A DNA stretch of 64,000 nucleotides from Sedimentisphaerales bacterium (GTDB lineage: Bacteria; Planctomycetota; Phycisphaerae; Sedimentisphaerales; SM23-30): assembly GCA_963663965.2 (NCBI GenBank), contig CAXXFK010000015.1, positions 1 to 64,000 of the forward strand, read 5' to 3'. Below, one piece after another: positions 1-64,000 of the stretch. A program made the translations under genes and the position numbers. The notes below the pieces were generated by a model. It was not told the DNA's origin. It saw nothing but the letters and a program-made list of their open reading frames with translations, and searched no databases. Position 1 is the stretch's first letter. The number at the start of each line of letters is the position of its first letter.

Positions 1-409
1 ACGCTCCCAATTGACCGGTCAGGATAATGATTTCCTTATCATCCACTAGTTCCAACCGGATAGACTCCACCGGCAAACAATCCGCATTTACTGTTTTATT
101 TGTCAATTTTGCCATCTCCCCGGCCACCCATGTATGATCAAAAGCCGGTTCGCGTGTACCTTTAACCGCGTCAACCAGAATAAATTCCCGCGCCCCATCA
201 GCCAGATCGTTTTTATACCAGAACCGGTTATTAGTATCAAACCAGTTGGCGCGAATCGATGTTTTAAACACCTTATTACGATATTCCCGTTCCAGGTGTT
301 CCGCCTTTTGATAACGCCCCAGGATATCCTCCGGGGTTGCCCCCCCCGCGTACAAACAGAATCCAGAAAAAACCAATCCGAGAACCAGAATCTTTAAAAT
401 GCTTTTCAT
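1..409 (-). CDS. N-terminal part of an exported DPP IV-like (S9B family) peptidase, running off the window edge
   Basis: Not in the ORF track. Hand translation from ATG 409 (SD AGGAG upstream) gives MKSILKILVLGLVFSGFLFVRG...KVFKTSIRANWFDTNNRFWYKNDLADGAREFILVDAVKGTREPAFDH. This has a signal peptide and resembles the N-terminus of bacterial DPP IV-type peptidases. The catalytic domain is outside the window. Confidence 0.7.
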   Translation of the reverse strand, partial: MKSILKILVLGLVFSGFCLYAGGATPEDILGRYQKAEHLEREYRNKVFKTSIRANWFDTNNRFWYKNDLADGAREFILVDAVKGTREPAFDHTWVAGEMAKLTNKTVNADCLPVESIRLELVDDKEIIILTGQLGA

Positions 410-461
410 CGTCACAAAACTCCTGATATTAATTAAACATTTTAGCGTGATTTAACGCATA

Positions 462-1460
462 TTATTTCCCCTGTCCCGAATCGTCAAACACAAAAGTCCC
501 AACCAGCGGATAATGGTCACTGGCAACCGCGGCGATAGGATCATCGATCACATCAACCAGACGGCACCGTGCCGCCATTTGCTGACTGGCAAAAATATGA
601 TCGATAAAACTCCGATATCTTACCGGCTTTAATTCACAATGATATGTCGCCAGCAATGGATCCGCTTCAACCAACGGCAGTGTCAGACTGACCAGTTTTT
701 CCTGATCCTCCCCTTTCAACATCACTTCCAATGCGTCACTGCCAACTCTTTCTTCATAGTCATCCTTCCCGAAACTGTCATTAAAATCCCCCAATAACAC
801 CAGATCCTTAACGGCGCTCTCTGCCAGGATTTCACTGCAAATCACCCGCGTCCGTTCCATTTCCCGTATCCGCCAACGGGTAACGTAGGTATTATTATTG
901 TACTTACTTTTGGCATGAGTCCCCCCTACCCAGAACAAATGCCCTTTCGGACTGCGAAACTGCACAAAAGCCACTCCCCGGCTGAATAGCCGCCCGCTTT
1001 CATTTTCCCGGGCCGGTTCAGGATCCTTTTCCAGGAAATACCTGTCCCGTATCTCAACCGGCTCAAATCCATTTTTGGCCATCATCGCGACATACTGCCC
1101 TTCAGTATTGCCCTCGAAAACCTTTACAAATTGATAGGCATCACCCAGCCACTCCCGGTTAACATACTCTAACCAATCTTGGCGGCAGCATTCCACAATG
1201 ATCAATATATCCGGCTGCATTTCGGGCAGCCCTATTGTCCGTTTGATTTCATATAGATCCTCTTCATCCCGCCATAGTTCGGTCGTATTCTGAGCCCTTT
1301 CCGGCATCTGATATTGATCAAACATTTTTGTCATCATCTCAATATTCCACGATGCAATCTTGATAGACTCTCCGCTATGGTCTGCCCACAACGACGCACT
1401 ATTACAAATGATGATTAAAATAAAACCCGCAATAGCATAGCCACAATTTCTCAACAACAT
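462..1460 (-). CDS. exported endonuclease/exonuclease/phosphatase (EEP) family protein
   Basis: Signal peptide; motifs SWNIE, THAKSK, LGDFND, IDHI, SDHYP. Confidence 0.88.
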   Translation of the reverse strand: MLLRNCGYAIAGFILIIICNSASLWADHSGESIKIASWNIEMMTKMFDQYQMPERAQNTTELWRDEEDLYEIKRTIGLPEMQPDILIIVECCRQDWLEYVNREWLGDAYQFVKVFEGNTEGQYVAMMAKNGFEPVEIRDRYFLEKDPEPARENESGRLFSRGVAFVQFRSPKGHLFWVGGTHAKSKYNNNTYVTRWRIREMERTRVICSEILAESAVKDLVLLGDFNDSFGKDDYEERVGSDALEVMLKGEDQEKLVSLTLPLVEADPLLATYHCELKPVRYRSFIDHIFASQQMAARCRLVDVIDDPIAAVASDHYPLVGTFVFDDSGQGK

Positions 1461-1717
1461 TATTTAGCTCTCCTGTTAACAATATAGCAGTCATTTATCG
1501 GAACTTACAAAATCTATAATCACCGATTATAAATTCAACATCAATCTAAAATTCTATAAAACCAAAGCATTTATGGACTATTAAAAATCAGAAATATAAT
1601 GTTTATCACAAAATAAGGCGGTCCAATAATCAACTTTTCCACAAATTTAATCTAACCAAAAGCCCAATATTATCCATTTTATCTTGACAGATGGTTTTTG
1701 AGACTGTCTATTTTGCC

Positions 1718-1746
1718 TTGACAAATTTAATAAATATGGCGATAAT
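1718..1746 (+). promoter_or_regulatory. sigma-70-type promoter for the sigma factor gene
   Basis: TTGACA-17 nt-GATAAT, 38 nt before ATG 1785, with SD GAGGA. Confidence 0.65.
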
Positions 1747-1784
1747 ATTATTGAAAGAGCATAATCCTTAAAGAGGATAAATAA

Positions 1785-3494
1785 ATGGCTCCATTCCATA
1801 CCAAATTTTTCACCGACCTGCTTTTACAAGCAAAATTCTCCCCAGAAAAACAAAAGCTTAAACAATTGGATGCTTGTGAAAGCCTTTTGCAGATCGTTCA
1901 AAAAGATAAATGTTATCCAATCGACTTTATCTGTTACCATATTACTGGCTATAGACCCAAACAAAAATCTATAGAGCAGGAAATGGTCTGCCATGAAGAT
2001 CTGATTCAAGATATTCCGGTTTATAGTGAAAAATTAAGCCGGATGATGCGCATACCATCAGGCAATACCAAAGGTAAATTTTACACCAACGCTTCACTAG
2101 CAAAGCACTTTCGAGTAAGTGAAAAGACGATAAGTCGATGGCGAAAAATGGGATTAGCTGGACGTTACTTGGTCTATCCAGATGGTCGGCTCCGCCTGGC
2201 ATTCAGCGATAATGTAGTTGACACTTTTATCCGTATCAATCATAAACGCGTCGAAAAAAGTGCTTCTTTCAGCCAGATCCTTCCTGTAGAAAAGCATGCC
2301 ATTGAACAAAGGTTGATCAAGTGGGCCGCCCGTTATCCAGATCAACGCTCTGAAGCCATACGCAGAACAGCCAGAAAATTCTCCCGTTCTATAGAAGCTA
2401 TCCGGTCAATATTAATCCAGTTGGAATCTCAAAAAGACTTGGACCGTTTTTATAAGCGGACTACCGGACTTTCTGAAACGGAAGGACAAGCTATTTACGA
2501 GGCTTATCGTAATGGCATTGCGGCCGATGAACTTGTTATTCAGTTCGGTCGTAGCCGGGCCAATATTTATCGGGCAATCAACCTGTATAAAAGTCGCGAA
2601 TTAGTTGAAAAGAACATTGAATATACTGACTCCCATGAATTTCAGTCACAAAATGTCTCATCCATTTTAGACGCCCCTCAAGATTTATTTAAAAATTCTG
2701 TTCGGAACACAAATCATGTAAAAGATTTTGCCTCACCCAACCTCGACTCACTGGGGCAATACATTCATGATATTTATAACTATGAAATGTTAACTGCCCG
2801 CCAGGAGTTTTTCCTGTTTCGTAAATATAATTTTCTGAAATATCTGGCCGAACACGAACGCTCCCAACTTGATTCATCAATGCCATCTGGACGGGCCATG
2901 AATCGGATCAGACTCTACTTGCAACAGGCTAAAGAAATACAGAACCAGTTGCTAAGTTCTAATTTACGATTGGTCGTTCATGTCGCCCGAAAACATGTCA
3001 ATAATGAAACAGACATGCTGGAATATATCGGTGAAGGAAACCTGACGCTGATCCGTTCCGTTGAAAAGTTTGATTTTACCCGTGGCAATAAATTTTCAAC
3101 CTACGCGACCTGGGCGCTGGTAAAACGGTATGCAACTCTCAAATCGAATGCCGCCCGTCAAACCATATGCGTCTCTGCTGACGAAGCCCTCGACATCGCC
3201 GATAATTTACGCGTGCCGGCCAGTCAGATTCCAATTTTGGAGGCGACCCGCAAGAATCTGGATCAGATCCTTACAGATAACCTGGAAGAACGGGAACAGT
3301 TTATTCTCCGTGAACACTTTGGCCTGTCTGAGCAAAATGAAGATACGGGTTTCCGCCGCCCTCGAAGTCTGACCCAGATAGCCCAACTTGTGGGACTTTC
3401 TAAGGAAAGAGTGCGTCAGATTGAACTTTACGCCCTGAAAAAACTACGGAAAGTCCTATCAGTAGACCAGTTTGAATTACTAACCCAGATATAA
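1785..3494 (+). CDS. sigma-70 family RNA polymerase sigma factor with a long multi-HTH N-terminal extension
   Basis: Region 2 NLRLVVHVARKH...EGNLTLIRSVEKFDFTRGNKFSTYATWA; region 4 LTQIAQLVGLSKERVRQIE; N-terminal HTH-like segments. Confidence 0.9.
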   Translation: MAPFHTKFFTDLLLQAKFSPEKQKLKQLDACESLLQIVQKDKCYPIDFICYHITGYRPKQKSIEQEMVCHEDLIQDIPVYSEKLSRMMRIPSGNTKGKFYTNASLAKHFRVSEKTISRWRKMGLAGRYLVYPDGRLRLAFSDNVVDTFIRINHKRVEKSASFSQILPVEKHAIEQRLIKWAARYPDQRSEAIRRTARKFSRSIEAIRSILIQLESQKDLDRFYKRTTGLSETEGQAIYEAYRNGIAADELVIQFGRSRANIYRAINLYKSRELVEKNIEYTDSHEFQSQNVSSILDAPQDLFKNSVRNTNHVKDFASPNLDSLGQYIHDIYNYEMLTARQEFFLFRKYNFLKYLAEHERSQLDSSMPSGRAMNRIRLYLQQAKEIQNQLLSSNLRLVVHVARKHVNNETDMLEYIGEGNLTLIRSVEKFDFTRGNKFSTYATWALVKRYATLKSNAARQTICVSADEALDIADNLRVPASQIPILEATRKNLDQILTDNLEEREQFILREHFGLSEQNEDTGFRRPRSLTQIAQLVGLSKERVRQIELYALKKLRKVLSVDQFELLTQI

Positions 3495-3549
3495 AACTCA
3501 GAACAACGTTCGCCACTTATGTTCATAAACCCAGGTCGTTGTTTACCCT

Positions 3550-4266
3550 ATGCAAGAAGATTATTTCGGATTACCCAAGATTGCCTGGCTGATGGCCAGT
3601 TTGTTGATTATTTCACATTGGTTCAGACGCACCCAACTGGGCCGGAATGCGTTTTTGCGTTCGCCTTTACAGACTCCCATTGATCGGGTTTTAAGCCTTT
3701 TGGGATTCAAAGGCAACTGGAAAGCCGCCTTACTGACAGCTCCGGTCTATAGTTTTACTTTTTTTGGCCTGTCTTTTGGCATACTTGGATTGACAATCGT
3801 CATTGGCGCTGCCCTCGGATACGATCAGATCCAGCGGCACGCAACGCTCGAACAACTCAGTCATACCCGGGATTTAAATCAGATTGTTCTTATCTGTTTC
3901 AATGCCGCCATCGTTTCCCCTTTTTGTGAAGAGTTTTTTTTCCGTGGCTTGATCCAAAGTGGCATTATTATGCTCATAACGATCTTTTACCATCAAGGCC
4001 ATTCTAATCAGGATCTACTGCAAGCGGAATCTCGCCCAAAGATGATACCCAACAATATCATAAGATGGATTGGCATTCTGCTGGCCTCGTTCTATTTCGC
4101 TACCTGTCATGAAAACCGTCAGCACTGGCCGGCGCTTTTTGCATTGGCTGTCGGTCTTGGTTATAGTTACGAAAAACAAGGAAACCTGTTTTCTCCATTT
4201 GTCATCCACGCTTTATTCAACGCGCTTGTTCTGACTGTAAATCTCTGCTTTCCGGAACAATCTTAA
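3550..4266 (+). CDS. CPBP (Abi/CAAX) family intramembrane metalloprotease
   Basis: EEFFFRG, F-x3-H (FATCH) and HALFN motifs; several TM segments. Confidence 0.88.
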   Translation: MQEDYFGLPKIAWLMASLLIISHWFRRTQLGRNAFLRSPLQTPIDRVLSLLGFKGNWKAALLTAPVYSFTFFGLSFGILGLTIVIGAALGYDQIQRHATLEQLSHTRDLNQIVLICFNAAIVSPFCEEFFFRGLIQSGIIMLITIFYHQGHSNQDLLQAESRPKMIPNNIIRWIGILLASFYFATCHENRQHWPALFALAVGLGYSYEKQGNLFSPFVIHALFNALVLTVNLCFPEQS

Positions 4267-4278
4267 CAGGAAGATTCA

Positions 4279-4710
4279 ATGAAACGTTATTATGGCATTA
4301 TAATTCTTGTTGCGATTAGTATCCTTGGATTCACTCTGGTTATACCTTTACCAGCTGATCCTTCTTCTGCTGAACCGAATCGGCTTTGTGTGGTATGGTC
4401 GAGTGCGGACCCTGATGTGGCGAAAAATGTCTGTTTCATGTATACACGGGCAGCTCAAACATCCCATTGGTTTGATGAGGTCCACCTGATTGTCTGGGGA
4501 CCATCTGCACAATTACTGGCGACCAACCCGGAAATTCAAACCAGTCTGAAAACACTACAGGAGGCAGGAGTCGTTGTTGAGGCTTGCGTCGTTTGCGCCA
4601 GGCAATATGGCGTGGCAGATCGCCTCAAACAGTTACAGGTTGACGTAAGAGGTATGGGACAAACGCTTAGTGACCGCCTGAAATCGAATTGGAAAACTCT
4701 GACATTTTAA
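4279..4710 (+). CDS. DsrE family protein with N-terminal signal/anchor
   Basis: VHLIVWGPSA and VEACVVCARQYGV motifs; hydrophobic N-terminus. Confidence 0.8.
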   Translation: MKRYYGIIILVAISILGFTLVIPLPADPSSAEPNRLCVVWSSADPDVAKNVCFMYTRAAQTSHWFDEVHLIVWGPSAQLLATNPEIQTSLKTLQEAGVVVEACVVCARQYGVADRLKQLQVDVRGMGQTLSDRLKSNWKTLTF

Positions 4711-5234
4711 TGATCAGGAGATCGCTGTAACGTCGCTTCAATTACCCGGGCCACCACATAATCCGGTAATTTCATTAAACCGGGAACCATTTCATAATAT
4801 TTGATAATACTCTTATCCGGATAGGCGCCCGCCTGTTCGATTAGAAGTCGAACCTTTCTGGCAAGATGTTCTGTACGCTCATTCTGGTCGGCCAATTGAC
4901 GCGCCGCATTAACGAGTTCCCAATACTCATTCCTGGCATCGTACCAGTTCAATTCCAATTCCAATTCAAAGGCGTCTTGCGGATCACCCATACTGAACAG
5001 ATACTGGACACCAATAGGATTATACATTTCAAGGCGCTCCGTAACGAACGCCTCACACGCCTCGTATAAAGCGTCATATCGTTCTTGCTGATCATCGGCA
5101 TCACCATACCGCTCCAATTCTTTTTTGAGAACATCCCCAATCCGCTTCGAACAAAATGCCCTGTTTTGTGTTAATATTTCATAAAGAGCTTCATAATAAG
5201 CGTTCAATAAAATCCGGGTTGGTGTCATAGGCAT
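4707..5234 (-). CDS. hypothetical acidic helical protein
   Basis: 175-aa ORF with SD-like AGAGGA; overlaps the DsrE stop convergently; no family recognised. Confidence 0.65.
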   Translation of the reverse strand: MPMTPTRILLNAYYEALYEILTQNRAFCSKRIGDVLKKELERYGDADDQQERYDALYEACEAFVTERLEMYNPIGVQYLFSMGDPQDAFELELELNWYDARNEYWELVNAARQLADQNERTEHLARKVRLLIEQAGAYPDKSIIKYYEMVPGLMKLPDYVVARVIEATLQRSPDH

Positions 5235-5281
5235 CGTTCCTCTAATACGACAGGAACATAAACGGATTAATCATCTCGATG

Positions 5282-6763
5282 TTACTTCCAATATAAGCGC
5301 TCATCTTTTTTCCAATGTCGTATCTTGGAAAAATAAGCCTCACGATTCGGTTCAAATTCGGGGCTGTTCTCGTGGGTATGACATACCTCACACGCCATGA
5401 ATATCGTCTGGTATGGAGGGATTTTATTTCTTAATGCCATCGCTGCCGCCGACTCACTCACATGTTTGGCTCCGGGACCATGGCAGGCCTCACAACCGAC
5501 TGACGCCAGATCAGGTGTTTCGGCCATCGAAATATAACCGCCGTCATACCGCATGGCCACGGTATGACAACCAACGCATTCAGGATCAAATTCACGGTCG
5601 ATCTCTGGTTTCATCAGCGTCTCCATCGCATGAGCGTGTTTAAATTCACTCCATTTATCAAAGATCTCTTTATGGCAATAAGCGCAGGAAGTATTGCCCA
5701 CAAAGCCATTCTCTTCATTCAGCGCAAGTCTGGGCATCAATGTTTCATTTGCAATCAGATTCTCTGCCCGCAAAGCCAATTGATAGTTATTCATATGCTT
5801 GACGATGCGAGGATCACGCGGATTATGCGAATCGATTTCGACGGAAGACAATTGCCCCGCACGTACTACTCCGACATGATCCACAGGCAACCGGACTTCT
5901 GCCATGTATTTCCCCATGATTCCCATACTGAATATCAGGGGGCCATCAACCGGACCTGCCGTTACTGGCTCAGGCTCATCCCCATAGCCTTGAGTAACAA
6001 TTAAATCAACACCGTCAATAGTTGCCAGCTGCTCTGGAAGCCCTTCAGTATCGGAATTGATCATGACAACAACAAGTTGATCGTCTGCATTTACAGAGGT
6101 TGATTGCTCTTCAAGGGCTTGCTGGACCGCACGGACAGGGTCGGTCAGAACGACCTTTTCTTTCAGTGTGGCGTCCTGAACACTCTCCGGGTCACAAACC
6201 GACAGCGCCAGACATGCCATCGACCGTTGATCGATATGGATAGTTGTTGTGATCCAGGGATGTACGGGATAAATTGACCGGCCTTCTTCACTGAGATTGG
6301 TAAGTATGATTGGTGGACACTCCTCTTCGGACAACCCCAGGTTTTCCTGCCATACGACCAATTCCATCGGAGTCAGGCTGATTCCATCAAAACCAAGCGT
6401 TTTAAAGCTCCGTAAAAATACTTCCAACTTCAACTGGCTTTGGCGATCATCGGCCAGAATTAATGGTCCGGAGTCCAATAGTAAACGGCTTTGTTGATCT
6501 GGACTCAGTTTCAAAATTGTGTCCGTACGTCGATCGATGCCGCCCCTTTGTTTGTCTGTACATCCGCATGGCTCAATATGCGACCTCCAGTTTCCCGAGA
6601 TAATCGCCACAAAACCGGGTTGTTTTTTTCCCATGGATAGAATTGAATCCGGCTGATTTTCCTGACTCGACGGATTGCATCCCGTCCATAGCGATAATCC
6701 GGTCATCAATAGAGCCATAAATGCAAAACTGACGATAGACTTGTTTGATATCCCTGAAATCAT
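5282..6763 (-). CDS. lipoprotein: degenerate UshA/5'-nucleotidase-like domain fused to a tetraheme c-type cytochrome (c554-like)
   Basis: Lipobox LWTGC; EPCGC...GGIDRR; four heme motifs CAYCH, CVGCH, CEACH, CEVCH. Confidence 0.85.
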   Translation of the reverse strand: MISGISNKSIVSFAFMALLMTGLSLWTGCNPSSQENQPDSILSMGKKQPGFVAIISGNWRSHIEPCGCTDKQRGGIDRRTDTILKLSPDQQSRLLLDSGPLILADDRQSQLKLEVFLRSFKTLGFDGISLTPMELVVWQENLGLSEEECPPIILTNLSEEGRSIYPVHPWITTTIHIDQRSMACLALSVCDPESVQDATLKEKVVLTDPVRAVQQALEEQSTSVNADDQLVVVMINSDTEGLPEQLATIDGVDLIVTQGYGDEPEPVTAGPVDGPLIFSMGIMGKYMAEVRLPVDHVGVVRAGQLSSVEIDSHNPRDPRIVKHMNNYQLALRAENLIANETLMPRLALNEENGFVGNTSCAYCHKEIFDKWSEFKHAHAMETLMKPEIDREFDPECVGCHTVAMRYDGGYISMAETPDLASVGCEACHGPGAKHVSESAAAMALRNKIPPYQTIFMACEVCHTHENSPEFEPNREAYFSKIRHWKKDERLYWK

Positions 6764-6791
6764 CTTTACATTATCCCGGCGAACAGTTCAG

Positions 6792-6827
6792 AAAAAAATC
6801 TGCTTGCAGCCACACGGCCGCAAGCAG
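6792..6827 (-). terminator. intrinsic terminator between the DUF1573 and cytochrome genes
   Basis: Minus strand CTGCTTGCGGCC-GTGT-GGCTGCAAGCAG (12 bp, one GU) followed by A and T7. Confidence 0.75.
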
Positions 6828-6856
6828 GACGATTCAAATGGAACGAATATTCCATT

Positions 6857-8008
6857 TTACTGTTGAGGTTGCACGACCTGTCCGTAACAGTAAACCCGAA
6901 TGGTATCATTCGGATACTCTTTGATCGTAATCAATAAAGTATCGCTTACATAACGGGTTGCGACATTCTTAGCCTCTTCCGGATCAACGGTCATTTCGAT
7001 ATCAATCTGATAGCCATCACTGGTTTTCTTGGTGCTGACGACCTTGACAAATCCCTTTTGACTGGTTATTTCCCCCAGTTCAAAATCTTCCGCAAAATTA
7101 GAAACTACTTTGACATTTGCGCTGGATGGCACCCCCGGTTGCAGAGCGGCAAAACGACGGGTTGGCGGATGCGCAACTACCGGCAATACGGAATTATAAT
7201 AGATATTCACGCTGCGCGCCTTGGGATGGCTGGTCGTAATAGTAATAATACCGCTATTTAACGTGCGCAGTTTATTCATATCCACGGTATACTTGAGTTC
7301 GTGCTGGGTGGCCGAAACCGATGGATCAAATTCCACTTTAACGACTTCATCCCGGCAGGTAAACCCTGTCACTTTAAATGCTTCATCCGTCGCGCTGGAC
7401 AATTTGATAATACCACTGTTATCTGCATCCTTTCTGATATTGAATGTAATCCGTTCAGGATCAATATCGATAAACTTTCTGATTTCTGCGGTAAAAGTTA
7501 AAGTCAGCGTCTTGGGCTTACTCGGAGCCTTAACATCCACCCAGACATTTTTTGAAACCTTTCCCGGTGCGTTGCCTGGATTATAAACGAAATCCAGTTC
7601 CACTGTTTCATCCGGCGCCAATTTATAGTTTTCCAGTTTAACTACCGTACAACCGCAACCGCTTCTTGGCGGGGGGATTATTTCCAACGTCTCTTTACCT
7701 ATATTTTTCAGAACAAACTTTCCTTTTTGTTGAACCCCCGGTTCAATCAAGCCAAATTCATAAACCAGCGGTTCGGCCGTTAATACCCCACCACCAGCGG
7801 AATTTACCTCAACCAATGCCGAATTGGTATTGTTATTACCAGATGGGGTATTTTTTGGCATTGGTTTATCAATTTCCTGATTTTGAGCAGTTTTCACATC
7901 GGGTATGACATTCGTGCCGGTGTCGGAACTTTCCGGTTTCTGGCATCCGGATATCACAATCAGCAAAAAGATCGACCCGAGCAAAGCAAGTAAATTCCGC
8001 TTTAACAT
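6857..8008 (-). CDS. DUF1573 (Ig-like) domain lipoprotein
   Basis: Likely start ATG 8008 (SD AGGAG); lipobox ISGC; YEFGLI...FVLKNIG...SGCGCT typical of DUF1573; further Ig-like repeats. Confidence 0.8.
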   Translation of the reverse strand: MLKRNLLALLGSIFLLIVISGCQKPESSDTGTNVIPDVKTAQNQEIDKPMPKNTPSGNNNTNSALVEVNSAGGGVLTAEPLVYEFGLIEPGVQQKGKFVLKNIGKETLEIIPPPRSGCGCTVVKLENYKLAPDETVELDFVYNPGNAPGKVSKNVWVDVKAPSKPKTLTLTFTAEIRKFIDIDPERITFNIRKDADNSGIIKLSSATDEAFKVTGFTCRDEVVKVEFDPSVSATQHELKYTVDMNKLRTLNSGIITITTSHPKARSVNIYYNSVLPVVAHPPTRRFAALQPGVPSSANVKVVSNFAEDFELGEITSQKGFVKVVSTKKTSDGYQIDIEMTVDPEEAKNVATRYVSDTLLITIKEYPNDTIRVYCYGQVVQPQQ

Positions 8009-8142
8009 AAAAATTCTCCTATCAGTTTGGCTTTCAATATACAGGTGTTTGTAGATTTTAAGAAAATAATTATCAGTCACATGTTATTTTATCGGTGAAA
8101 ATCAGGCAAGGAATATTTCAAAGTTGTGAAAATCTAAACACT

Positions 8143-8171
8143 TTGACTTTACCTGAAAATTTCGATACTCT
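8143..8171 (+). promoter_or_regulatory. candidate sigma-70 promoter for rimO
   Basis: TTGACT-17 nt-TACTCT. Confidence 0.45.
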
Positions 8172-8263
8172 TTAATAGTACCTTTTTTTTCCAGAATAGC
8201 ATTTGAAAAAGTGCTTATTTACTAAATATTTACATTTTAACCACTTAAATACTGGAGTCCCCT

Positions 8264-9658
8264 TTGCCCTTTAATGAAGATCCGCTTTGCGTTAAATTTA
8301 TCTCTCTCGGATGCGCCAAAAATCTGGTAGATTCGGAAAAAATGCTTGGTCTGATCGGCTTGGCCGGTTTTGCTCTGGTTTCGCCCGGTGAACAAGCGGA
8401 TATTACCGTCATTAACACGTGTGGTTTTATTCAAAGCGCACGGGATGAATCATTTGAACATATCCAGAATGCTATCGATGAAAAAAAAACCGGTCAGACT
8501 AAATATATTCTGATTGCCGGCTGCCTGGCGCAGTCTTGGAAAAGCAAACTTCTGGACAAATTTCCACAAGTCGATGCTATCATTGGACTTAACGAGAGAG
8601 ATCATGTGGCGGATATCATCCGATCTCATTTTGTTAAAACAAGCCACTCCGGGCCAATCCATGTGTCTGACCGGCCTTTTAATCTTGTCTCCAACGATCG
8701 CGAGCGGTTGCGTCTAACCGACCCCAGTTGGGCCTACTTAAGAATCAGTGAAGGCTGTGACCGGCATTGTACGTTTTGTGTCATACCCGATATTAGAGGC
8801 CCATTCCGAAGCAAACCGCTAAACGCAATTCTTGCCGAAGCGCGGGAAATGATTGACGATGGCGTGGTAGAACTTAACTTAATCGGCCAGGAAACCAGCA
8901 GTTATGGTGTGGATATTGGCTTGCAAAATGGATTATCAGACCTTTTATACGCCTTAAATGATTTGCCTGGATTGCAATGGGTACGAATATTCTATATGCA
9001 CCCGGCCACTGTAACTTCAAATCTGATCGATACCATTCAAAACTGCCCTAAAGTCAATCCCTACATCGACATTCCCCTACAGCATATTTCTGATCGCATT
9101 TTAAAATTAATGAATCGGAATATTGACAAATCTCAGACAATTGAACTTCTCAATACTTTTCGTCTTAAAATCCCGGATATTACTATCAGAACAACAATGC
9201 TCATTGGATTCCCAACCGAATCAGATGATGAATTCAATGAATTGCTTGCATTCATCAAAGAGTTCCAGTTTGATGCCCTCGGAGCATTTCAGTACTCCAA
9301 CGAACCCGGATCTCCGGCATACAGAATAACTCCTGCCCTTCCAACCGATATTATTGAGTCTCGCTATCATACCCTTATGGCGGCCCAGCAGGAAATCGCT
9401 TTTTCCAAGGCCCAAGATAAGATCGGTCAACATCTGGAATGCCTTATCATCGATCAAATCGATCGCCGCCAGGCAAAAAAATTGGGTCTCCCCGGTAAAA
9501 CACACTGGTATTATGGCCGCCATAAAGGCCAAGGGCCTGAAGTCGATCCGATAACCTATATTGCGGCGCCCGGACAGGCACAATGGATGCCCGGCCAAAT
9601 CATCTCTGTTCATATTACCAGTTCTCTGGGATATGATCTGATCGCTAAACCTGCCTGA
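8264..9658 (+). CDS. rimO: ribosomal protein S12 methylthiotransferase
   Basis: SLGCAKNLVDSE, INTCGFI, radical SAM CDRHCTFC, YIDIPLQH, C-terminal TRAM with PEVD; TTG start with SD GGAG. Confidence 0.95.
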   Translation: MPFNEDPLCVKFISLGCAKNLVDSEKMLGLIGLAGFALVSPGEQADITVINTCGFIQSARDESFEHIQNAIDEKKTGQTKYILIAGCLAQSWKSKLLDKFPQVDAIIGLNERDHVADIIRSHFVKTSHSGPIHVSDRPFNLVSNDRERLRLTDPSWAYLRISEGCDRHCTFCVIPDIRGPFRSKPLNAILAEAREMIDDGVVELNLIGQETSSYGVDIGLQNGLSDLLYALNDLPGLQWVRIFYMHPATVTSNLIDTIQNCPKVNPYIDIPLQHISDRILKLMNRNIDKSQTIELLNTFRLKIPDITIRTTMLIGFPTESDDEFNELLAFIKEFQFDALGAFQYSNEPGSPAYRITPALPTDIIESRYHTLMAAQQEIAFSKAQDKIGQHLECLIIDQIDRRQAKKLGLPGKTHWYYGRHKGQGPEVDPITYIAAPGQAQWMPGQIISVHITSSLGYDLIAKPA

Positions 9659-9747
9659 TGCTGTTTTACTGTTTTGACTTATCCGCCGGCATGATCCATT
9701 TTTCCATAATCTGAAAAATAGTTTTTATTCTTAAAATATTTTACAAA

Positions 9748-10260
9748 AGTCTGTTGCACAAACAAACGTTCAATTTAAAAACCACACGGCTGGTTGAATT
9801 TCAGTTTTTGCGGGTTTTGGTTATTGTTCCGGGCCAGTTTGGCCGTTTGATGACTTTCGGGGGGCGAATGGACCATGGATTGGGTTTGTACCGGGTCAAA
9901 ATCGTCCCCGTTACACCCCGAATCGCGCCTGGCCGCTACGGAACAGCTTCAACAGGTTATGAGCGCTGCAGATCAGCGCCCATTCCCCTTCGCACATCTC
10001 CAGACCCCGGCCGCTGAACTCATCAATGCCCTGCACCCGCTTGATCTGGCCGAACACCGGCTCAACGGTTTGGCCTTGCAATTGGTAGATGGCCCGGCCC
10101 GCCTGGGTCAGCAGCTTGCGAGCCATCCGGCCGGTAGCCGACAAGCCCGCCGGAATCCGACCGCGTGGCGGCGGCGCCTCCTGCTGCGGTTGCAGTTCCT
10201 TGTGATTCTTTTGCGTCGCCACATATAAGTCCGGACTACCTGCTGGCGATAAGCGCCCAG
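9748..10260 (-). mobile_element. IS1182-family remnant (3' part of transposase plus one end)
   Basis: C-terminal DDE segment RMARKLLTQAGRAIY...VEPVFGQIK...RGL...EWALICSAHNLLKL (stop 9911); candidate terminal sequence AGTCTGTTGCACAAA at 9748; abrupt rise in GC; no N-terminus. Confidence 0.75.
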
Positions 10261-11270
10261 GATAGCTCCGCTCTTCAGCAAGGCCAGTCGGAGTGAAATG
10301 AAATACCACGAAAGAGTCCGTTCATAATGACCTGAGAGAACTGGAACGTCTGTGTGAGTCATTCGACAGTTCTATTCAAGACACCATTAAATCCAACCGC
10401 AATATCCTGAATGAATTCTACACATTAGGCGTGGGGATTTATGCGGCTAAGGAACAATACCTTACCAATGATACCACTGCCAGGAACGATCTGGAGAAAT
10501 TCGAAGCTATCCGAAAAAATTTGAACGAGATATTAGGCCTGTTCAGTCAGCAGGCAGAAGCCGCCATGAACGAGAAGGAGGAAAAGACCAAGGTCTTGTT
10601 AATGGCAAGCGACGCCAAGATTGAATCGTTAAACGGCACGTTAGAAGAACTGTTCAATCAGAATTATCCACTGGTCGTTGGCTCTGCGGCCCTGGCTGAT
10701 TTTACCATGCATTTACAGGACATCCTGCACAGCTACCTGCTGGAAAGCGAACCTGACAATCTGGAGGGAATTGGCAAAACCTTTGAAAAGACTGCGCGTA
10801 AATTCGAGAATAAGCAGCGGGTACTAAAAGGCAGGCTGATCAATGACGACATAAAAACAACGTTTGACGCCATTGCCGGAAAATTTCAGGAAATGACCGA
10901 TACTGTACTGGCTGAAAAGGGGATGTTTCATATCCATCAGGATTCACTCAGACTTAAGGGCGACCTGAATCGATTAAAGTCCGATCTTGAGTCCAAGAAT
11001 ATCGAGTTGCTCGAGATCAATAGACGTATCAAAGATTTCGCCCGGAATTTGAATGAACAGTCCCAGGCACAATCCAACCCAAATGTCGCCAACGCTCAAA
11101 TCATATTACAGGTCATTATTTTGACGGGCGGCGTTGTCAGCCTTATCGCCGGGGTGGATCAGGCCATTCGTTTAACGGCAACCCATTCCAGTCAATCTCA
11201 GAAATTGGGTGAGGAACTGGCAAAAATTGCTCAGACCCTGGTAGAACTGGTCAGCCATTTTCAGATATAA
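10261..11270 (+). pseudogene. decayed methyl-accepting chemotaxis protein (sensor domain plus C-terminal tail only)
   Basis: Frame is open upstream of the GTG at 10431 back to a TGA at 10299. A helical periplasmic domain and TM (IILQVIILTGGVVSLIAG) join directly to an MCP-like tail (ELAKIAQTLVELVSHFQI). HAMP and signalling hairpin are absent. Confidence 0.65.
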
Positions 11271-11307
11271 CAGGATAACCCTACAGGCCCCATGTAAATA
11301 TTGTTAT

Positions 11308-13380
11308 TCAGCTTTCCCCGGCTGATGCCCGGAATATTTGACGTTCACGATACTGCCTCCAAATGGACTCGAAAGGTTCAGAATGACGAACTACTTCTCT
11401 ACAAGAGATGTGGTGGCAACTGAAAAGATGTTCCTGTGAACTGTCCCATTTAACTTGCTGGATAGCGTGGCGTAGAGAGGTGTTTTCGGGCAGGAAAGCC
11501 AGTGGAGTATCGCGATCGGGATCTTTGATGTTGGGATGGATTACTATTCCGAAAGCCGGATCTTCAGATATAACCAGATGGGAACCGCGGGAGCCGCTGC
11601 CGGATTGGAGGAGGTCAACAATGGCTTTGAGAAAGGCGATGGATGTGAGGGCGAGATGGCCGGCATGGATTGCGGTGATGATGTCCTGATTTTCTTTAAT
11701 AGCCATACCTGTCGATTGAATCTGATGGTATAACCGGATGGCATCGGTAAGGGCTTGACGGGCGGTTGTCAGTTTACGGACATGGGCGGCGGCGGATGTC
11801 ATGCGCTGCTGGATTTGCATTATGGCCTGGGCGGGCGTGGGAGCAGAGGACGGACGGCCGGCGGTTAGATGGTTCAGTCGAGTTATTGAGGTTTCAATCT
11901 GTTGGAGGGTATCCGGCCCAATTGGCAAATCGGACACAGAACGGTCTCTATAGATAGCGGCAATGTATTCGGCGGCGCGTTGGGCGCCCACCTGGCCGGC
12001 ATTGAGCGCCGAGCCACCGGGACGTTTGACGCCGTGGGTACCGGCCATTTCGCCGATAACGAAGGTGTGCGGGATGCTGGATTCCCACCAGCCATTGACA
12101 CTGAATCCGCCGTTGTTGTGCTGGGCACAGACAGCAATTTCAAGAGGTTGGGTATATAGATCGATCTGATGTTCGCGATAGAGATCGATAGCCAGCGGGT
12201 TCATGTGGGCCAGGCGCTCGATGGGAAGCGTTTGCTGGGCTCCGGCGGCAGTCAGGTAATCAAGGGCTTCGGGATGCAGATCCTGGAGCCGAAATTCTGT
12301 CATTCGATCATTGCCCAAAGGATTCTGGCGGAAATCCATAAAGACCCGACGGTTCTGACTGGTTTCATTATAGACCAGGATATCGATCAGCGAGGATTGG
12401 TGGTTTTCGATACGCTGTGGATCGAAGGGCCACTGATAGCCTTTGAGGAAGATACTGGTGGCCAGATCGTCCATGGAGGGGAAATAATCGGCGAGGAAAT
12501 CGTGCAGCCTCCCCCCATCGCTGTCGATGCTGTAGATGCGGGGAATGGCCTGCATATAGGTACCGGAGACGTTCCAGCGAAACTTTGTACTGGCAAGGCC
12601 AAACTGGGTTTCGGTGAGATTTTCGGCAGTGAGGCCGGCACGCAGGGCAATGCCGTGCATTCCAGTCTGGCCGAGAGGGTAGACGCTGGTCTGGTAGAGT
12701 GCGCCAGGACCGCCGGCGGCCAGGACAAGGTTGTCACAATAAAAAAAGTTAAACTCTGGGGCAGTATTATGAATCGATTTGCGATTAAGCGTTAGAATAC
12801 CCAGGATACGACGATTGGGACCCTGGCCAATAGCGATGAGATCGACTGTTTCCTGATGGTCATAGATGGTGATCCCGTAACGCCGGACTATTTTTTCGAG
12901 GGCTTCACTCATGAATTTGCTGGTTTTGGGGCCGGCGGAAGTGGCGCGTTCGAAGGGGTCGTGATCGGTTTTGTAGCCGAAATAGGCGCCGTTAGCATCG
13001 TGAGGAAAGGGAACACCGGCATCAACCAGGCCGTAGAAGGCAGGTAAGGAGCCGAGGGCTTCGATCAGGGCCAGGTCGCCATGACAGCAGCCGGCAGCCT
13101 TCAGGCTTTGCGCAAAGCTAACCGCGGTATCCGGCGTTTCCGGGCTGGTTCCCATTTTATAATAGGTCTGTTTATCCGAACCGCTCATACGGGAGGCGCC
13201 CAGAGGCAAGCCGGCGGTCACTACGGCGATCTGCCGTTGGGGATTTTCAACGGAGGCATGATCCAGATATTCGTAGAGGCGACGAGCGCAGTTCATGCCA
13301 GAAGCACCGGCTCCGACAATAACGGTGTGATAGCGGCGAACAGTAATCGTCTGACCGGCAATATTGAGGATTTCGGACAT
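11308..13380 (-). CDS. FAD-binding oxidoreductase, SdhA/FrdA/NadB flavoprotein superfamily
   Basis: VIVGAGASG, LVLAAGG, QHNNGG, GEMAGTHGVKRPGGSALNAGQVG, SRGSH. Confidence 0.85.
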   Translation of the reverse strand: MSEILNIAGQTITVRRYHTVIVGAGASGMNCARRLYEYLDHASVENPQRQIAVVTAGLPLGASRMSGSDKQTYYKMGTSPETPDTAVSFAQSLKAAGCCHGDLALIEALGSLPAFYGLVDAGVPFPHDANGAYFGYKTDHDPFERATSAGPKTSKFMSEALEKIVRRYGITIYDHQETVDLIAIGQGPNRRILGILTLNRKSIHNTAPEFNFFYCDNLVLAAGGPGALYQTSVYPLGQTGMHGIALRAGLTAENLTETQFGLASTKFRWNVSGTYMQAIPRIYSIDSDGGRLHDFLADYFPSMDDLATSIFLKGYQWPFDPQRIENHQSSLIDILVYNETSQNRRVFMDFRQNPLGNDRMTEFRLQDLHPEALDYLTAAGAQQTLPIERLAHMNPLAIDLYREHQIDLYTQPLEIAVCAQHNNGGFSVNGWWESSIPHTFVIGEMAGTHGVKRPGGSALNAGQVGAQRAAEYIAAIYRDRSVSDLPIGPDTLQQIETSITRLNHLTAGRPSSAPTPAQAIMQIQQRMTSAAAHVRKLTTARQALTDAIRLYHQIQSTGMAIKENQDIITAIHAGHLALTSIAFLKAIVDLLQSGSGSRGSHLVISEDPAFGIVIHPNIKDPDRDTPLAFLPENTSLRHAIQQVKWDSSQEHLFSCHHISCREVVRHSEPFESIWRQYRERQIFRASAGES

Positions 13381-13462
13381 GCTTGTTCTCAGGATAAGTT
13401 AACGGAAATATACTTCAATATGAATAGCCTTCAATCAATCCAGATTAATATAGCAACAGCTA

Positions 13463-14236
13463 TTACAGGCGACGCAGATGGAAGCCGCCATCGGCATTGA
13501 TAACCTGGCCGGGACAGAAATCCAGTAAACCGGCGGCGATGGCGCTGACTGCCAAAGCTACATCCTTGGGCTGACCCCAGCGACGAATGGGGGTCAGTCC
13601 CTCGGCGATCATGCGATCATATTTTTCCTGGACGGCGCTGGTCATGTCGGTCTGGATGATGCCGGGACGGACTTCAAACACGCCGATATTAAATTCCGCC
13701 AAACGGTCGGCAAAAAGTTGGGTCATCATGCCGATACCGGCTTTACTCAGGCAATATTCACCGCGGCTGGTACTGCCGGTATAGGCTGACAGCGATCCGA
13801 TATTAATTATGCGACAATGGCACTCAGGATTCGTTTGGATTTGATCGATCATCCAGTTGGCAATTAACTGGGTCAGGAAAAACGGGCCTTTGAGGTTGGT
13901 ATTCATCACACGGTCATAACTGGCTTCCGTTGTTTGAAGGATATCCAAGCGCTGCTGAGGGGCTACACCGGCATTGTTGATTAACAGATCGCAACGGCCG
14001 CAGATTAATTTTGCCTGTTCGATCAGTTTCTGCCGGTCGGATTCAAGGGCAATATCAGCCTGAACCAGATGGCATGTACCCTCTGCTGCCTGAATTTCGT
14101 CCTGGATAGATTGGGCGGAAGCGGAGTCGGAACGAAAGTTGATAATGATACAATAGCCATCGGCGGCCAATTGGGCAGCAATACCTCGGCCAATTCCCCG
14201 GCTGCCACCGGTTATTAACGCTACGGGTTGTTTCAT
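13463..14236 (-). CDS. short-chain dehydrogenase/reductase (3-ketoacyl-ACP reductase-like)
   Basis: Start ATG 14236 (MKQPVALITGGSRGIG), NNAG, YCLSK, DGG. Confidence 0.92.
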   Translation of the reverse strand: MKQPVALITGGSRGIGRGIAAQLAADGYCIIINFRSDSASAQSIQDEIQAAEGTCHLVQADIALESDRQKLIEQAKLICGRCDLLINNAGVAPQQRLDILQTTEASYDRVMNTNLKGPFFLTQLIANWMIDQIQTNPECHCRIINIGSLSAYTGSTSRGEYCLSKAGIGMMTQLFADRLAEFNIGVFEVRPGIIQTDMTSAVQEKYDRMIAEGLTPIRRWGQPKDVALAVSAIAAGLLDFCPGQVINADGGFHLRRL

Positions 14237-14259
14237 TGGCAATTTCCTATTTACGGTCC

Positions 14260-15738
14260 CTAACTGCCCAATAACCTGGCACAGTAAGGTTTGACCATGG
14301 TGACGATATAATAAAACGCCGATGCCATGGTGATAAATATGGCGATCAACATCCCGGCATTCCACACTAAGGCTTTAGTTCCTTTGGGGATGTCATCTTT
14401 CAGGTAGTTTTTACTATTGTTCAAGATAAAGAAGCCAATATACGCAATCGGTAATAGTATACCACAAATCGCCGCAGTAGGGATGGCAATCCAATAGCTC
14501 ATTTTCTGCCAGAAGAGTACTCCTAAAAAGGCCGGTGTGGGGATGAGGCAGGCCATACGATAAAGCCGGCCGCCGGGTTCGACCTTGAACATTTCGCAGA
14601 CCGCGAATCCGGCCACGAGCATTTGCATGGAGATGGTGGTCATGACCATGCCGAGAATCCCCAGGCCAAATACGAGCCGGGCAACGTAACGGTTGAGTCC
14701 TGCCTGTTCGAGCATGGAGGCGGCCATCATGGGCGATAGCGGGGCGCCTTTAGTAATAATATCATCGACCTGAGGGGTGCCATAGAGGGTAGACGCACTG
14801 GCGATAATCATCAGGCCGGTGGCGATGCTGTATGGGATTAACATGCCGGTGAGCAGGTCGAACTGGCCGAGGCCACGGTGTTCCCTGCCCCATCGGCGGG
14901 CCAGCAGGGTATAAGGAAATAGAAACGTCATATTCAGGCCAATCGCGCCGGAAAACGCACCGACGATAAGTGATACGGTTTTTTTCTGAACAACGGGATT
15001 GTCTGAATGGGGAATGGATGGAACCAGACCGCGCCCGATTTGTGAGATAGAGATTTTACCTTTGATAAAGCCGTCGACCACCACCACCGCAAAGGCCAGA
15101 ATAATGAGCCAGAGGAAGATTTTAAGCGTCTTTTCGTAAATGCGTACCCCTTTTTTGCGGTTGCCGTAGTTCCAGGTAATATAGACCGACCAGATCAGAA
15201 TCAAGGCGCCAATAATCAGCAACGCCCAGCGTTCCTGATATATGGTGGGTTGCCAGCCGGTGATGGCTTTGAGGATATCTTCGGACATACCGGCGGCCAG
15301 GGCATATTGGGGAATATGCCAGATGATGGTGACCAGCAGACTGCTGAGAGCCCAGGTCCAGGCAAAGGCGGGATGGATGTAATATTTCATGGCATCGAAT
15401 GGACGACAGCCGGTTGAGAGCGTCTGATGCACGACCGCAGAGAGCATGATTACTCCTACGATCATGGCGAGTGGCTGAACCCAGAGTAACTGATAGCCTG
15501 CCAGAGCGCCGGCGAACAGGGAGGCGGCTGAACTGCTGGCGCCGAGGGTCATGGCGCTTTGCATCCAGCCGGGACCAGTCAGGCCGAAATAGGTTTTGAT
15601 TTTCGTACCCAGGCCACTGGATTCGACAGAACGAAGCAGCTCTTTTTCTTTTTCGAGGGATTGCGGATCAGCACCGCCAAACATGGGTAATCCCCGCTTG
15701 AGGTCCACCTGTCCATCACAGCATTGTTTATTATCCAT
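14260..15738 (-). CDS. NRAMP/APC-fold secondary transporter, probably not a metal transporter
   Basis: About 11 TM segments; GPGWMQSAMTLG and GYQLLWVQ; lacks the DPGN metal motif. Confidence 0.8.
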   Translation of the reverse strand: MDNKQCCDGQVDLKRGLPMFGGADPQSLEKEKELLRSVESSGLGTKIKTYFGLTGPGWMQSAMTLGASSSAASLFAGALAGYQLLWVQPLAMIVGVIMLSAVVHQTLSTGCRPFDAMKYYIHPAFAWTWALSSLLVTIIWHIPQYALAAGMSEDILKAITGWQPTIYQERWALLIIGALILIWSVYITWNYGNRKKGVRIYEKTLKIFLWLIILAFAVVVVDGFIKGKISISQIGRGLVPSIPHSDNPVVQKKTVSLIVGAFSGAIGLNMTFLFPYTLLARRWGREHRGLGQFDLLTGMLIPYSIATGLMIIASASTLYGTPQVDDIITKGAPLSPMMAASMLEQAGLNRYVARLVFGLGILGMVMTTISMQMLVAGFAVCEMFKVEPGGRLYRMACLIPTPAFLGVLFWQKMSYWIAIPTAAICGILLPIAYIGFFILNNSKNYLKDDIPKGTKALVWNAGMLIAIFITMASAFYYIVTMVKPYCARLLGS

Positions 15739-15771
15739 AGCAAACTCCCAAAAGCTATCTAAACTATTACA

Positions 15772-18435
15772 TTAACATAAAGCCAACCTGGCGTCAAGTT
15801 CTCGCGCTGCTCGCATGCCATCGGCAACTGCCGCGACAACGGTCGAGGCGCCACGAACGATATCGCCACCGGCAAAGACCATTGGCCGGGTTGTTTCCAA
15901 GGTTTCGGTACTGACATCGATTAAGCCATTGACGATACGAACGCCGGGCAGCATATGATCCAGTTGGGATGGAGAACGCTGACCAATTGCTTCTATGATC
16001 ATGTCGCAATCAATCTTATAGTTGTTATCCGGTTCTGCGATGGAACGACGCCTGCCGGATTCATCCGGTGATCCCAAATGGCAATGACAGACAGCAAGTC
16101 CTTTGATTTTACCCTGTTCCGTAAGGTAATCTACCGATTGAGTTAAAATAATAAAATGAATCCCAGCATGAATGGCCCGATCCCGTTCGGCAGGCCAAGC
16201 CGGCATTTCCTGATAGGAACGGCGATAGAGCAGATAAACATCGGAAGCACCCCGTTGGGATGCGGTAACCGCGGCATCCATGGCGGTGTTACCACCGCCA
16301 ATAACGGCAATTTTCTGGCCGGTTAAATCAAGGAATGGCTGAGTGCGGGCCTGATTCAGAAATGTCAGGGCATCGACCAGTCCATCATACTGTTGATCTG
16401 AACTACAGATAGACTGAGGAAGGCCCAGAGCAATAAAAGCGGCATTAAATCCCTGAGCCATTATTCCATCCAGATTGTTGGTGGGAGAGAGCTTGTAATT
16501 CCATATCCATGTCAGGCGATCCTGAGGAATCCCTTCAAAGATGGCCTTAAGTTCACGATTGAGGGTTTGGTATTGTCGATCAGCAGGTATCACAGAGTCA
16601 ATCAAACCGCCGGGTTGTTTATGGCTGTCAAAGAGAGTGATCCGATGTCCGGCTTCTAGCAGAACCGCAGCAGCAGCCAGTCCAGCCGGGCCTGCGCCAA
16701 TAATGGCAACGTTTTGGCCGGTAAATTGGCTGGGAATAGATAATTTCGACCAGCCATTTTTGTTGGCCTGCTCTGCCAGGTATCGCTGAATATCGGCGAT
16801 GGGCAAGGCCCGGTCACCAATAAAATGCTGAAGGCAATGTCCCTGGCATTGTTGTTCGACCGGACAGAGCCAGGCACAGATTTCCGGCAGGATATTGGCC
16901 TGACGAATCGTCTGCCAGGCGGCTTTTTCATCGCCATCCAGGAATTGCTGAATAAAACGGGGGATATCGATGCCCGCGGGACAGGCAAGTTGACAGGATG
17001 GTTCCTGACATTGCAGGCAGTGTTCCGCCTGATTTTTCAGGATAACCGGATCATTCTGGCGGCCTTTTTTAAAAATCGGGCCATAGATGGGATTGTCTCG
17101 AACCACGCAACCGGCCATCTGGCCGTCTCGCATGAGTTGGGTACAACCACTGCAACCCACGCACACTTTGTTTTTATCCATTTGCCCTTTGGTCAGTAAA
17201 TCGCGGGGAAAATCGGGATAAGCCAGGGCCATACGGCCCCCACCGACCAGACTGATCATACCAGTGGCTTTTGCCGCGGCGCCAACGTGTCCGAGCATGG
17301 TACGAAGCCAGCTATAGCCGGTACCAACGAATCTGATATCGGGGAACTGGCGCTGGACGGCAGCGGCCAGATCGATCATGCGGGCTACCCCCTTGAGAGG
17401 ATGTTCGGGTTGAGGATAAGCGCCTTTGATGGGCTGGTTAAAGGGCCGGCCAAAATGAGGATTGTAATAAGGGTTGGCAATTGTGAAATTGATGAGACGG
17501 ACACCCCGGTCATGCAACAACCGAACCAATTGCAAGGGTTCGGCAAGATCGGGTTGGGTATAGTCATCGGGATCGACCCCCCAGCCAAACGGGAACGGGA
17601 TGGCATCATAAAAATTCAAACGTGATGATATGGCCTTGTCCGGTCCGAGTTCGGCATGAATACGATCAATAACTTCCAGGAGGAACCGGGTACGATTATT
17701 AAAAGAACCACCATATTTGCCGGGCCGGTTACGAGCAGCCAGTAATTCATTGATCAGATAACCGTGACAGGCTTTAATATCAATAGCATCAAAACCAGCC
17801 TGGAATGCCAGACGGGCCGCGTGCACGTAGGTTTTCTGCAATTGATCCAGTTCATCATCACTTATCAAGGGATAATCATCCGGGATTCGGGCGAGACGGC
17901 TGGTCGTGGGAGAGCATTCGGGCGTCAGCGGATCGCGATAAGGATCGCGTTGCGGAATAATGGGCCGTGCAACGCCATCGGGTTTGGAATACCGGCCGGA
18001 ATGGGTAAGTTGTGCGACGATTATTGGGGTATGATCCTGGCCGTTGGCTTGTCGGGCGGAATCCCGGATCAACGATACCAACCTTTTAAAGGAATCGACA
18101 TTCTGGTTATTCAGCCACAATTGATGGGGATTGGCACGAGCCTGGGGAGTGATGGCGATGGCTTCAGCCCAGATCAGACCCGCCCCACCCGCGGCTAAAC
18201 GCTGATAGCGTCTCAAAGTCAAAGGGCCGGGAGATCCGTCGGAGCATCCATCGGCTCCTTCCATGGGCTGGATAGCAATTGAGTTGGGAATAGTCAGTGA
18301 ACCGGCGTGGACCGGCTCGCCCAGAATCGAAACATCCTGTTGTATCGGGATATGGCAACCAACCATTCGGCCAGTCTCGATAAAAGATTCGATACTATCC
18401 AGATGGAACTGCCAGGGTTTGTGGCGATTTGACAT
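15772..18435 (-). CDS. NADH:flavin oxidoreductase (OYE barrel) fused to a GltD/PreT-like FeS-FAD-NAD(P)H module
   Basis: QPMEG, QLTHSGR, DIKACHGYL, YGGSFNNRTRF, CVGCSGC; then CLQCQEPSCQLACP, CAWLCPVEQQCQGHC, GAGPAG, GGGNTAMD, FAGGD. Confidence 0.88.
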   Translation of the reverse strand: MSNRHKPWQFHLDSIESFIETGRMVGCHIPIQQDVSILGEPVHAGSLTIPNSIAIQPMEGADGCSDGSPGPLTLRRYQRLAAGGAGLIWAEAIAITPQARANPHQLWLNNQNVDSFKRLVSLIRDSARQANGQDHTPIIVAQLTHSGRYSKPDGVARPIIPQRDPYRDPLTPECSPTTSRLARIPDDYPLISDDELDQLQKTYVHAARLAFQAGFDAIDIKACHGYLINELLAARNRPGKYGGSFNNRTRFLLEVIDRIHAELGPDKAISSRLNFYDAIPFPFGWGVDPDDYTQPDLAEPLQLVRLLHDRGVRLINFTIANPYYNPHFGRPFNQPIKGAYPQPEHPLKGVARMIDLAAAVQRQFPDIRFVGTGYSWLRTMLGHVGAAAKATGMISLVGGGRMALAYPDFPRDLLTKGQMDKNKVCVGCSGCTQLMRDGQMAGCVVRDNPIYGPIFKKGRQNDPVILKNQAEHCLQCQEPSCQLACPAGIDIPRFIQQFLDGDEKAAWQTIRQANILPEICAWLCPVEQQCQGHCLQHFIGDRALPIADIQRYLAEQANKNGWSKLSIPSQFTGQNVAIIGAGPAGLAAAAVLLEAGHRITLFDSHKQPGGLIDSVIPADRQYQTLNRELKAIFEGIPQDRLTWIWNYKLSPTNNLDGIMAQGFNAAFIALGLPQSICSSDQQYDGLVDALTFLNQARTQPFLDLTGQKIAVIGGGNTAMDAAVTASQRGASDVYLLYRRSYQEMPAWPAERDRAIHAGIHFIILTQSVDYLTEQGKIKGLAVCHCHLGSPDESGRRRSIAEPDNNYKIDCDMIIEAIGQRSPSQLDHMLPGVRIVNGLIDVSTETLETTRPMVFAGGDIVRGASTVVAAVADGMRAARELDARLALC

Positions 18436-18636
18436 AGGTTTTATAAACTTTAAATCAGAACCATACTACTTACCAGGGAAAACACGAACCTTTCCCTGAC
18501 TTTGACATTGGCTATTTTAAGAAATTATGCGTGCATATTCCATGCGGAACCGGTACGATAGCATTTGCGTTTCTGGCAATTCTATTATTTACTGCCATAT
18601 ATTCTTATATTACAGTGCATTATATAAGTTTCTATT

Positions 18637-19476
18637 ATGTTCAAACCTATTACTTCTATATCTGAACTACCGGAATATGGTATATTAATCCAGAGTCGCA
18701 GCCATCATCCCAATGAATTGCCGTCTGATCATGCCCATGAGTTTCCATCTCTATTAATTATTGTGTCAGGCCAAGGCATCTGTCATCTGGGTGGTAAAGA
18801 GTACAAATTGAGCGCCAACACAGCACTTGCGTTACCAGCCTGGCAATCGCATCGTATTATCGATGTGCCGGGGAAACCGTTGACGCTTTTTACGGTCTAC
18901 TATCAGAAGAGGATATCTGATTTACATGATGAACTCATCAATCGCTTTTACCAGAAAACTACTTTGATCCAGTTGGAGCTATTTTATACCGAAGAAGTCA
19001 GGCATTTGATACGCCAAATGCTCTTTGAGTTGAAAAATCAACCTCCCGGATTTAAAATGGCATTGCAGGAACAGATGTCTTTGTTGCTATTACAACTTTA
19101 TCGCGCCAAATTGCATGGCGATCGGTGGCACGAGTATGAAGAGTCTTATCCAAGCAGCCAGACTCGGGTATGTGCGGTGCTGGATTATATTGCAGAACAT
19201 TATTACCGGCATTACGATCTGGGGAATGCCGCCCATATGTCAGGGATGTCACAACGCCACTTCAGCAATCTGTGCCGAAAAATCACCGGTAAAAGCTATA
19301 TCCAGTATTTAAATGATGTTCGAACGCAAAAAGCTGAATCTCTGCTGGTTGAGACCGGGATGCCGGTCTCGGCAATCGCCTTTGAAGTTGGCTATGAAGA
19401 TCTGTCTACTTTTTATCGCGCGTTCAAAAAACATCGACAGAAAAATCCCCTCGATTTCAGGATGGAATCATCCTAA
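18637..19476 (+). CDS. AraC family regulator (cupin plus double HTH), divergent from the flavoenzyme cassette
   Basis: HAHEF cupin; IAFEVGYEDLSTFYRAFKK. Confidence 0.93.
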   Translation: MFKPITSISELPEYGILIQSRSHHPNELPSDHAHEFPSLLIIVSGQGICHLGGKEYKLSANTALALPAWQSHRIIDVPGKPLTLFTVYYQKRISDLHDELINRFYQKTTLIQLELFYTEEVRHLIRQMLFELKNQPPGFKMALQEQMSLLLLQLYRAKLHGDRWHEYEESYPSSQTRVCAVLDYIAEHYYRHYDLGNAAHMSGMSQRHFSNLCRKITGKSYIQYLNDVRTQKAESLLVETGMPVSAIAFEVGYEDLSTFYRAFKKHRQKNPLDFRMESS

Positions 19477-19637
19477 ATCATTAACGGCAATGATTTCCTT
19501 ATCTGTTTAGTTTTTCAATAGTTAGCTAGATTACAAACTTAAATTAAAAACGAGCCAAGAATAGAACATGACTGATTAATGCAAAAAAAAAGATTTTTTA
19601 TGATAATTTAGAGTGGCCCAATCAATATTCTCTGTAG

Positions 19638-20222
19638 ATGGTAATTAATCGTATCACCGATTCGGATAAGCATGCTGACATGAAACAACCTGAGCCAAAC
19701 GATCTCACTAATTACTTTATAACTCTGCTAACCGCCAATCAACGTCGAATCTTCAGTTTCATTTTGAGCCGGGTGCCCAGTGTTGCAGAGGCTCAGGATC
19801 TAATGCAGGAAACGACTACTTTGATGTGGTTAAAATTTGAACAATTTACTCCGGGCACCGATTTTGTGGCCTGGGGTATCAAGATCGCACAACATAAGAT
19901 CATGGATTACCGTAAAAACCGCCATAACCAGGTAGTTCATTTAAGTGATGACGCGATTCAGGCGCTGGAACAGGAACCTCTGAAACGCCCCATCCATGAA
20001 GATGATCGAATACAGATTTTGAAAGACTGCCTGCGTAAACTGACCGATACTCAGCAGCAATTAATTTTACTACGCTATTACCAGGACAATTCAATCGGGA
20101 TCATTGCTCAGCGGATCGGCAAGAGCATACCGCATTTATATAAAATTATGAGTCGTATCCATGACAGTCTGCTGCGATGCGTTCGTCAAACCTTAGCCCG
20201 GGGGGACGATGGCGTCTCCTGA
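19638..20222 (+). CDS. ECF sigma factor (start may be ATG 19680)
   Basis: AQDLMQET, FVAWGIKIA, LRKLT...LILLRYY...IAQRIG; overlaps the FecR start. Confidence 0.92.
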   Translation: MVINRITDSDKHADMKQPEPNDLTNYFITLLTANQRRIFSFILSRVPSVAEAQDLMQETTTLMWLKFEQFTPGTDFVAWGIKIAQHKIMDYRKNRHNQVVHLSDDAIQALEQEPLKRPIHEDDRIQILKDCLRKLTDTQQQLILLRYYQDNSIGIIAQRIGKSIPHLYKIMSRIHDSLLRCVRQTLARGDDGVS

Positions 20223-21837
20223 CAAAAAAAACACTCACCGCCTGAGCGATCTGATCTATCTGGCATTGGAAGATTCGATATCTGAGTCTGATATGGCTGA
20301 ATTGGACCATTTACTAGTCCATGAGCGTTGGGCCCGACAGTATTATCTCGATTTTATAGAAAATTATTGCGCGGTCACACAGGCCGCCTGTATCTTAAGT
20401 CAGGATTCACAATCCGATTATGATCCACAGCCTCTGCATGAAGCGATCGAACAGGATTTGAACAAGACCGCCATCCACCGGGTATTACATCGTAAAGAAA
20501 TTGAAAAGCCATGCGAATCGGAACAAGTTTCTCAGCTAAGGCGTAAACGATTAACCTGGTCACAATGGCAAGGAATCCTGATCAGGGCGGCCGCCGTTAT
20601 CGCTTTATGTGCCGGGGCATTGTTTTTAGACCGGAAGTTATTCGAGAGTCAATATGGCCCGGCCGTGTCGGTAGCGGAAATGACTGACGCAGTGGATGTA
20701 CGCTGGCAAGCCAATGGCATCGATTATCGTCCCGGCGAAAAAATTTATCCCGGTGAATTATCTCTGGAAAATGGCTGGGCCAAATTTTTGTTATACAACG
20801 GGGCTGAAGTCATAATACAGGCTCCAGCTCGCTTTTCTCTAACATCACCCGACAATATGACATTACATTATGGTCGAATTTACGCCAAAGTTCCCAAAGA
20901 GGCTATTGGTTTTGCCGTTACCACTCCTAATTCCAAGACGATCGATCTGGGAACTGAATTTGGCCTGTTTGCCGATGGTCAGGGCAATACCGATTTGCAT
21001 GTATTCAAAGGACAAACCCAACTAATCGCCAATCAGGCGGGGCATTCAAAGCTGGTTGAACATGGTAACGCTCAACGTGTCGTCGCGCGTACCAGCGCGA
21101 TGGTGGACATTGAATTAGATCATCGTCAGTTTGCCTGCCGGATAGATGGGAAGAATAAAAAGATATGGAATGGATCTAATTTCATTCCCGGCGATGTGAT
21201 TAATGTCGATTTTGGCAATAACGAAGTGGTGAAAAGCGGATGGAACACCATGGGATCAACCAACGGCACTCTGATCGATGTGGTGACCAGTACCGGTAAA
21301 ACGACAACGGTTGTGATTTCATTGCCGGTTCGTTTTAACGGTCAGAATACTAATGGAACCACAGATCCGACCGGCGACGCCCAGCAGTTTCCCTGGCAGG
21401 CCACTTCAGATTCGTTTTTCGGTAATGATGTCGATTGGAGCGGATTGATCTGTCCGAACGCCAGATTATCGATAACAGAACTTGATCCTACTCTATGCTA
21501 TGAGTTGACTTTTTCCATCTCGCGAATGAATGTTACGGATAATCGCCAGACCCAATATGTAATCAGCGGCGCAGAGACCAAGGCCGAGACGTTATTCCTG
21601 GATCCCACCAATAATACCAATACGGTAATCGTGAGTCAGGCTATCGCTCCAACGAGATCAGGCACAATAACTGTCGATATACAAAAAGGCCCCGACAACA
21701 ATAATGATCATGGATTTTTCTATATCGGCGTTCTGGTCATAAGGGCGCTGGATGAATCCTCACCCTTCGCTTATATCCCGGAAACAGAAACGCCGAAATT
21801 CAGTCAAATAATTCAAAAGTCACAGAAATCATTATAA
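20209..21837 (+). CDS. FecR-type anti-sigma factor with C-terminal extracytoplasmic beta-rich domain
   Basis: Anti-sigma N-terminus (ELDHLL...ARQYY), TM, FecR motif GFAVTTPNSKTIDLGTEFG...LHVFKG. Confidence 0.9.
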   Translation: MASPDKKNTHRLSDLIYLALEDSISESDMAELDHLLVHERWARQYYLDFIENYCAVTQAACILSQDSQSDYDPQPLHEAIEQDLNKTAIHRVLHRKEIEKPCESEQVSQLRRKRLTWSQWQGILIRAAAVIALCAGALFLDRKLFESQYGPAVSVAEMTDAVDVRWQANGIDYRPGEKIYPGELSLENGWAKFLLYNGAEVIIQAPARFSLTSPDNMTLHYGRIYAKVPKEAIGFAVTTPNSKTIDLGTEFGLFADGQGNTDLHVFKGQTQLIANQAGHSKLVEHGNAQRVVARTSAMVDIELDHRQFACRIDGKNKKIWNGSNFIPGDVINVDFGNNEVVKSGWNTMGSTNGTLIDVVTSTGKTTTVVISLPVRFNGQNTNGTTDPTGDAQQFPWQATSDSFFGNDVDWSGLICPNARLSITELDPTLCYELTFSISRMNVTDNRQTQYVISGAETKAETLFLDPTNNTNTVIVSQAIAPTRSGTITVDIQKGPDNNNDHGFFYIGVLVIRALDESSPFAYIPETETPKFSQIIQKSQKSL

Positions 21838-21884
21838 TAAAAATTGTTGGCATGCAATTACTCGTTGTATGGTTTTAATGAAGA

Positions 21885-21932
21885 CTGTCAGGTCTGCCGT
21901 AAACCTGACAGGAAATCCTTGCGTACGGCAGA
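21885..21932 (+). ncRNA. candidate pseudoknot or alternative-hairpin cis-regulatory RNA
   Basis: CTGTCAGGT(21885-93) pairs with ACCTGACAG(21903-11); loop CTGCCGTA(21894-901) pairs with TACGGCAG(21924-31); immediately followed by GGAGG. Confidence 0.4.
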
Positions 21933-22097
21933 TGGAGGTTTGTGAATGAATACAAACAAAGTATGGCTGTCGGCCGGGCCATAGCCGCATTAAAATAAAG
22001 TGGCAGAACGATAAAATGGTTATGTATTAGAAAATGCCTTGATGTGATGTGATCAGTTCCAAATCAACTCTCTCTCTAAATAAAGGAGAACGAAGAA

Positions 22098-24077
22098 ATG
22101 AAAAACAGTTTTAAACTATTGTGCAGTATTCTTGCATTGGTTGTCATTGGATTGTCAGGAACCGGGTTGTATGCACAGGAAGCGGTCGTTGCCGATGATG
22201 TGATCAATATCGATTTTGGCGGCACCTTCGCAGCTAGTGGCGGATGGAATACACTCAATAATCCTTATGGCACCTACACCAATCTAATTACCAGTACCGA
22301 TAAAATTACAACGGTTTCGATTGCTTTTCCCGTCAGGGTGAACGGCACCAATAGCAACGGTACGACTGCCCCGACGGGCGATGCCGCGATCTTCCCCTCT
22401 TTTACTACCTCTGATTCTTTTTTTGGCAACGATGTCGATTGGAGCGGCCGGACCGATCCCAAGGGGCAACTGGTCCTAGCCAATTTAGATCCGGATTTGC
22501 AGTATGAATTAACGTTTTTTGCTTCCCGAATGGGTGTATCGGACAACCGACAGGGGCAGTACGCCATCACTGGCGGCGGCGGCCTGATCGAAACACTGTA
22601 TTTGAATGCAACCGCCAATACGGACAAGATCGTTACCAGTCAACTGATACTCCCCACGGTCGACGGCACAATTGTTATTGACTTCCAAAAAGGGCCAGAA
22701 AACAACAACAGCTATGGTTTCTTCTATCTGGGCCTGGTGAGTATCAAAGCGGTTAAGGAAATTCACCTGGCGAGCAGTCCCAGTCCGGCCAACGGGGCAA
22801 CCCTGGTCCCGATTGACAGTCAATTCAGTTGGGTAGCACCAACTGGCGTTACCAATCCACGATATAATCTGTATTGGTGGAGCAGCAGTGATCCCAACAC
22901 CGTTAAGGAAAAACTGGATTTTGCAGAGACCAGCGCTGACCCCGGCAACCTGATAAATGGCACGGAATATAACTGGCGTGTTGATGTTATCGACCCTAAT
23001 AACGGCGCCCCAATAACCTGGAAAGGATTTAAATGGAGTTTTACAACGATACCGGCAACGCCATTTGTCGTTGATCAACCAGAGGATCAGCGTGTATTTC
23101 CCGGTGATATGGCGACCTATTCGATATCACTGGAAGACAGCAGCGAGACGAGCTATCAATGGTTGAAAGTTGATCCTAATTATCCAACCGGCAAACCATT
23201 GGTGAATGATGGCCGCATTACCGGCGCTCAAAGCGACACTCTAATGATAGCAAACGCCGGGTTGACAGATGAAGGCGATTACTTCTGCCGGGCGACCAAC
23301 GGCGCAGGGCCAACCGATTCCAATACGGCTATTTTAGTCATCAATCGTCTATTGTCACACTGGCCGCTGGATGGTACTCTCACTGATATTGTCGGCGGTA
23401 AGGATGGAACGATGACCGACAAGGAGCCTGATTTTGCCGAAGGAGTTATCGCTGACGCTTTATCCTTGAGCGGCGAAGAAAACGACTGGGTAACGGCCGG
23501 TATGGTAGACATTACCGGGAATGTGCCCCGGACAATTGCCGGCTGGGCATATGGCACCAGTGATCTTATGGCAACCTGGACAGGCGTATTTGGGCTCAGC
23601 AACACAGCCGGTATAAGCGGTACTTTCTTTGACATTCAACGTATCGGCAACAGTGGCAATGGTTATGGCATCCACCAGCATAACTGGGAACGGCCGATTA
23701 CCGATTCCTATCCAGTAGGCGAATGGGTCTTTCTGGCAGCTTCCCACGATGGCACCACTACCCGCTGGTATGGAAATGGCACCCTGATAGGCGAAGCAGC
23801 CAGAACTCTGGACACCTATGGCTTATGGACCATGGGCAAACGTGGTGATAATGCCAATCAGTTTATCGGTTTGATTGACGACGTCAGACTTTATAACTAT
23901 GCTCTCGCTCCGACAGAAGTAGCAAAACTCTGGACAGACATCATGGGGGGTTATGTCTGTGTAGGTGGCACACCCATGTACGATCTCAACGAAGATTGTA
24001 TCGTCGACATTAACGACCTGGCACTGTTTGCCAGTCAATGGATGGCTTGCAACCGATATCCCCAATGCATAGAATAA
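22098..24077 (+). CDS. secreted modular protein: shared beta-domain, Ig-like, LamG jellyroll, dockerin-like tail
   Basis: Signal peptide; SPSPANGA...YNWRVD; DEGDYFC; FIGLIDDVRLYNYAL; DLNEDCIVDINDLALFASQW. Confidence 0.85.
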   Translation: MKNSFKLLCSILALVVIGLSGTGLYAQEAVVADDVINIDFGGTFAASGGWNTLNNPYGTYTNLITSTDKITTVSIAFPVRVNGTNSNGTTAPTGDAAIFPSFTTSDSFFGNDVDWSGRTDPKGQLVLANLDPDLQYELTFFASRMGVSDNRQGQYAITGGGGLIETLYLNATANTDKIVTSQLILPTVDGTIVIDFQKGPENNNSYGFFYLGLVSIKAVKEIHLASSPSPANGATLVPIDSQFSWVAPTGVTNPRYNLYWWSSSDPNTVKEKLDFAETSADPGNLINGTEYNWRVDVIDPNNGAPITWKGFKWSFTTIPATPFVVDQPEDQRVFPGDMATYSISLEDSSETSYQWLKVDPNYPTGKPLVNDGRITGAQSDTLMIANAGLTDEGDYFCRATNGAGPTDSNTAILVINRLLSHWPLDGTLTDIVGGKDGTMTDKEPDFAEGVIADALSLSGEENDWVTAGMVDITGNVPRTIAGWAYGTSDLMATWTGVFGLSNTAGISGTFFDIQRIGNSGNGYGIHQHNWERPITDSYPVGEWVFLAASHDGTTTRWYGNGTLIGEAARTLDTYGLWTMGKRGDNANQFIGLIDDVRLYNYALAPTEVAKLWTDIMGGYVCVGGTPMYDLNEDCIVDINDLALFASQWMACNRYPQCIE

Positions 24078-24112
24078 TCCCATACAACAGGCAACCATCC
24101 TAATATCTGATT

Positions 24113-24153
24113 TTGGTCCGGCGGATTCAATACCGCCGGACCAATTCTTCTTT
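24113..24153 (+). terminator. intrinsic terminator
   Basis: TTGGTCCGGCGG / CCGCCGGACCAA 12-bp stem followed by TTCTTCTTT. Confidence 0.75.
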
Positions 24154-24249
24154 AATCAATGACATGTCTTAAATTTTTATATTACAAATCCTGTTTAACC
24201 AGATTAAATCAGGTTTTGATATGGAAATCATTGAATTTTGGAGTAAAAG

Positions 24250-26949
24250 ATGATTTCAACTAACCGATTCAAACCATTGGCATTTTTTTTTCTTCTGGTT
24301 TGCTGCAATGCCGTCTGTGTTCAAGCGGAAGAGCCTTTAAACATTCTATTTATTGGAAATAGCTTTACCCTGGGCGGCCCTATTCCCCAAGTTGTCCAGA
24401 ATATAGCATTGAGCGCCGGTTGGCCAAAACCGAACGTAACCAACGTTTCAGTCGGTGGACAAACCTTGAGCTATCACAGCACCAGTCCGGATACTCTGGC
24501 AGCCATCGATCAAGGAGGATGGGATTTTGTAGTGTTGCAGGAATACAGCACCAAGGCCACAGATAATGCAGGGGATCCAGCCGGCTTTAAAGCCGATGCC
24601 ACCTTTTTGTATAACCGGGTCAAGGCGAGCAGTCCCCAGGCATGGATCGTTCTGTATGAAACCTGGGCCCGGCACGAAAATCACAGTATCTATCCCAATA
24701 CGTTTGTCGATCGGGACCAGATGCAAACCCAGGTGAATACTCACTATCACGATTGCGCCGAGAATTATTTACCAACCCATGCGACCTTTCCGATTAAAAC
24801 CGATGTGGCGATCGCGCCGGCGGGTGAAGCCTGGCACGCCAATTATCATGATCGCAATATTATGCTGCATGGATCCGATCTGTACCATGCCGGTGGTGCC
24901 GGTCAATACCTTAACGGACTGGCAATCTACGCGACCATCTATCACCGCAGGGTGATCGGACTGACGCCTTTATTAGGCGTAAACGCTACTGACGCCACTT
25001 ATTTGCAGAGTATTTGCGATGCCATTACCGGTGAAACCATTATACAAATTGGCAGTGATCCCAATCCCATATTAGACGGGGATGAGATTCAGGTAGATTT
25101 TGGTAACACCCAGACAGTCAGTGCAGGTTGGAATACGATGGCGGCTGCGGATGGAACCATAGCAGGGGCCATTACCAGCAGCAATAAAATGACCTCTGTA
25201 TCTATCACCCTGCCAGTTCAATTCAACGGGGAAAACTCCAGTGGTACAACCTCCCCATCCGGCGATGCCGCAATCTATCCGTCGCAAAGTACTTCGGATT
25301 CTTTCTTTGGTAACGATATTCCTTTCAGCGGACGTATCAATCCTGAGGCCCAACTGCTGATTTCCAACCTGGATCCAAGGCTGAGATATGAACTGACTTT
25401 TTTTGCATCCCGTATGGGGGTGTCTGACAATCGACAGACACGATATACCATCAGCGGCGACCCGGGTTCGACACAAACCCTGTATCTCAACCCATCCAAC
25501 AATACCAGTACCATTGCCAGGAGCCAGTTGATCACTCCGACCGAAACGGGAGAGATTGTTATCGATATCCTCAAAGGACCGGCGAACAACAACGTCACGG
25601 GCTTTTTCTATCTGGGGTTGTTGACATTACGGGCACAGAAAAATCCCTTTCAGGCCAGTGATCCCAGACCGGCACATCAAGCGATCCAGGTTCCGAACGA
25701 TTCCCTGTTAAGCTGGACGGCGCCCACAGCGATTGCCAACCCACATTACAACATTTACTGGTGGACTGACCCCAATATGATCCATGAGCAACTTGACGTA
25801 TCCGAACCCGGCGTCAATCCCAGTGACCTGGAATACGGCAAAACATATTTCTGGCGGGTTGACACCATCGAAAACGCCTCGATTGTCCATGAAGGTCAGG
25901 TATGGAGTTTCACGGTTGAACAAGACGCCGTGACGATTATAGAACAGCCGCAAATACAAACTGTCTTTTCAGGTGAAACAGCGATTTTCACCATTGTACT
26001 GGAAGATCAAACCGGAAAAATCTATCGGTGGGGTAAGATCGCAGAAGATTCAGTAATCACCCTGCTGACAGACGACGGCCGTATTACCGGATCCCAAAGC
26101 GACACCTTAACTATTCGGGATGTCAGTCTGGTTGATGAGCAGGATTATTTCTGCAGAATAACCAATAATTCGGGTGACTTTAATTCCGATGCAGCGACCC
26201 TGATCCTGAAACGTATACTTTCACACTGGCCATTAGACGGCACACTGGATGACATCTCAGGAGGCAAACAGGGTACGATGATGAACCGAACTCCAGCATT
26301 TGATACTGGACTGATCGAAGGCGCCCTGGTACTCAGTGGCGCATCTGACGACTGGGTAACAGTCGGAGCAGTCGGTGTCAATGCTAACAAACCGCGTACG
26401 ATTACTGGCTGGATTAAGGCTACCGATGAAAATATCCCATCCTGGACAGGAGTATTCGGATTCAGCCACGCGAGCAGCTCAAATGCAACTTTTTTTGACA
26501 TTGAACGGTTGGGAAATCAAGACAACGGATATGGCCTGCATCAGTATAACTGGGAAGTCGCCATTACTGACAGTTTGCCGGTTGGCGAATGGATATTTGT
26601 GGCGGCTTCACACGATGGCGAGACGACCCGATGGTATGGCAATGGGGTTCAGATTGGCGAAGCGACAAGACTGTTAAATACCTATGATTTATGGACGATG
26701 GGAAAACGGGCGGATAATGACAACTTATTTACCGGTCTGATAGATGATATCCGTTTGTATAATTATGCCCTCAGTTCCAAGGAAATCGCCAAACTTTGGA
26801 CCGATGTATCAGGTGGTTATGTCTGCCTGGCCGGACCTCCCCTGTATGATTTTAACCAGGACTGCAGGGTAGATCTGGCGGATCTGGCAATATTCACGGC
26901 TCAATGGATGGACTGCACCCGCTATCCTGAATGTACCAATGACATTTAA
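24250..26949 (+). CDS. secreted SGNH/GDSL-type esterase, shared beta-domain, Ig-like, LamG, dockerin-like tail
   Basis: LFIGNSFT, WDFVVLQE, DLYH catalytic motifs; C-terminal two-thirds paralogous to 22098-24077. Confidence 0.85.
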   Translation: MISTNRFKPLAFFFLLVCCNAVCVQAEEPLNILFIGNSFTLGGPIPQVVQNIALSAGWPKPNVTNVSVGGQTLSYHSTSPDTLAAIDQGGWDFVVLQEYSTKATDNAGDPAGFKADATFLYNRVKASSPQAWIVLYETWARHENHSIYPNTFVDRDQMQTQVNTHYHDCAENYLPTHATFPIKTDVAIAPAGEAWHANYHDRNIMLHGSDLYHAGGAGQYLNGLAIYATIYHRRVIGLTPLLGVNATDATYLQSICDAITGETIIQIGSDPNPILDGDEIQVDFGNTQTVSAGWNTMAAADGTIAGAITSSNKMTSVSITLPVQFNGENSSGTTSPSGDAAIYPSQSTSDSFFGNDIPFSGRINPEAQLLISNLDPRLRYELTFFASRMGVSDNRQTRYTISGDPGSTQTLYLNPSNNTSTIARSQLITPTETGEIVIDILKGPANNNVTGFFYLGLLTLRAQKNPFQASDPRPAHQAIQVPNDSLLSWTAPTAIANPHYNIYWWTDPNMIHEQLDVSEPGVNPSDLEYGKTYFWRVDTIENASIVHEGQVWSFTVEQDAVTIIEQPQIQTVFSGETAIFTIVLEDQTGKIYRWGKIAEDSVITLLTDDGRITGSQSDTLTIRDVSLVDEQDYFCRITNNSGDFNSDAATLILKRILSHWPLDGTLDDISGGKQGTMMNRTPAFDTGLIEGALVLSGASDDWVTVGAVGVNANKPRTITGWIKATDENIPSWTGVFGFSHASSSNATFFDIERLGNQDNGYGLHQYNWEVAITDSLPVGEWIFVAASHDGETTRWYGNGVQIGEATRLLNTYDLWTMGKRADNDNLFTGLIDDIRLYNYALSSKEIAKLWTDVSGGYVCLAGPPLYDFNQDCRVDLADLAIFTAQWMDCTRYPECTNDI

Positions 26950-26965
26950 TCCAGATGAATGAATC

Positions 26966-27001
26966 ATGCAGGCCTCCGGTCTATTCTTTAGAGGCCTGCA
27001 T
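26966..27001. terminator. hairpin between convergent genes
   Basis: ATGCAGGCCTC / GAGGCCTGCAT 11-bp inverted repeat. Confidence 0.6.
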
Positions 27002-27012
27002 TCCTGTCATAA

Positions 27013-28941
27013 TCAAGGCGTTTTATCATCCTGTGAATCGTCAGGTTCCAGAGGGATGGGCTTGTCATCATCAAGGGATCGATCAGAACCGGGCGGGGTT
27101 TGCTTCTCAAGGCCCTCCCCACTTTGATTTCGGGTATCCAACGGTTCATCCTGCAGATATTCAATCCCATCATCAATCAGCGCTTCAATATCCTCTTCAA
27201 CCCAAACATCATCCATAGCCACAGTATCCACTTTTTTGCGCAGTAACAGGTAAATCGCAGAACTGGCGGAAAAATACAGGCTGATTCCATAAGCCAGTAA
27301 ATAGGAAACGACCACGGCAATGACCAGCCAGACAATTGCCGCGGCAACGGCTTCACTCGTACTGAGAGCGGACCAATCGACATCCGGAAGCAGATTGCCA
27401 AAAGTCGGCATTGGCCAGACAGCATCTAATTTGCCAAGATATGAAAGCCGAGACGAACTGGACACCAGATTCACTGCGGCTCCAGAGATTCTATTCACTG
27501 TCAACAAGGTAAGAAAAACAAAAAAGCGAATGAAGATATAGCATAACAAGCCATAACCCGCCGTTAAGACATAATACCATATAAACCACCAGGGTTTTTC
27601 CCGTAAGTATGAAATAGAACGGCTGATCGCATCAAAACTACCCGAACCTTCGGCCGCAATCGCCGGCAACATTAAACTATATCCAAAGAGAGTGGTGACC
27701 AGAATAAAGGTGATCAACAGACCGATTAAAATACCCAGAAACATCATCAGCGCGCCGATAATGGCACCCAGACCGGGTATCCAGGCGAAGGCCATGCTGC
27801 CAATCCAGATAAAACCGGCACAGACCAGAACAATGATGATGGGGATTATCGGAGCCATGAATGCGGAAAACCACTTGGCCGCCCCAAAGCGAAGGGAACG
27901 AGCAGGCCCGATCCGTTCACCGCGAGCCAGTTGTAAAACCGTTACCCGGCAAATGGCAGTACCCGCCAAAGCCCAAACGACCAGACCCACAATCGTCATG
28001 AACAAAGCATAAACCGGATGGAAACGGGAAAGCCAGCACATGCCCAAGAGTAATTCATATGACGTCTGCCTCAACCCCGCACAATCCAGTGAGACCAGGG
28101 CCATGGCCAGACGGTGAATCCGGGTTAATTTAAAATCGATCCAACTCGCGAAAACCCCTTTGCCTTTTAATTGCCCGGTCAAATATTTCGCTTTCCCAAT
28201 GGCCCAGGCCTCTGACATGATATTTTTATGTTTGTCATAGGCTTCTTTTTCCTGGGCTTTATTCTGTGCTTCAATATCAAAACGAACCAGTAAGTCAGTC
28301 CATTTCTGGAACTCTTCGCGACTGGCCGACACGCACCCGGTTACAGATCGAACCAGATTGCCATAAGTGTTCTGCAGCAAAGTCATTTCAGCATGCAAGG
28401 TATCAAGAACAGCAGTCTGCTGACTTGATTCAGCCATTTTTTTCGACAAGCTATCCGCCTGTTTCTGATAACGCACGGCCAGGAGTTCAACCGCACCGGA
28501 AATGGTCGCTTTATGCTTCGCGATCAGCACTGGAATTGAGCCATTATCAATCGCTAGTCGCGCCTTATCGCCTGATATTTCAAACGGCTTGCGGGACAAG
28601 ACATCGAGCATTTGTTTACGGTTGGATTGAATCAGGCCATCCCGAATTCCATTAACGGCATCGAGACTGCGATTGCCTTCCCCGGCATAAATATCAATTT
28701 CAGACAGGTTGTTATTCAGGTTGCGGCTATCAGCCAGCGAATAAACCCTGTTGTCTGTCCCCATTGATAACGATAACATATCCATTGCCCAACCGGCCAA
28801 GAAGACCAATACCAGGCCAACAAAGGCCACCGATAATTTACCAATCGATTGCGCCGAGGTCACGGCTTCAAACAATTTGAAGGAATCGCAACGAGACCAG
28901 TCTAATCCAGATTTACATTCCATTTTATTCTGTTCGGTCAT
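27013..28941 (-). CDS. polytopic membrane protein of unknown function
   Basis: N-terminal TM, large helical loop, about 6 TM segments with FDAISRSISY and IYLLLRKKVD, acidic tail. Confidence 0.75.
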   Translation of the reverse strand: MTEQNKMECKSGLDWSRCDSFKLFEAVTSAQSIGKLSVAFVGLVLVFLAGWAMDMLSLSMGTDNRVYSLADSRNLNNNLSEIDIYAGEGNRSLDAVNGIRDGLIQSNRKQMLDVLSRKPFEISGDKARLAIDNGSIPVLIAKHKATISGAVELLAVRYQKQADSLSKKMAESSQQTAVLDTLHAEMTLLQNTYGNLVRSVTGCVSASREEFQKWTDLLVRFDIEAQNKAQEKEAYDKHKNIMSEAWAIGKAKYLTGQLKGKGVFASWIDFKLTRIHRLAMALVSLDCAGLRQTSYELLLGMCWLSRFHPVYALFMTIVGLVVWALAGTAICRVTVLQLARGERIGPARSLRFGAAKWFSAFMAPIIPIIIVLVCAGFIWIGSMAFAWIPGLGAIIGALMMFLGILIGLLITFILVTTLFGYSLMLPAIAAEGSGSFDAISRSISYLREKPWWFIWYYVLTAGYGLLCYIFIRFFVFLTLLTVNRISGAAVNLVSSSSRLSYLGKLDAVWPMPTFGNLLPDVDWSALSTSEAVAAAIVWLVIAVVVSYLLAYGISLYFSASSAIYLLLRKKVDTVAMDDVWVEEDIEALIDDGIEYLQDEPLDTRNQSGEGLEKQTPPGSDRSLDDDKPIPLEPDDSQDDKTP

Positions 28942-29154
28942 GTTCTGTCCCTTTCACTTGGATGTCCGCCTGTCAAGCCTCGAAATAATCAGCCTTACCT
29001 GTCGTGGCCCTATACGTTTCAGGCGATGCAGCAATCGAGACATTATAAAAGAATTGATTTGAGTTGCAACTTTAAATTTTACGACCAACCAGGCACGGCC
29101 TTATGCATCAGAAGGGAAAAGTAATAAAAGAAATTTTCTTTAAGATGAGCTATT

Positions 29155-29346
29155 TCAATCAGTTACTGTATCATCAGGCATCCTGTCATCTTCATCAATT
29201 CCATGACCGTCAATCACATAATAATCCGTAAACCACCGTCCAAGATCCACCATGCGGCAATGATCAGAGCAAAACGGATAATTGGGGGATTGAGGCGACT
29301 CAGACTGAAATGGCTTTTGACACACGGGGCATAATGAAACATTCAT
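29155..29346 (-). CDS. yacG: DNA gyrase inhibitor YacG
   Basis: CPVC...YPFCSDHCRMVDLGRW. Confidence 0.9.
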   Translation of the reverse strand: MNVSLCPVCQKPFQSESPQSPNYPFCSDHCRMVDLGRWFTDYYVIDGHGIDEDDRMPDDTVTD

Positions 29347-29410
29347 AATTTATCAATTCCAAAAAACCAGTACCAACAGATCGATCTATCTAGTCTATGG
29401 ATTATGAGAA

Positions 29411-29710
29411 TCAGTCGCTTTGTGTTGACTTCGAACTTTTAGTATCCGTTTTTTTCTCTGTTTTATTTTCTGATGAGGATGCGGCAGGACTGTTCGTCTC
29501 CGCCTTGGCCGATTTTTTATAGCTATCGCTACGATAATCAGTCAGGTAAAAGCCGCTCCCTTTGAAAATCAACCCAGCGCCAGCACCAATCAGACGATTG
29601 ACTTGACGTTTGCCACATTCCGGACATTTTTTTATTGGTTTAGCCGTAATCGACTGGAATTCTTCAAATTTATAGCCACAGGCATCGCAACGATAATCAT
29701 AAGTAGGCAT
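29411..29710 (-). CDS. FmdB family zinc-ribbon protein
   Basis: MPTYDYRCDACG...CPECG...GLIFKGSGFYLTDY. Confidence 0.92.
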   Translation of the reverse strand: MPTYDYRCDACGYKFEEFQSITAKPIKKCPECGKRQVNRLIGAGAGLIFKGSGFYLTDYRSDSYKKSAKAETNSPAASSSENKTEKKTDTKSSKSTQSD

Positions 29711-29724
29711 ATTGGAATCCTCGC

Positions 29725-30378
29725 TTAGCTTTCACTGTTTTCTATTTGAGCCTGATCCCCGGAAGGTTTTTCAGTTAATTCGGGTTCAATGGGAGCGCGG
29801 GCGACTGAAACCCTGGCAGGTCTCAGGGTACGCTCGTTCATTATATAGCCACAAGCCAATTCGCGAACAATGGTTTGAGGTGGCAGAACTTGACTTTCTT
29901 CCTGCATCAGCGCTTCGTGCCTGGATGGATCGAATGGGCAACCCGGCTGGATCTCAATCTTTTTCAATCCGGCCCCATTCAGAATACCCAGCAAATGGTC
30001 ATAGACAATCTTGACGCCATCGAGAACGGCGGCCACATCAGAATATTCCACTCCTTTTTCCAGCGCGTGATCAAAATTATCCAGCGCCGGCAGAAGTAAT
30101 CTGGCGAAATCCTCCCGGGTCTGCTGGATCGTCATTTCACTCTGGCGAGCGGTTCTTTTCTGATAATTCTGGAAATCGGCAGCCAGTCGTTGAGATTGTC
30201 TGAAAAGGTCATCGTACTTTTCTTTCCATTCATCCACGAGCTTCGTTTGCGGATTTTCAGATGATACCGGTTGAGGGGACTGAGTATCATCAGAAACATC
30301 CTGGCCGGACTGTTCAGATTGCTTCAAAATATGTTTGTCCTCTTTTTTATGTTTATGCTTTTTCATAACTGTCAACAT
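29725..30378 (-). CDS. grpE: nucleotide exchange factor GrpE (start may be ATG 30366)
   Basis: ADFQNYQKR, LLPALDNF, FDPSRHEA, GYIMNERTLRPARV. Confidence 0.95.
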   Translation of the reverse strand: MLTVMKKHKHKKEDKHILKQSEQSGQDVSDDTQSPQPVSSENPQTKLVDEWKEKYDDLFRQSQRLAADFQNYQKRTARQSEMTIQQTREDFARLLLPALDNFDHALEKGVEYSDVAAVLDGVKIVYDHLLGILNGAGLKKIEIQPGCPFDPSRHEALMQEESQVLPPQTIVRELACGYIMNERTLRPARVSVARAPIEPELTEKPSGDQAQIENSES

Positions 30379-30444
30379 CCATCAGACGGAACATTACTCA
30401 CCAGCGAGTCATTCCGGTCGAAATGATTTAAATTCCAGGAACTG

Positions 30445-31605
30445 TCAATTGTTTTTTTCTCCAGCAAGGAATTCTTTCATTTTATCCAAGAACTTTTTGC
30501 GTTCAGGCATTACAGAGATATTCTCGGTTTCAGCGTATTCACGGAGCAATTTTTCCTGTTTTTTATCAATCTTCTTTGGGATTTCGATTAATATCTGCAC
30601 ATGCAAGATCCCCCGCCGGTTACTTTGCAGATTGGGCAAGCCTTCGCCCCTGACATCAATCACCGCTCCATGCTGGGTACCGGGCTGAATTTCGATTTCC
30701 CGGCTTCCCGTAAGTGTCGGCACTTCGACGGCTCCCCCCAACGTCGCCAGGGTGAAACTGACTGGAACCCGAATGATCAGATCATCGGCATCACGGGTCA
30801 GAAACTCATGCGGTTGCACCCTCATATAACAATAGAGATCGCCATGAGGTCCTCCGCGACCACCGGGTTCCCCTTCGCCAGTGATGCGTACGGCCTGGCC
30901 ATCCCGAATGCCGGCAGGAATTTTAACTACGACTTTACGGGGTATTTTTACAACGCCTTCACCATGACACTTGCGACAGGGATGAGTGACAATTCGTCCC
31001 ATGCCATTACAGCGGGGACAGGTTGTGACCATGCGAAACAAGCCGCCCATACCGGACTGGGCCACCTGTCCCTGACCGCCACACTGGACACAGGCTTCCA
31101 GTTCATGGCCCGGTTCCGAACGCGTTCCCTGGCAATGGTCGCAGATTTCACGTCGTTTAAATTCAATAGTTTTTTCAGTACCGGTTAGAATTTCCTTGAG
31201 GGTCAAACCAATCTGAACTTCGATATCGTACCCTTTTGTTGCCTGAGTACGTGCCGCGCCACGTCGTCCACGCCCGCCCCCGCCAAAGATGCCCCCGCCA
31301 AAGATATCATCGAACATACTGAAGATATCGTCAAATCCCATATGACTGAAATCGTGCATGCCAGCGCCGCGCAAACCTTCATGCCCAAATTGATCATAAC
31401 GCTGGCGTTTTTCCTGATCACTGAGCACTTCATAGGCTTCGGCGCATTCCTTGAACTTCCTTTCAGCATCTTTATCATCGGGATTTTTGTCCGGATGATA
31501 TTTAAGCGCCATACGCCGATAGGCACGCTTGATCTCTTCTGTGGTCGCTTCGCGCGCGATGCCCAGAACTTCGTAATAGTCTCGTTTGGATGCCGTCATC
31601 GTCAT
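30445..31605 (-). CDS. dnaJ: chaperone DnaJ
   Basis: J domain HPD, G/F region, four CxxCxGxG-type repeats. Confidence 0.97.
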
Positions 31606-31651
31606 ATCCGTTCGTTGGTAGCCTTCGGCGACAAAGGAAACAATCTAAAAA

Positions 31652-31696
31652 TTCGACCGCGGCCTTGCTCACGAATAAGCAATAGCCGCGGTCGAA
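31652..31696 (-). terminator. intergenic hairpin between groEL and dnaJ (partial terminator or mRNA stabiliser)
   Basis: TTCGACCGCGGC / GCCGCGGTCGAA with inner TTGCT/AGCAA. Confidence 0.6.
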
Positions 31697-31708
31697 ACGC
31701 CAGTATTA

Positions 31709-33352
<1,644 letters not shown>

Positions 33353-33368
33353 TTATCATTGAACATCG

Positions 33369-33656
33369 TTAATCCAGCACAGCTAGAATTTCACTTTCGC
33401 GCAGAATGACAAATTTTACGCCATCCACTTCCACTTCTGTGCCTGCGTAGCGGCCATAGAATACTTCATCATTTTTCTTAACCGCAATCGGAGCACGCTG
33501 TCCGTTATCCAGCAATTTGCCGGGGCCCATTGCAACCACTTTGCCACGCTGGGGTTTTTCCTTGGCTGAATCGGGCAGGACAATACCACCGGCCGTTACT
33601 TCTTCAGCATCGCTCTGCTTAACCACAATTCTGTCATCCAAAGGTTTGATATTCAT
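33369..33656 (-). CDS. groES: co-chaperonin GroES
   Basis: [26 protein letters not shown]. Confidence 0.98.
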
Positions 33657-33722
33657 TATGTCAGACTCCTGTCAATTTAGTTTATAATTTTCGGTTATTT
33701 CAGGTTTGATTTTGTCCATCCA

Positions 33723-35405
33723 TTACATCATGCCACCCATGCCACCCATGCCTCCCATTCCGCCCATACCTCCCATGCCACCCATGCCGTCCATGTCGGG
33801 CATACCGGCGGCCGACTTTTCTTTGGGCTTTTCGGTAATCACGGCATCGGTGGTCAGCAATAAACCGGCCACGCTGGCGGCATTGTTAAGGGCGCTTCGA
33901 ACGACCTTGACGGGATCGATAACGCCAGCTTTAATAAGATCTTCATAGACCATCGTGTCGGCATTAAATCCGAAAGCAACTTTATCGGTAGCCGCAACTT
34001 TATTGACCACCACATTGCCTTCTTCGCCAGCATTTGACGCAATGGTCATCATGGGAACCTTCAGGGCATTGTATACAATCGTGGCGCCCATCTTTTCATC
34101 GCCCTTTAACTTCATGTTTTCGATCGCACTACGGCAACGCAACAGGGCAACGCCGCCACCAGGGACAATGCCTTCCTCAAGCGCCGCGCGGGTCGCATGC
34201 AAAGCATCTTCCACCCTGGCTTTCTTTTCTTTCATTTCCGCTTCACTATGGGCGCCAACGTACACTTCCGCAACGCCACCGGCAAGTTTGGCTAACCGTT
34301 CCTGCAATTTTTCGCGATCATAATCACTGGTCGTGATTTCGATCTCACGCCGGATTTGCTCGATGCGTCCCTGTACGGCTTTGCGATCAGCTTTTTCATG
34401 GACGATCGTCGTATTGTCATTATCGATGGTAATTTTCGTGGCGGTCCCCAGATCAGCCAGTCCGACACTTTCCAGATCAATACCCAGATCTTTAAAAATA
34501 GGCCGTGCGCCGGTCAGGATGGCGATATCCTGTAACATGGCTTTGCGCCGGTCACCAAAACCAGGCGCCTTAACTGCCGCAACGTTCAATATGCCGCGCA
34601 GTTTGTTAACCACCAACGTTGCCAAAGCTTCGCCATCTACGTCCTCGGCAATAATCAGCAGGGCGCGCTTGCTTTTCGCAATATTTTCCAGCAATGGCAC
34701 CAATTTCTGGGCAGAAGAGATCTTGTCCTCATGGATTAAAATCAGAGGATTATTCAGTTCACAGGTCATACTATCCGGATCCGTTATAAAATTGGGAGAC
34801 AGATAGCCACGATCAAACTGCATTCCCTCAACCACATCAACATAGGTGTCCATGGACTTACTTTCTTCCACGGTAATGACACCATCTTTACCGACTTTTT
34901 CGAACGCTTCGGCCATGATTTCGCCGATAGCGCGATCATTATTCGCGCTTATTGAAGCAATATTCACAATATCATTTTTGCGGGCAATATTAACGGGGGT
35001 GCTGATTTCCGAGAGTTTTTTGCCAACGGCATCCACTGCCGCCTTCATTCCCCGTTGCAAAGCCATGGCATCAACGCCGGCGGCAATCGCACGAAAAGCT
35101 TCCTTGAAGATCGCCTCGGTCAGGACGGTCGCCGTGGTCGTTCCATCACCAGCCACATCGGACGTTTTACTGGCAGCTTCTTTGACCAGTTTGGCACCGA
35201 TGTTTTCAACTTTGTCTTTCAATTCAATTTCTTCAGCCACCGTTACGCCATCCTTAGTAACCAGCGGGCCGCCCCAACTTTTATCGAGAACGACATTTCG
35301 CCCCCGAGGCCCCAAGGTGCTTTTCACCGCAGCGGCCAGTTTGGTAACGCCCCGAAGGAGAGCTTCGCGAGCTTCAATATCAAAAGCAAGATCCTTAACT
35401 GCCAT
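33723..35405 (-). CDS. groEL: chaperonin GroEL (copy with GGM tail)
   Basis: [17 protein letters not shown]-terminal (GGM)n encoded by a 9-bp degenerate tandem repeat near 33730-33790. Confidence 0.98.
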
Positions 35406-35479
35406 AACGTCTGTCTCCTTATTATGAAAAAATAGTTTACGTGCATACTAGGGTTCTAAACAAACTTAAGATATTAGTA

Positions 35480-35495
35480 TGCAACTTTAGTGCCA
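35480..35495 (-). promoter_or_regulatory. sigma-54 (-24/-12) promoter for the chaperone operon
   Basis: Minus strand TGGCAC-TAAAG-TTGCA (GG-N10-GC), about 75 nt upstream of the groEL ATG. Confidence 0.8.
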
Positions 35496-35536
35496 GACAC
35501 CGCCAAAGAGAATCATGCACGTTGTTATTTATTATT

Positions 35537-35549
35537 TATCAACACGTTA
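35537..35549. promoter_or_regulatory. IHF-type binding site
   Basis: TATCAACACGTTA is an exact match to WATCAANNNNTTR, lying between the promoter and the upstream palindromes. Confidence 0.6.
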
Positions 35550-35592
35550 TGAATATTACGATTATGTCTTATGTCAGAACTTCATTATTTAT

Positions 35593-35641
35593 ACTGCCAG
35601 AGTGACAATCCTTTATTTTCTGCCATTGCCAACCTGACAGT
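35593..35641. promoter_or_regulatory. two upstream activator-like palindromes TGCCA-N3-TGACA
   Basis: TGCCAgagTGACA at 35595-35607 and TGCCAaccTGACA at 35627-35639, 32 bp apart. Confidence 0.6.
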
Positions 35642-35743
35642 CTGAATTTCATGTTTTATAAAACCGCCTTTTCATCCATCGAGTCATTCGGTTGAATGCG
35701 AATACAATCCCAGAGGGGCAACCCGGCTGATTAAATATTTTTG

Positions 35744-35771
35744 TTTACAGGATAACTATTTCAGTTATAAT
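35744..35771 (+). promoter_or_regulatory. candidate sigma-70 promoter for rtcB
   Basis: TTTACA-16 nt-TATAAT. Confidence 0.5.
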
Positions 35772-35817
35772 GGTTTACTGTTATGTTTATTGGGATTGGT
35801 AAACAGGTTTATTCACC

Positions 35818-37224
35818 ATGAAAACACGAGAACTTGAAAATCTGGGCATTCCTTCCGGCGCCCCCATGGATGCCGTCAGACAAATGATTATCAAGCTTAG
35901 CAGTAATCGTACAGACCGTCCTAAAAAATCCGATTTAAGAAAAACTGTTCAAGATTTATCAGAAAATCCTGAAAAGTATTCCCAGGATGCTCTTTGGGGA
36001 CACGTCGCCAAAATGATTATTGAAACACGACAATGCCGATCACGTTTTGAAGATCGAGAGAAAAGCGCTCCCTGGGAACAATGGGGAAATGATTTAGATC
36101 CGGAATCAATCAAACAAATCGAAAATGCCTGTAAACTCCCCATCTCGGTGGCAGGCGCCTTAATGCCGGACGCCCATGTCGGTTATGGATTGCCAATCGG
36201 AGGGGTACTGGGCACAGATAATGCGGTTATTCCTTACGCCGTCGGGGTCGACATCGCCTGTCGGATGAAGATGACAGTATTGGATCTGCCTTCAAACGCA
36301 CTAACCGGCCAATCGGACCGCCTTAAAAACGCCATCCACAGCGAAACCCGTTTTGGCGTTGGCGCGACCTTTAAGAAACGCCGGGAACACAAAGTCATGG
36401 ATGAAAACTGGTCATTCAGTCCGATTATCCGTAAATTAAAAGACAAAGCCTGGGACCAACTTGGCACCAGCGGCAGCGGGAATCATTTTGTTGAATTCGG
36501 CACGCTCACTCTCGAACATGCAGGCCTTGGTCTGGAGGCGGGCACCTATATTGCATTGTTAAGTCACAGCGGCAGCCGAGGAGCAGGCAATGAAACAGCC
36601 ACCTGGTATAGTAAACTCGCAATGGATCAGCATCCGGAATTACCTCACGGATTAAAACAGCTAGCGTGGCTGGATTTGAACAGTCAGGCAGGCCAAGAAT
36701 ATTGGAAAGCAATGGAGTTAATGGGAAACTACGCTGCTGCCAACCATTTTCTGATTCATAAACATATTGCGCGCTATTTAGGGGTTGACGTTTTGCTTGA
36801 TATCGAGAATCACCATAATTTTGCCTGGAAGGAAGTTCATAATGGCCGGGAATTGATTATTCATCGCAAGGGCGCCACTCCCGCCGGCACCGGAGTAATC
36901 GGAATCATACCCGGTTCCATGGCTGCGCCAGGATATGTTGTCAGAGGGAAAGGAAATATTTTATCCTTAAATTCGGCCTCCCACGGAGCCGGCCGGGCCG
37001 TCAGCCGTAAAAAAGCCAAGGAGCAATTTAACTGGTATCAGGCCAGACAAATATTGGAGCGTGAAGGAATAACAGTCATATCAGCAGGACTTGATGAAGT
37101 TCCCATGGCTTATAAAGATATTCATACTGTCATGAACGCTCAAAAAGATTTAGTTGAGATTATCGCCCGCTTCGATCCGAAATTAGTCAAAATGGCGCCA
37201 GCCGGAGAACGGCCGGAAGACTAA
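35818..37224 (+). CDS. rtcB: RtcB family RNA ligase
   Basis: MPDAHVGYGLPIGGV, GVDIAC, GSGNHF, HSGSRG, HHN, HRKGATPA, SHGAGR. Confidence 0.96.
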   Translation: MKTRELENLGIPSGAPMDAVRQMIIKLSSNRTDRPKKSDLRKTVQDLSENPEKYSQDALWGHVAKMIIETRQCRSRFEDREKSAPWEQWGNDLDPESIKQIENACKLPISVAGALMPDAHVGYGLPIGGVLGTDNAVIPYAVGVDIACRMKMTVLDLPSNALTGQSDRLKNAIHSETRFGVGATFKKRREHKVMDENWSFSPIIRKLKDKAWDQLGTSGSGNHFVEFGTLTLEHAGLGLEAGTYIALLSHSGSRGAGNETATWYSKLAMDQHPELPHGLKQLAWLDLNSQAGQEYWKAMELMGNYAAANHFLIHKHIARYLGVDVLLDIENHHNFAWKEVHNGRELIIHRKGATPAGTGVIGIIPGSMAAPGYVVRGKGNILSLNSASHGAGRAVSRKKAKEQFNWYQARQILEREGITVISAGLDEVPMAYKDIHTVMNAQKDLVEIIARFDPKLVKMAPAGERPED

Positions 37225-37353
37225 GGCTGGGTGTAATAAATTTAAAGGATTGTGTGTTAACCTAGTATACATTTGATATATTCATATTTTTCATTGATAC
37301 TCTATTTATTATATATATTTTTATTACTATCTATCATTTAAGGATTTAGAGTT

Positions 37354-38451
37354 ATGATAATATTTTGGGTTATTCGTGCCGCATTTATTATGATGATTAT
37401 TGCCGCGGGTCTTTTTGGAATCCGATCTCTGTCAGGTCTTGAGCAATCCGGAACAGACGAAGGCCTCTCAGGAGATCTTAATACCGTCTACTGGTTATCC
37501 GTTTTAAGTTGTTTTCTGATTGTAATTATTGGCCTGACGGTAGATCTCCTGGTACCGCGTAAACGGATTTCCGCATTAGCCGGGGTGTTTTTTGGAATTG
37601 TGGTAGGCGTTTTAATTGGTCTGGCTTTTGGTTATGTCGTCGAAATGATCTATGAAACATACAACATAACAGAAAACAGTTATCCTGCGCTTTATAATTA
37701 TAAGATCCTCATAAAAATTCTAATTAATGTCTTATGTTGCTACTGGGCAGTTACTTTTGTCATGCAGACCAAGGATGATTTTCGGTTCATTATCCCTTAT
37801 GTCGAATTTTCCAAACAGACCAGGGGCACCAATCCTTTGCTGCTGGATACTTCAGTCATCATTGATGGGCGAATTGCAGATATAACCCTTACGGGAGTTT
37901 TCAATTCTCAGCTGGTCGTTCCGCGTTTTATATTAAATGAACTGCAATTGATCGCCGATTCATCAGACCGACTGAAAAGAAACCGGGGCCGCAGAGGTCT
38001 TGACATATTGAATAAAATGCAATTGGATGATCACATTGATATCGTAATCAAAGACATCGAGTTGACCACCCGCGAGCAAAAAGAACCCGTAGACCATAAA
38101 CTGGTCGCGGCGGCCGCCATATTAAACGGACGAATTGTCACCAATGACTTTAATCTGAACAAGGTATGTACCCTGCGTAAGATCCCTGTGATCAATATTA
38201 ACGATTTAGCCAGTTCCCTCAAGGCCGTGGTCCTGCCAGGCGAACAGATGCAAATCAAAATTGTCAAACAGGGGGATCAACCTGGCCAGGGGGTTGGTTA
38301 TCTGGATGATGGGACGATGGTAGTAGTGGACGAAGGACGCCACCACTTGGGAAAAACCGTGGATATCACCGTAACATCCGCACTACAAACCGCCGCCGGT
38401 CGAATGATTTTCGGAAAAATTGGATCTGACCGTAACGATGCTGAAAAATAG
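37354..38451 (+). CDS. membrane PIN/TRAM domain protein (YacL-like)
   Basis: Four N-terminal TM segments; LLDTSVIIDGRI, TNDFNLNKV, GVGYLDDGTMVVV, TSALQTAAGRMIF. Confidence 0.93.
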   Translation: MIIFWVIRAAFIMMIIAAGLFGIRSLSGLEQSGTDEGLSGDLNTVYWLSVLSCFLIVIIGLTVDLLVPRKRISALAGVFFGIVVGVLIGLAFGYVVEMIYETYNITENSYPALYNYKILIKILINVLCCYWAVTFVMQTKDDFRFIIPYVEFSKQTRGTNPLLLDTSVIIDGRIADITLTGVFNSQLVVPRFILNELQLIADSSDRLKRNRGRRGLDILNKMQLDDHIDIVIKDIELTTREQKEPVDHKLVAAAAILNGRIVTNDFNLNKVCTLRKIPVININDLASSLKAVVLPGEQMQIKIVKQGDQPGQGVGYLDDGTMVVVDEGRHHLGKTVDITVTSALQTAAGRMIFGKIGSDRNDAEK

Positions 38452-38487
38452 CGCCTTACCTCCCCGCAACCGGCGACTCAACGTGAT

Positions 38488-39405
38488 TTAATGGGGACGA
38501 CTCAAGAAACCAATCGTTGATTCCATAATCCGCTGGCGGAAGACATTTTGTCTGGTCGCTTCGCTTTGCTCCTTTAAATCATCCAGATTGGCCAGGCAAA
38601 ACCGGCATCCCAATTTGTTCAAATGGAAATCGACATAATCCTGCCATTGGGATTCCAGTGTACCAAGTAACCATTGCCCAATAGTACTGCGTTTTGGACA
38701 ACTGGGCCGAAGCGCCTCCCAGACATCGGTTAATAACGTTTCAAAGGAATCGGCCAACGGATCACCACAGAAATCTTTAGCTTCAATTAGACTATGAACC
38801 TGTTTAAGGCAACGATGTTTAATGACTGCAACGTTTTTTTCACTGATGTCCAGCATGGCGGCAATTTGCTGGTTGGCAATTCTGGCATAAAATACCAAAT
38901 CTACTATTTGCAGGTTACGAAAATTCAGGGAATCTTTTAGATCGGTTACCAGGGTTTGCAACGCTTGCAAAAGGGCTTCCTTGTGTAATTCGTGCTGTTC
39001 ATCCTGGCGGACATACCAGCTGGCGGTCGGTTCAGTACCGGCAATCCGGTCAAACATATCGCCGTGCGAGTCATTGTCATCAGCCCGATAAACATCATTA
39101 ACCAGACACAGATTTTTTTTGGATTGACGACCCCGATAGGTATCAATAATTTTTCGTCGCAAAATCGTAAACAGCCAGGTTTCGATACCGGCATCACCAC
39201 GATACCTGTCCAGAGATCGTAAAAAGGCAATAAAAGTATCCTGAACGACATCTTCGGCGTCGGCTTTCTGTCCCAGAGAAGATTGCGCAAAGGATAATAA
39301 TCGCCCTTGATAACGACCAACCAACTGATCCCACGCTTCGGAGGAACCCTGTTTAATTTGCTCTAATAAAAACTGTTCTGCCGGATTTAGTTCTGCCATA
39401 TCCAA
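38488..39405 (-). CDS. ECF sigma factor with C-terminal Cys/His (zinc-finger-like) extension
   Basis: AWDQLVGRY, DAEDVVQDTF, WLFTILRRKIID, region 4 IAAMLDISEKNV; tail CPKRSTIG...FHLNKLGCRFC. Confidence 0.88.
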   Translation of the reverse strand: MDMAELNPAEQFLLEQIKQGSSEAWDQLVGRYQGRLLSFAQSSLGQKADAEDVVQDTFIAFLRSLDRYRGDAGIETWLFTILRRKIIDTYRGRQSKKNLCLVNDVYRADDNDSHGDMFDRIAGTEPTASWYVRQDEQHELHKEALLQALQTLVTDLKDSLNFRNLQIVDLVFYARIANQQIAAMLDISEKNVAVIKHRCLKQVHSLIEAKDFCGDPLADSFETLLTDVWEALRPSCPKRSTIGQWLLGTLESQWQDYVDFHLNKLGCRFCLANLDDLKEQSEATRQNVFRQRIMESTIGFLSRPH

Positions 39406-39448
39406 ACACTCCGCCGCGAGTACCCGCCGAGTGTTTATACGGCCGGCC

Positions 39449-40918
39449 TCACGCCAGACACAAAAAAAATATCACTGCCGCAGCCAGTACCACACCAGCA
39501 AGCAGTTTTAATACCAAACTATAATATCCCTTTGTAGCATAATTCAGGAATATGTAAAGCAGAAAAATAAGAACCAGTAATCCGGCTAGTTGCAGTAAGT
39601 TTTTTATCCACATAGAGTTGTGAGCAGAATGTTTATCCAGAAAGAATTTAGACGCATTATGGATAATTTGTGGATTCACCTTCAACAGAATTGCTTCCCG
39701 GCAAATTTGACCGGCCGTTCCCTTTAATTGCTGCTTATAGGCATCTGCCAGGAGTCCTAATTCTTTTAACTGGCTTTCATTCAGATCCACTTGAGGATTA
39801 TGGATATCATAATCAACCTCCAAACTCTGCATAATCATAGGTTTCAGCCAATTGATTGCGTTGTTAACAGCCTGTTCATGTGCCAGTACTGGATTATCCG
39901 GAACGGCATCATTTGATCGGGCAACAAACCAGGTATAATCTTTTTTATCGTTGGCCAGTTCACCCAGAAGATTGACCCAGGGTTTATGGTAAAATGGGGC
40001 CGATCGCACAGCAAATCCATTATTATCATAAACAGCAACTTTGAGTTCGCCTTTGATCGGAATATAAACATTTTCACTCTCTATCTGACTGATTTTCCTC
40101 GAAATCATTCCGATTCTACCAGATTGATTTAGTGCTTCAAACGCATCAGGAGTATCCGGTTCAGCTATTTGTCCTTCCTGAACTTCCTGATTTTCGGGGG
40201 GACTTTGTTTTATTGATATAATTCCAAAATCGACTAATTCCTGAGGTGATACGGGTATTGGCAAATCTAACCGATTAACACAAACAGCAATTTGTATTTC
40301 GTCGGGTCCAATATCAGGAGCAGATGAACCTTGTTCATAAGTAAGCATTTCAACCTTAGCATCAGGGCAGTTACGAATGATTTCATCTGTCATGGATTCT
40401 AATATTTTTTGAACTACTATTACATTCTGCCTTGAAGAGTCAATGGGATCGTATGATAATTCCAAAGCCATATTACCGATAGCCCCCTGGGGTAATACCG
40501 GCATAATGTAGATTTTGGAAAGTGAATCGAGACCTTGAATAGTTTCTTGAAGGTGGTTACTCAGTTCATTTATCAACCCTACGGCCGCAGCCTGAATAGT
40601 CGGATAATTATCAGCAGGAAATTTACGATCGATAGCCTCATCCCAGATGGTTGGAGAGGTCATACTCGCTGAAACCACCTCTACTTCCGCCTGGTTATAC
40701 AATTCAACCGGTTGAGCGACTTTGTGTCTCATAGATAACCGTACGGACATGAGAACCACTATAACCGCGCCCAGAAATAATACGCTAACAGCAGTTATTA
40801 TCTTACCTTTTTTTGGCAATATGATCAGCGCTACGATTATACCAATCACGATAGCCAGGATGGGCCAAATTGCAAATACTATTTTGGGTTGCATAACCAT
40901 AAAGTAAACTCTTTCCAT
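39449..40918 (-). CDS. membrane protein (2 TM, large loop, 2 TM), paralog of the upstream gene
   Basis: TGATG overlap with the upstream gene; shared blocks PADNYP, RSAPF..KPW, QQLKGTAGQICREAILLK. Confidence 0.75.
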   Translation of the reverse strand: MERVYFMVMQPKIVFAIWPILAIVIGIIVALIILPKKGKIITAVSVLFLGAVIVVLMSVRLSMRHKVAQPVELYNQAEVEVVSASMTSPTIWDEAIDRKFPADNYPTIQAAAVGLINELSNHLQETIQGLDSLSKIYIMPVLPQGAIGNMALELSYDPIDSSRQNVIVVQKILESMTDEIIRNCPDAKVEMLTYEQGSSAPDIGPDEIQIAVCVNRLDLPIPVSPQELVDFGIISIKQSPPENQEVQEGQIAEPDTPDAFEALNQSGRIGMISRKISQIESENVYIPIKGELKVAVYDNNGFAVRSAPFYHKPWVNLLGELANDKKDYTWFVARSNDAVPDNPVLAHEQAVNNAINWLKPMIMQSLEVDYDIHNPQVDLNESQLKELGLLADAYKQQLKGTAGQICREAILLKVNPQIIHNASKFFLDKHSAHNSMWIKNLLQLAGLLVLIFLLYIFLNYATKGYYSLVLKLLAGVVLAAAVIFFLCLA

Positions 40919-42114
40919 CAAAATAATGTATGAATCCGTGATCCATTAATTCTTATTATAAACAGAGTCAGCAATATTATTGGAATGATCAATCCCAGAA
41001 TAACCCAAAAACCGCCGATTTTTTTTCGCATCCGCGTCGCATATTGCAATATCAGCCCAACTACTAATATCAGAAATAAAATACCCAAACAGGACGCCCA
41101 TGGAGCCATCGCTATGGCCCGATTCTGATGAGTGGCAACAGAGACAGGCGCGATCTGATCCGGATTCTTAATCAAAAGCGCCGCCCGCCAGATAGGACCA
41201 GATTCACCATCGATTCGCTGAACAAACTGGTCCTCTATTTTATCGGTTGCCAACCGATTGGTAAAATCATTGAGCTCAAATGAACCAGGATAATTGTTGT
41301 TAAGCAGAACACTCAAATTATCAAGCGCCTGTTGAACCGCTTCTTCTTTAGATGCACAAGCCGTACTGGAACGGGTGATTATATATTGCTGGTAATTTCG
41401 CAAAGTAGAATATTGGTGAAAATTATCCAGCCACAGATGATAATCGTATGGGACCGATCTCGACAGTTTTCCAGCAGGACCGGTCAGATCGAACATTACA
41501 TTACCCTGACAGGCTATAATCCGGCCATTTGACGCCGTTGACCGCGTCCTGTTACAGGATACCCTTATGGTCAGGGCTTCTGGATCCGTATTTCGAATCG
41601 TTGAGGAAGGAACCGCGGATTCCAGCAGAATCTTAACATCATCCTGATAGATGGTTTCCAAGGTTTGCGCCAGCGCCTGGAGGGTATCATATTTTAAAAG
41701 ATCATTATCGACAGATCCATAAATTTGAATGCGTGTTGGCAAGTGGGAGGAGGAATCGGCATTTTCCAGGCAAATCTGCCCAATCTGATCAGGCAATTGA
41801 TGAGCCAATCCGCGAGCAGCCGATTCCGGATTGGGATAGATATCCGCCGGTCTTTGATCGGCAATACCAGATGGTTTCCAGATATCCGGCAACTCTTCCG
41901 GGGCCTGGGAAAAATGATAATCGGCATGAATAGGACTAGACATTGTATCATCAACGATACTCGCCGTTCGAGAACGAGGCGCTGCGACAAAATGGAAACT
42001 AAATACTATGCCAAACAGCACCAGCAGAGTCAATAATCCCGCTCGCCATGATCTGACAAAGATCACTACAATCATAATAATGACCAGTAATTCCACAATT
42101 CCTATCGCCATCAT
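40918..42114 (-). CDS. membrane protein (2 TM, large loop, 2 TM)
   Basis: ATGA overlap with the kinase stop; PADIYP, RSVPY..HLW, QRIDGESGPIWRAALLIK. Confidence 0.75.
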   Translation of the reverse strand: MMAIGIVELLVIIMIVVIFVRSWRAGLLTLLVLFGIVFSFHFVAAPRSRTASIVDDTMSSPIHADYHFSQAPEELPDIWKPSGIADQRPADIYPNPESAARGLAHQLPDQIGQICLENADSSSHLPTRIQIYGSVDNDLLKYDTLQALAQTLETIYQDDVKILLESAVPSSTIRNTDPEALTIRVSCNRTRSTASNGRIIACQGNVMFDLTGPAGKLSRSVPYDYHLWLDNFHQYSTLRNYQQYIITRSSTACASKEEAVQQALDNLSVLLNNNYPGSFELNDFTNRLATDKIEDQFVQRIDGESGPIWRAALLIKNPDQIAPVSVATHQNRAIAMAPWASCLGILFLILVVGLILQYATRMRKKIGGFWVILGLIIPIILLTLFIIRINGSRIHTLF

Positions 42115-44753
42115 GATGATACCTTTTCTGGAGTTTCAATCGATTGATAACGATTTGTTTTCAACAAGCGTCGAGCTGGCCACGCTAACAGGACCAAAGA
42201 TGCCCCGGCCATAATACAAGCAAACACCATAGGAGCAACATCAATTTGATCCAGGAGCATATCAATGCCCCCGACAATCTGGCTTTCCTTGAACATCTGA
42301 ATGGCCTGGTCAGTAAATTGCCAGGGCATGGCTTCATTGATAATCGGCAGAACTATTCCCAAGATTCCTATGCCAACCACCGCCCTGATGATATGGAATG
42401 GGCCGCGATTCCGACGTCCAATGACAACAAAAGTCGCAGAGATAAAAAATAACAAAACAGTCGCAACCATGGTTACTCTTTCAACCAGATGAGGCCAGCC
42501 CTCGTAATTGTTGAACAGTTCTGTTTGGATTTCATTGGCCAGTTCCGGAATGGCTCTCTGGACGAATTCAGGCACGTTCAAAGCATTAACCAATCCCAAG
42601 GTAAACGCCATGAGGAGCAGTATGCTACCCATAAATCCAAGCAGTACCGATAAGGGTTGGAATTCGCCACCATAATAATAGGAAGCGTGGTCCCGTCTTG
42701 AGTCAAAAACTGCCGGATCGATTTGTGAACCGACTTCTGTCTTATAATCAGGGTGGTTGACCCAATTGGTCAAACGTCTTCCCTCACTATCACGAAACTC
42801 TCCCGCTAAGATCATGATGATATCGTATAACCAACCCAGGCCAAATAATCCACCGGTCAAAAGCCAGAGAATGGCGCTGCCGATTTTACCAACATAGATA
42901 CGATGGAAGCCCAATACACCAAAGAAGAAAGCAAGAATAAAGGCAACCAGACGTTTTTTAGGTGAAATTCGCGCTTGATTATACATCGAAACCGATTGGT
43001 ATTGCGGCATTGGAACGGGATTTTGCATAGGTTCATTCGTAGATACTCCAGCCACTGGCGGAGCGACAAACGACGTTTTTCCCGCAGGTTCTGAAACCAC
43101 CTGTCCCTTATAGTATTTTCGGATTTCCTGAGGAATATAAGGGGATGCCGCCTGTATGGCGAGTAAAATTCCCGCCAGTATCCCACCAACAATCGGCGGA
43201 TAAGCGACATCGAACATACCGGCGACGACCATACCTATTACTGCGGCCATCACAGAACGAGAGAGCGATATCCGCTGATCGCGGTCGGGCGCGGTCAATT
43301 TCCAGATATCGACGATCGAGAGTATGATCACGGCAAACGAAGCTTGTACAATGGTAAGTGGATAACGATCATTAGCACCAATGATAATGAGACAGGGAAG
43401 GAATCCCCCGATGACACCGAACGCAGATAATAAGATATTACGCAATGGGGTTGGTTCCATATTCCTGAGGATCGACCAGCGAGCCCATAAAATACCCATT
43501 GAGGCGCCTAACATATTCAAACCGATAAACAGAAAAGATATCCAGAACTCTTCTTGAAAGCCATTGGTAATCAAAGCAGTGCCGGCGGAAACACAAGCCA
43601 GCGTTATCAAAGCCAGTTGTTTACGCTGGTGAAAACCAAGCGGGTCGCCTGTTGCTGGCGGGGGCTGAGAGTGGCCAGTATTGCCGGCTTTCAACGTCTC
43701 AACCCGGGATCTGACTTTTTCACGCACCTGATCGCCAATTTTGCCTATTTTACGGCCGAAATTTTCCCAGGAACGGTCTTCAACATAATCCTGGGTGCCG
43801 GCGCCATCCGGAGGAGGAGTGACTTTTTGCCGCTTTGTTTTATTCCGCGCGTTTTGCATTTTTTCCGCAACCTTTTTGGCGATATCCGAGAGGTCGTCCG
43901 GAGAAAACTGTGAGATACTGTTACGGATATATTCACTGCCAAAGACATCTTCGAGCATGTCACGCACCGTATGATATCTTTCGTTGGGATCTTTGGCGAG
44001 TGCTTTGCGAATCACTTTGGCAAAAGAGGGATTGATGCCGGACAAGTCCGGTTCACTGGACAGATGTTTCATTAAAATTTCACCGGGACTGGCGCCGAAA
44101 TACGGCACCTGGCCGGTCAGCATTTCGTATAAAAGTATGCCCAGGGCATAAATATCAATGCTGCGATCATATTTTCCAGCCCCAATCTCAGGAGCCATGT
44201 AATGGACAGTACCTACGGTTATCGTCTGACCCGTATGGTGGTCAGCATTAATGATTTTGCTGAGCCCGTAATCCCCGATTTTCACATAACCATTTTCGTA
44301 AAAGATGTTAGCCGGTTTCAAATCTCGATGGACGATCCCACAATCATGGAGATAAGCCAGACCTTTGGCAATCTCGCGCAGAAAAAAGGCGGCTTTTTGT
44401 TCACCCAAACCATCGGGCGATTCATCCAGTAACTGCCGAAGAGACGGCCCCGCGACATATTCCATTACCACAAAAGGATCATTGTGCTCACTATACTTGA
44501 TATCGAAAATAGTAACCAGGTGCGGACTCTTGAGATTCATACACTGGCTGATACCACGCAATTCAATCTGACTGCAATTTTGTATGACTTTGAGGGCAAC
44601 CTGTCTGCCGCTATCACTTACCGCATAATAGACTTCGCCAAAGCCCCCGCGGCCAGCAGCCCGCTGAATCGTATAGCCTTCAAGCGGGCGATCTCCATAC
44701 TGATATTGATATAAATTTGTGCTCATTGCCTGTTTTATTCCTTCTTTTATCAT
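42111..44753 (-). CDS. Hanks-type Ser/Thr protein kinase with polytopic membrane region including a TM2 domain
   Basis: Start ATG 44753 (SD GGAGG); GRGGFGEVY, VALK, HRDLKPAN, DYG, GTVHYMAPE, DIYALG; TM2 segment SPKKRLVAFILAFFFGVLGFHRIYVGK. Confidence 0.93.
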   Translation of the reverse strand: MIKEGIKQAMSTNLYQYQYGDRPLEGYTIQRAAGRGGFGEVYYAVSDSGRQVALKVIQNCSQIELRGISQCMNLKSPHLVTIFDIKYSEHNDPFVVMEYVAGPSLRQLLDESPDGLGEQKAAFFLREIAKGLAYLHDCGIVHRDLKPANIFYENGYVKIGDYGLSKIINADHHTGQTITVGTVHYMAPEIGAGKYDRSIDIYALGILLYEMLTGQVPYFGASPGEILMKHLSSEPDLSGINPSFAKVIRKALAKDPNERYHTVRDMLEDVFGSEYIRNSISQFSPDDLSDIAKKVAEKMQNARNKTKRQKVTPPPDGAGTQDYVEDRSWENFGRKIGKIGDQVREKVRSRVETLKAGNTGHSQPPPATGDPLGFHQRKQLALITLACVSAGTALITNGFQEEFWISFLFIGLNMLGASMGILWARWSILRNMEPTPLRNILLSAFGVIGGFLPCLIIIGANDRYPLTIVQASFAVIILSIVDIWKLTAPDRDQRISLSRSVMAAVIGMVVAGMFDVAYPPIVGGILAGILLAIQAASPYIPQEIRKYYKGQVVSEPAGKTSFVAPPVAGVSTNEPMQNPVPMPQYQSVSMYNQARISPKKRLVAFILAFFFGVLGFHRIYVGKIGSAILWLLTGGLFGLGWLYDIIMILAGEFRDSEGRRLTNWVNHPDYKTEVGSQIDPAVFDSRRDHASYYYGGEFQPLSVLLGFMGSILLLMAFTLGLVNALNVPEFVQRAIPELANEIQTELFNNYEGWPHLVERVTMVATVLLFFISATFVVIGRRNRGPFHIIRAVVGIGILGIVLPIINEAMPWQFTDQAIQMFKESQIVGGIDMLLDQIDVAPMVFACIMAGASLVLLAWPARRLLKTNRYQSIETPEKVSS

Positions 44754-44769
44754 GATACAACCTCCCCCC

Positions 44770-46365
44770 TCATTCACGATCATACGGCGTAATAACCAAT
44801 GATGCCTGCCCAATTCGCAAGGGCTGCCCAATCGGCAAAGGCAATTCGCGATTCAGCGGTTGATCCCTGAGGGTTACCAGATCGCGTTTATCGCAAAACA
44901 GATGCCCATCCCGATACGACAGAGCAAACTGATCAGACCAGCCATCATCTCTGACATGCGAACCACTCCCGGGCCCAAAGACCAATTCTCTATTTAGTAG
45001 AACGGCATAGCGAATGTCTTGAGACGGCATACGAGCCGAAGCTAGGTCGAGCAGGGCCGTTGAACTGGCTGGATTCGGCTTTTTGAATTTCATTGATATC
45101 CGATGCGTCAGATCAATACGATCGTTATCATTTAAGATACTTTTATGGGTGGGCTTTTTGTTAACCATCACCGGTTGGTCACTCATTAAAAGGTAATCTT
45201 CTTCAAATCGCTCTATGGTTACAACAGCACCAGTCGCATCCGCCATAACGCCCAAATCCGGCCGTCTGGAAGAACTGATGGGACCTACCGATATGCGGTT
45301 TCCTGGAAATACCAGATAACTCCCGACACCATCCACCTGAATAACAAAACGCTGAGGCAATGCAGGCTCGTTGTGGACAGGTAACATTTCAACGTCTTTC
45401 ATTCTCTGTTGACTGGCCGAATCTGATAAGGACTCATTATGAACCGTGTCCTGCCAGCCTTTCATCGATTGTCCGGTGATCATCAAGCCCAAAGGGCCAT
45501 TTTTAAGCGCTTCAACAGCCTGTGCCGCCTGACGGGCATATTCTTCGGCCGTAGTGAGCCAGGGAGCATCAGGCAGCATAGAGCGGACTTGAGTGAGGAT
45601 TCTAGCCGCATCCTGAGGATGGCAGTGTTCCACAGCACATTGCGCATTGAGCAATTTCTGGATAATTCGTTGCAATTCCCGGAAATCCAGCATATCCGAA
45701 ACCACAGATTCACCCTGTTGGGCCATCATTTGAGCCTGATCAATCCTGCCTGACTGCAAGGCCAACCGCAGGCGGGCACAGAATTCGATACGTATTCTGG
45801 AAATCAGGACAGCCAATTCATCGTCCCGGTTAATCAAATCCCGCCAATTAGCCGACTTCAAGATCGATACAGTCAGATGTATATCTTTTTGCCGTAAAGC
45901 ATGATCCAGTTTTCTTAACAGCAGATTGAGTTTCTGGCGCTGGTCTGTCGCTTGATTCTGTAATACTTTCCCATAATCCTTGTCAACCGAAGCGATTAAA
46001 TTTTCACAGGCGGAAATATCGCCTTTCTTCAAGTGGTTTCTGGCCTGGGTTACCATAGCAACCTGATCAGCATTTTCAGCATGCTTGCGCAGTATCGCCT
46101 GGTTAATCCTGTCTTTTAAAACGGCAATTTCCGGATCGGAACCAGCCAGTTTTTCCGCTTTACAGCAATCGGCATACGCCTCTGAGCAGAGGTCATTTTC
46201 CAGATGTTTTTCAGCCCGATCAGCATAGGCTCGCGCCAATTGTCCGATAAGTTTTTGCGCTTTAGCGTATTCCTGAACATCTGCCTGTTCAATAATGCGG
46301 CAAGCTTCATCCAATCTGCCATCTTTTAATGCTGTCTCTGCTTGTTTTATTTGCAGGAACTTCAC
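44770..46365 (-). CDS. TPR-like helical protein with C-terminal FHA-like beta-sandwich domain(s)
   Basis: GTG start with SD AGGAG; helical repeats (AETALKDGRLDEA, ARNHLKKGDISAC); VDGVGSYLV...ISVG...VMVN...LNDNDRIDL. Confidence 0.7.
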   Translation of the reverse strand: MKFLQIKQAETALKDGRLDEACRIIEQADVQEYAKAQKLIGQLARAYADRAEKHLENDLCSEAYADCCKAEKLAGSDPEIAVLKDRINQAILRKHAENADQVAMVTQARNHLKKGDISACENLIASVDKDYGKVLQNQATDQRQKLNLLLRKLDHALRQKDIHLTVSILKSANWRDLINRDDELAVLISRIRIEFCARLRLALQSGRIDQAQMMAQQGESVVSDMLDFRELQRIIQKLLNAQCAVEHCHPQDAARILTQVRSMLPDAPWLTTAEEYARQAAQAVEALKNGPLGLMITGQSMKGWQDTVHNESLSDSASQQRMKDVEMLPVHNEPALPQRFVIQVDGVGSYLVFPGNRISVGPISSSRRPDLGVMADATGAVVTIERFEEDYLLMSDQPVMVNKKPTHKSILNDNDRIDLTHRISMKFKKPNPASSTALLDLASARMPSQDIRYAVLLNRELVFGPGSGSHVRDDGWSDQFALSYRDGHLFCDKRDLVTLRDQPLNRELPLPIGQPLRIGQASLVITPYDRE

Positions 46366-46486
46366 CGCCGTGCTCCTGTTATTATCGATTTTTAAAAATT
46401 ATATTTTATCGATTATTAATCAGATAACCAAATGAAATCCATCAGCCATCATCACTTACTGCCAGAATGGCAGTCTCATAAAGCAA

Positions 46487-46527
46487 TCCAGACGAAACGC
46501 CGGCTTCCGGCCGACATTTCGTCCGGA
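46487..46527 (-). terminator. 18-bp RNA hairpin downstream of the PspA-like gene
   Basis: Minus strand TCCGGACGAAATGTCGGC-CGGAA-GCCGGCGTTTCGTCTGGA pairs fully with three GU pairs on this strand only; followed by TTGCTTT. Confidence 0.65.
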
Positions 46528-46542
46528 CCAGTCAGCAAATGG

Positions 46543-47385
46543 TTATTGAACAGTTTGCTGACAGGCAAGAGCATTTTCTTCTGAAGGAGTTCGATCTTCT
46601 GAGGGTTGCTCCGGTGCAAAATAATTACTTATCTGTTCAACCAGTTCATTGTCGCTAATTGGTTCATCATCATAAATAACCGGTTCAATAAAACGGCTTT
46701 CATGAGCCAGAACTCGTTCAGCTACATCGAGGCGCTTTTTGATCTGGCCGATCAATTTTTCAGTCTGGGCGATTTTGCTGTTATCAAAATCGACTTTGGA
46801 ATTAGTTGAATTGGCCTTAACCAAACGATATTGACTTTCCAGGGCATCAATTTTATCCTGGAGTAAGAGTTTCTGGCTGCGAGTCTTTTCAAGGGCATCT
46901 AACGCCGTTTGCAATGCACTTTCCCTGGTTGTCAGCAATCGCTTTTTGCTTTCCAGTACCAGTTGAGCCTCTTTAAATCTCTCAAAACGACGGACTAATT
47001 CCACCTTGAGATTTTCACGGTTGTATTTATTGTTGTTAACCGTTAACACCGGCAAAGGAGTTTCCATGGCATCAGTCATTTTCTGGATCTGTATCTTTTC
47101 AGTTTCCAAGGGTTTAACACTGTTGTCGATATCAGCCCTCAAGGCTGCGATCTCGACTTCTTCCTGGGAAATGAGCTTAATATTCGCATGCATTTCCGGA
47201 ATGATATTCTCGAGCAGATCACGTGCCCGTTCCAGTTCAAATTCGATCGAGACAGAATCCTTAGCTATATCTTGAATATGGGTAACAGAAGTGTGCATGT
47301 AGCTCTTTAAATTGGTTCCAAATAACAGACCGCCAGCTACAAGGGCAATCAGAACCACAATAACGATTGTTTTTACCAGTTTCAT
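46543..47385 (-). CDS. coiled-coil protein with N-terminal TM/signal, PspA/IM30-like
   Basis: ATG 47385 with SD GAGGAG; hydrophobic N-terminus, then about 200 aa of heptad-rich helix; PspA-likeness is an inference. Confidence 0.7.
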   Translation of the reverse strand: MKLVKTIVIVVLIALVAGGLLFGTNLKSYMHTSVTHIQDIAKDSVSIEFELERARDLLENIIPEMHANIKLISQEEVEIAALRADIDNSVKPLETEKIQIQKMTDAMETPLPVLTVNNNKYNRENLKVELVRRFERFKEAQLVLESKKRLLTTRESALQTALDALEKTRSQKLLLQDKIDALESQYRLVKANSTNSKVDFDNSKIAQTEKLIGQIKKRLDVAERVLAHESRFIEPVIYDDEPISDNELVEQISNYFAPEQPSEDRTPSEENALACQQTVQ

Positions 47386-47875
47386 GGCGACTCTCCTCAA
47401 AATAGGAACAATATGAGAATTTAAATGACTAAGAACACAAAAGGGTTGTCGCCCAAAGATTTCCTATATTTCCAAAAAAACCATACAAAGCATTAAAATT
47501 TCACAGATTTGACACCGCACCAAGCCCAACCAAATCCCAACTTATTTAATAATAATATCTTACAAACATTTAGGTCATGTTGACACAATTTCATCAATAC
47601 GCATATTGGTTATCAATTTACGCAATATGGCGTTTCTATTCATTCGATATATATCTATGATATCTAATATAGAAGGCTGTACAGATTCGATGCGATTCAG
47701 GCAATTCTTTACAGAATGGCCGGAATGGAACACGGAAGCAAACGTTTCAAAAAGCATTAACCAAAGTCAAGTTTGGTCAGTTCGCAAGGGCATGGAACAC
47801 CTTTGTGATAATTTTAGTTGCATTTTATCTGTATATGCTTTGCGACTACTACGCAGTGGCAGTATTGCTCGCATG

Positions 47876-47905
47876 AAAAAAGGCTTGTGAGACATTCACA
47901 AGCCT
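47876..47905 (-). terminator. intrinsic terminator after fucU
   Basis: AGGCTTGTGA / TCACAAGCCT 10-bp stem with T-run on the minus strand. Confidence 0.75.
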
Positions 47906-47937
47906 GATCTGATTATGGTTGTCAATGGACTTTCGGG

Positions 47938-48372
47938 TCAACCAGTAATTACAACTCCCTTTTTCAGAATGATATTGGCGTAAAGCGCTGTTTCCCCAGT
48001 TGCAATTACGGCGTAAGCTTCTTTAGACCGTTTATAAAAATCAAAGCGCTCAACATAATCAAAATCGTCAAATTTTTCGCCGCTGGCTTTTACGATCGTT
48101 CGATACTCATCCCAAATGGGGGTTTTCACCGTATCGCCAGGAACCAGTTGCATCAGGGCCACTGGCTTCGGCACATAGATATCCAATGGAAATAATTTTA
48201 AAACAGCATCCAGAACCGGGGGCACCCCATGGCCATCCAACCGGATCAATCGACGCGCAATAGCTGCTGCCGGGAAATTGCCATCAGCGATCACCAGTTC
48301 ATCACCGTGGCCCATTTCCATAAGAGTTTTCAGCAATTCGGGATTTAATATTGAAGGGATATTTTTCAACAT
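47938..48372 (-). CDS. fucU: L-fucose mutarotase (RbsD/FucU family)
   Basis: MLKNIP, MGHGDELVIADGNFP, ERFDFY, ATGETALYANIILKKGV. Confidence 0.92.
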   Translation of the reverse strand: MLKNIPSILNPELLKTLMEMGHGDELVIADGNFPAAAIARRLIRLDGHGVPPVLDAVLKLFPLDIYVPKPVALMQLVPGDTVKTPIWDEYRTIVKASGEKFDDFDYVERFDFYKRSKEAYAVIATGETALYANIILKKGVVITG

Positions 48373-48436
48373 ATTCAGTACCTCAACAGATTGGCTATTT
48401 ATCATGAGTTAACAGGCAAATATTTTCACCTTAATT

Positions 48437-50425
48437 TTAATATTTATGGCCATGCACATTAGACGTTCTAAATCCATATATTGCAATGACCACAAAACAG
48501 ATCAGAGGCAATACAAATGACGCCCTGGAGCTGGATAAAGTCATGAAACCCAGATTGAATGCGCTCATATCCATAATAGCCCCCTGCATGGGCGGCATCA
48601 AACAGCCCCCCCCTATCGCCATAATTAATCCAGCCGCTCCCAATTTGGCATCGTCACCAAGCCCTTTCAAAGCAATGCCATATATTGTTGGGAACATTAA
48701 TGACATACAGGCAGATACACCTATCAAACAGTACAGCCCTGTCATACCCTGCATAAATATTACACCTAACACCAGTCCAAATCCGCCGATGGCTAACGTC
48801 ATTAACAATCCCCCCGGGCTGAAATATTTCAACAGGGCAGTACAGATAAAACGGCTACTTACAAAAATGGCCATGGCCAGAATATTGTAATTTTGTGCGG
48901 TCGCTTTTTCCATACCAAGCTCATTTTCAGCGTATTGAATGATAAAGGTCCAACACATAATCTGGGCGCCGACGTAGAAAGCCTGGGCGACGACCCCTTC
49001 AATGTATTTGGCATTGGTCACCAACCGCTTGAGAGTCGATCCTAGATGAAGCGCAGTATCTTCTTCGCCTTTTATTCGAGGGAGACGAGCTATGGCAAAG
49101 ATTATTAAGCACGCCAGCACTACAATCCCCAGAATGGTATATGGTCCAATAATAACATCCAGATCCGCCTTACGTATCGCACTCAACCGATCAGCCGAAG
49201 CGCTGAACCACGGATCCATTACACCCTCGTTTATGGTATGATACATCGACGCGGCGGCCTCAACTGAAGCAGTACATGCTTCCAGTTCACCTTTTATGCT
49301 TTCTTTAAAGGCGGAAGCGCTTATTACATCAGACGATTTTTCCTGATCCTTTATAGCGGCCTTCACTTTATCTTGAGCTTGCTGAACGGTGACCAAAGCC
49401 GTTTTTGACAATTCCATGGCCTGATTAGCCAGATCTGGTTTTATATTCAAAAGCTCTTTTTGCTCATTAACCGCCTGAACGGTCAAGTCCAACAGGGTTC
49501 GATCGCCTTCAAATTGATCTTTCAAATGATTCATCTGATTCTGGAAGGCTTGTTGCAAAGCTTCCGCCTCAGGATTCGAGGTAAACTTCATCAAGGCCAA
49601 TGTTAATATTCCTGGCGCCTGCTTTCGAGCGGTATCCAGTTCAGTTTTGAATTCTGATGCCTTTTCAATACCGGGCGCGGCCATACAACTTAAAGCCTTA
49701 CGCGCCGTATCAAGAGAACTGGCTACCTCTTTCACCTGATCGGTATTAAACGCTACCTCGTTATCTTCATTAACCAACAACTGAGCTTTTTTAACCGACG
49801 CCAGGCTCTCATCATGTAAAAGAACATGTAACAATTGGCCATCCGCTACTTTTTCCAGATATCGTCGTCCTGTTTCTGACGTCGTGTTCAAATTGATCAG
49901 AATGACCTGACTGGCAATCAGCATTCCACAAATTGATCCCATGGGGTTGAACGACTGAGCAAAATTCAATCGCTGGGTTGAGGTCTCTTCAGGGCCCATG
50001 GCTAGTATATAGGGATTGGAACTGGTTTCGAGAAAAGACAAACCACAGGTCATGATGAAATATGAAATCAAAAAGGCCCAGAAAGCCATCATCCAGCCTG
50101 AAGGGATAAACAAAAGACAACCCGTTGCGTAAAGCGCTAAACCAACCAGAATACCTGCTTTATAAGAGAATCTTTTAATAAACAAAGCGGCAGGAATCGC
50201 CATGACACAATAGCCGCCATAAAAGGCAAACTGTACGAGAGAACTCTGAAAATTACTAATAAGAAGAATGTTTTTAAAAGCGGCCACCATGGGATTGGTA
50301 ATATCATTGGCAAAACCCCATAGCGAAAACAGGAATGTTACCAAAGCAAATGAACCAATAACGGTACCTGGTATAACCCTGGATTTCCCATTTTTGTTAA
50401 CTGCATTTGTAAAATCTTCTGCCAT
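48437..50425 (-). CDS. fucP: L-fucose:H+ symporter (FucP, MFS) with a large inserted helical loop
   Basis: LWGFANDITN, QFAFYGGY, FLETSSNPY, RLNFAQSFNPMG, YVGAQI, SLMFPTIY. Confidence 0.88.
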   Translation of the reverse strand: MAEDFTNAVNKNGKSRVIPGTVIGSFALVTFLFSLWGFANDITNPMVAAFKNILLISNFQSSLVQFAFYGGYCVMAIPAALFIKRFSYKAGILVGLALYATGCLLFIPSGWMMAFWAFLISYFIMTCGLSFLETSSNPYILAMGPEETSTQRLNFAQSFNPMGSICGMLIASQVILINLNTTSETGRRYLEKVADGQLLHVLLHDESLASVKKAQLLVNEDNEVAFNTDQVKEVASSLDTARKALSCMAAPGIEKASEFKTELDTARKQAPGILTLALMKFTSNPEAEALQQAFQNQMNHLKDQFEGDRTLLDLTVQAVNEQKELLNIKPDLANQAMELSKTALVTVQQAQDKVKAAIKDQEKSSDVISASAFKESIKGELEACTASVEAAASMYHTINEGVMDPWFSASADRLSAIRKADLDVIIGPYTILGIVVLACLIIFAIARLPRIKGEEDTALHLGSTLKRLVTNAKYIEGVVAQAFYVGAQIMCWTFIIQYAENELGMEKATAQNYNILAMAIFVSSRFICTALLKYFSPGGLLMTLAIGGFGLVLGVIFMQGMTGLYCLIGVSACMSLMFPTIYGIALKGLGDDAKLGAAGLIMAIGGGCLMPPMQGAIMDMSAFNLGFMTLSSSRASFVLPLICFVVIAIYGFRTSNVHGHKY

Positions 50426-50678
50426 CGATAACACCTTTCCGATAATTTGACGTAGAAAAAAACAGCATAATGTTCCAGTTTCGACTGCGCCCGATGAGGC
50501 ACAGTATATTCCAATATAGGAATTTCTAATGTCGATATTACACGTAAGACTTTTATCGCAAAGTAATAACGAAGGGAGTTTACCATATCGAATCGGATTT
50601 CAACAAGTATATTTATCCAAAAGACATTGTCTTTTTCTTGGACAATTATTATGCTGCTTGCACGATTATTGGATTATA

Positions 50679-51743
50679 TCACTTGAGTTCCTCATCGAAT
50701 ACCACTGCCACCTTACCGCATTTACCACCAGCCATCAGTTCATAGGCCCGGCTGACCTGTTCCAGCGGGAAACGGTGTGTTATCAGTTTTTCGGGATGGA
50801 TACCCCAGCGAACGATGCGTTCGACGAGTTCTTCCATACGCCAGATGTTAGTAACCCATGATCCGTAAATGGTTTTCTGATCATGAATTATGTCGGGCGA
50901 TGGTTGAAATTCACAAGTACCGCCTTCTCCCAGAAAGACAATTTTGCCCCATTTGCGTGTGGCTTGAATACAGATTAAACGGGCTTTATTACTGGCAGAA
51001 CAATCGATTGACCGTTCAACGCCATATCCGCCGGTAAGCGCGCGTACCTGTTTAACATTATCCGGATCTGCCTTTAAAACTGTATCAAACAGGCCAAGAT
51101 CCCGGGCTATGCTGATTCGTTCATCAATCACCTCAATACCTATGATATTTTGCGCCCCCATGGCCCGCGCCAACATGGCGGAAGCCAGACCAACCGGCCC
51201 GAGTCCGGTGATTAAAACGGCGTCATTGCCGGAAATTCCAATTTTTTCCAGCCCTTCATAAACGGTACCAAAGCCGCAGGCAACCTGAGCGCCATCCGAA
51301 TAGGATAATTCATCCGGTAACAGCACCAGATCTTTTTCCTCAGCCAGCATATATTCGGCCATGCCGCCATCACGCTGCCAGCCATAAGCACGGCGAAATT
51401 GATCGCTGGTACAGGAGATCATGTAACCACGACGGCAATCATTACAGACACCACAACCGGAGATATGATAAATAATAACCCGATCATTTTCTTTGAACCG
51501 TCGACAACCTGGCCCTGCCTGAACGATCTGACCACATGGCTCATGGCCGGCAATCATGCCGGGTTGATACCCTTCGGGGCCTTTGCCCAGATGTTCGTGA
51601 TAGATACAGCGGATATCCGAACCGCAAATCGTTGAAGACTTGGTCTTAATCAGAACTTCTCCATGACCGGGGACTGGGATATCGAACTCTTGGATTTTCA
51701 CAGTACTGTTACCCGGTAATATTGCGCCTTTCATTTTAGTCAT
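50679..51743 (-). CDS. zinc-binding (MDR) dehydrogenase, sugar/polyol type
   Basis: CGSD, GHE, structural Zn CGVCNDC..C, GLGPVG, IEVID (NAD-type). Confidence 0.92.
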   Translation of the reverse strand: MTKMKGAILPGNSTVKIQEFDIPVPGHGEVLIKTKSSTICGSDIRCIYHEHLGKGPEGYQPGMIAGHEPCGQIVQAGPGCRRFKENDRVIIYHISGCGVCNDCRRGYMISCTSDQFRRAYGWQRDGGMAEYMLAEEKDLVLLPDELSYSDGAQVACGFGTVYEGLEKIGISGNDAVLITGLGPVGLASAMLARAMGAQNIIGIEVIDERISIARDLGLFDTVLKADPDNVKQVRALTGGYGVERSIDCSASNKARLICIQATRKWGKIVFLGEGGTCEFQPSPDIIHDQKTIYGSWVTNIWRMEELVERIVRWGIHPEKLITHRFPLEQVSRAYELMAGGKCGKVAVVFDEELK

Positions 51744-51766
51744 GATATTCTCCCTGATCACTAGGA

Positions 51767-53641
51767 TTACTTAGTTTTTGCCAGATCGATTTGCCAGAGA
51801 TTAACTGAATTATACCCGACTGCCTGTGGGTATAGTTTCAGATGATAAATACCCGGGGCAGCCAGTTGAAGGGTACCGATATCAACCTGTTTAACCTTGG
51901 CCCATCCGCCGGTTGCTGGTACCTCAAAAGCCAGTTCTTGTGATTCAATGGATAGTTTCAATTTGGATGGCGCCAACGAAGCAAAACTGCCTTTAATAAG
52001 ATAGCTGCCAGGTTCATTAATTTTAACCAGCCAATGGGCGCCTTCATCGGTTCTATCCCAGAATCCAATGTTGTCTTCGGATCCATTTTTGCTTTCCAGA
52101 TTGATGGTATCACCATCCAATACCGCTTGTGCGGCCTTCAGGCTGATTGTTTGTGCCTTAGAGAATGGATCCGCTTCCAGATCAAATCCGCTTAATTTAA
52201 AGACATAGGCATACTTACATGGCAGATCACCCGATATTGACGTAGTTTGTATGGTTATTTTGCCCTGATCGTCGATTTCATAGGGCGCCTTTGCTTTGGA
52301 ACCCAGCAATTGAACTCTGGCAGCAGGGCCTGCTTGTTTGATATGAACAGCGTCCAGTGTAACGGATTTTTCCGGCCAGCCCAGACAGATGGCATAAAGA
52401 TTTTTTCCATCTTTACTACGAGTGAATCGGATGTCCTGGGCTGTGTAGGTAATTGAGGGAAGGAATCCGCCGCCTTTTTTCATAATGGTTGGGCCCTGAC
52501 CGTAGATATCCCATGGCCGGGTGGCATAAATTGCTTCACCATTGACTTTGAGCCATGCCCCCATTTCGAGTAAGATTTTCTTCTGATCATCTGAAATGGT
52601 GCCATCCGCCTTGGGGCAGACATTGAGTAACAATACCCCATTTTTACTGACAATATCGATCAAAACATGAATCACTTCGACCGGGGGCTTTACATTTAAA
52701 CCCTGCACCCAACACCAACTGTTTGAGGCCGTCGAATCATCGGTTTGCCATAAGGCAGGGCTGGAATCCTTCATTCTTCCCCGTTCGATATCAAGCACCC
52801 CTACCCCTTCGGGTAAGTGGTCGCCTTTACGGGTAATAATCACCGGCTTATTCCATTGAGCTTCTTTGTTATAATAGTAAGCGGCAAATTCCTGCTTATA
52901 TTTATCCGGAATTTTCGCCAGTCCAAAATCGAACCAGATTTGATCCGGCTGATAGGCATCGATGACTTCCTTAAGTTTAGCCAGCCAGCGGCTGTGGGCT
53001 TTATCAGAATCCAGTTTTCCATAAAAATCGGCGTATTCAGGATCCGCGGTATCCCAGCCTTCCTTTACCGGGTAATACCCCTGGATATTGAAGGCATGAT
53101 GAAAAGAAGTAATGACTTTCATATCACGTTTACGGATTTCACGAACCAATTCACCAACAATATCACGCCGGGGTCCCATTTCGCCGGCGTTCCAACGATT
53201 GACTTTACTGGCCCACATGGAAAAACCATCATGATGCTCCGCAACAGGACCTGCGAATCTGGCACCGGAACGGGCATATAACTCCGCCCATTCGGCCGGA
53301 TCGAAGCTTTCCATCTTGAACATGGGAATAAAATCTTTGTAGCCAAATTCATTCTGATCGCCAAAATGTTTTTGGTGCCAGGAATAGGTTGAATTTGGAT
53401 TTGCGGCATCTTTTTCCATATACATATTGCGTGGATACCATTCATTACCATGTGCAGGCACACAATACACTCCCAGATGGGCGTAGATACCGAACTTGGC
53501 ATCCTGAAACCATTCAGGAACAGGGTGTTTGCTAAGAGACTCCCAGGTTTGCTCATACTGTTTAAAAGGCTGTGCGGATGTAATGGCTATCTGGAAGTCC
53601 AAAAAAATAACTAACGACAAAATTCCTGCTAATTTTTTCAT
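51767..53641 (-). CDS. GH29 alpha-L-fucosidase family enzyme with C-terminal CBM-like domain
   Basis: Signal peptide; PEWFQDAKFGIYAH, EHHDGF, IWFD, DIVSKNGVLLLN, GEAIYATRPW. Confidence 0.92.
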   Translation of the reverse strand: MKKLAGILSLVIFLDFQIAITSAQPFKQYEQTWESLSKHPVPEWFQDAKFGIYAHLGVYCVPAHGNEWYPRNMYMEKDAANPNSTYSWHQKHFGDQNEFGYKDFIPMFKMESFDPAEWAELYARSGARFAGPVAEHHDGFSMWASKVNRWNAGEMGPRRDIVGELVREIRKRDMKVITSFHHAFNIQGYYPVKEGWDTADPEYADFYGKLDSDKAHSRWLAKLKEVIDAYQPDQIWFDFGLAKIPDKYKQEFAAYYYNKEAQWNKPVIITRKGDHLPEGVGVLDIERGRMKDSSPALWQTDDSTASNSWCWVQGLNVKPPVEVIHVLIDIVSKNGVLLLNVCPKADGTISDDQKKILLEMGAWLKVNGEAIYATRPWDIYGQGPTIMKKGGGFLPSITYTAQDIRFTRSKDGKNLYAICLGWPEKSVTLDAVHIKQAGPAARVQLLGSKAKAPYEIDDQGKITIQTTSISGDLPCKYAYVFKLSGFDLEADPFSKAQTISLKAAQAVLDGDTINLESKNGSEDNIGFWDRTDEGAHWLVKINEPGSYLIKGSFASLAPSKLKLSIESQELAFEVPATGGWAKVKQVDIGTLQLAAPGIYHLKLYPQAVGYNSVNLWQIDLAKTK

Positions 53642-53708
53642 AACTTATCCTTTCCTTATGACGAGAGAACTATCTCCATAAATCAATATGTTCATTTTTA
53701 TGAATAAA

Positions 53709-54734
53709 TCAAGGCGGTGTAATTTCACCATTGATATCCCATAAATCCTCCCAACTCTGATTATCTTTCCAGAGGAAGACCTGGCCTTTGATGAAACGAC
53801 AGTTTTTATCAATACCGGCGATTGCCTGCATGTCTGAATCAGTAAGCGGTTGGGCAATAACCGCTTCCAGATTTTGCCGATAGTGATTGATTGAGAAAGG
53901 AATCGGTATCTGGCCGCGTTGCACTGCCCATTTAAGGCAAACAACCGCAGGACTTACCCCAAGGCGTCTGGCAATATCAATGACAACCGGATCTTCCGTT
54001 GGCACGGTATCATCAGGTGTTCGATCCCGTTCAGGACGGCCAGGAGAACCGATAGGACAATACCCTATCGGCACTATGCTGTTTTCGATACAAAAGTCAA
54101 ACAACTCCGGCTGCTGAAAATGGGGATGTAATTCCATCTCATTACATACTGGCTTGATTTTCGCATCTCTTAATAAGAGTTCCAACTTGGGAATTGTCAT
54201 ATTCGAGGTACCGATATGTCGAACTAAACCCATCTCGACCAGGCGTTCCAACTGGCGCCAGGTCTTCATGTAATTATCGTGGATGTAAGGTTTTGCATCG
54301 GCACTCCGGGAAGTGACATCGCACTGTGGCGGATGATAATTCGGAAATGGCCAGTGTACCAGATACAAATCCAGATAATCCAGGCGGAGATCTTTCAGCG
54401 TTTGGGCACAAGATAGTAATACATCGCCGGGACCATGCATATCGTTCCATAATTTCGAGGTAATCCAGACTTCTTCCCGTATGATTGCACCGCTGGCGAA
54501 TACTTCATCCAGAGCACAACCAATTTGAGATTCGTTCCCGTAAACCGACGCACAATCTAAATGCCGGTAACCTATGGATATCGCTTTTTTTACGGTTTCA
54601 GCAACCTGATCGTGGGTGACATGATCAGAACCAAAGGTACCTAATCCTATCGCCGGTATTTTCAGGCCATTGGATAACACTTTGACGGGCACTAACGATG
54701 GATCAACCGTATCTGGAGCAATTTGAAATGTCAT
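53709..54734 (-). CDS. aldo/keto reductase
   Basis: IGLGTF, GYRHLDCASVYGNE, ITSKLWN, LDLYLVHWP, IGTSN. Confidence 0.94.
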   Translation of the reverse strand: MTFQIAPDTVDPSLVPVKVLSNGLKIPAIGLGTFGSDHVTHDQVAETVKKAISIGYRHLDCASVYGNESQIGCALDEVFASGAIIREEVWITSKLWNDMHGPGDVLLSCAQTLKDLRLDYLDLYLVHWPFPNYHPPQCDVTSRSADAKPYIHDNYMKTWRQLERLVEMGLVRHIGTSNMTIPKLELLLRDAKIKPVCNEMELHPHFQQPELFDFCIENSIVPIGYCPIGSPGRPERDRTPDDTVPTEDPVVIDIARRLGVSPAVVCLKWAVQRGQIPIPFSINHYRQNLEAVIAQPLTDSDMQAIAGIDKNCRFIKGQVFLWKDNQSWEDLWDINGEITPP

Positions 54735-54883
54735 TAGCCGGTCCTCAATTTATTTTTTATACAATATTTATGTACGATTTATTAGAATAGAGATATAATC
54801 CATATAATTACCGATCAGAAGGACATTTGAAATAGACTTTTTTTATAATCTTTGCACTTTTTTTAGATCAGGCGAACCGGGCT

Positions 54884-55768
54884 ATGTTAAAATATCTGCT
54901 TGATGAGATGCAAATCGACATACTCAATATTGAATTATATCGAGTACATCGTGAATGGAACCATAACAATGTCAGCAGCCCATACACTCGAATCTATCTC
55001 ATAACCGATGGATATGGCCTGCTAACCATTAATGGCAATCAATATACTCTGGAACCGGGGAATGCGTATATTATTCCGGCCTTTACACTGGTCGACATGG
55101 AATGCCCCGAGTCGTTTGAACATTATTATATCCATTTAACCGCACATTTACCTGATGGTTTAAATTTATTTTCACTGGTGGAATGCGATTATAAAATTCC
55201 CCTCAGCAGCGAAGGGATTCATTTGTGGCATTTTCAGCGTTTGCTCCAATTGAATCCGGGTCTGGAATTGATCGAACGTGACGCCAAAAAGCCAATTTAC
55301 AAATCCATGCTGGAACGTTGTGAACGGCTAAATGAAACACGTTCCGCACGTGAGTTGATCGAAAGCAATGGACTTATCCGTTTATTACTGGCGGCTTTTA
55401 TCAAGCCGGAAAAGCAGGCCGCCAGCCATTCTTCATTTTTGGGTTATCATCGTTTCCAGAAAGTTTTTAAATACATCCAGCAAAATCTGCATAAAGAGTT
55501 CTCGCTGACAGACCTGGCCGGTATTATGGATCTTAACCCGGCATACTTTTCCAGCCTTTTCACCCAAACCATGGGTATCTCCCCAATTGATTTTGTCAAT
55601 AAGCGGCGTATTGAGTCGGCCCAGCGGTTATTACTTGGCACCCATAAAACACTGAAAGAAATTGCGGCGCAGACTGGATTTAAAGATGTCTATTATTTTT
55701 CCCGCATGTTTAAAAAAATAGCCGGCATACCACCTGCCGGCTATCGAAAACGTTTATTTGATCTTTGA
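54884..55768 (+). CDS. AraC family regulator, divergent from the sugar operon
   Basis: IAAQTGFKDVYYFSRMFKK. Confidence 0.93.
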   Translation: MLKYLLDEMQIDILNIELYRVHREWNHNNVSSPYTRIYLITDGYGLLTINGNQYTLEPGNAYIIPAFTLVDMECPESFEHYYIHLTAHLPDGLNLFSLVECDYKIPLSSEGIHLWHFQRLLQLNPGLELIERDAKKPIYKSMLERCERLNETRSARELIESNGLIRLLLAAFIKPEKQAASHSSFLGYHRFQKVFKYIQQNLHKEFSLTDLAGIMDLNPAYFSSLFTQTMGISPIDFVNKRRIESAQRLLLGTHKTLKEIAAQTGFKDVYYFSRMFKKIAGIPPAGYRKRLFDL

Positions 55769-55776
55769 TCGGTCTT

Positions 55777-58176
55777 TTAATTTGCTTTGACACGATAGAG
55801 TGCAATGGTATAGGGTTGAGCAACAATCGTGTCCAGGGTTGATATCGAATTGATCGTTTCAATTTTAACCTGAGGTTCTTTGCCCGGTTCATTATAAGCC
55901 AATGGCTGTTTGCCATCAATAATCCAGGCTTTTTCGACCGGGCCTAATTTGACATTATCGAGCTTAAGATTCAATGTCCAGATATCCATAGAAGGATTAA
56001 CGACTGCAATAGTCATTGCCTTTTTATCCGCAGTCCAGGCAGCAGAAACATCAACAGGATCATAATTTCCCTGCACGGCAACAGGGATAACGCCAAATTC
56101 CTTGCGATACAACATTAATGGCAACGCAGTGGTATCGAATCCCGCTTCGGTCTTGGTCGTCTTGATACAACCGATGACATTGACAGTCTGGGCATAATTG
56201 GCCATATAGCAGATATCGCTATTGCGGTAATATTCATGTAAGCCCGCGGCGACTCCCAACATATCACGGGTATAATAGCGCGTCCCCAGTTCGCCATATA
56301 TATGCGGTCCATACCAATAGTTCCATTCATCCATCGCGATACGGATATCTTTGCCCTGCAAGGCTTCGATGTCACGACGATAGCGGCGATGGGCGTTGCA
56401 TTTATTCCTGATAGCATCCACCATCTGTTTGACATGGGCCGGTACATTGGATCGGTTCTGGCAATAGAAATGTTCACTGAGATAATCCATATGATCAGCA
56501 CAATTGCGCAGCATGCCTTCTGACCAGCGACCGGCATCACCCACGCCAACCGCAATAATGTCCGGATCAACCTTACGCATCATGGATTCAACCCAGTTAT
56601 GCTTGAGGACATAGTGATTCAGGGCCATATATCCCAATTGCCAGGAGCCGAACATTTCGTTACCTACACACCACCACTTGACATTGTACGGCGCCTTGTG
56701 ACCATTTTGGGTGCGCCATTTTCCCATGCGTGTCTTCGAATCTCCGTTACAATACTCCACTTCATCCGCGGCTGAGTAAGCATCGCCAAAACCGGTATTT
56801 ACCGCAATCATCGGCTCGGTATCTATCAACCGACACAACTCGATAAATTCATCGATACCCACATCGTTGGTTTCGATTCCGGTCCAGGCGGGATTACGGC
56901 GGGTAGGTCTCAAGTCCGGATCGCCTATCCCATCGCGCCAATCGTAACCACTGACAAAATTCCCACCCGGCCAGCGATAAACCGGCGCATTGAGTTGCTT
57001 TAACAACTCCAGAGTGTCTGCCCGGAATCCATTGATATTATCATCGGGCATTAATGAGACGGCCCCAATGCAGATACTGCCTTCCCCTTTACCAATGATT
57101 TCCAGACGACCATGGTCGGTTGAACTTTTTGCTTTCAGGGTGAAATGATATTTTTTATAGTCTTTGGATATTCTCTTAATCGTATAAACCGAAACGGCTA
57201 AGTCATCCTTACCGGAAACGAGACGGAGCTCAACCGATCCTTTAAAGTTGCCTGACAATACGATTCTGCCAACATATTCTTTGCCTGCTACAAGGCCCAA
57301 TTCATCCTGGGATAAACCCACTGGCTGGTCGTCAACTTCAATACAAGGGGTATGTTCCTCTCCATAACATCCCTCGACAATCATTTTGACCGAATCCAGA
57401 TTTCCAATAACCTTCCAGGGTGAGTCACGTAATACTCTTGCGCCCTGGCCGGTAACTACCCAGGTGTCATTTTTCGCCGGAATGTCGTAATGGAATTTCC
57501 GGTCTTCCAGCATCTCAGCCCAGATACCGCCATAAATACAACGTCCCAGATGTTCGATAAACTGCCCATAGATATATTTAGAAATGGGTTCATTTGTTGA
57601 ACTTCCATCGATTTCAATAAAGGCAGACATTTGTTTTGGTTCAGGAGCGGGAATCGGCCCTAATTCCTCTAATGTCACATCATCATACCATGCTTTACCG
57701 GTCGCCTGTCCCCAACCACCAAATAAACAATTAACCGTAATGGAATCCGACACTTCGGTTTCAAATTCAATCTTCAGTTGTGTCCAGTCCTGACTACCTT
57801 TGATTCCCTTAGATCGCGCATCCTCTAAACCATGGATATTGAATAAGGCGCCATAAGCATTTTCGGCCACAAGGTTTTCGGTTTTCACCCAGCCGGTCAG
57901 ACGGTATCGCATTAAAGGCTTCGCGGGAATATTCTGCGACCAGGCGGCGTCTGCCCCGGAAGTCGATTCGATCATGACACATTTAGAACCGGTCCGTCCA
58001 CTGTCGGCCAGTTGAAAACGAGCCCGCCCTCCCCAAGTGTTCGGCATCCATCCAGAAGGATTCTGGCCATCAATTTTTTCGAATGAAGCATTTACGATTA
58101 TATTATCTGCACTCCATACCATGCCAAGCGGAAGACTGAAAGCCAATAGTAGAAAACCCAGAAAAATAGTACGCAT
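55777..58176 (-). CDS. GH51 alpha-L-arabinofuranosidase with N-terminal CBM4/9-like domain
   Basis: Signal peptide; YGQFIEHLG, RWPGGNF, VGNEM, MDEWNYW, YAQTVN. Confidence 0.93.
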   Translation of the reverse strand: MRTIFLGFLLLAFSLPLGMVWSADNIIVNASFEKIDGQNPSGWMPNTWGGRARFQLADSGRTGSKCVMIESTSGADAAWSQNIPAKPLMRYRLTGWVKTENLVAENAYGALFNIHGLEDARSKGIKGSQDWTQLKIEFETEVSDSITVNCLFGGWGQATGKAWYDDVTLEELGPIPAPEPKQMSAFIEIDGSSTNEPISKYIYGQFIEHLGRCIYGGIWAEMLEDRKFHYDIPAKNDTWVVTGQGARVLRDSPWKVIGNLDSVKMIVEGCYGEEHTPCIEVDDQPVGLSQDELGLVAGKEYVGRIVLSGNFKGSVELRLVSGKDDLAVSVYTIKRISKDYKKYHFTLKAKSSTDHGRLEIIGKGEGSICIGAVSLMPDDNINGFRADTLELLKQLNAPVYRWPGGNFVSGYDWRDGIGDPDLRPTRRNPAWTGIETNDVGIDEFIELCRLIDTEPMIAVNTGFGDAYSAADEVEYCNGDSKTRMGKWRTQNGHKAPYNVKWWCVGNEMFGSWQLGYMALNHYVLKHNWVESMMRKVDPDIIAVGVGDAGRWSEGMLRNCADHMDYLSEHFYCQNRSNVPAHVKQMVDAIRNKCNAHRRYRRDIEALQGKDIRIAMDEWNYWYGPHIYGELGTRYYTRDMLGVAAGLHEYYRNSDICYMANYAQTVNVIGCIKTTKTEAGFDTTALPLMLYRKEFGVIPVAVQGNYDPVDVSAAWTADKKAMTIAVVNPSMDIWTLNLKLDNVKLGPVEKAWIIDGKQPLAYNEPGKEPQVKIETINSISTLDTIVAQPYTIALYRVKAN

Positions 58177-58382
58177 GATAAACTCCTTGTAAAAGAATCA
58201 GATCAGCATTCGAAAAATAAGCTGTAACGCTATACTTTAACTCAAAGATGCAAATAACTTGAATCTTTAAGATTTGTCATAAAGTTGTTATTTTGCGAGA
58301 TTTTTATAATAAGTCTATTTCAAATACTGAACAATACGTTTTTCCACAAATTATTCACCATTTTGCGTTTCTAAGTAATACC

Positions 58383-61300
58383 TTATTGTTTCTGCAATAT
58401 CATAACCGGTCCCAGTAACCCTGAATCTTCCAGTTTCATATCCGGCTTGAATCGGATATTGCTATTGGTCTGCCTTTTGTCATTGGGAAAACCTGAGTCG
58501 CCGATCATTCGATTCCACCAAGAATTGACTACTTGAATGACCAGATCATTCGATCCTGTTCGCAAAGCTGAAGTCACCTCAATTTGATGCGGGCTGGTCC
58601 ACAAAACTCCCAGATCCTTGCCATTCAATTTAATCCGGGCAAATCCGACATCCAGAACACGCCCCAGATCGAGCCAGTACTGCTGATTAGACGCCGGATT
58701 AAAACTAAAGCTCGTTTGATAACTTGCTTCACCCGAATAATACTTAATATTGGGATTGGAGTGATCTATCCAACTCGATAAACTGTTGAACGGAACTGGA
58801 ACAGCCGGCCCCCCTCGCCTGGCATCGAAACGAACATGCCATGGTCCGTCAATATTCTTAATCGGCTTTAAATTGGGTTTCAGATCATTTTTTGCTAATG
58901 TTGTACTGGAATTCAGATTATTACTGAATATTACAAATAGAGAACCATAAGGATTGAATGGCAAAGCAATTTCTGTTCGATTCTCTTTTCGATTTATGTC
59001 TGCCGCTTGAATCAGGCCAGTAACAGGATCCCATACTTCTACATGCTGGCTTGTCGTCCGGAACGAACAAACAGGTTCAACTTCGTTTTCCATTTGATTA
59101 CAAACAAAATATAAATCTCCATCATCAATTTCATAATGAATATAATCAATCGCGCCCTTAGTCAAATTGTCATTAACGACAAAATCTGGGGCGACCTTAA
59201 GCGACCTGAGTACATCACGCGTCTCTTCACCCCAGATCAGAGTGCCATTTCCAATCTTTTTTTGTCCCGATTGGGTATCGGACCAAAGCTCATCCGATAG
59301 TGTCATAAATTGCTTTTGCGCTGAATCGCCACCGACCAAGCTGACTAATCGCTGAGGTTTTGGGCCAAGAATCGTTGCGCCACCTCGCAAGAGGTCGTTA
59401 ATTTTTTTCAATGCAGCCATCGATAGCACTTTATGATCAGGCAGAACCAATAATCGATATTTAACGCCACCCGGTACAACTACCAGACCATTCTCAACAT
59501 GCAATTGCAACAGGATTTCTTCAGTTGTTGCATCATAATCGTATCCGGGCAATACCCCGGCAGGGTCGGCTTCTTTCAATTTCATTAAATTGGGAACATG
59601 ATCACCCATATAATACAATACATCCGCGACAAAACGACCCTGGCGTAACATGTAATGGCAGCGGTTAATATATTGAAAAAATGGATCGGAGTAATCCCAC
59701 CAGGTAACCTGGGGATTAATATGGGTTCCAGCGAAATATTCCTGACCCGGAAGTCCCATACTGGGAGGAGAACAGGTAAAAGTATGCAGAAAAATCATAT
59801 TCAACCCCGAGCAGAACTCATGATCCATGCTGGGCTTCTGTTCATGCCACAAGCAATCATTCCAATGAGGGCCAATTGTAGTAAATGCTTCCGCAGCAAC
59901 CAGTTTTTTGCCATAGATATGAGCTACCGAGGAGGCCTGTTTGCAATAGAAACGGTGTTCCGGGGTTGGTCGATGTGGGGAAGGCGCCCAGAACTCGCCC
60001 ATGACAATATCACTTCGCCCCAGATTCTTGATCGCATCCAGTGGGCCGGAGTGGGGACCTCCGGATTCAGGTTGTATTTGCAAATTATATTTGTGAGCTG
60101 TTTGTGCAAAAGTACGATAATGGTTATTCGCAATACAATCAGCGATGACCTTGCGGAAATCCGCCAGGAAGGCATTGCTGGCCGTACGATTATCGACAAT
60201 TTTTCCGGCTACAACTGGCAACCAGGGGATTATATCATATCCACAATACTTTTTGAATTCTGAAGCGAAATCATCAGTCCAATTCATGCCGCCACACTCC
60301 CAACTGTCAGTTTCGAGTTGTTTGAGTGTCGTCCCGACGTGATCGCCAGCTCTCTGAAAAATGGGCTCTATGATTTCGTTCCAATATCTTAAAAATGCAT
60401 CCTGACTCAGGTAATCCACCACCCTGCCGGTCCAGTCACCGCTACTGGTTGAAACGTGTGCGTTTGTGCAGGTATAACCCATTCTCATAACGTGCCATCG
60501 TCCTGGGGGTGCCTGCCATTGCAAACGACCATTAGCAGCCATTTTGTCGGTGATATTAATTATTTCCGTAAGCTTTACATCTTCCTCGCCTGGCACTGCT
60601 GGAATGTCATCCAGCAAAAAACGGCAATCGGGAGCGGCGAAGCTGCCTTCGCGGAAAGCAGCTTTCAAGTCCAAATCCCGGATTGGCTGTCTGGTTTTCG
60701 CACCTAATAATGGAGCCCCCTCCTTGCCAAATATGGATACTTCAGTTACCTGCACATTTCGGGAATTCTGAGGATAGCCTGGATCGAATGATTCATCGAA
60801 GATGAGTCGTATCAATCGAATACTGGTTAATGGAAATGACAAATCGATGGTTTTACCATCAGTTGCCTTGAATACTCCGGCCTCTTTTAATGAATTTGCA
60901 GATTTCCCAATCAAAATTTTTCCTGCCTTGGGCCCATATCCTGTTCGACCCTCAATTCGAATCGATTGAATTTCGATATTTGCGCCTAAATCCAATTCCA
61001 ACCATTCATTTCGACCTGCTCCCGGCCCTTCTCCAGGATTTTCACCATAACTAACCCAGAAACTATCCCGTTTACCATCCAGGACATTCTGGGCGGGATA
61101 TTCTTTTCGCTCTGAACTGGCTTTGATAGTAATATTGTTCACTTTAGCACTTTCGACATCTTTTACCGGCCAGGCAAGCACACAAATATCTCGATAAAAA
61201 TCATACCGATTTCGGGGAACTGGCAAATCAATCATGCTATTCTGACTATCCATATCCAGTTCGGACCAGGTGAGTTCTTTAGCAGCATATTCTGGCGTCA

Positions 61301-61721
61301 CGTTCGGTCCACCCAAATTCCAGCCACTTTGAATCGATAAACCCAATTGCAAATTCAGGCGTCTGGCTTCATTTAAAGCATGACAAAACAAATCAACCCA
61401 TTCTTTACTGCCATAAAGAGGACCGGCAGGAACTGGACTATGCCCCCCTTGGGTTGCCCCTCCCGCGTCAAAAACCATTGCTCCGCTGAAGCCTTTGGCT
61501 TTCATGGCTTCCAGATCTTTAGTAATTGCCGCTTTATCAACATTTCCATTTAACCACCACCACCAGCAACGTAAACCGTATTCCTGCTGAGGTGGATTTT
61601 TGAAATCCTCCTGATTAATACCGAATACAGGATGAAAAGCCATACCCGCAAAAAAAACCAGCAATACTATATTTATCTTTATCCTGTGTAAAACGCTTCC
61701 CGGATCAATTCGCAATTTCAT
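58383..61721 (-). CDS. GH106 alpha-L-rhamnosidase family enzyme with inserted F5/8 type C (discoidin) domain
   Basis: WWWWLNGN, TDSWE, AAEAFT, NRMIGD, SGLLGPV; insert ASSE..YPAQNVLDG..FW..EWLELDLG. Confidence 0.9.
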   Translation of the reverse strand: MKLRIDPGSVLHRIKINIVLLVFFAGMAFHPVFGINQEDFKNPPQQEYGLRCWWWWLNGNVDKAAITKDLEAMKAKGFSGAMVFDAGGATQGGHSPVPAGPLYGSKEWVDLFCHALNEARRLNLQLGLSIQSGWNLGGPNVTPEYAAKELTWSELDMDSQNSMIDLPVPRNRYDFYRDICVLAWPVKDVESAKVNNITIKASSERKEYPAQNVLDGKRDSFWVSYGENPGEGPGAGRNEWLELDLGANIEIQSIRIEGRTGYGPKAGKILIGKSANSLKEAGVFKATDGKTIDLSFPLTSIRLIRLIFDESFDPGYPQNSRNVQVTEVSIFGKEGAPLLGAKTRQPIRDLDLKAAFREGSFAAPDCRFLLDDIPAVPGEEDVKLTEIINITDKMAANGRLQWQAPPGRWHVMRMGYTCTNAHVSTSSGDWTGRVVDYLSQDAFLRYWNEIIEPIFQRAGDHVGTTLKQLETDSWECGGMNWTDDFASEFKKYCGYDIIPWLPVVAGKIVDNRTASNAFLADFRKVIADCIANNHYRTFAQTAHKYNLQIQPESGGPHSGPLDAIKNLGRSDIVMGEFWAPSPHRPTPEHRFYCKQASSVAHIYGKKLVAAEAFTTIGPHWNDCLWHEQKPSMDHEFCSGLNMIFLHTFTCSPPSMGLPGQEYFAGTHINPQVTWWDYSDPFFQYINRCHYMLRQGRFVADVLYYMGDHVPNLMKLKEADPAGVLPGYDYDATTEEILLQLHVENGLVVVPGGVKYRLLVLPDHKVLSMAALKKINDLLRGGATILGPKPQRLVSLVGGDSAQKQFMTLSDELWSDTQSGQKKIGNGTLIWGEETRDVLRSLKVAPDFVVNDNLTKGAIDYIHYEIDDGDLYFVCNQMENEVEPVCSFRTTSQHVEVWDPVTGLIQAADINRKENRTEIALPFNPYGSLFVIFSNNLNSSTTLAKNDLKPNLKPIKNIDGPWHVRFDARRGGPAVPVPFNSLSSWIDHSNPNIKYYSGEASYQTSFSFNPASNQQYWLDLGRVLDVGFARIKLNGKDLGVLWTSPHQIEVTSALRTGSNDLVIQVVNSWWNRMIGDSGFPNDKRQTNSNIRFKPDMKLEDSGLLGPVMILQKQ

Positions 61722-61980
61722 TTTTTACCTCGTTATTACGCCTGATTCATTTATTACTTTGCTTTATGCTCAAACCTGCATTTAGAACATATATTTCACA
61801 AATTCCGCAAAACATCAACAATTTTCTCAATAGTTGAGTTTAAAATTTTGAAATTCTATCTCTTTTGCAGATAGACACATAAAATTTGCATGATATAAGT
61901 ATTAATTATCAGATTAAACCGATATGATTAAATATCAAAAAGATAGACCGAACCATTAAATTTTGTTTAACGTAATATTC

Positions 61981-62008
61981 TTGACAGGCTGGTAAGCCCG
62001 TTTATAAT
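61981..62008 (+). promoter_or_regulatory. sigma-70 promoter
   Basis: TTGACA-16 nt-TATAAT, both hexamers consensus. Confidence 0.7.
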
Positions 62009-62064
62009 CAATAGCGGTTTATCTATGTAACTAACTGGAATTTCAACCACTTATTCAGAAAAGG

Positions 62065-62382
62065 ATGGATCCTATGTTTGAAGCGTTCGATAAACTGATT
62101 CTGGCCGGATTAGGTGCCTTATCCATGTCACGCGAGAAAGCCGAAGAGATCTTTGATGATTATGTCGAAAAAGGCAAGGCTGCCCGTGAACATCGTGAAG
62201 GTTTCGTAAAAGAAGTCATGGACATGGCAGACCGCACCCGCACTGACCTCGAAAAGACGATCAATGAACAGGTCAGCCGGGTTCTGGAACAACAGCCCAT
62301 CATTACCAAAGCCGATCTTAAGAAAGTCGAAGAGAAACTGGCGGCCATCGAAGCCAAACTGGACCAGATACTGAGTCAATAG
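62065..62382 (+). CDS. phasin-family (granule-associated) protein
   Basis: LILAGLGALSMSREKAEEIFDDYVEKG...ITKADL...IEAKL. Confidence 0.8.
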   Translation: MDPMFEAFDKLILAGLGALSMSREKAEEIFDDYVEKGKAAREHREGFVKEVMDMADRTRTDLEKTINEQVSRVLEQQPIITKADLKKVEEKLAAIEAKLDQILSQ

Positions 62383-62394
62383 GAGTAACCGACC

Positions 62395-64000
62395 TTGCCC
62401 GGACCGTTTTCGGGAATAACCCGCACGTACGCCCGGCTAACTCGTTACCGTCATATCATGGCCGTATTGATCAAATACGGCTTCGAGGAAGTAGCGGGTC
62501 TGGTTTCGACTCGTTTTCGAGTCAAAGTAGCCTCCGCAGGGACTGCAGCTTCCGCGCAAAATGAAATAACGCGTACCAGTCTGCCGCAACGTACACGAAT
62601 GGCTCTTGAAGAACTGGGCCCAACTTTTGTCAAATTGGGCCAGTTGCTGAGTACCCGTCCGGACTTGGTGCCGGATCGATTCATCAAAGAACTTGAACTG
62701 TTGCAGGATCGGGTCACTCCGGAAAAATACCAACGAATTCGCGACCAAATCCACTCCAATCTGGGTGGCTGGCCAGAAGAAATATTTGCACATTTTGATG
62801 AAGAACCGCTGGCCGCCGCCAGTATCGCACAAGTTCACCGCGCCCGTACGCATGATGGCCGGGAAGTTGTCGTAAAAGTCAGGAGAAGCGGCATCGTTAA
62901 GACCATCAGAACGGAATTGGAAATTCTTTTTGACGTTGCCAAATTAATCAATAAACGCTTTGCTGCACCCGAAAACTTTGACGCAGTTCACATGATTCGT
63001 GAATTCAGCCAGGCAGTCAACAAAGAAGTTGACTTTAATAACGAACGTCTCAATCAACGACGTTTCCGTCAACTGTTTAAAGATGACCCCGCCATACATG
63101 TTCCCGAGATTCTTGAGGAGTATTGTGGAGAGGGCATTCTGACCATGGAATTCATTGATGGGATCAAGCCTTCTCAGGTAGAGCAACTAAAAGAGGCCGG
63201 TCTTGATCCAGCGGAAATCGCGCGCCGAGGCGCTGAATTTGTCATCCGACAGGTTTATGATTACGGTTTTTTTCATGCCGATCCTCATCCGGGTAATTTT
63301 TTAGTTATCGAGAATAATATCTTGGCTCCACTGGATTTCGGTCAGGTGGGACGGTTGACCAGACAAGATAAACTCCTTCTCCAGCAGATTCTTATGGCAA
63401 TCGTTAATAAGGATGGCGCCCGGATGGTATACGCTCTTGAGAATGCCGACATGCTGGGTGAAAACACTAATACGCTGGAACTCACGCGCGATCTCGAAGA
63501 TATCATCGATTCCTATGGGGATTTACCACTTAAAGACATCCCGTTCCGTGAAGCCATTGGACGCAGTTTTGACGTTTTACGCCGTCATCATGTCCGTCCG
63601 CCTCGCGATTTTACTATTATGCTGAAATGCCTGATGACTATCGAGTCATTCGCCAAAAAGCTGGATAATAACTTTGAAATATTTGCTTTACTTAAACCTT
63701 ACGCCCGAAAACTGGCTATGGAAGAGATGAACCCAGCCAGTGTTTTGCAGCATCTTTATAAAACTGCTCGTGAGGCTTCCGGCCTGATCGCGCGCCTGCC
63801 TCAGGATACCGCTGTTATTATCAACAAATTCCGCCGCGGTCAGTTTAAAATCCATGTACACCACGAACATCTGGAAGAATTAGAACAGACGGTAGATAAC
63901 AGTTCAAACCGCCTGAGTTTCGCGATTATTATTGCGGCGCTTTTAGTCGGGTCGAGCCTGCTGATTTCGCAAAGCGGTTTTGTTCTTGGGATTATCAGTT
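62395..64000 (+). CDS. ABC1/UbiB/AarF atypical kinase, running off the window edge
   Basis: Not in the ORF track. Hand translation from TTG 62395 (SD AGGAG) gives RYRHIMAVLIKYGF, EELGPTFVKLGQLLSTRPD, AAASIAQVH, FFHADPHPGN, LDFG. Confidence 0.93.
   Translation, partial: MPGPFSGITRTYARLTRYRHIMAVLIKYGFEEVAGLVSTRFRVKVASAGTAASAQNEITRTSLPQRTRMALEELGPTFVKLGQLLSTRPDLVPDRFIKELELLQDRVTPEKYQRIRDQIHSNLGGWPEEIFAHFDEEPLAAASIAQVHRARTHDGREVVVKVRRSGIVKTIRTELEILFDVAKLINKRFAAPENFDAVHMIREFSQAVNKEVDFNNERLNQRRFRQLFKDDPAIHVPEILEEYCGEGILTMEFIDGIKPSQVEQLKEAGLDPAEIARRGAEFVIRQVYDYGFFHADPHPGNFLVIENNILAPLDFGQVGRLTRQDKLLLQQILMAIVNKDGARMVYALENADMLGENTNTLELTRDLEDIIDSYGDLPLKDIPFREAIGRSFDVLRRHHVRPPRDFTIMLKCLMTIESFAKKLDNNFEIFALLKPYARKLAMEEMNPASVLQHLYKTAREASGLIARLPQDTAVIINKFRRGQFKIHVHHEHLEELEQTVDNSSNRLSFAIIIAALLVGSSLLISQSGFVLGIIS

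Follow-up and report, generated by a model that had tools for sequence, protein, structure and literature searches.

The window, that is, the whole 64,000-nucleotide stretch of Sedimentisphaerales DNA analysed here, carries a conserved signalling cassette that recurs across Planctomycetota in two gene orders, one a circular permutation of the other, and the conserved ECF-type promoter motif that precedes its CC gene is a new finding of this analysis. Twin membrane protein genes are confined to this genome, so the core of the cassette is five genes, encoding the coiled-coil (CC) protein, an FHA-like protein, a Ser/Thr kinase, a membrane protein (M) and an ECF sigma factor, plus a zinc domain. 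It is proposed, with slightly better than even confidence in the chain as a whole, that control would run from the kinase through the zinc domain to the ECF and on to the CC-gene promoter. The locus contains the following features:

47445..47473, minus strand, bipartite ECF-type promoter motif GGAAATA-N15-CGACAAC, ending 59 nt before the gene 1 ATG
46543..47385, minus strand, gene 1, CC protein, 280 aa
46489..46533, minus strand, strong hairpin 3' of gene 1 (ends taken from the fold)
44770..46365, minus strand, gene 2, FHA-like protein, 531 aa
42111..44753, minus strand, gene 3, Ser/Thr kinase, 880 aa
40918..42114, minus strand, gene 4, membrane protein M1, 398 aa
39449..40918, minus strand, gene 5, membrane protein M2, 489 aa
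38488..39399, minus strand, gene 6, ECF sigma factor with zinc domain, 303 aa
38758..39399, minus strand, ECF sigma factor (sigma2 + sigma4), N-terminal part of gene 6
38488..38757, minus strand, anti-sigma-like zinc domain (C234, H259, C265, C268), C-terminal part of gene 6

The six linked minus-strand genes, their overlaps and the hairpin were all found where the first-pass annotation had placed them. Sixteen nucleotides separate the FHA gene stop from the kinase ATG, the kinase/M1 and M1/M2 junctions are ATGA and TGATG, respectively, and the gap between M2 and the ECF gene is 43 nt with a TTG start or 49 nt with the likelier ATG start. Upstream of the cassette, an intrinsic-terminator-like site (47905-47881) ends a sugar operon. 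The hairpin 3' of gene 1, likely an attenuator or mRNA stabiliser, has a 20-bp stem in a region folding at -51.9 kcal/mol (z -6.5; none of 200 shuffles was equally stable), and by a crude shuffle the corresponding position gives z <= -2 in 15 of 26 same-order loci. A further hairpin, which covers the ribosome-binding site of the ECF gene (z -3.4), was considered as a general control and dropped, since only 1 of 13 loci keeps one.

Sixty homologous loci were compared. The order CC-(FHA)-kinase-membrane protein is kept in 28 and the order ECF-zinc finger-CC in 20, which bears out the earlier proposal of a conserved signalling unit, for which synteny had been named as a check; of the remainder, two are broken by contig ends and ten show neither order. 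When ten second-order loci were extended upstream, all ten read FHA, kinase, ECF, zinc finger, CC; M was seen in four of them. Homologs also occur in Gimesia and Schlesneria. The order kinase-M-ECF occurs in 14/60 loci. Whichever the order, and also in genomes where no CC was found, the kinase keeps within one to three genes of the ECF, and several Planctomycetaceae loci hold a CC-FHA-kinase-M cluster without an ECF. The ECFs from both orders form one clade against five other ECFs of the window's genome (98/95). The zinc domain is present, even if unlinked, in 46/46 genomes with a strong CC match and in 0/29 with a weak one, a comparison whose cut-offs were set after the data had been seen, in which 20 of the 46 genomes had fed the zinc profile and in which related genomes are not independent. 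The linkage of these genes exceeds chance. Our literature searches, which covered chiefly papers free of subscription, turned up no account of the whole cassette.

The motif has a consensus of approximately [CG][AC]A[TG]A-N15-CG[AT][AC]T and lies just upstream of the CC gene in both gene orders. De novo motif discovery on 50 loci gave a score of 725 versus 498-531 for shuffled sequences, with the spacer fixed in 45/50, and at 12 bits or more the motif was recovered in 39 of 53 held-out loci, whereas each of the three controls yielded a single one of 53. It precedes neither the ECF gene (0/34) nor canonical pspA genes (0/19); it does also precede the FHA gene in five of ten second-order loci. 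On sequence grounds the ECF of the cassette very probably reads the CC-gene promoter, and autoregulation by the ECF, suggested in the first-pass annotation, is probable by way of the conserved motif before gene 1.

The motif may have further sites in this genome. Its best-scoring site there precedes an NfeD-SPFH operon, and at 13 bits the genome holds 27 sites with the motif spacer versus 7-18 with other spacers, about twofold. Exact motif patterns in close relatives are not above controls (7 vs 12, 9 vs 9 and 2 vs 6). One family has 24 pattern matches versus 3 in controls, with 18 of 23 non-CC sites inside long ORFs in what is a crude test. The nfeD site scores 11.5 bits in the sole close relative that carries the system and 13.6, 8.3, 7.3 and 6.9 bits in four relatives without the cassette ECF; the 13.6-bit site thus stands before nfeD despite the absence of the cassette ECF from that genome.

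Gene 3 encodes a Hanks-type Ser/Thr kinase (Pkinase, E 5.5e-50) with a TM2 domain (E 3.7e-17). The motifs GRGGFG, VALK, HRDLKPAN and DYG are intact, the activation-loop Thr is present and a hydropathy count gives about 12 hydrophobic segments, all of which agrees with its earlier description as a polytopic kinase. M1 has 2+2 transmembrane segments flanking a soluble domain, and M2 has 2+2 transmembrane segments with a conserved, Lpp20-like loop domain. The two align by BLASTP in two collinear segments (E 2e-5 and 3e-5) and match a single family profile; by this measure the pair is a local duplication. Of the twin membrane proteins described earlier the paralogy therefore stands, while the twin state belongs to this genome only, with no M duplication in 28 other same-order loci. 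Pfam searches returned no family for M. The AF2 model of M2 (pLDDT 84.1) has Helicobacter pylori Lpp20 (5ok8) as its best Foldseek match (E 7.7e-3, probability 0.93), with Tip-alpha and HP1454 ranking next; a wide VIA search with this model matched its C-terminal helices alone. The loop domain of M2 is likely a sensor.

The gene 2 product combines a helical TPR-like N-terminal part, with a weak TPR match (E 0.015), and a degenerate FHA-like region. Pfam FHA is matched by 4 of 17 gene 2 homologs and not by the window protein, and a PDB sequence search with the FHA region gave no matches. The canonical phosphothreonine-binding residues of FHA domains are G-R and S-x-x-H. The window protein reads SVGPI and has neither G-R nor SxxH, and among the 17 homologs G-R is kept in one and SxxH in six. 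A phospho-reading role for the scaffold first put forward is therefore doubtful.

The CC protein begins with a hydrophobic anchor (residues 3-21), followed by a helical body that AF2 predicts (pLDDT 82.8) in the PspA/ESCRT-III-like order H0, H1, beta-hairpin, H2/3, H4, H5, with helices at residues 25-44, 47-107, 123-195, 203-230 and 246-256. The predicted structure has the five core helices with the H1-H2/3 hairpin that mark the PspA/ESCRT-III proteins, themselves of 200-250 aa. Profile alignment with hhalign against PspA gives probabilities of 62-79% (best 78.8% over 194 columns), falling to 32-62% with a deeper alignment; the match is collinear, with the PspA N-terminus aligned directly after the CC anchor, and covers H0 through H4 in 163-194 columns at scores of 33-38, versus 23 or less for reversed and block-shuffled control sequences. 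In a Foldseek search with the model, Vipp1/PspA fill 7 of the 11 top rows over about 200-240 columns, at weak E-values (0.015-0.08) and with nothing at E <= 0.001. The first-pass reading of a PspA-like first protein thus stands on a profile match above its controls, and profile and model together make homology to PspA reasonably probable. A different reading leaves the circuit as proposed but takes the CC protein as a membrane-anchored hairpin of generic coiled-coil type, which would serve in the periplasm as scaffold or co-sensor and remodel no membrane. The structure matches are indeed non-specific: in a VIA structure search generic coiled coils outrank Vipp1 (rank 23) and PspA (rank 26), they also score higher than PspA 4whe (122 residues, rmsd 2.2, Z 9.6), and a PDB sequence search returned coiled-coil noise only. 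Pfam PspA (PF04012) matches neither the CC protein nor any other protein of this genome and is absent from the 25 families listed for 41 homologs, and the hydrophobic N-in anchor is unlike the amphipathic H0 of PspA as described in PMC7619361. Against this reading stand the H0-H4 profile match and the share of PspA/Vipp1 among the top Foldseek rows, and we consider it unlikely. ESM Atlas matches for the CC protein and M are Planctomycetota clusters without names only.

The anchor of the CC protein is predicted to be N-in, and from this model the body probably faces the periplasm. A tentative extension of the relationship to PspA, rather unlikely in its entirety, is that these proteins form an undescribed planctomycete branch of ESCRT-III/PspA with an inner-membrane anchor and a periplasmic polymer-forming body, and are the conserved target of a cascade of kinase, zinc anti-sigma and ECF that has a promoter of its own; they would shape or repair the invaginated inner membrane from its outer face.

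The N-terminal part of gene 6 matches Pfam Sigma70_r2 and r4 as well as TIGR02937. The first-pass annotation had noted no separate anti-sigma; there is indeed no such gene, but an anti-sigma-like zinc domain is fused to the C-terminus of the ECF. This domain is soluble, about 90 aa long, and carries the conserved residues S233 and T295. Its W, C, H, C, C residues are invariant in 42/42 domains, and the zinc ligands are spaced Hx5CxxC, versus the canonical Hx3CxxC of ZAS (zf-HC2) domains; zf-HC2 is matched by 6 of 20 members (best E 0.0015), and a PDB sequence search with the domain matched no solved anti-sigma. In the 20 second-order loci the domain is encoded by the gene at +1 of the ECF in 19 and fused in one, it is fused in nine first-order loci in addition to the window, and in one family most genomes have the zinc gene away from the CC locus. 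Because many relatives encode the zinc finger as a gene of its own, the fused domain is probably an anti-sigma, and it quite probably inhibits its ECF. That the kinase acts on it, with T295 or S233 as candidate sites, is a serious possibility that falls somewhat short of probable.

Alternatively, the zinc domain could itself be a redox or metal sensor of the RsrA/RshA type or CorE-like, with the kinase, FHA protein and M forming a parallel branch, directed for instance at CC assembly, that exerts no control over the ECF. The four invariant zinc ligands, the second CxxC unit of many free zinc proteins and the ECF-less Planctomycetaceae clusters fit this view, and soluble zinc anti-sigmas usually sense oxidative stress according to PMC8999054. 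The constant proximity of kinase and ECF, even where no CC was found, speaks against it, as does the T295 column, which lies outside the zinc ligands and is S/T in 41/41 domains; moreover a CC protein in the periplasm, if that is where it lies, would be out of reach of a cytoplasmic kinase domain. We regard this alternative as improbable. Least probable is direct activation of the ECF by phosphorylation in sigma region 2.2, the way in which PknT acts on EcfP (ECF43), a mechanism hypothesised for kinase-linked planctomycete ECF groups (PMC7826278) and suggested here by an S or T directly before the ED pair in some homologs, because the cassette ECF reads DAED at residues 47-50, with D50 invariant in 22 homologs, at least 90% of which have E49, whereas ECF43 members are described as lacking DAED and typically an anti-sigma (PMC7826278, PMC8999054). 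With DAED, whose role in ECFs is taken here from PMC8999054, intact, a phosphorylation switch on sigma2.2 is unneeded, and the comparison with EcfP/PknT drawn in the first-pass annotation fails on mechanism.

In the circuit that we favour, the Lpp20-like membrane protein likely informs the many-pass membrane Ser/Thr kinase, which would free the ECF from its fused zinc-finger anti-sigma-like domain. The freed ECF would then likely transcribe the CC gene from the conserved promoter, yielding a membrane-anchored product that is probably PspA/ESCRT-III-related. In the first gene order, transcription from the same promoter that runs on through the hairpin would reach the regulators too, so that CC protein would be plentiful and positive feedback slight. 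The signal is more probably envelope stress than not, and membrane remodelling would be the output.

The cassette shares with the PspA/Vipp1/LiaH systems the H0-H5 helix order and weak collinear profile match of the CC protein (PMC11237479, PMC7619361) and an operon that combines an effector with membrane proteins and a regulator. It differs in the extra N-terminal anchor, the predicted periplasmic side and the beta-hairpin at the H1-H2 turn, and in being controlled by a kinase and an ECF, whereas phage-shock systems use PspF, LiaRS or ClgR; the main text of Ravi 2024 contains neither 'Planctomycet' nor 'FHA'. A periplasm-facing ESCRT-III relative, a topology not described in the literature searched, would, if true, extend the known topology of the superfamily and bear on how planctomycetes form and safeguard their strongly invaginated inner membrane.

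Among ECF groups, the closest described is ECF61 (Jogler 2012; Casas-Pastor 2021, PMC7826278), compared by its printed description only. It is confined to planctomycetes and has a kinase with at least five transmembrane helices usually at -2; the kinase-M-ECF order and the polytopic kinase of the cassette agree with this, and the window kinase stands at -3 because M is duplicated. Unlike what is seen in the cassette, the printed account of ECF61, drawn from six proteins, mentions neither an anti-sigma nor a zinc extension, lists no FHA or PspA-like gene nearby and calls the promoter motif non-conserved. ECF48, ECF52 and ECF53 of actinobacteria likewise carry a zinc-finger domain fused to the sigma C-terminus (PMC8999054), but their extensions are described as containing transmembrane helices and as probably being cleaved off by proteases, whereas that of the cassette is soluble and kinase-linked. 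ECF43, represented by EcfP/PknT (Vibrio) and EcfK/PknS (Xanthomonas), also places an ECF beside a membrane Ser/Thr kinase; the cassette differs in its anti-sigma-like domain and in keeping DAED, which in ECF43 is replaced by an uncharged S/T motif that the cassette ECF does not have.

For the kinase-linked planctomycete ECF groups the literature searched gives no known target. The cassette provides a defined promoter, a putative anti-sigma together with its candidate phospho-sites, and a target gene that is conserved, and the circuit is therefore directly testable. It has a mechanistic precedent in Mycobacterium tuberculosis, where PknB phosphorylates zinc anti-sigmas and thereby releases SigH and SigE (PMC8999054). 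PknB-RshA-SigH and PknB-RseA-SigE likewise combine a Ser/Thr kinase, a soluble zinc anti-sigma and an ECF; the planctomycete system differs from them in uniting these parts in one cassette, in its polytopic TM2 kinase, in the Hx5CxxC spacing and in the fusion of the zinc domain seen here, and it would give co-encoded kinases a second route to ECF control, via an anti-sigma rather than sigma2.2.

The six linked minus-strand reading frames of the first-pass annotation were confirmed by a check of the sequence, including the 16-nt gap between the FHA-like and kinase genes and the ATGA and TGATG overlaps. The 43-nt gap before the ECF gene is also correct (49 nt when measured to the likely ATG), as is the hairpin after gene 1 (20-bp stem, z -6.5). 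The cassette, its promoter motif and the flanking genes are arranged as follows:

47473-47445, minus strand: GGAAATA-N15-CGACAAC, the window's copy of the motif found de novo
46543-47385, minus strand: gene 1, CC
44770-46365, minus strand: gene 2, FHA-like protein
42111-44753, minus strand: gene 3, kinase
40918-42114, minus strand: gene 4, membrane protein M1
39449-40918, minus strand: gene 5, membrane protein M2
38488-39399, minus strand: gene 6, ECF sigma factor with fused zinc domain
35818-38451, plus strand: RtcB RNA ligase and PIN-TRAM membrane protein (family search)
29725-35405, minus strand: two groEL-like genes, then dnaJ-like and grpE-like genes (translation, named by reading of the sequences)

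A terminator-like site at 47905-47881 divides the cluster from upstream sugar genes. The PIN-TRAM gene (plus) is convergent with the ECF gene (minus), and the 36 nt between them hold no terminator-like site. A hairpin at 39395-39444 (minus strand, z -3.4) spans the ECF ribosome-binding site and ATG; among 13 loci it was found in this genome alone. Pfam and NCBIfam assign names to two of the products only, the ECF and the kinase (Pkinase with TM2); for genes 1, 2, 4 and 5 there is no family above cut-off.

The cassette is real and conserved. A profile search matched CC in 75 of the 301 genomes sampled from Planctomycetota, the phylum to which its homologs in the Atlas clusters belong, and the proposed synteny search across this phylum recovered the gene set in two orders. 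Among 60 annotated loci around CC, from which the profiles themselves were made, CC-(FHA)-kinase-M is retained in 28 (the ECF follows in 14 of these) and ECF-zinc finger-CC in 20; of the rest, two are truncated at contig ends and 10 have neither order. Since upstream extension of 10 second-order loci revealed FHA, kinase, ECF, zinc finger and CC in all 10 (M was detected between FHA and kinase in four), the two orders are approximately circular permutations of each other. In the ECF tree, the 40 members from the two orders group in a single clade, apart from five other ECFs encoded in this genome (support 98/95). Of 30 additional loci whose downstream sequence extends 6.5 kb or more, 27 have CC, kinase and M, and 20 of those 27 also have the ECF; faster filters were used here, hence FHA was often missed. 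Two genomes have a split cassette (G128, L036/L128; G200, L037/L127), with CC and M in one locus and FHA-kinase-M-ECF(zinc) in a second; the CC-M part in G128 also has a kinase. One family of genomes (f9, L129-L131) has FHA, kinase and fused ECF and lacks a CC match genome-wide (zinc domain in 6/7 genomes, CC in 0/7). In the second order (L048:11669-12463, L050, L061-L064), the gene after CC often encodes another membrane protein, ~265-280 aa long, well conserved (54-83% identity between copies) and, by BLAST, not related to M.

When the 220 nt before CC were searched de novo at 50 loci, two near-duplicates having been dropped, a bipartite motif emerged, approximately [CG][AC]A[TG]A-N15-CG[AT][AC]T. 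Its score of 725 compares with 498-531 for three shuffles, and 45 of the 50 loci have the 15-nt spacer. At 12 bits or more it was found in 39 of 53 loci not used for training (69 less 11 near-identical Gimesia-like and 5 truncated ones; mostly one family), and in 1/53 each for the opposite strand, shuffles and wrong spacers. The promoter motif before CC is well supported. It is rare before the kinase (2/33), absent before the ECF (0/34) and canonical pspA genes (0/19), and also lies before the FHA gene in 5/10 second-order loci. Because the motif accompanies CC whichever the gene order, these upstream regions mark CC as the conserved target, and autoregulation of the regulators is probable, in line with the autoregulation by the ECF that the first-pass annotation had thought possible. 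The cassette's ECF would be the factor that reads the motif.

Enrichment of the motif in this genome is about twofold, with about half of the candidate sites expected by chance, and exact patterns in close relatives show no enrichment over controls. The top-scoring site precedes an NfeD-SPFH/Band-7 operon (L139, G000:C30:238733-240316, minus strand), and a genome without the cassette's ECF has a similar site before nfeD. Other candidate sites in this genome lie before ABC transporters, a MoxR ATPase and another ECF. In a further genome (G429; L190, L191), matches to a pattern not enriched over control precede genes for an S49 peptidase and a DUF697 protein, plausibly envelope-stress genes.

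The AlphaFold model of CC (pLDDT 82.8) has an anchor helix at residues 2-21, then helices 25-44 and 47-107, a beta-hairpin, and helices 123-195, 203-230 and 246-256, matching the ESCRT-III H0-H5 order as described in PMC7619361. The PspA-like assignment of gene 1 receives mixed support. The CC profile against PspA homologs of the same phylum gave 78.8% over 194 columns, the PspA N-terminus falling just after the CC anchor; a 188-sequence CC alignment gave probabilities of 32-62% and scores of 33 and 38, above all controls (at most 23), which were reversed and 50 block-shuffled sequences rather than other natural coiled-coil families. On the other side, Vipp1/PspA fill 7 of the top 11 Foldseek rows only at E 0.015 or weaker, and in VIA they stand at ranks 23 and 26, amid generic coiled coils. 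On balance, profile and model lean towards homology to PspA. K/R precedes the hydrophobic stretch in 146/146 homologs examined, net charge favours N-in in 101 versus 10, and AxA (3) and lipobox (1) motifs are rare among the 146, so an uncleaved anchor with a periplasmic body is predicted. That this large family (1658 representatives with E of at most 1e-10) is a periplasm-facing ESCRT-III branch is a tentative and rather doubtful reading. PF04012 has no match in this genome. In one family (L074-L089), each of the 14 genomes searched carries a short PspA-like gene, in frames mostly of ~180-230 aa, which matches only the N-terminal part of PF04012 and lacks the promoter motif.

The polytopic Ser/Thr kinase was correctly recognized, with intact catalytic motifs and ~12 hydrophobic segments. 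The canonical FHA binding motif comprises G-R and SxxH. The FHA-like region of gene 2 has a Pfam FHA match in 4/17 homologs, G-R in 1/17 and SxxH in 6/17, and the window's protein has neither motif; of the proposed FHA-like scaffold, the scaffold role is thus more likely than phospho-reading. The twin membrane proteins are indeed paralogs, but since the alignment of M1 with M2 runs in two collinear segments and, among the loci compared, a pair occurs in the window only, the twin is a local duplication. The conserved M domain (model pLDDT 84.1), whose closest structure match is a weak one to H. pylori Lpp20 (E 7.7e-3, probability 0.93), is likely an extracytoplasmic sensor, as it is placed between two pairs of transmembrane segments.

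Residues 215-303 of gene 6 match a separate gene of ~100-150 aa, which in 19 second-order loci stands immediately behind the ECF gene; in the ECF tree, the fused or split state switches at least three times. Across 42 distinct domains W, C, H, C and C are invariant (C-x24-H-x5-C-x2-C), with S/T at the T295 column in 41/41 and at S233 in 41/42. A weak zf-HC2 match occurs in 6/20 members, and no solved anti-sigma was matched by sequence. The domain is best described as anti-sigma-like, with putative sigma inhibition. It is present in 46/46 genomes with a strong CC match (at least 264 bits) versus 0/29 with a weaker one, the cut-offs having been set after the tables were seen, 20 of the 46 having fed the zinc profile and related genomes not being independent; seven genomes have the domain without CC.

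No description of the whole cassette was found in the literature searched, and the full combination, as the first-pass annotation supposed, is apparently undescribed. The supplementary text of PMC7826278, in the part examined, contains no occurrence of PspA, FHA or TM2, nor does the accessible part of Ravi 2024 (PMC11237479) contain Planctomycet or FHA. The former describes ECF61, a planctomycete group of six proteins whose kinase, encoded at -2, has at least five transmembrane helices and whose promoter is not conserved; because the gene order described there fits the cassette, in a comparison by description only, the ECF-kinase pair has probably been catalogued already. According to the relevant part of PMC8999054, EcfP requires phosphorylation because DAED is missing, whereas SigH and SigE are released when PknB phosphorylates their zinc anti-sigmas. 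The ECF here reads DAED at residues 47-50 (D50 invariant in 22 homologs) and carries the anti-sigma-like domain, so the earlier comparison with EcfP/PknT fails in mechanism, and the PknB release model fits the cassette's anatomy better. The parts are of known kinds and together make up a form of kinase-linked ECF signalling with a fused anti-sigma-like domain, whose target is probably an anchored PspA relative.
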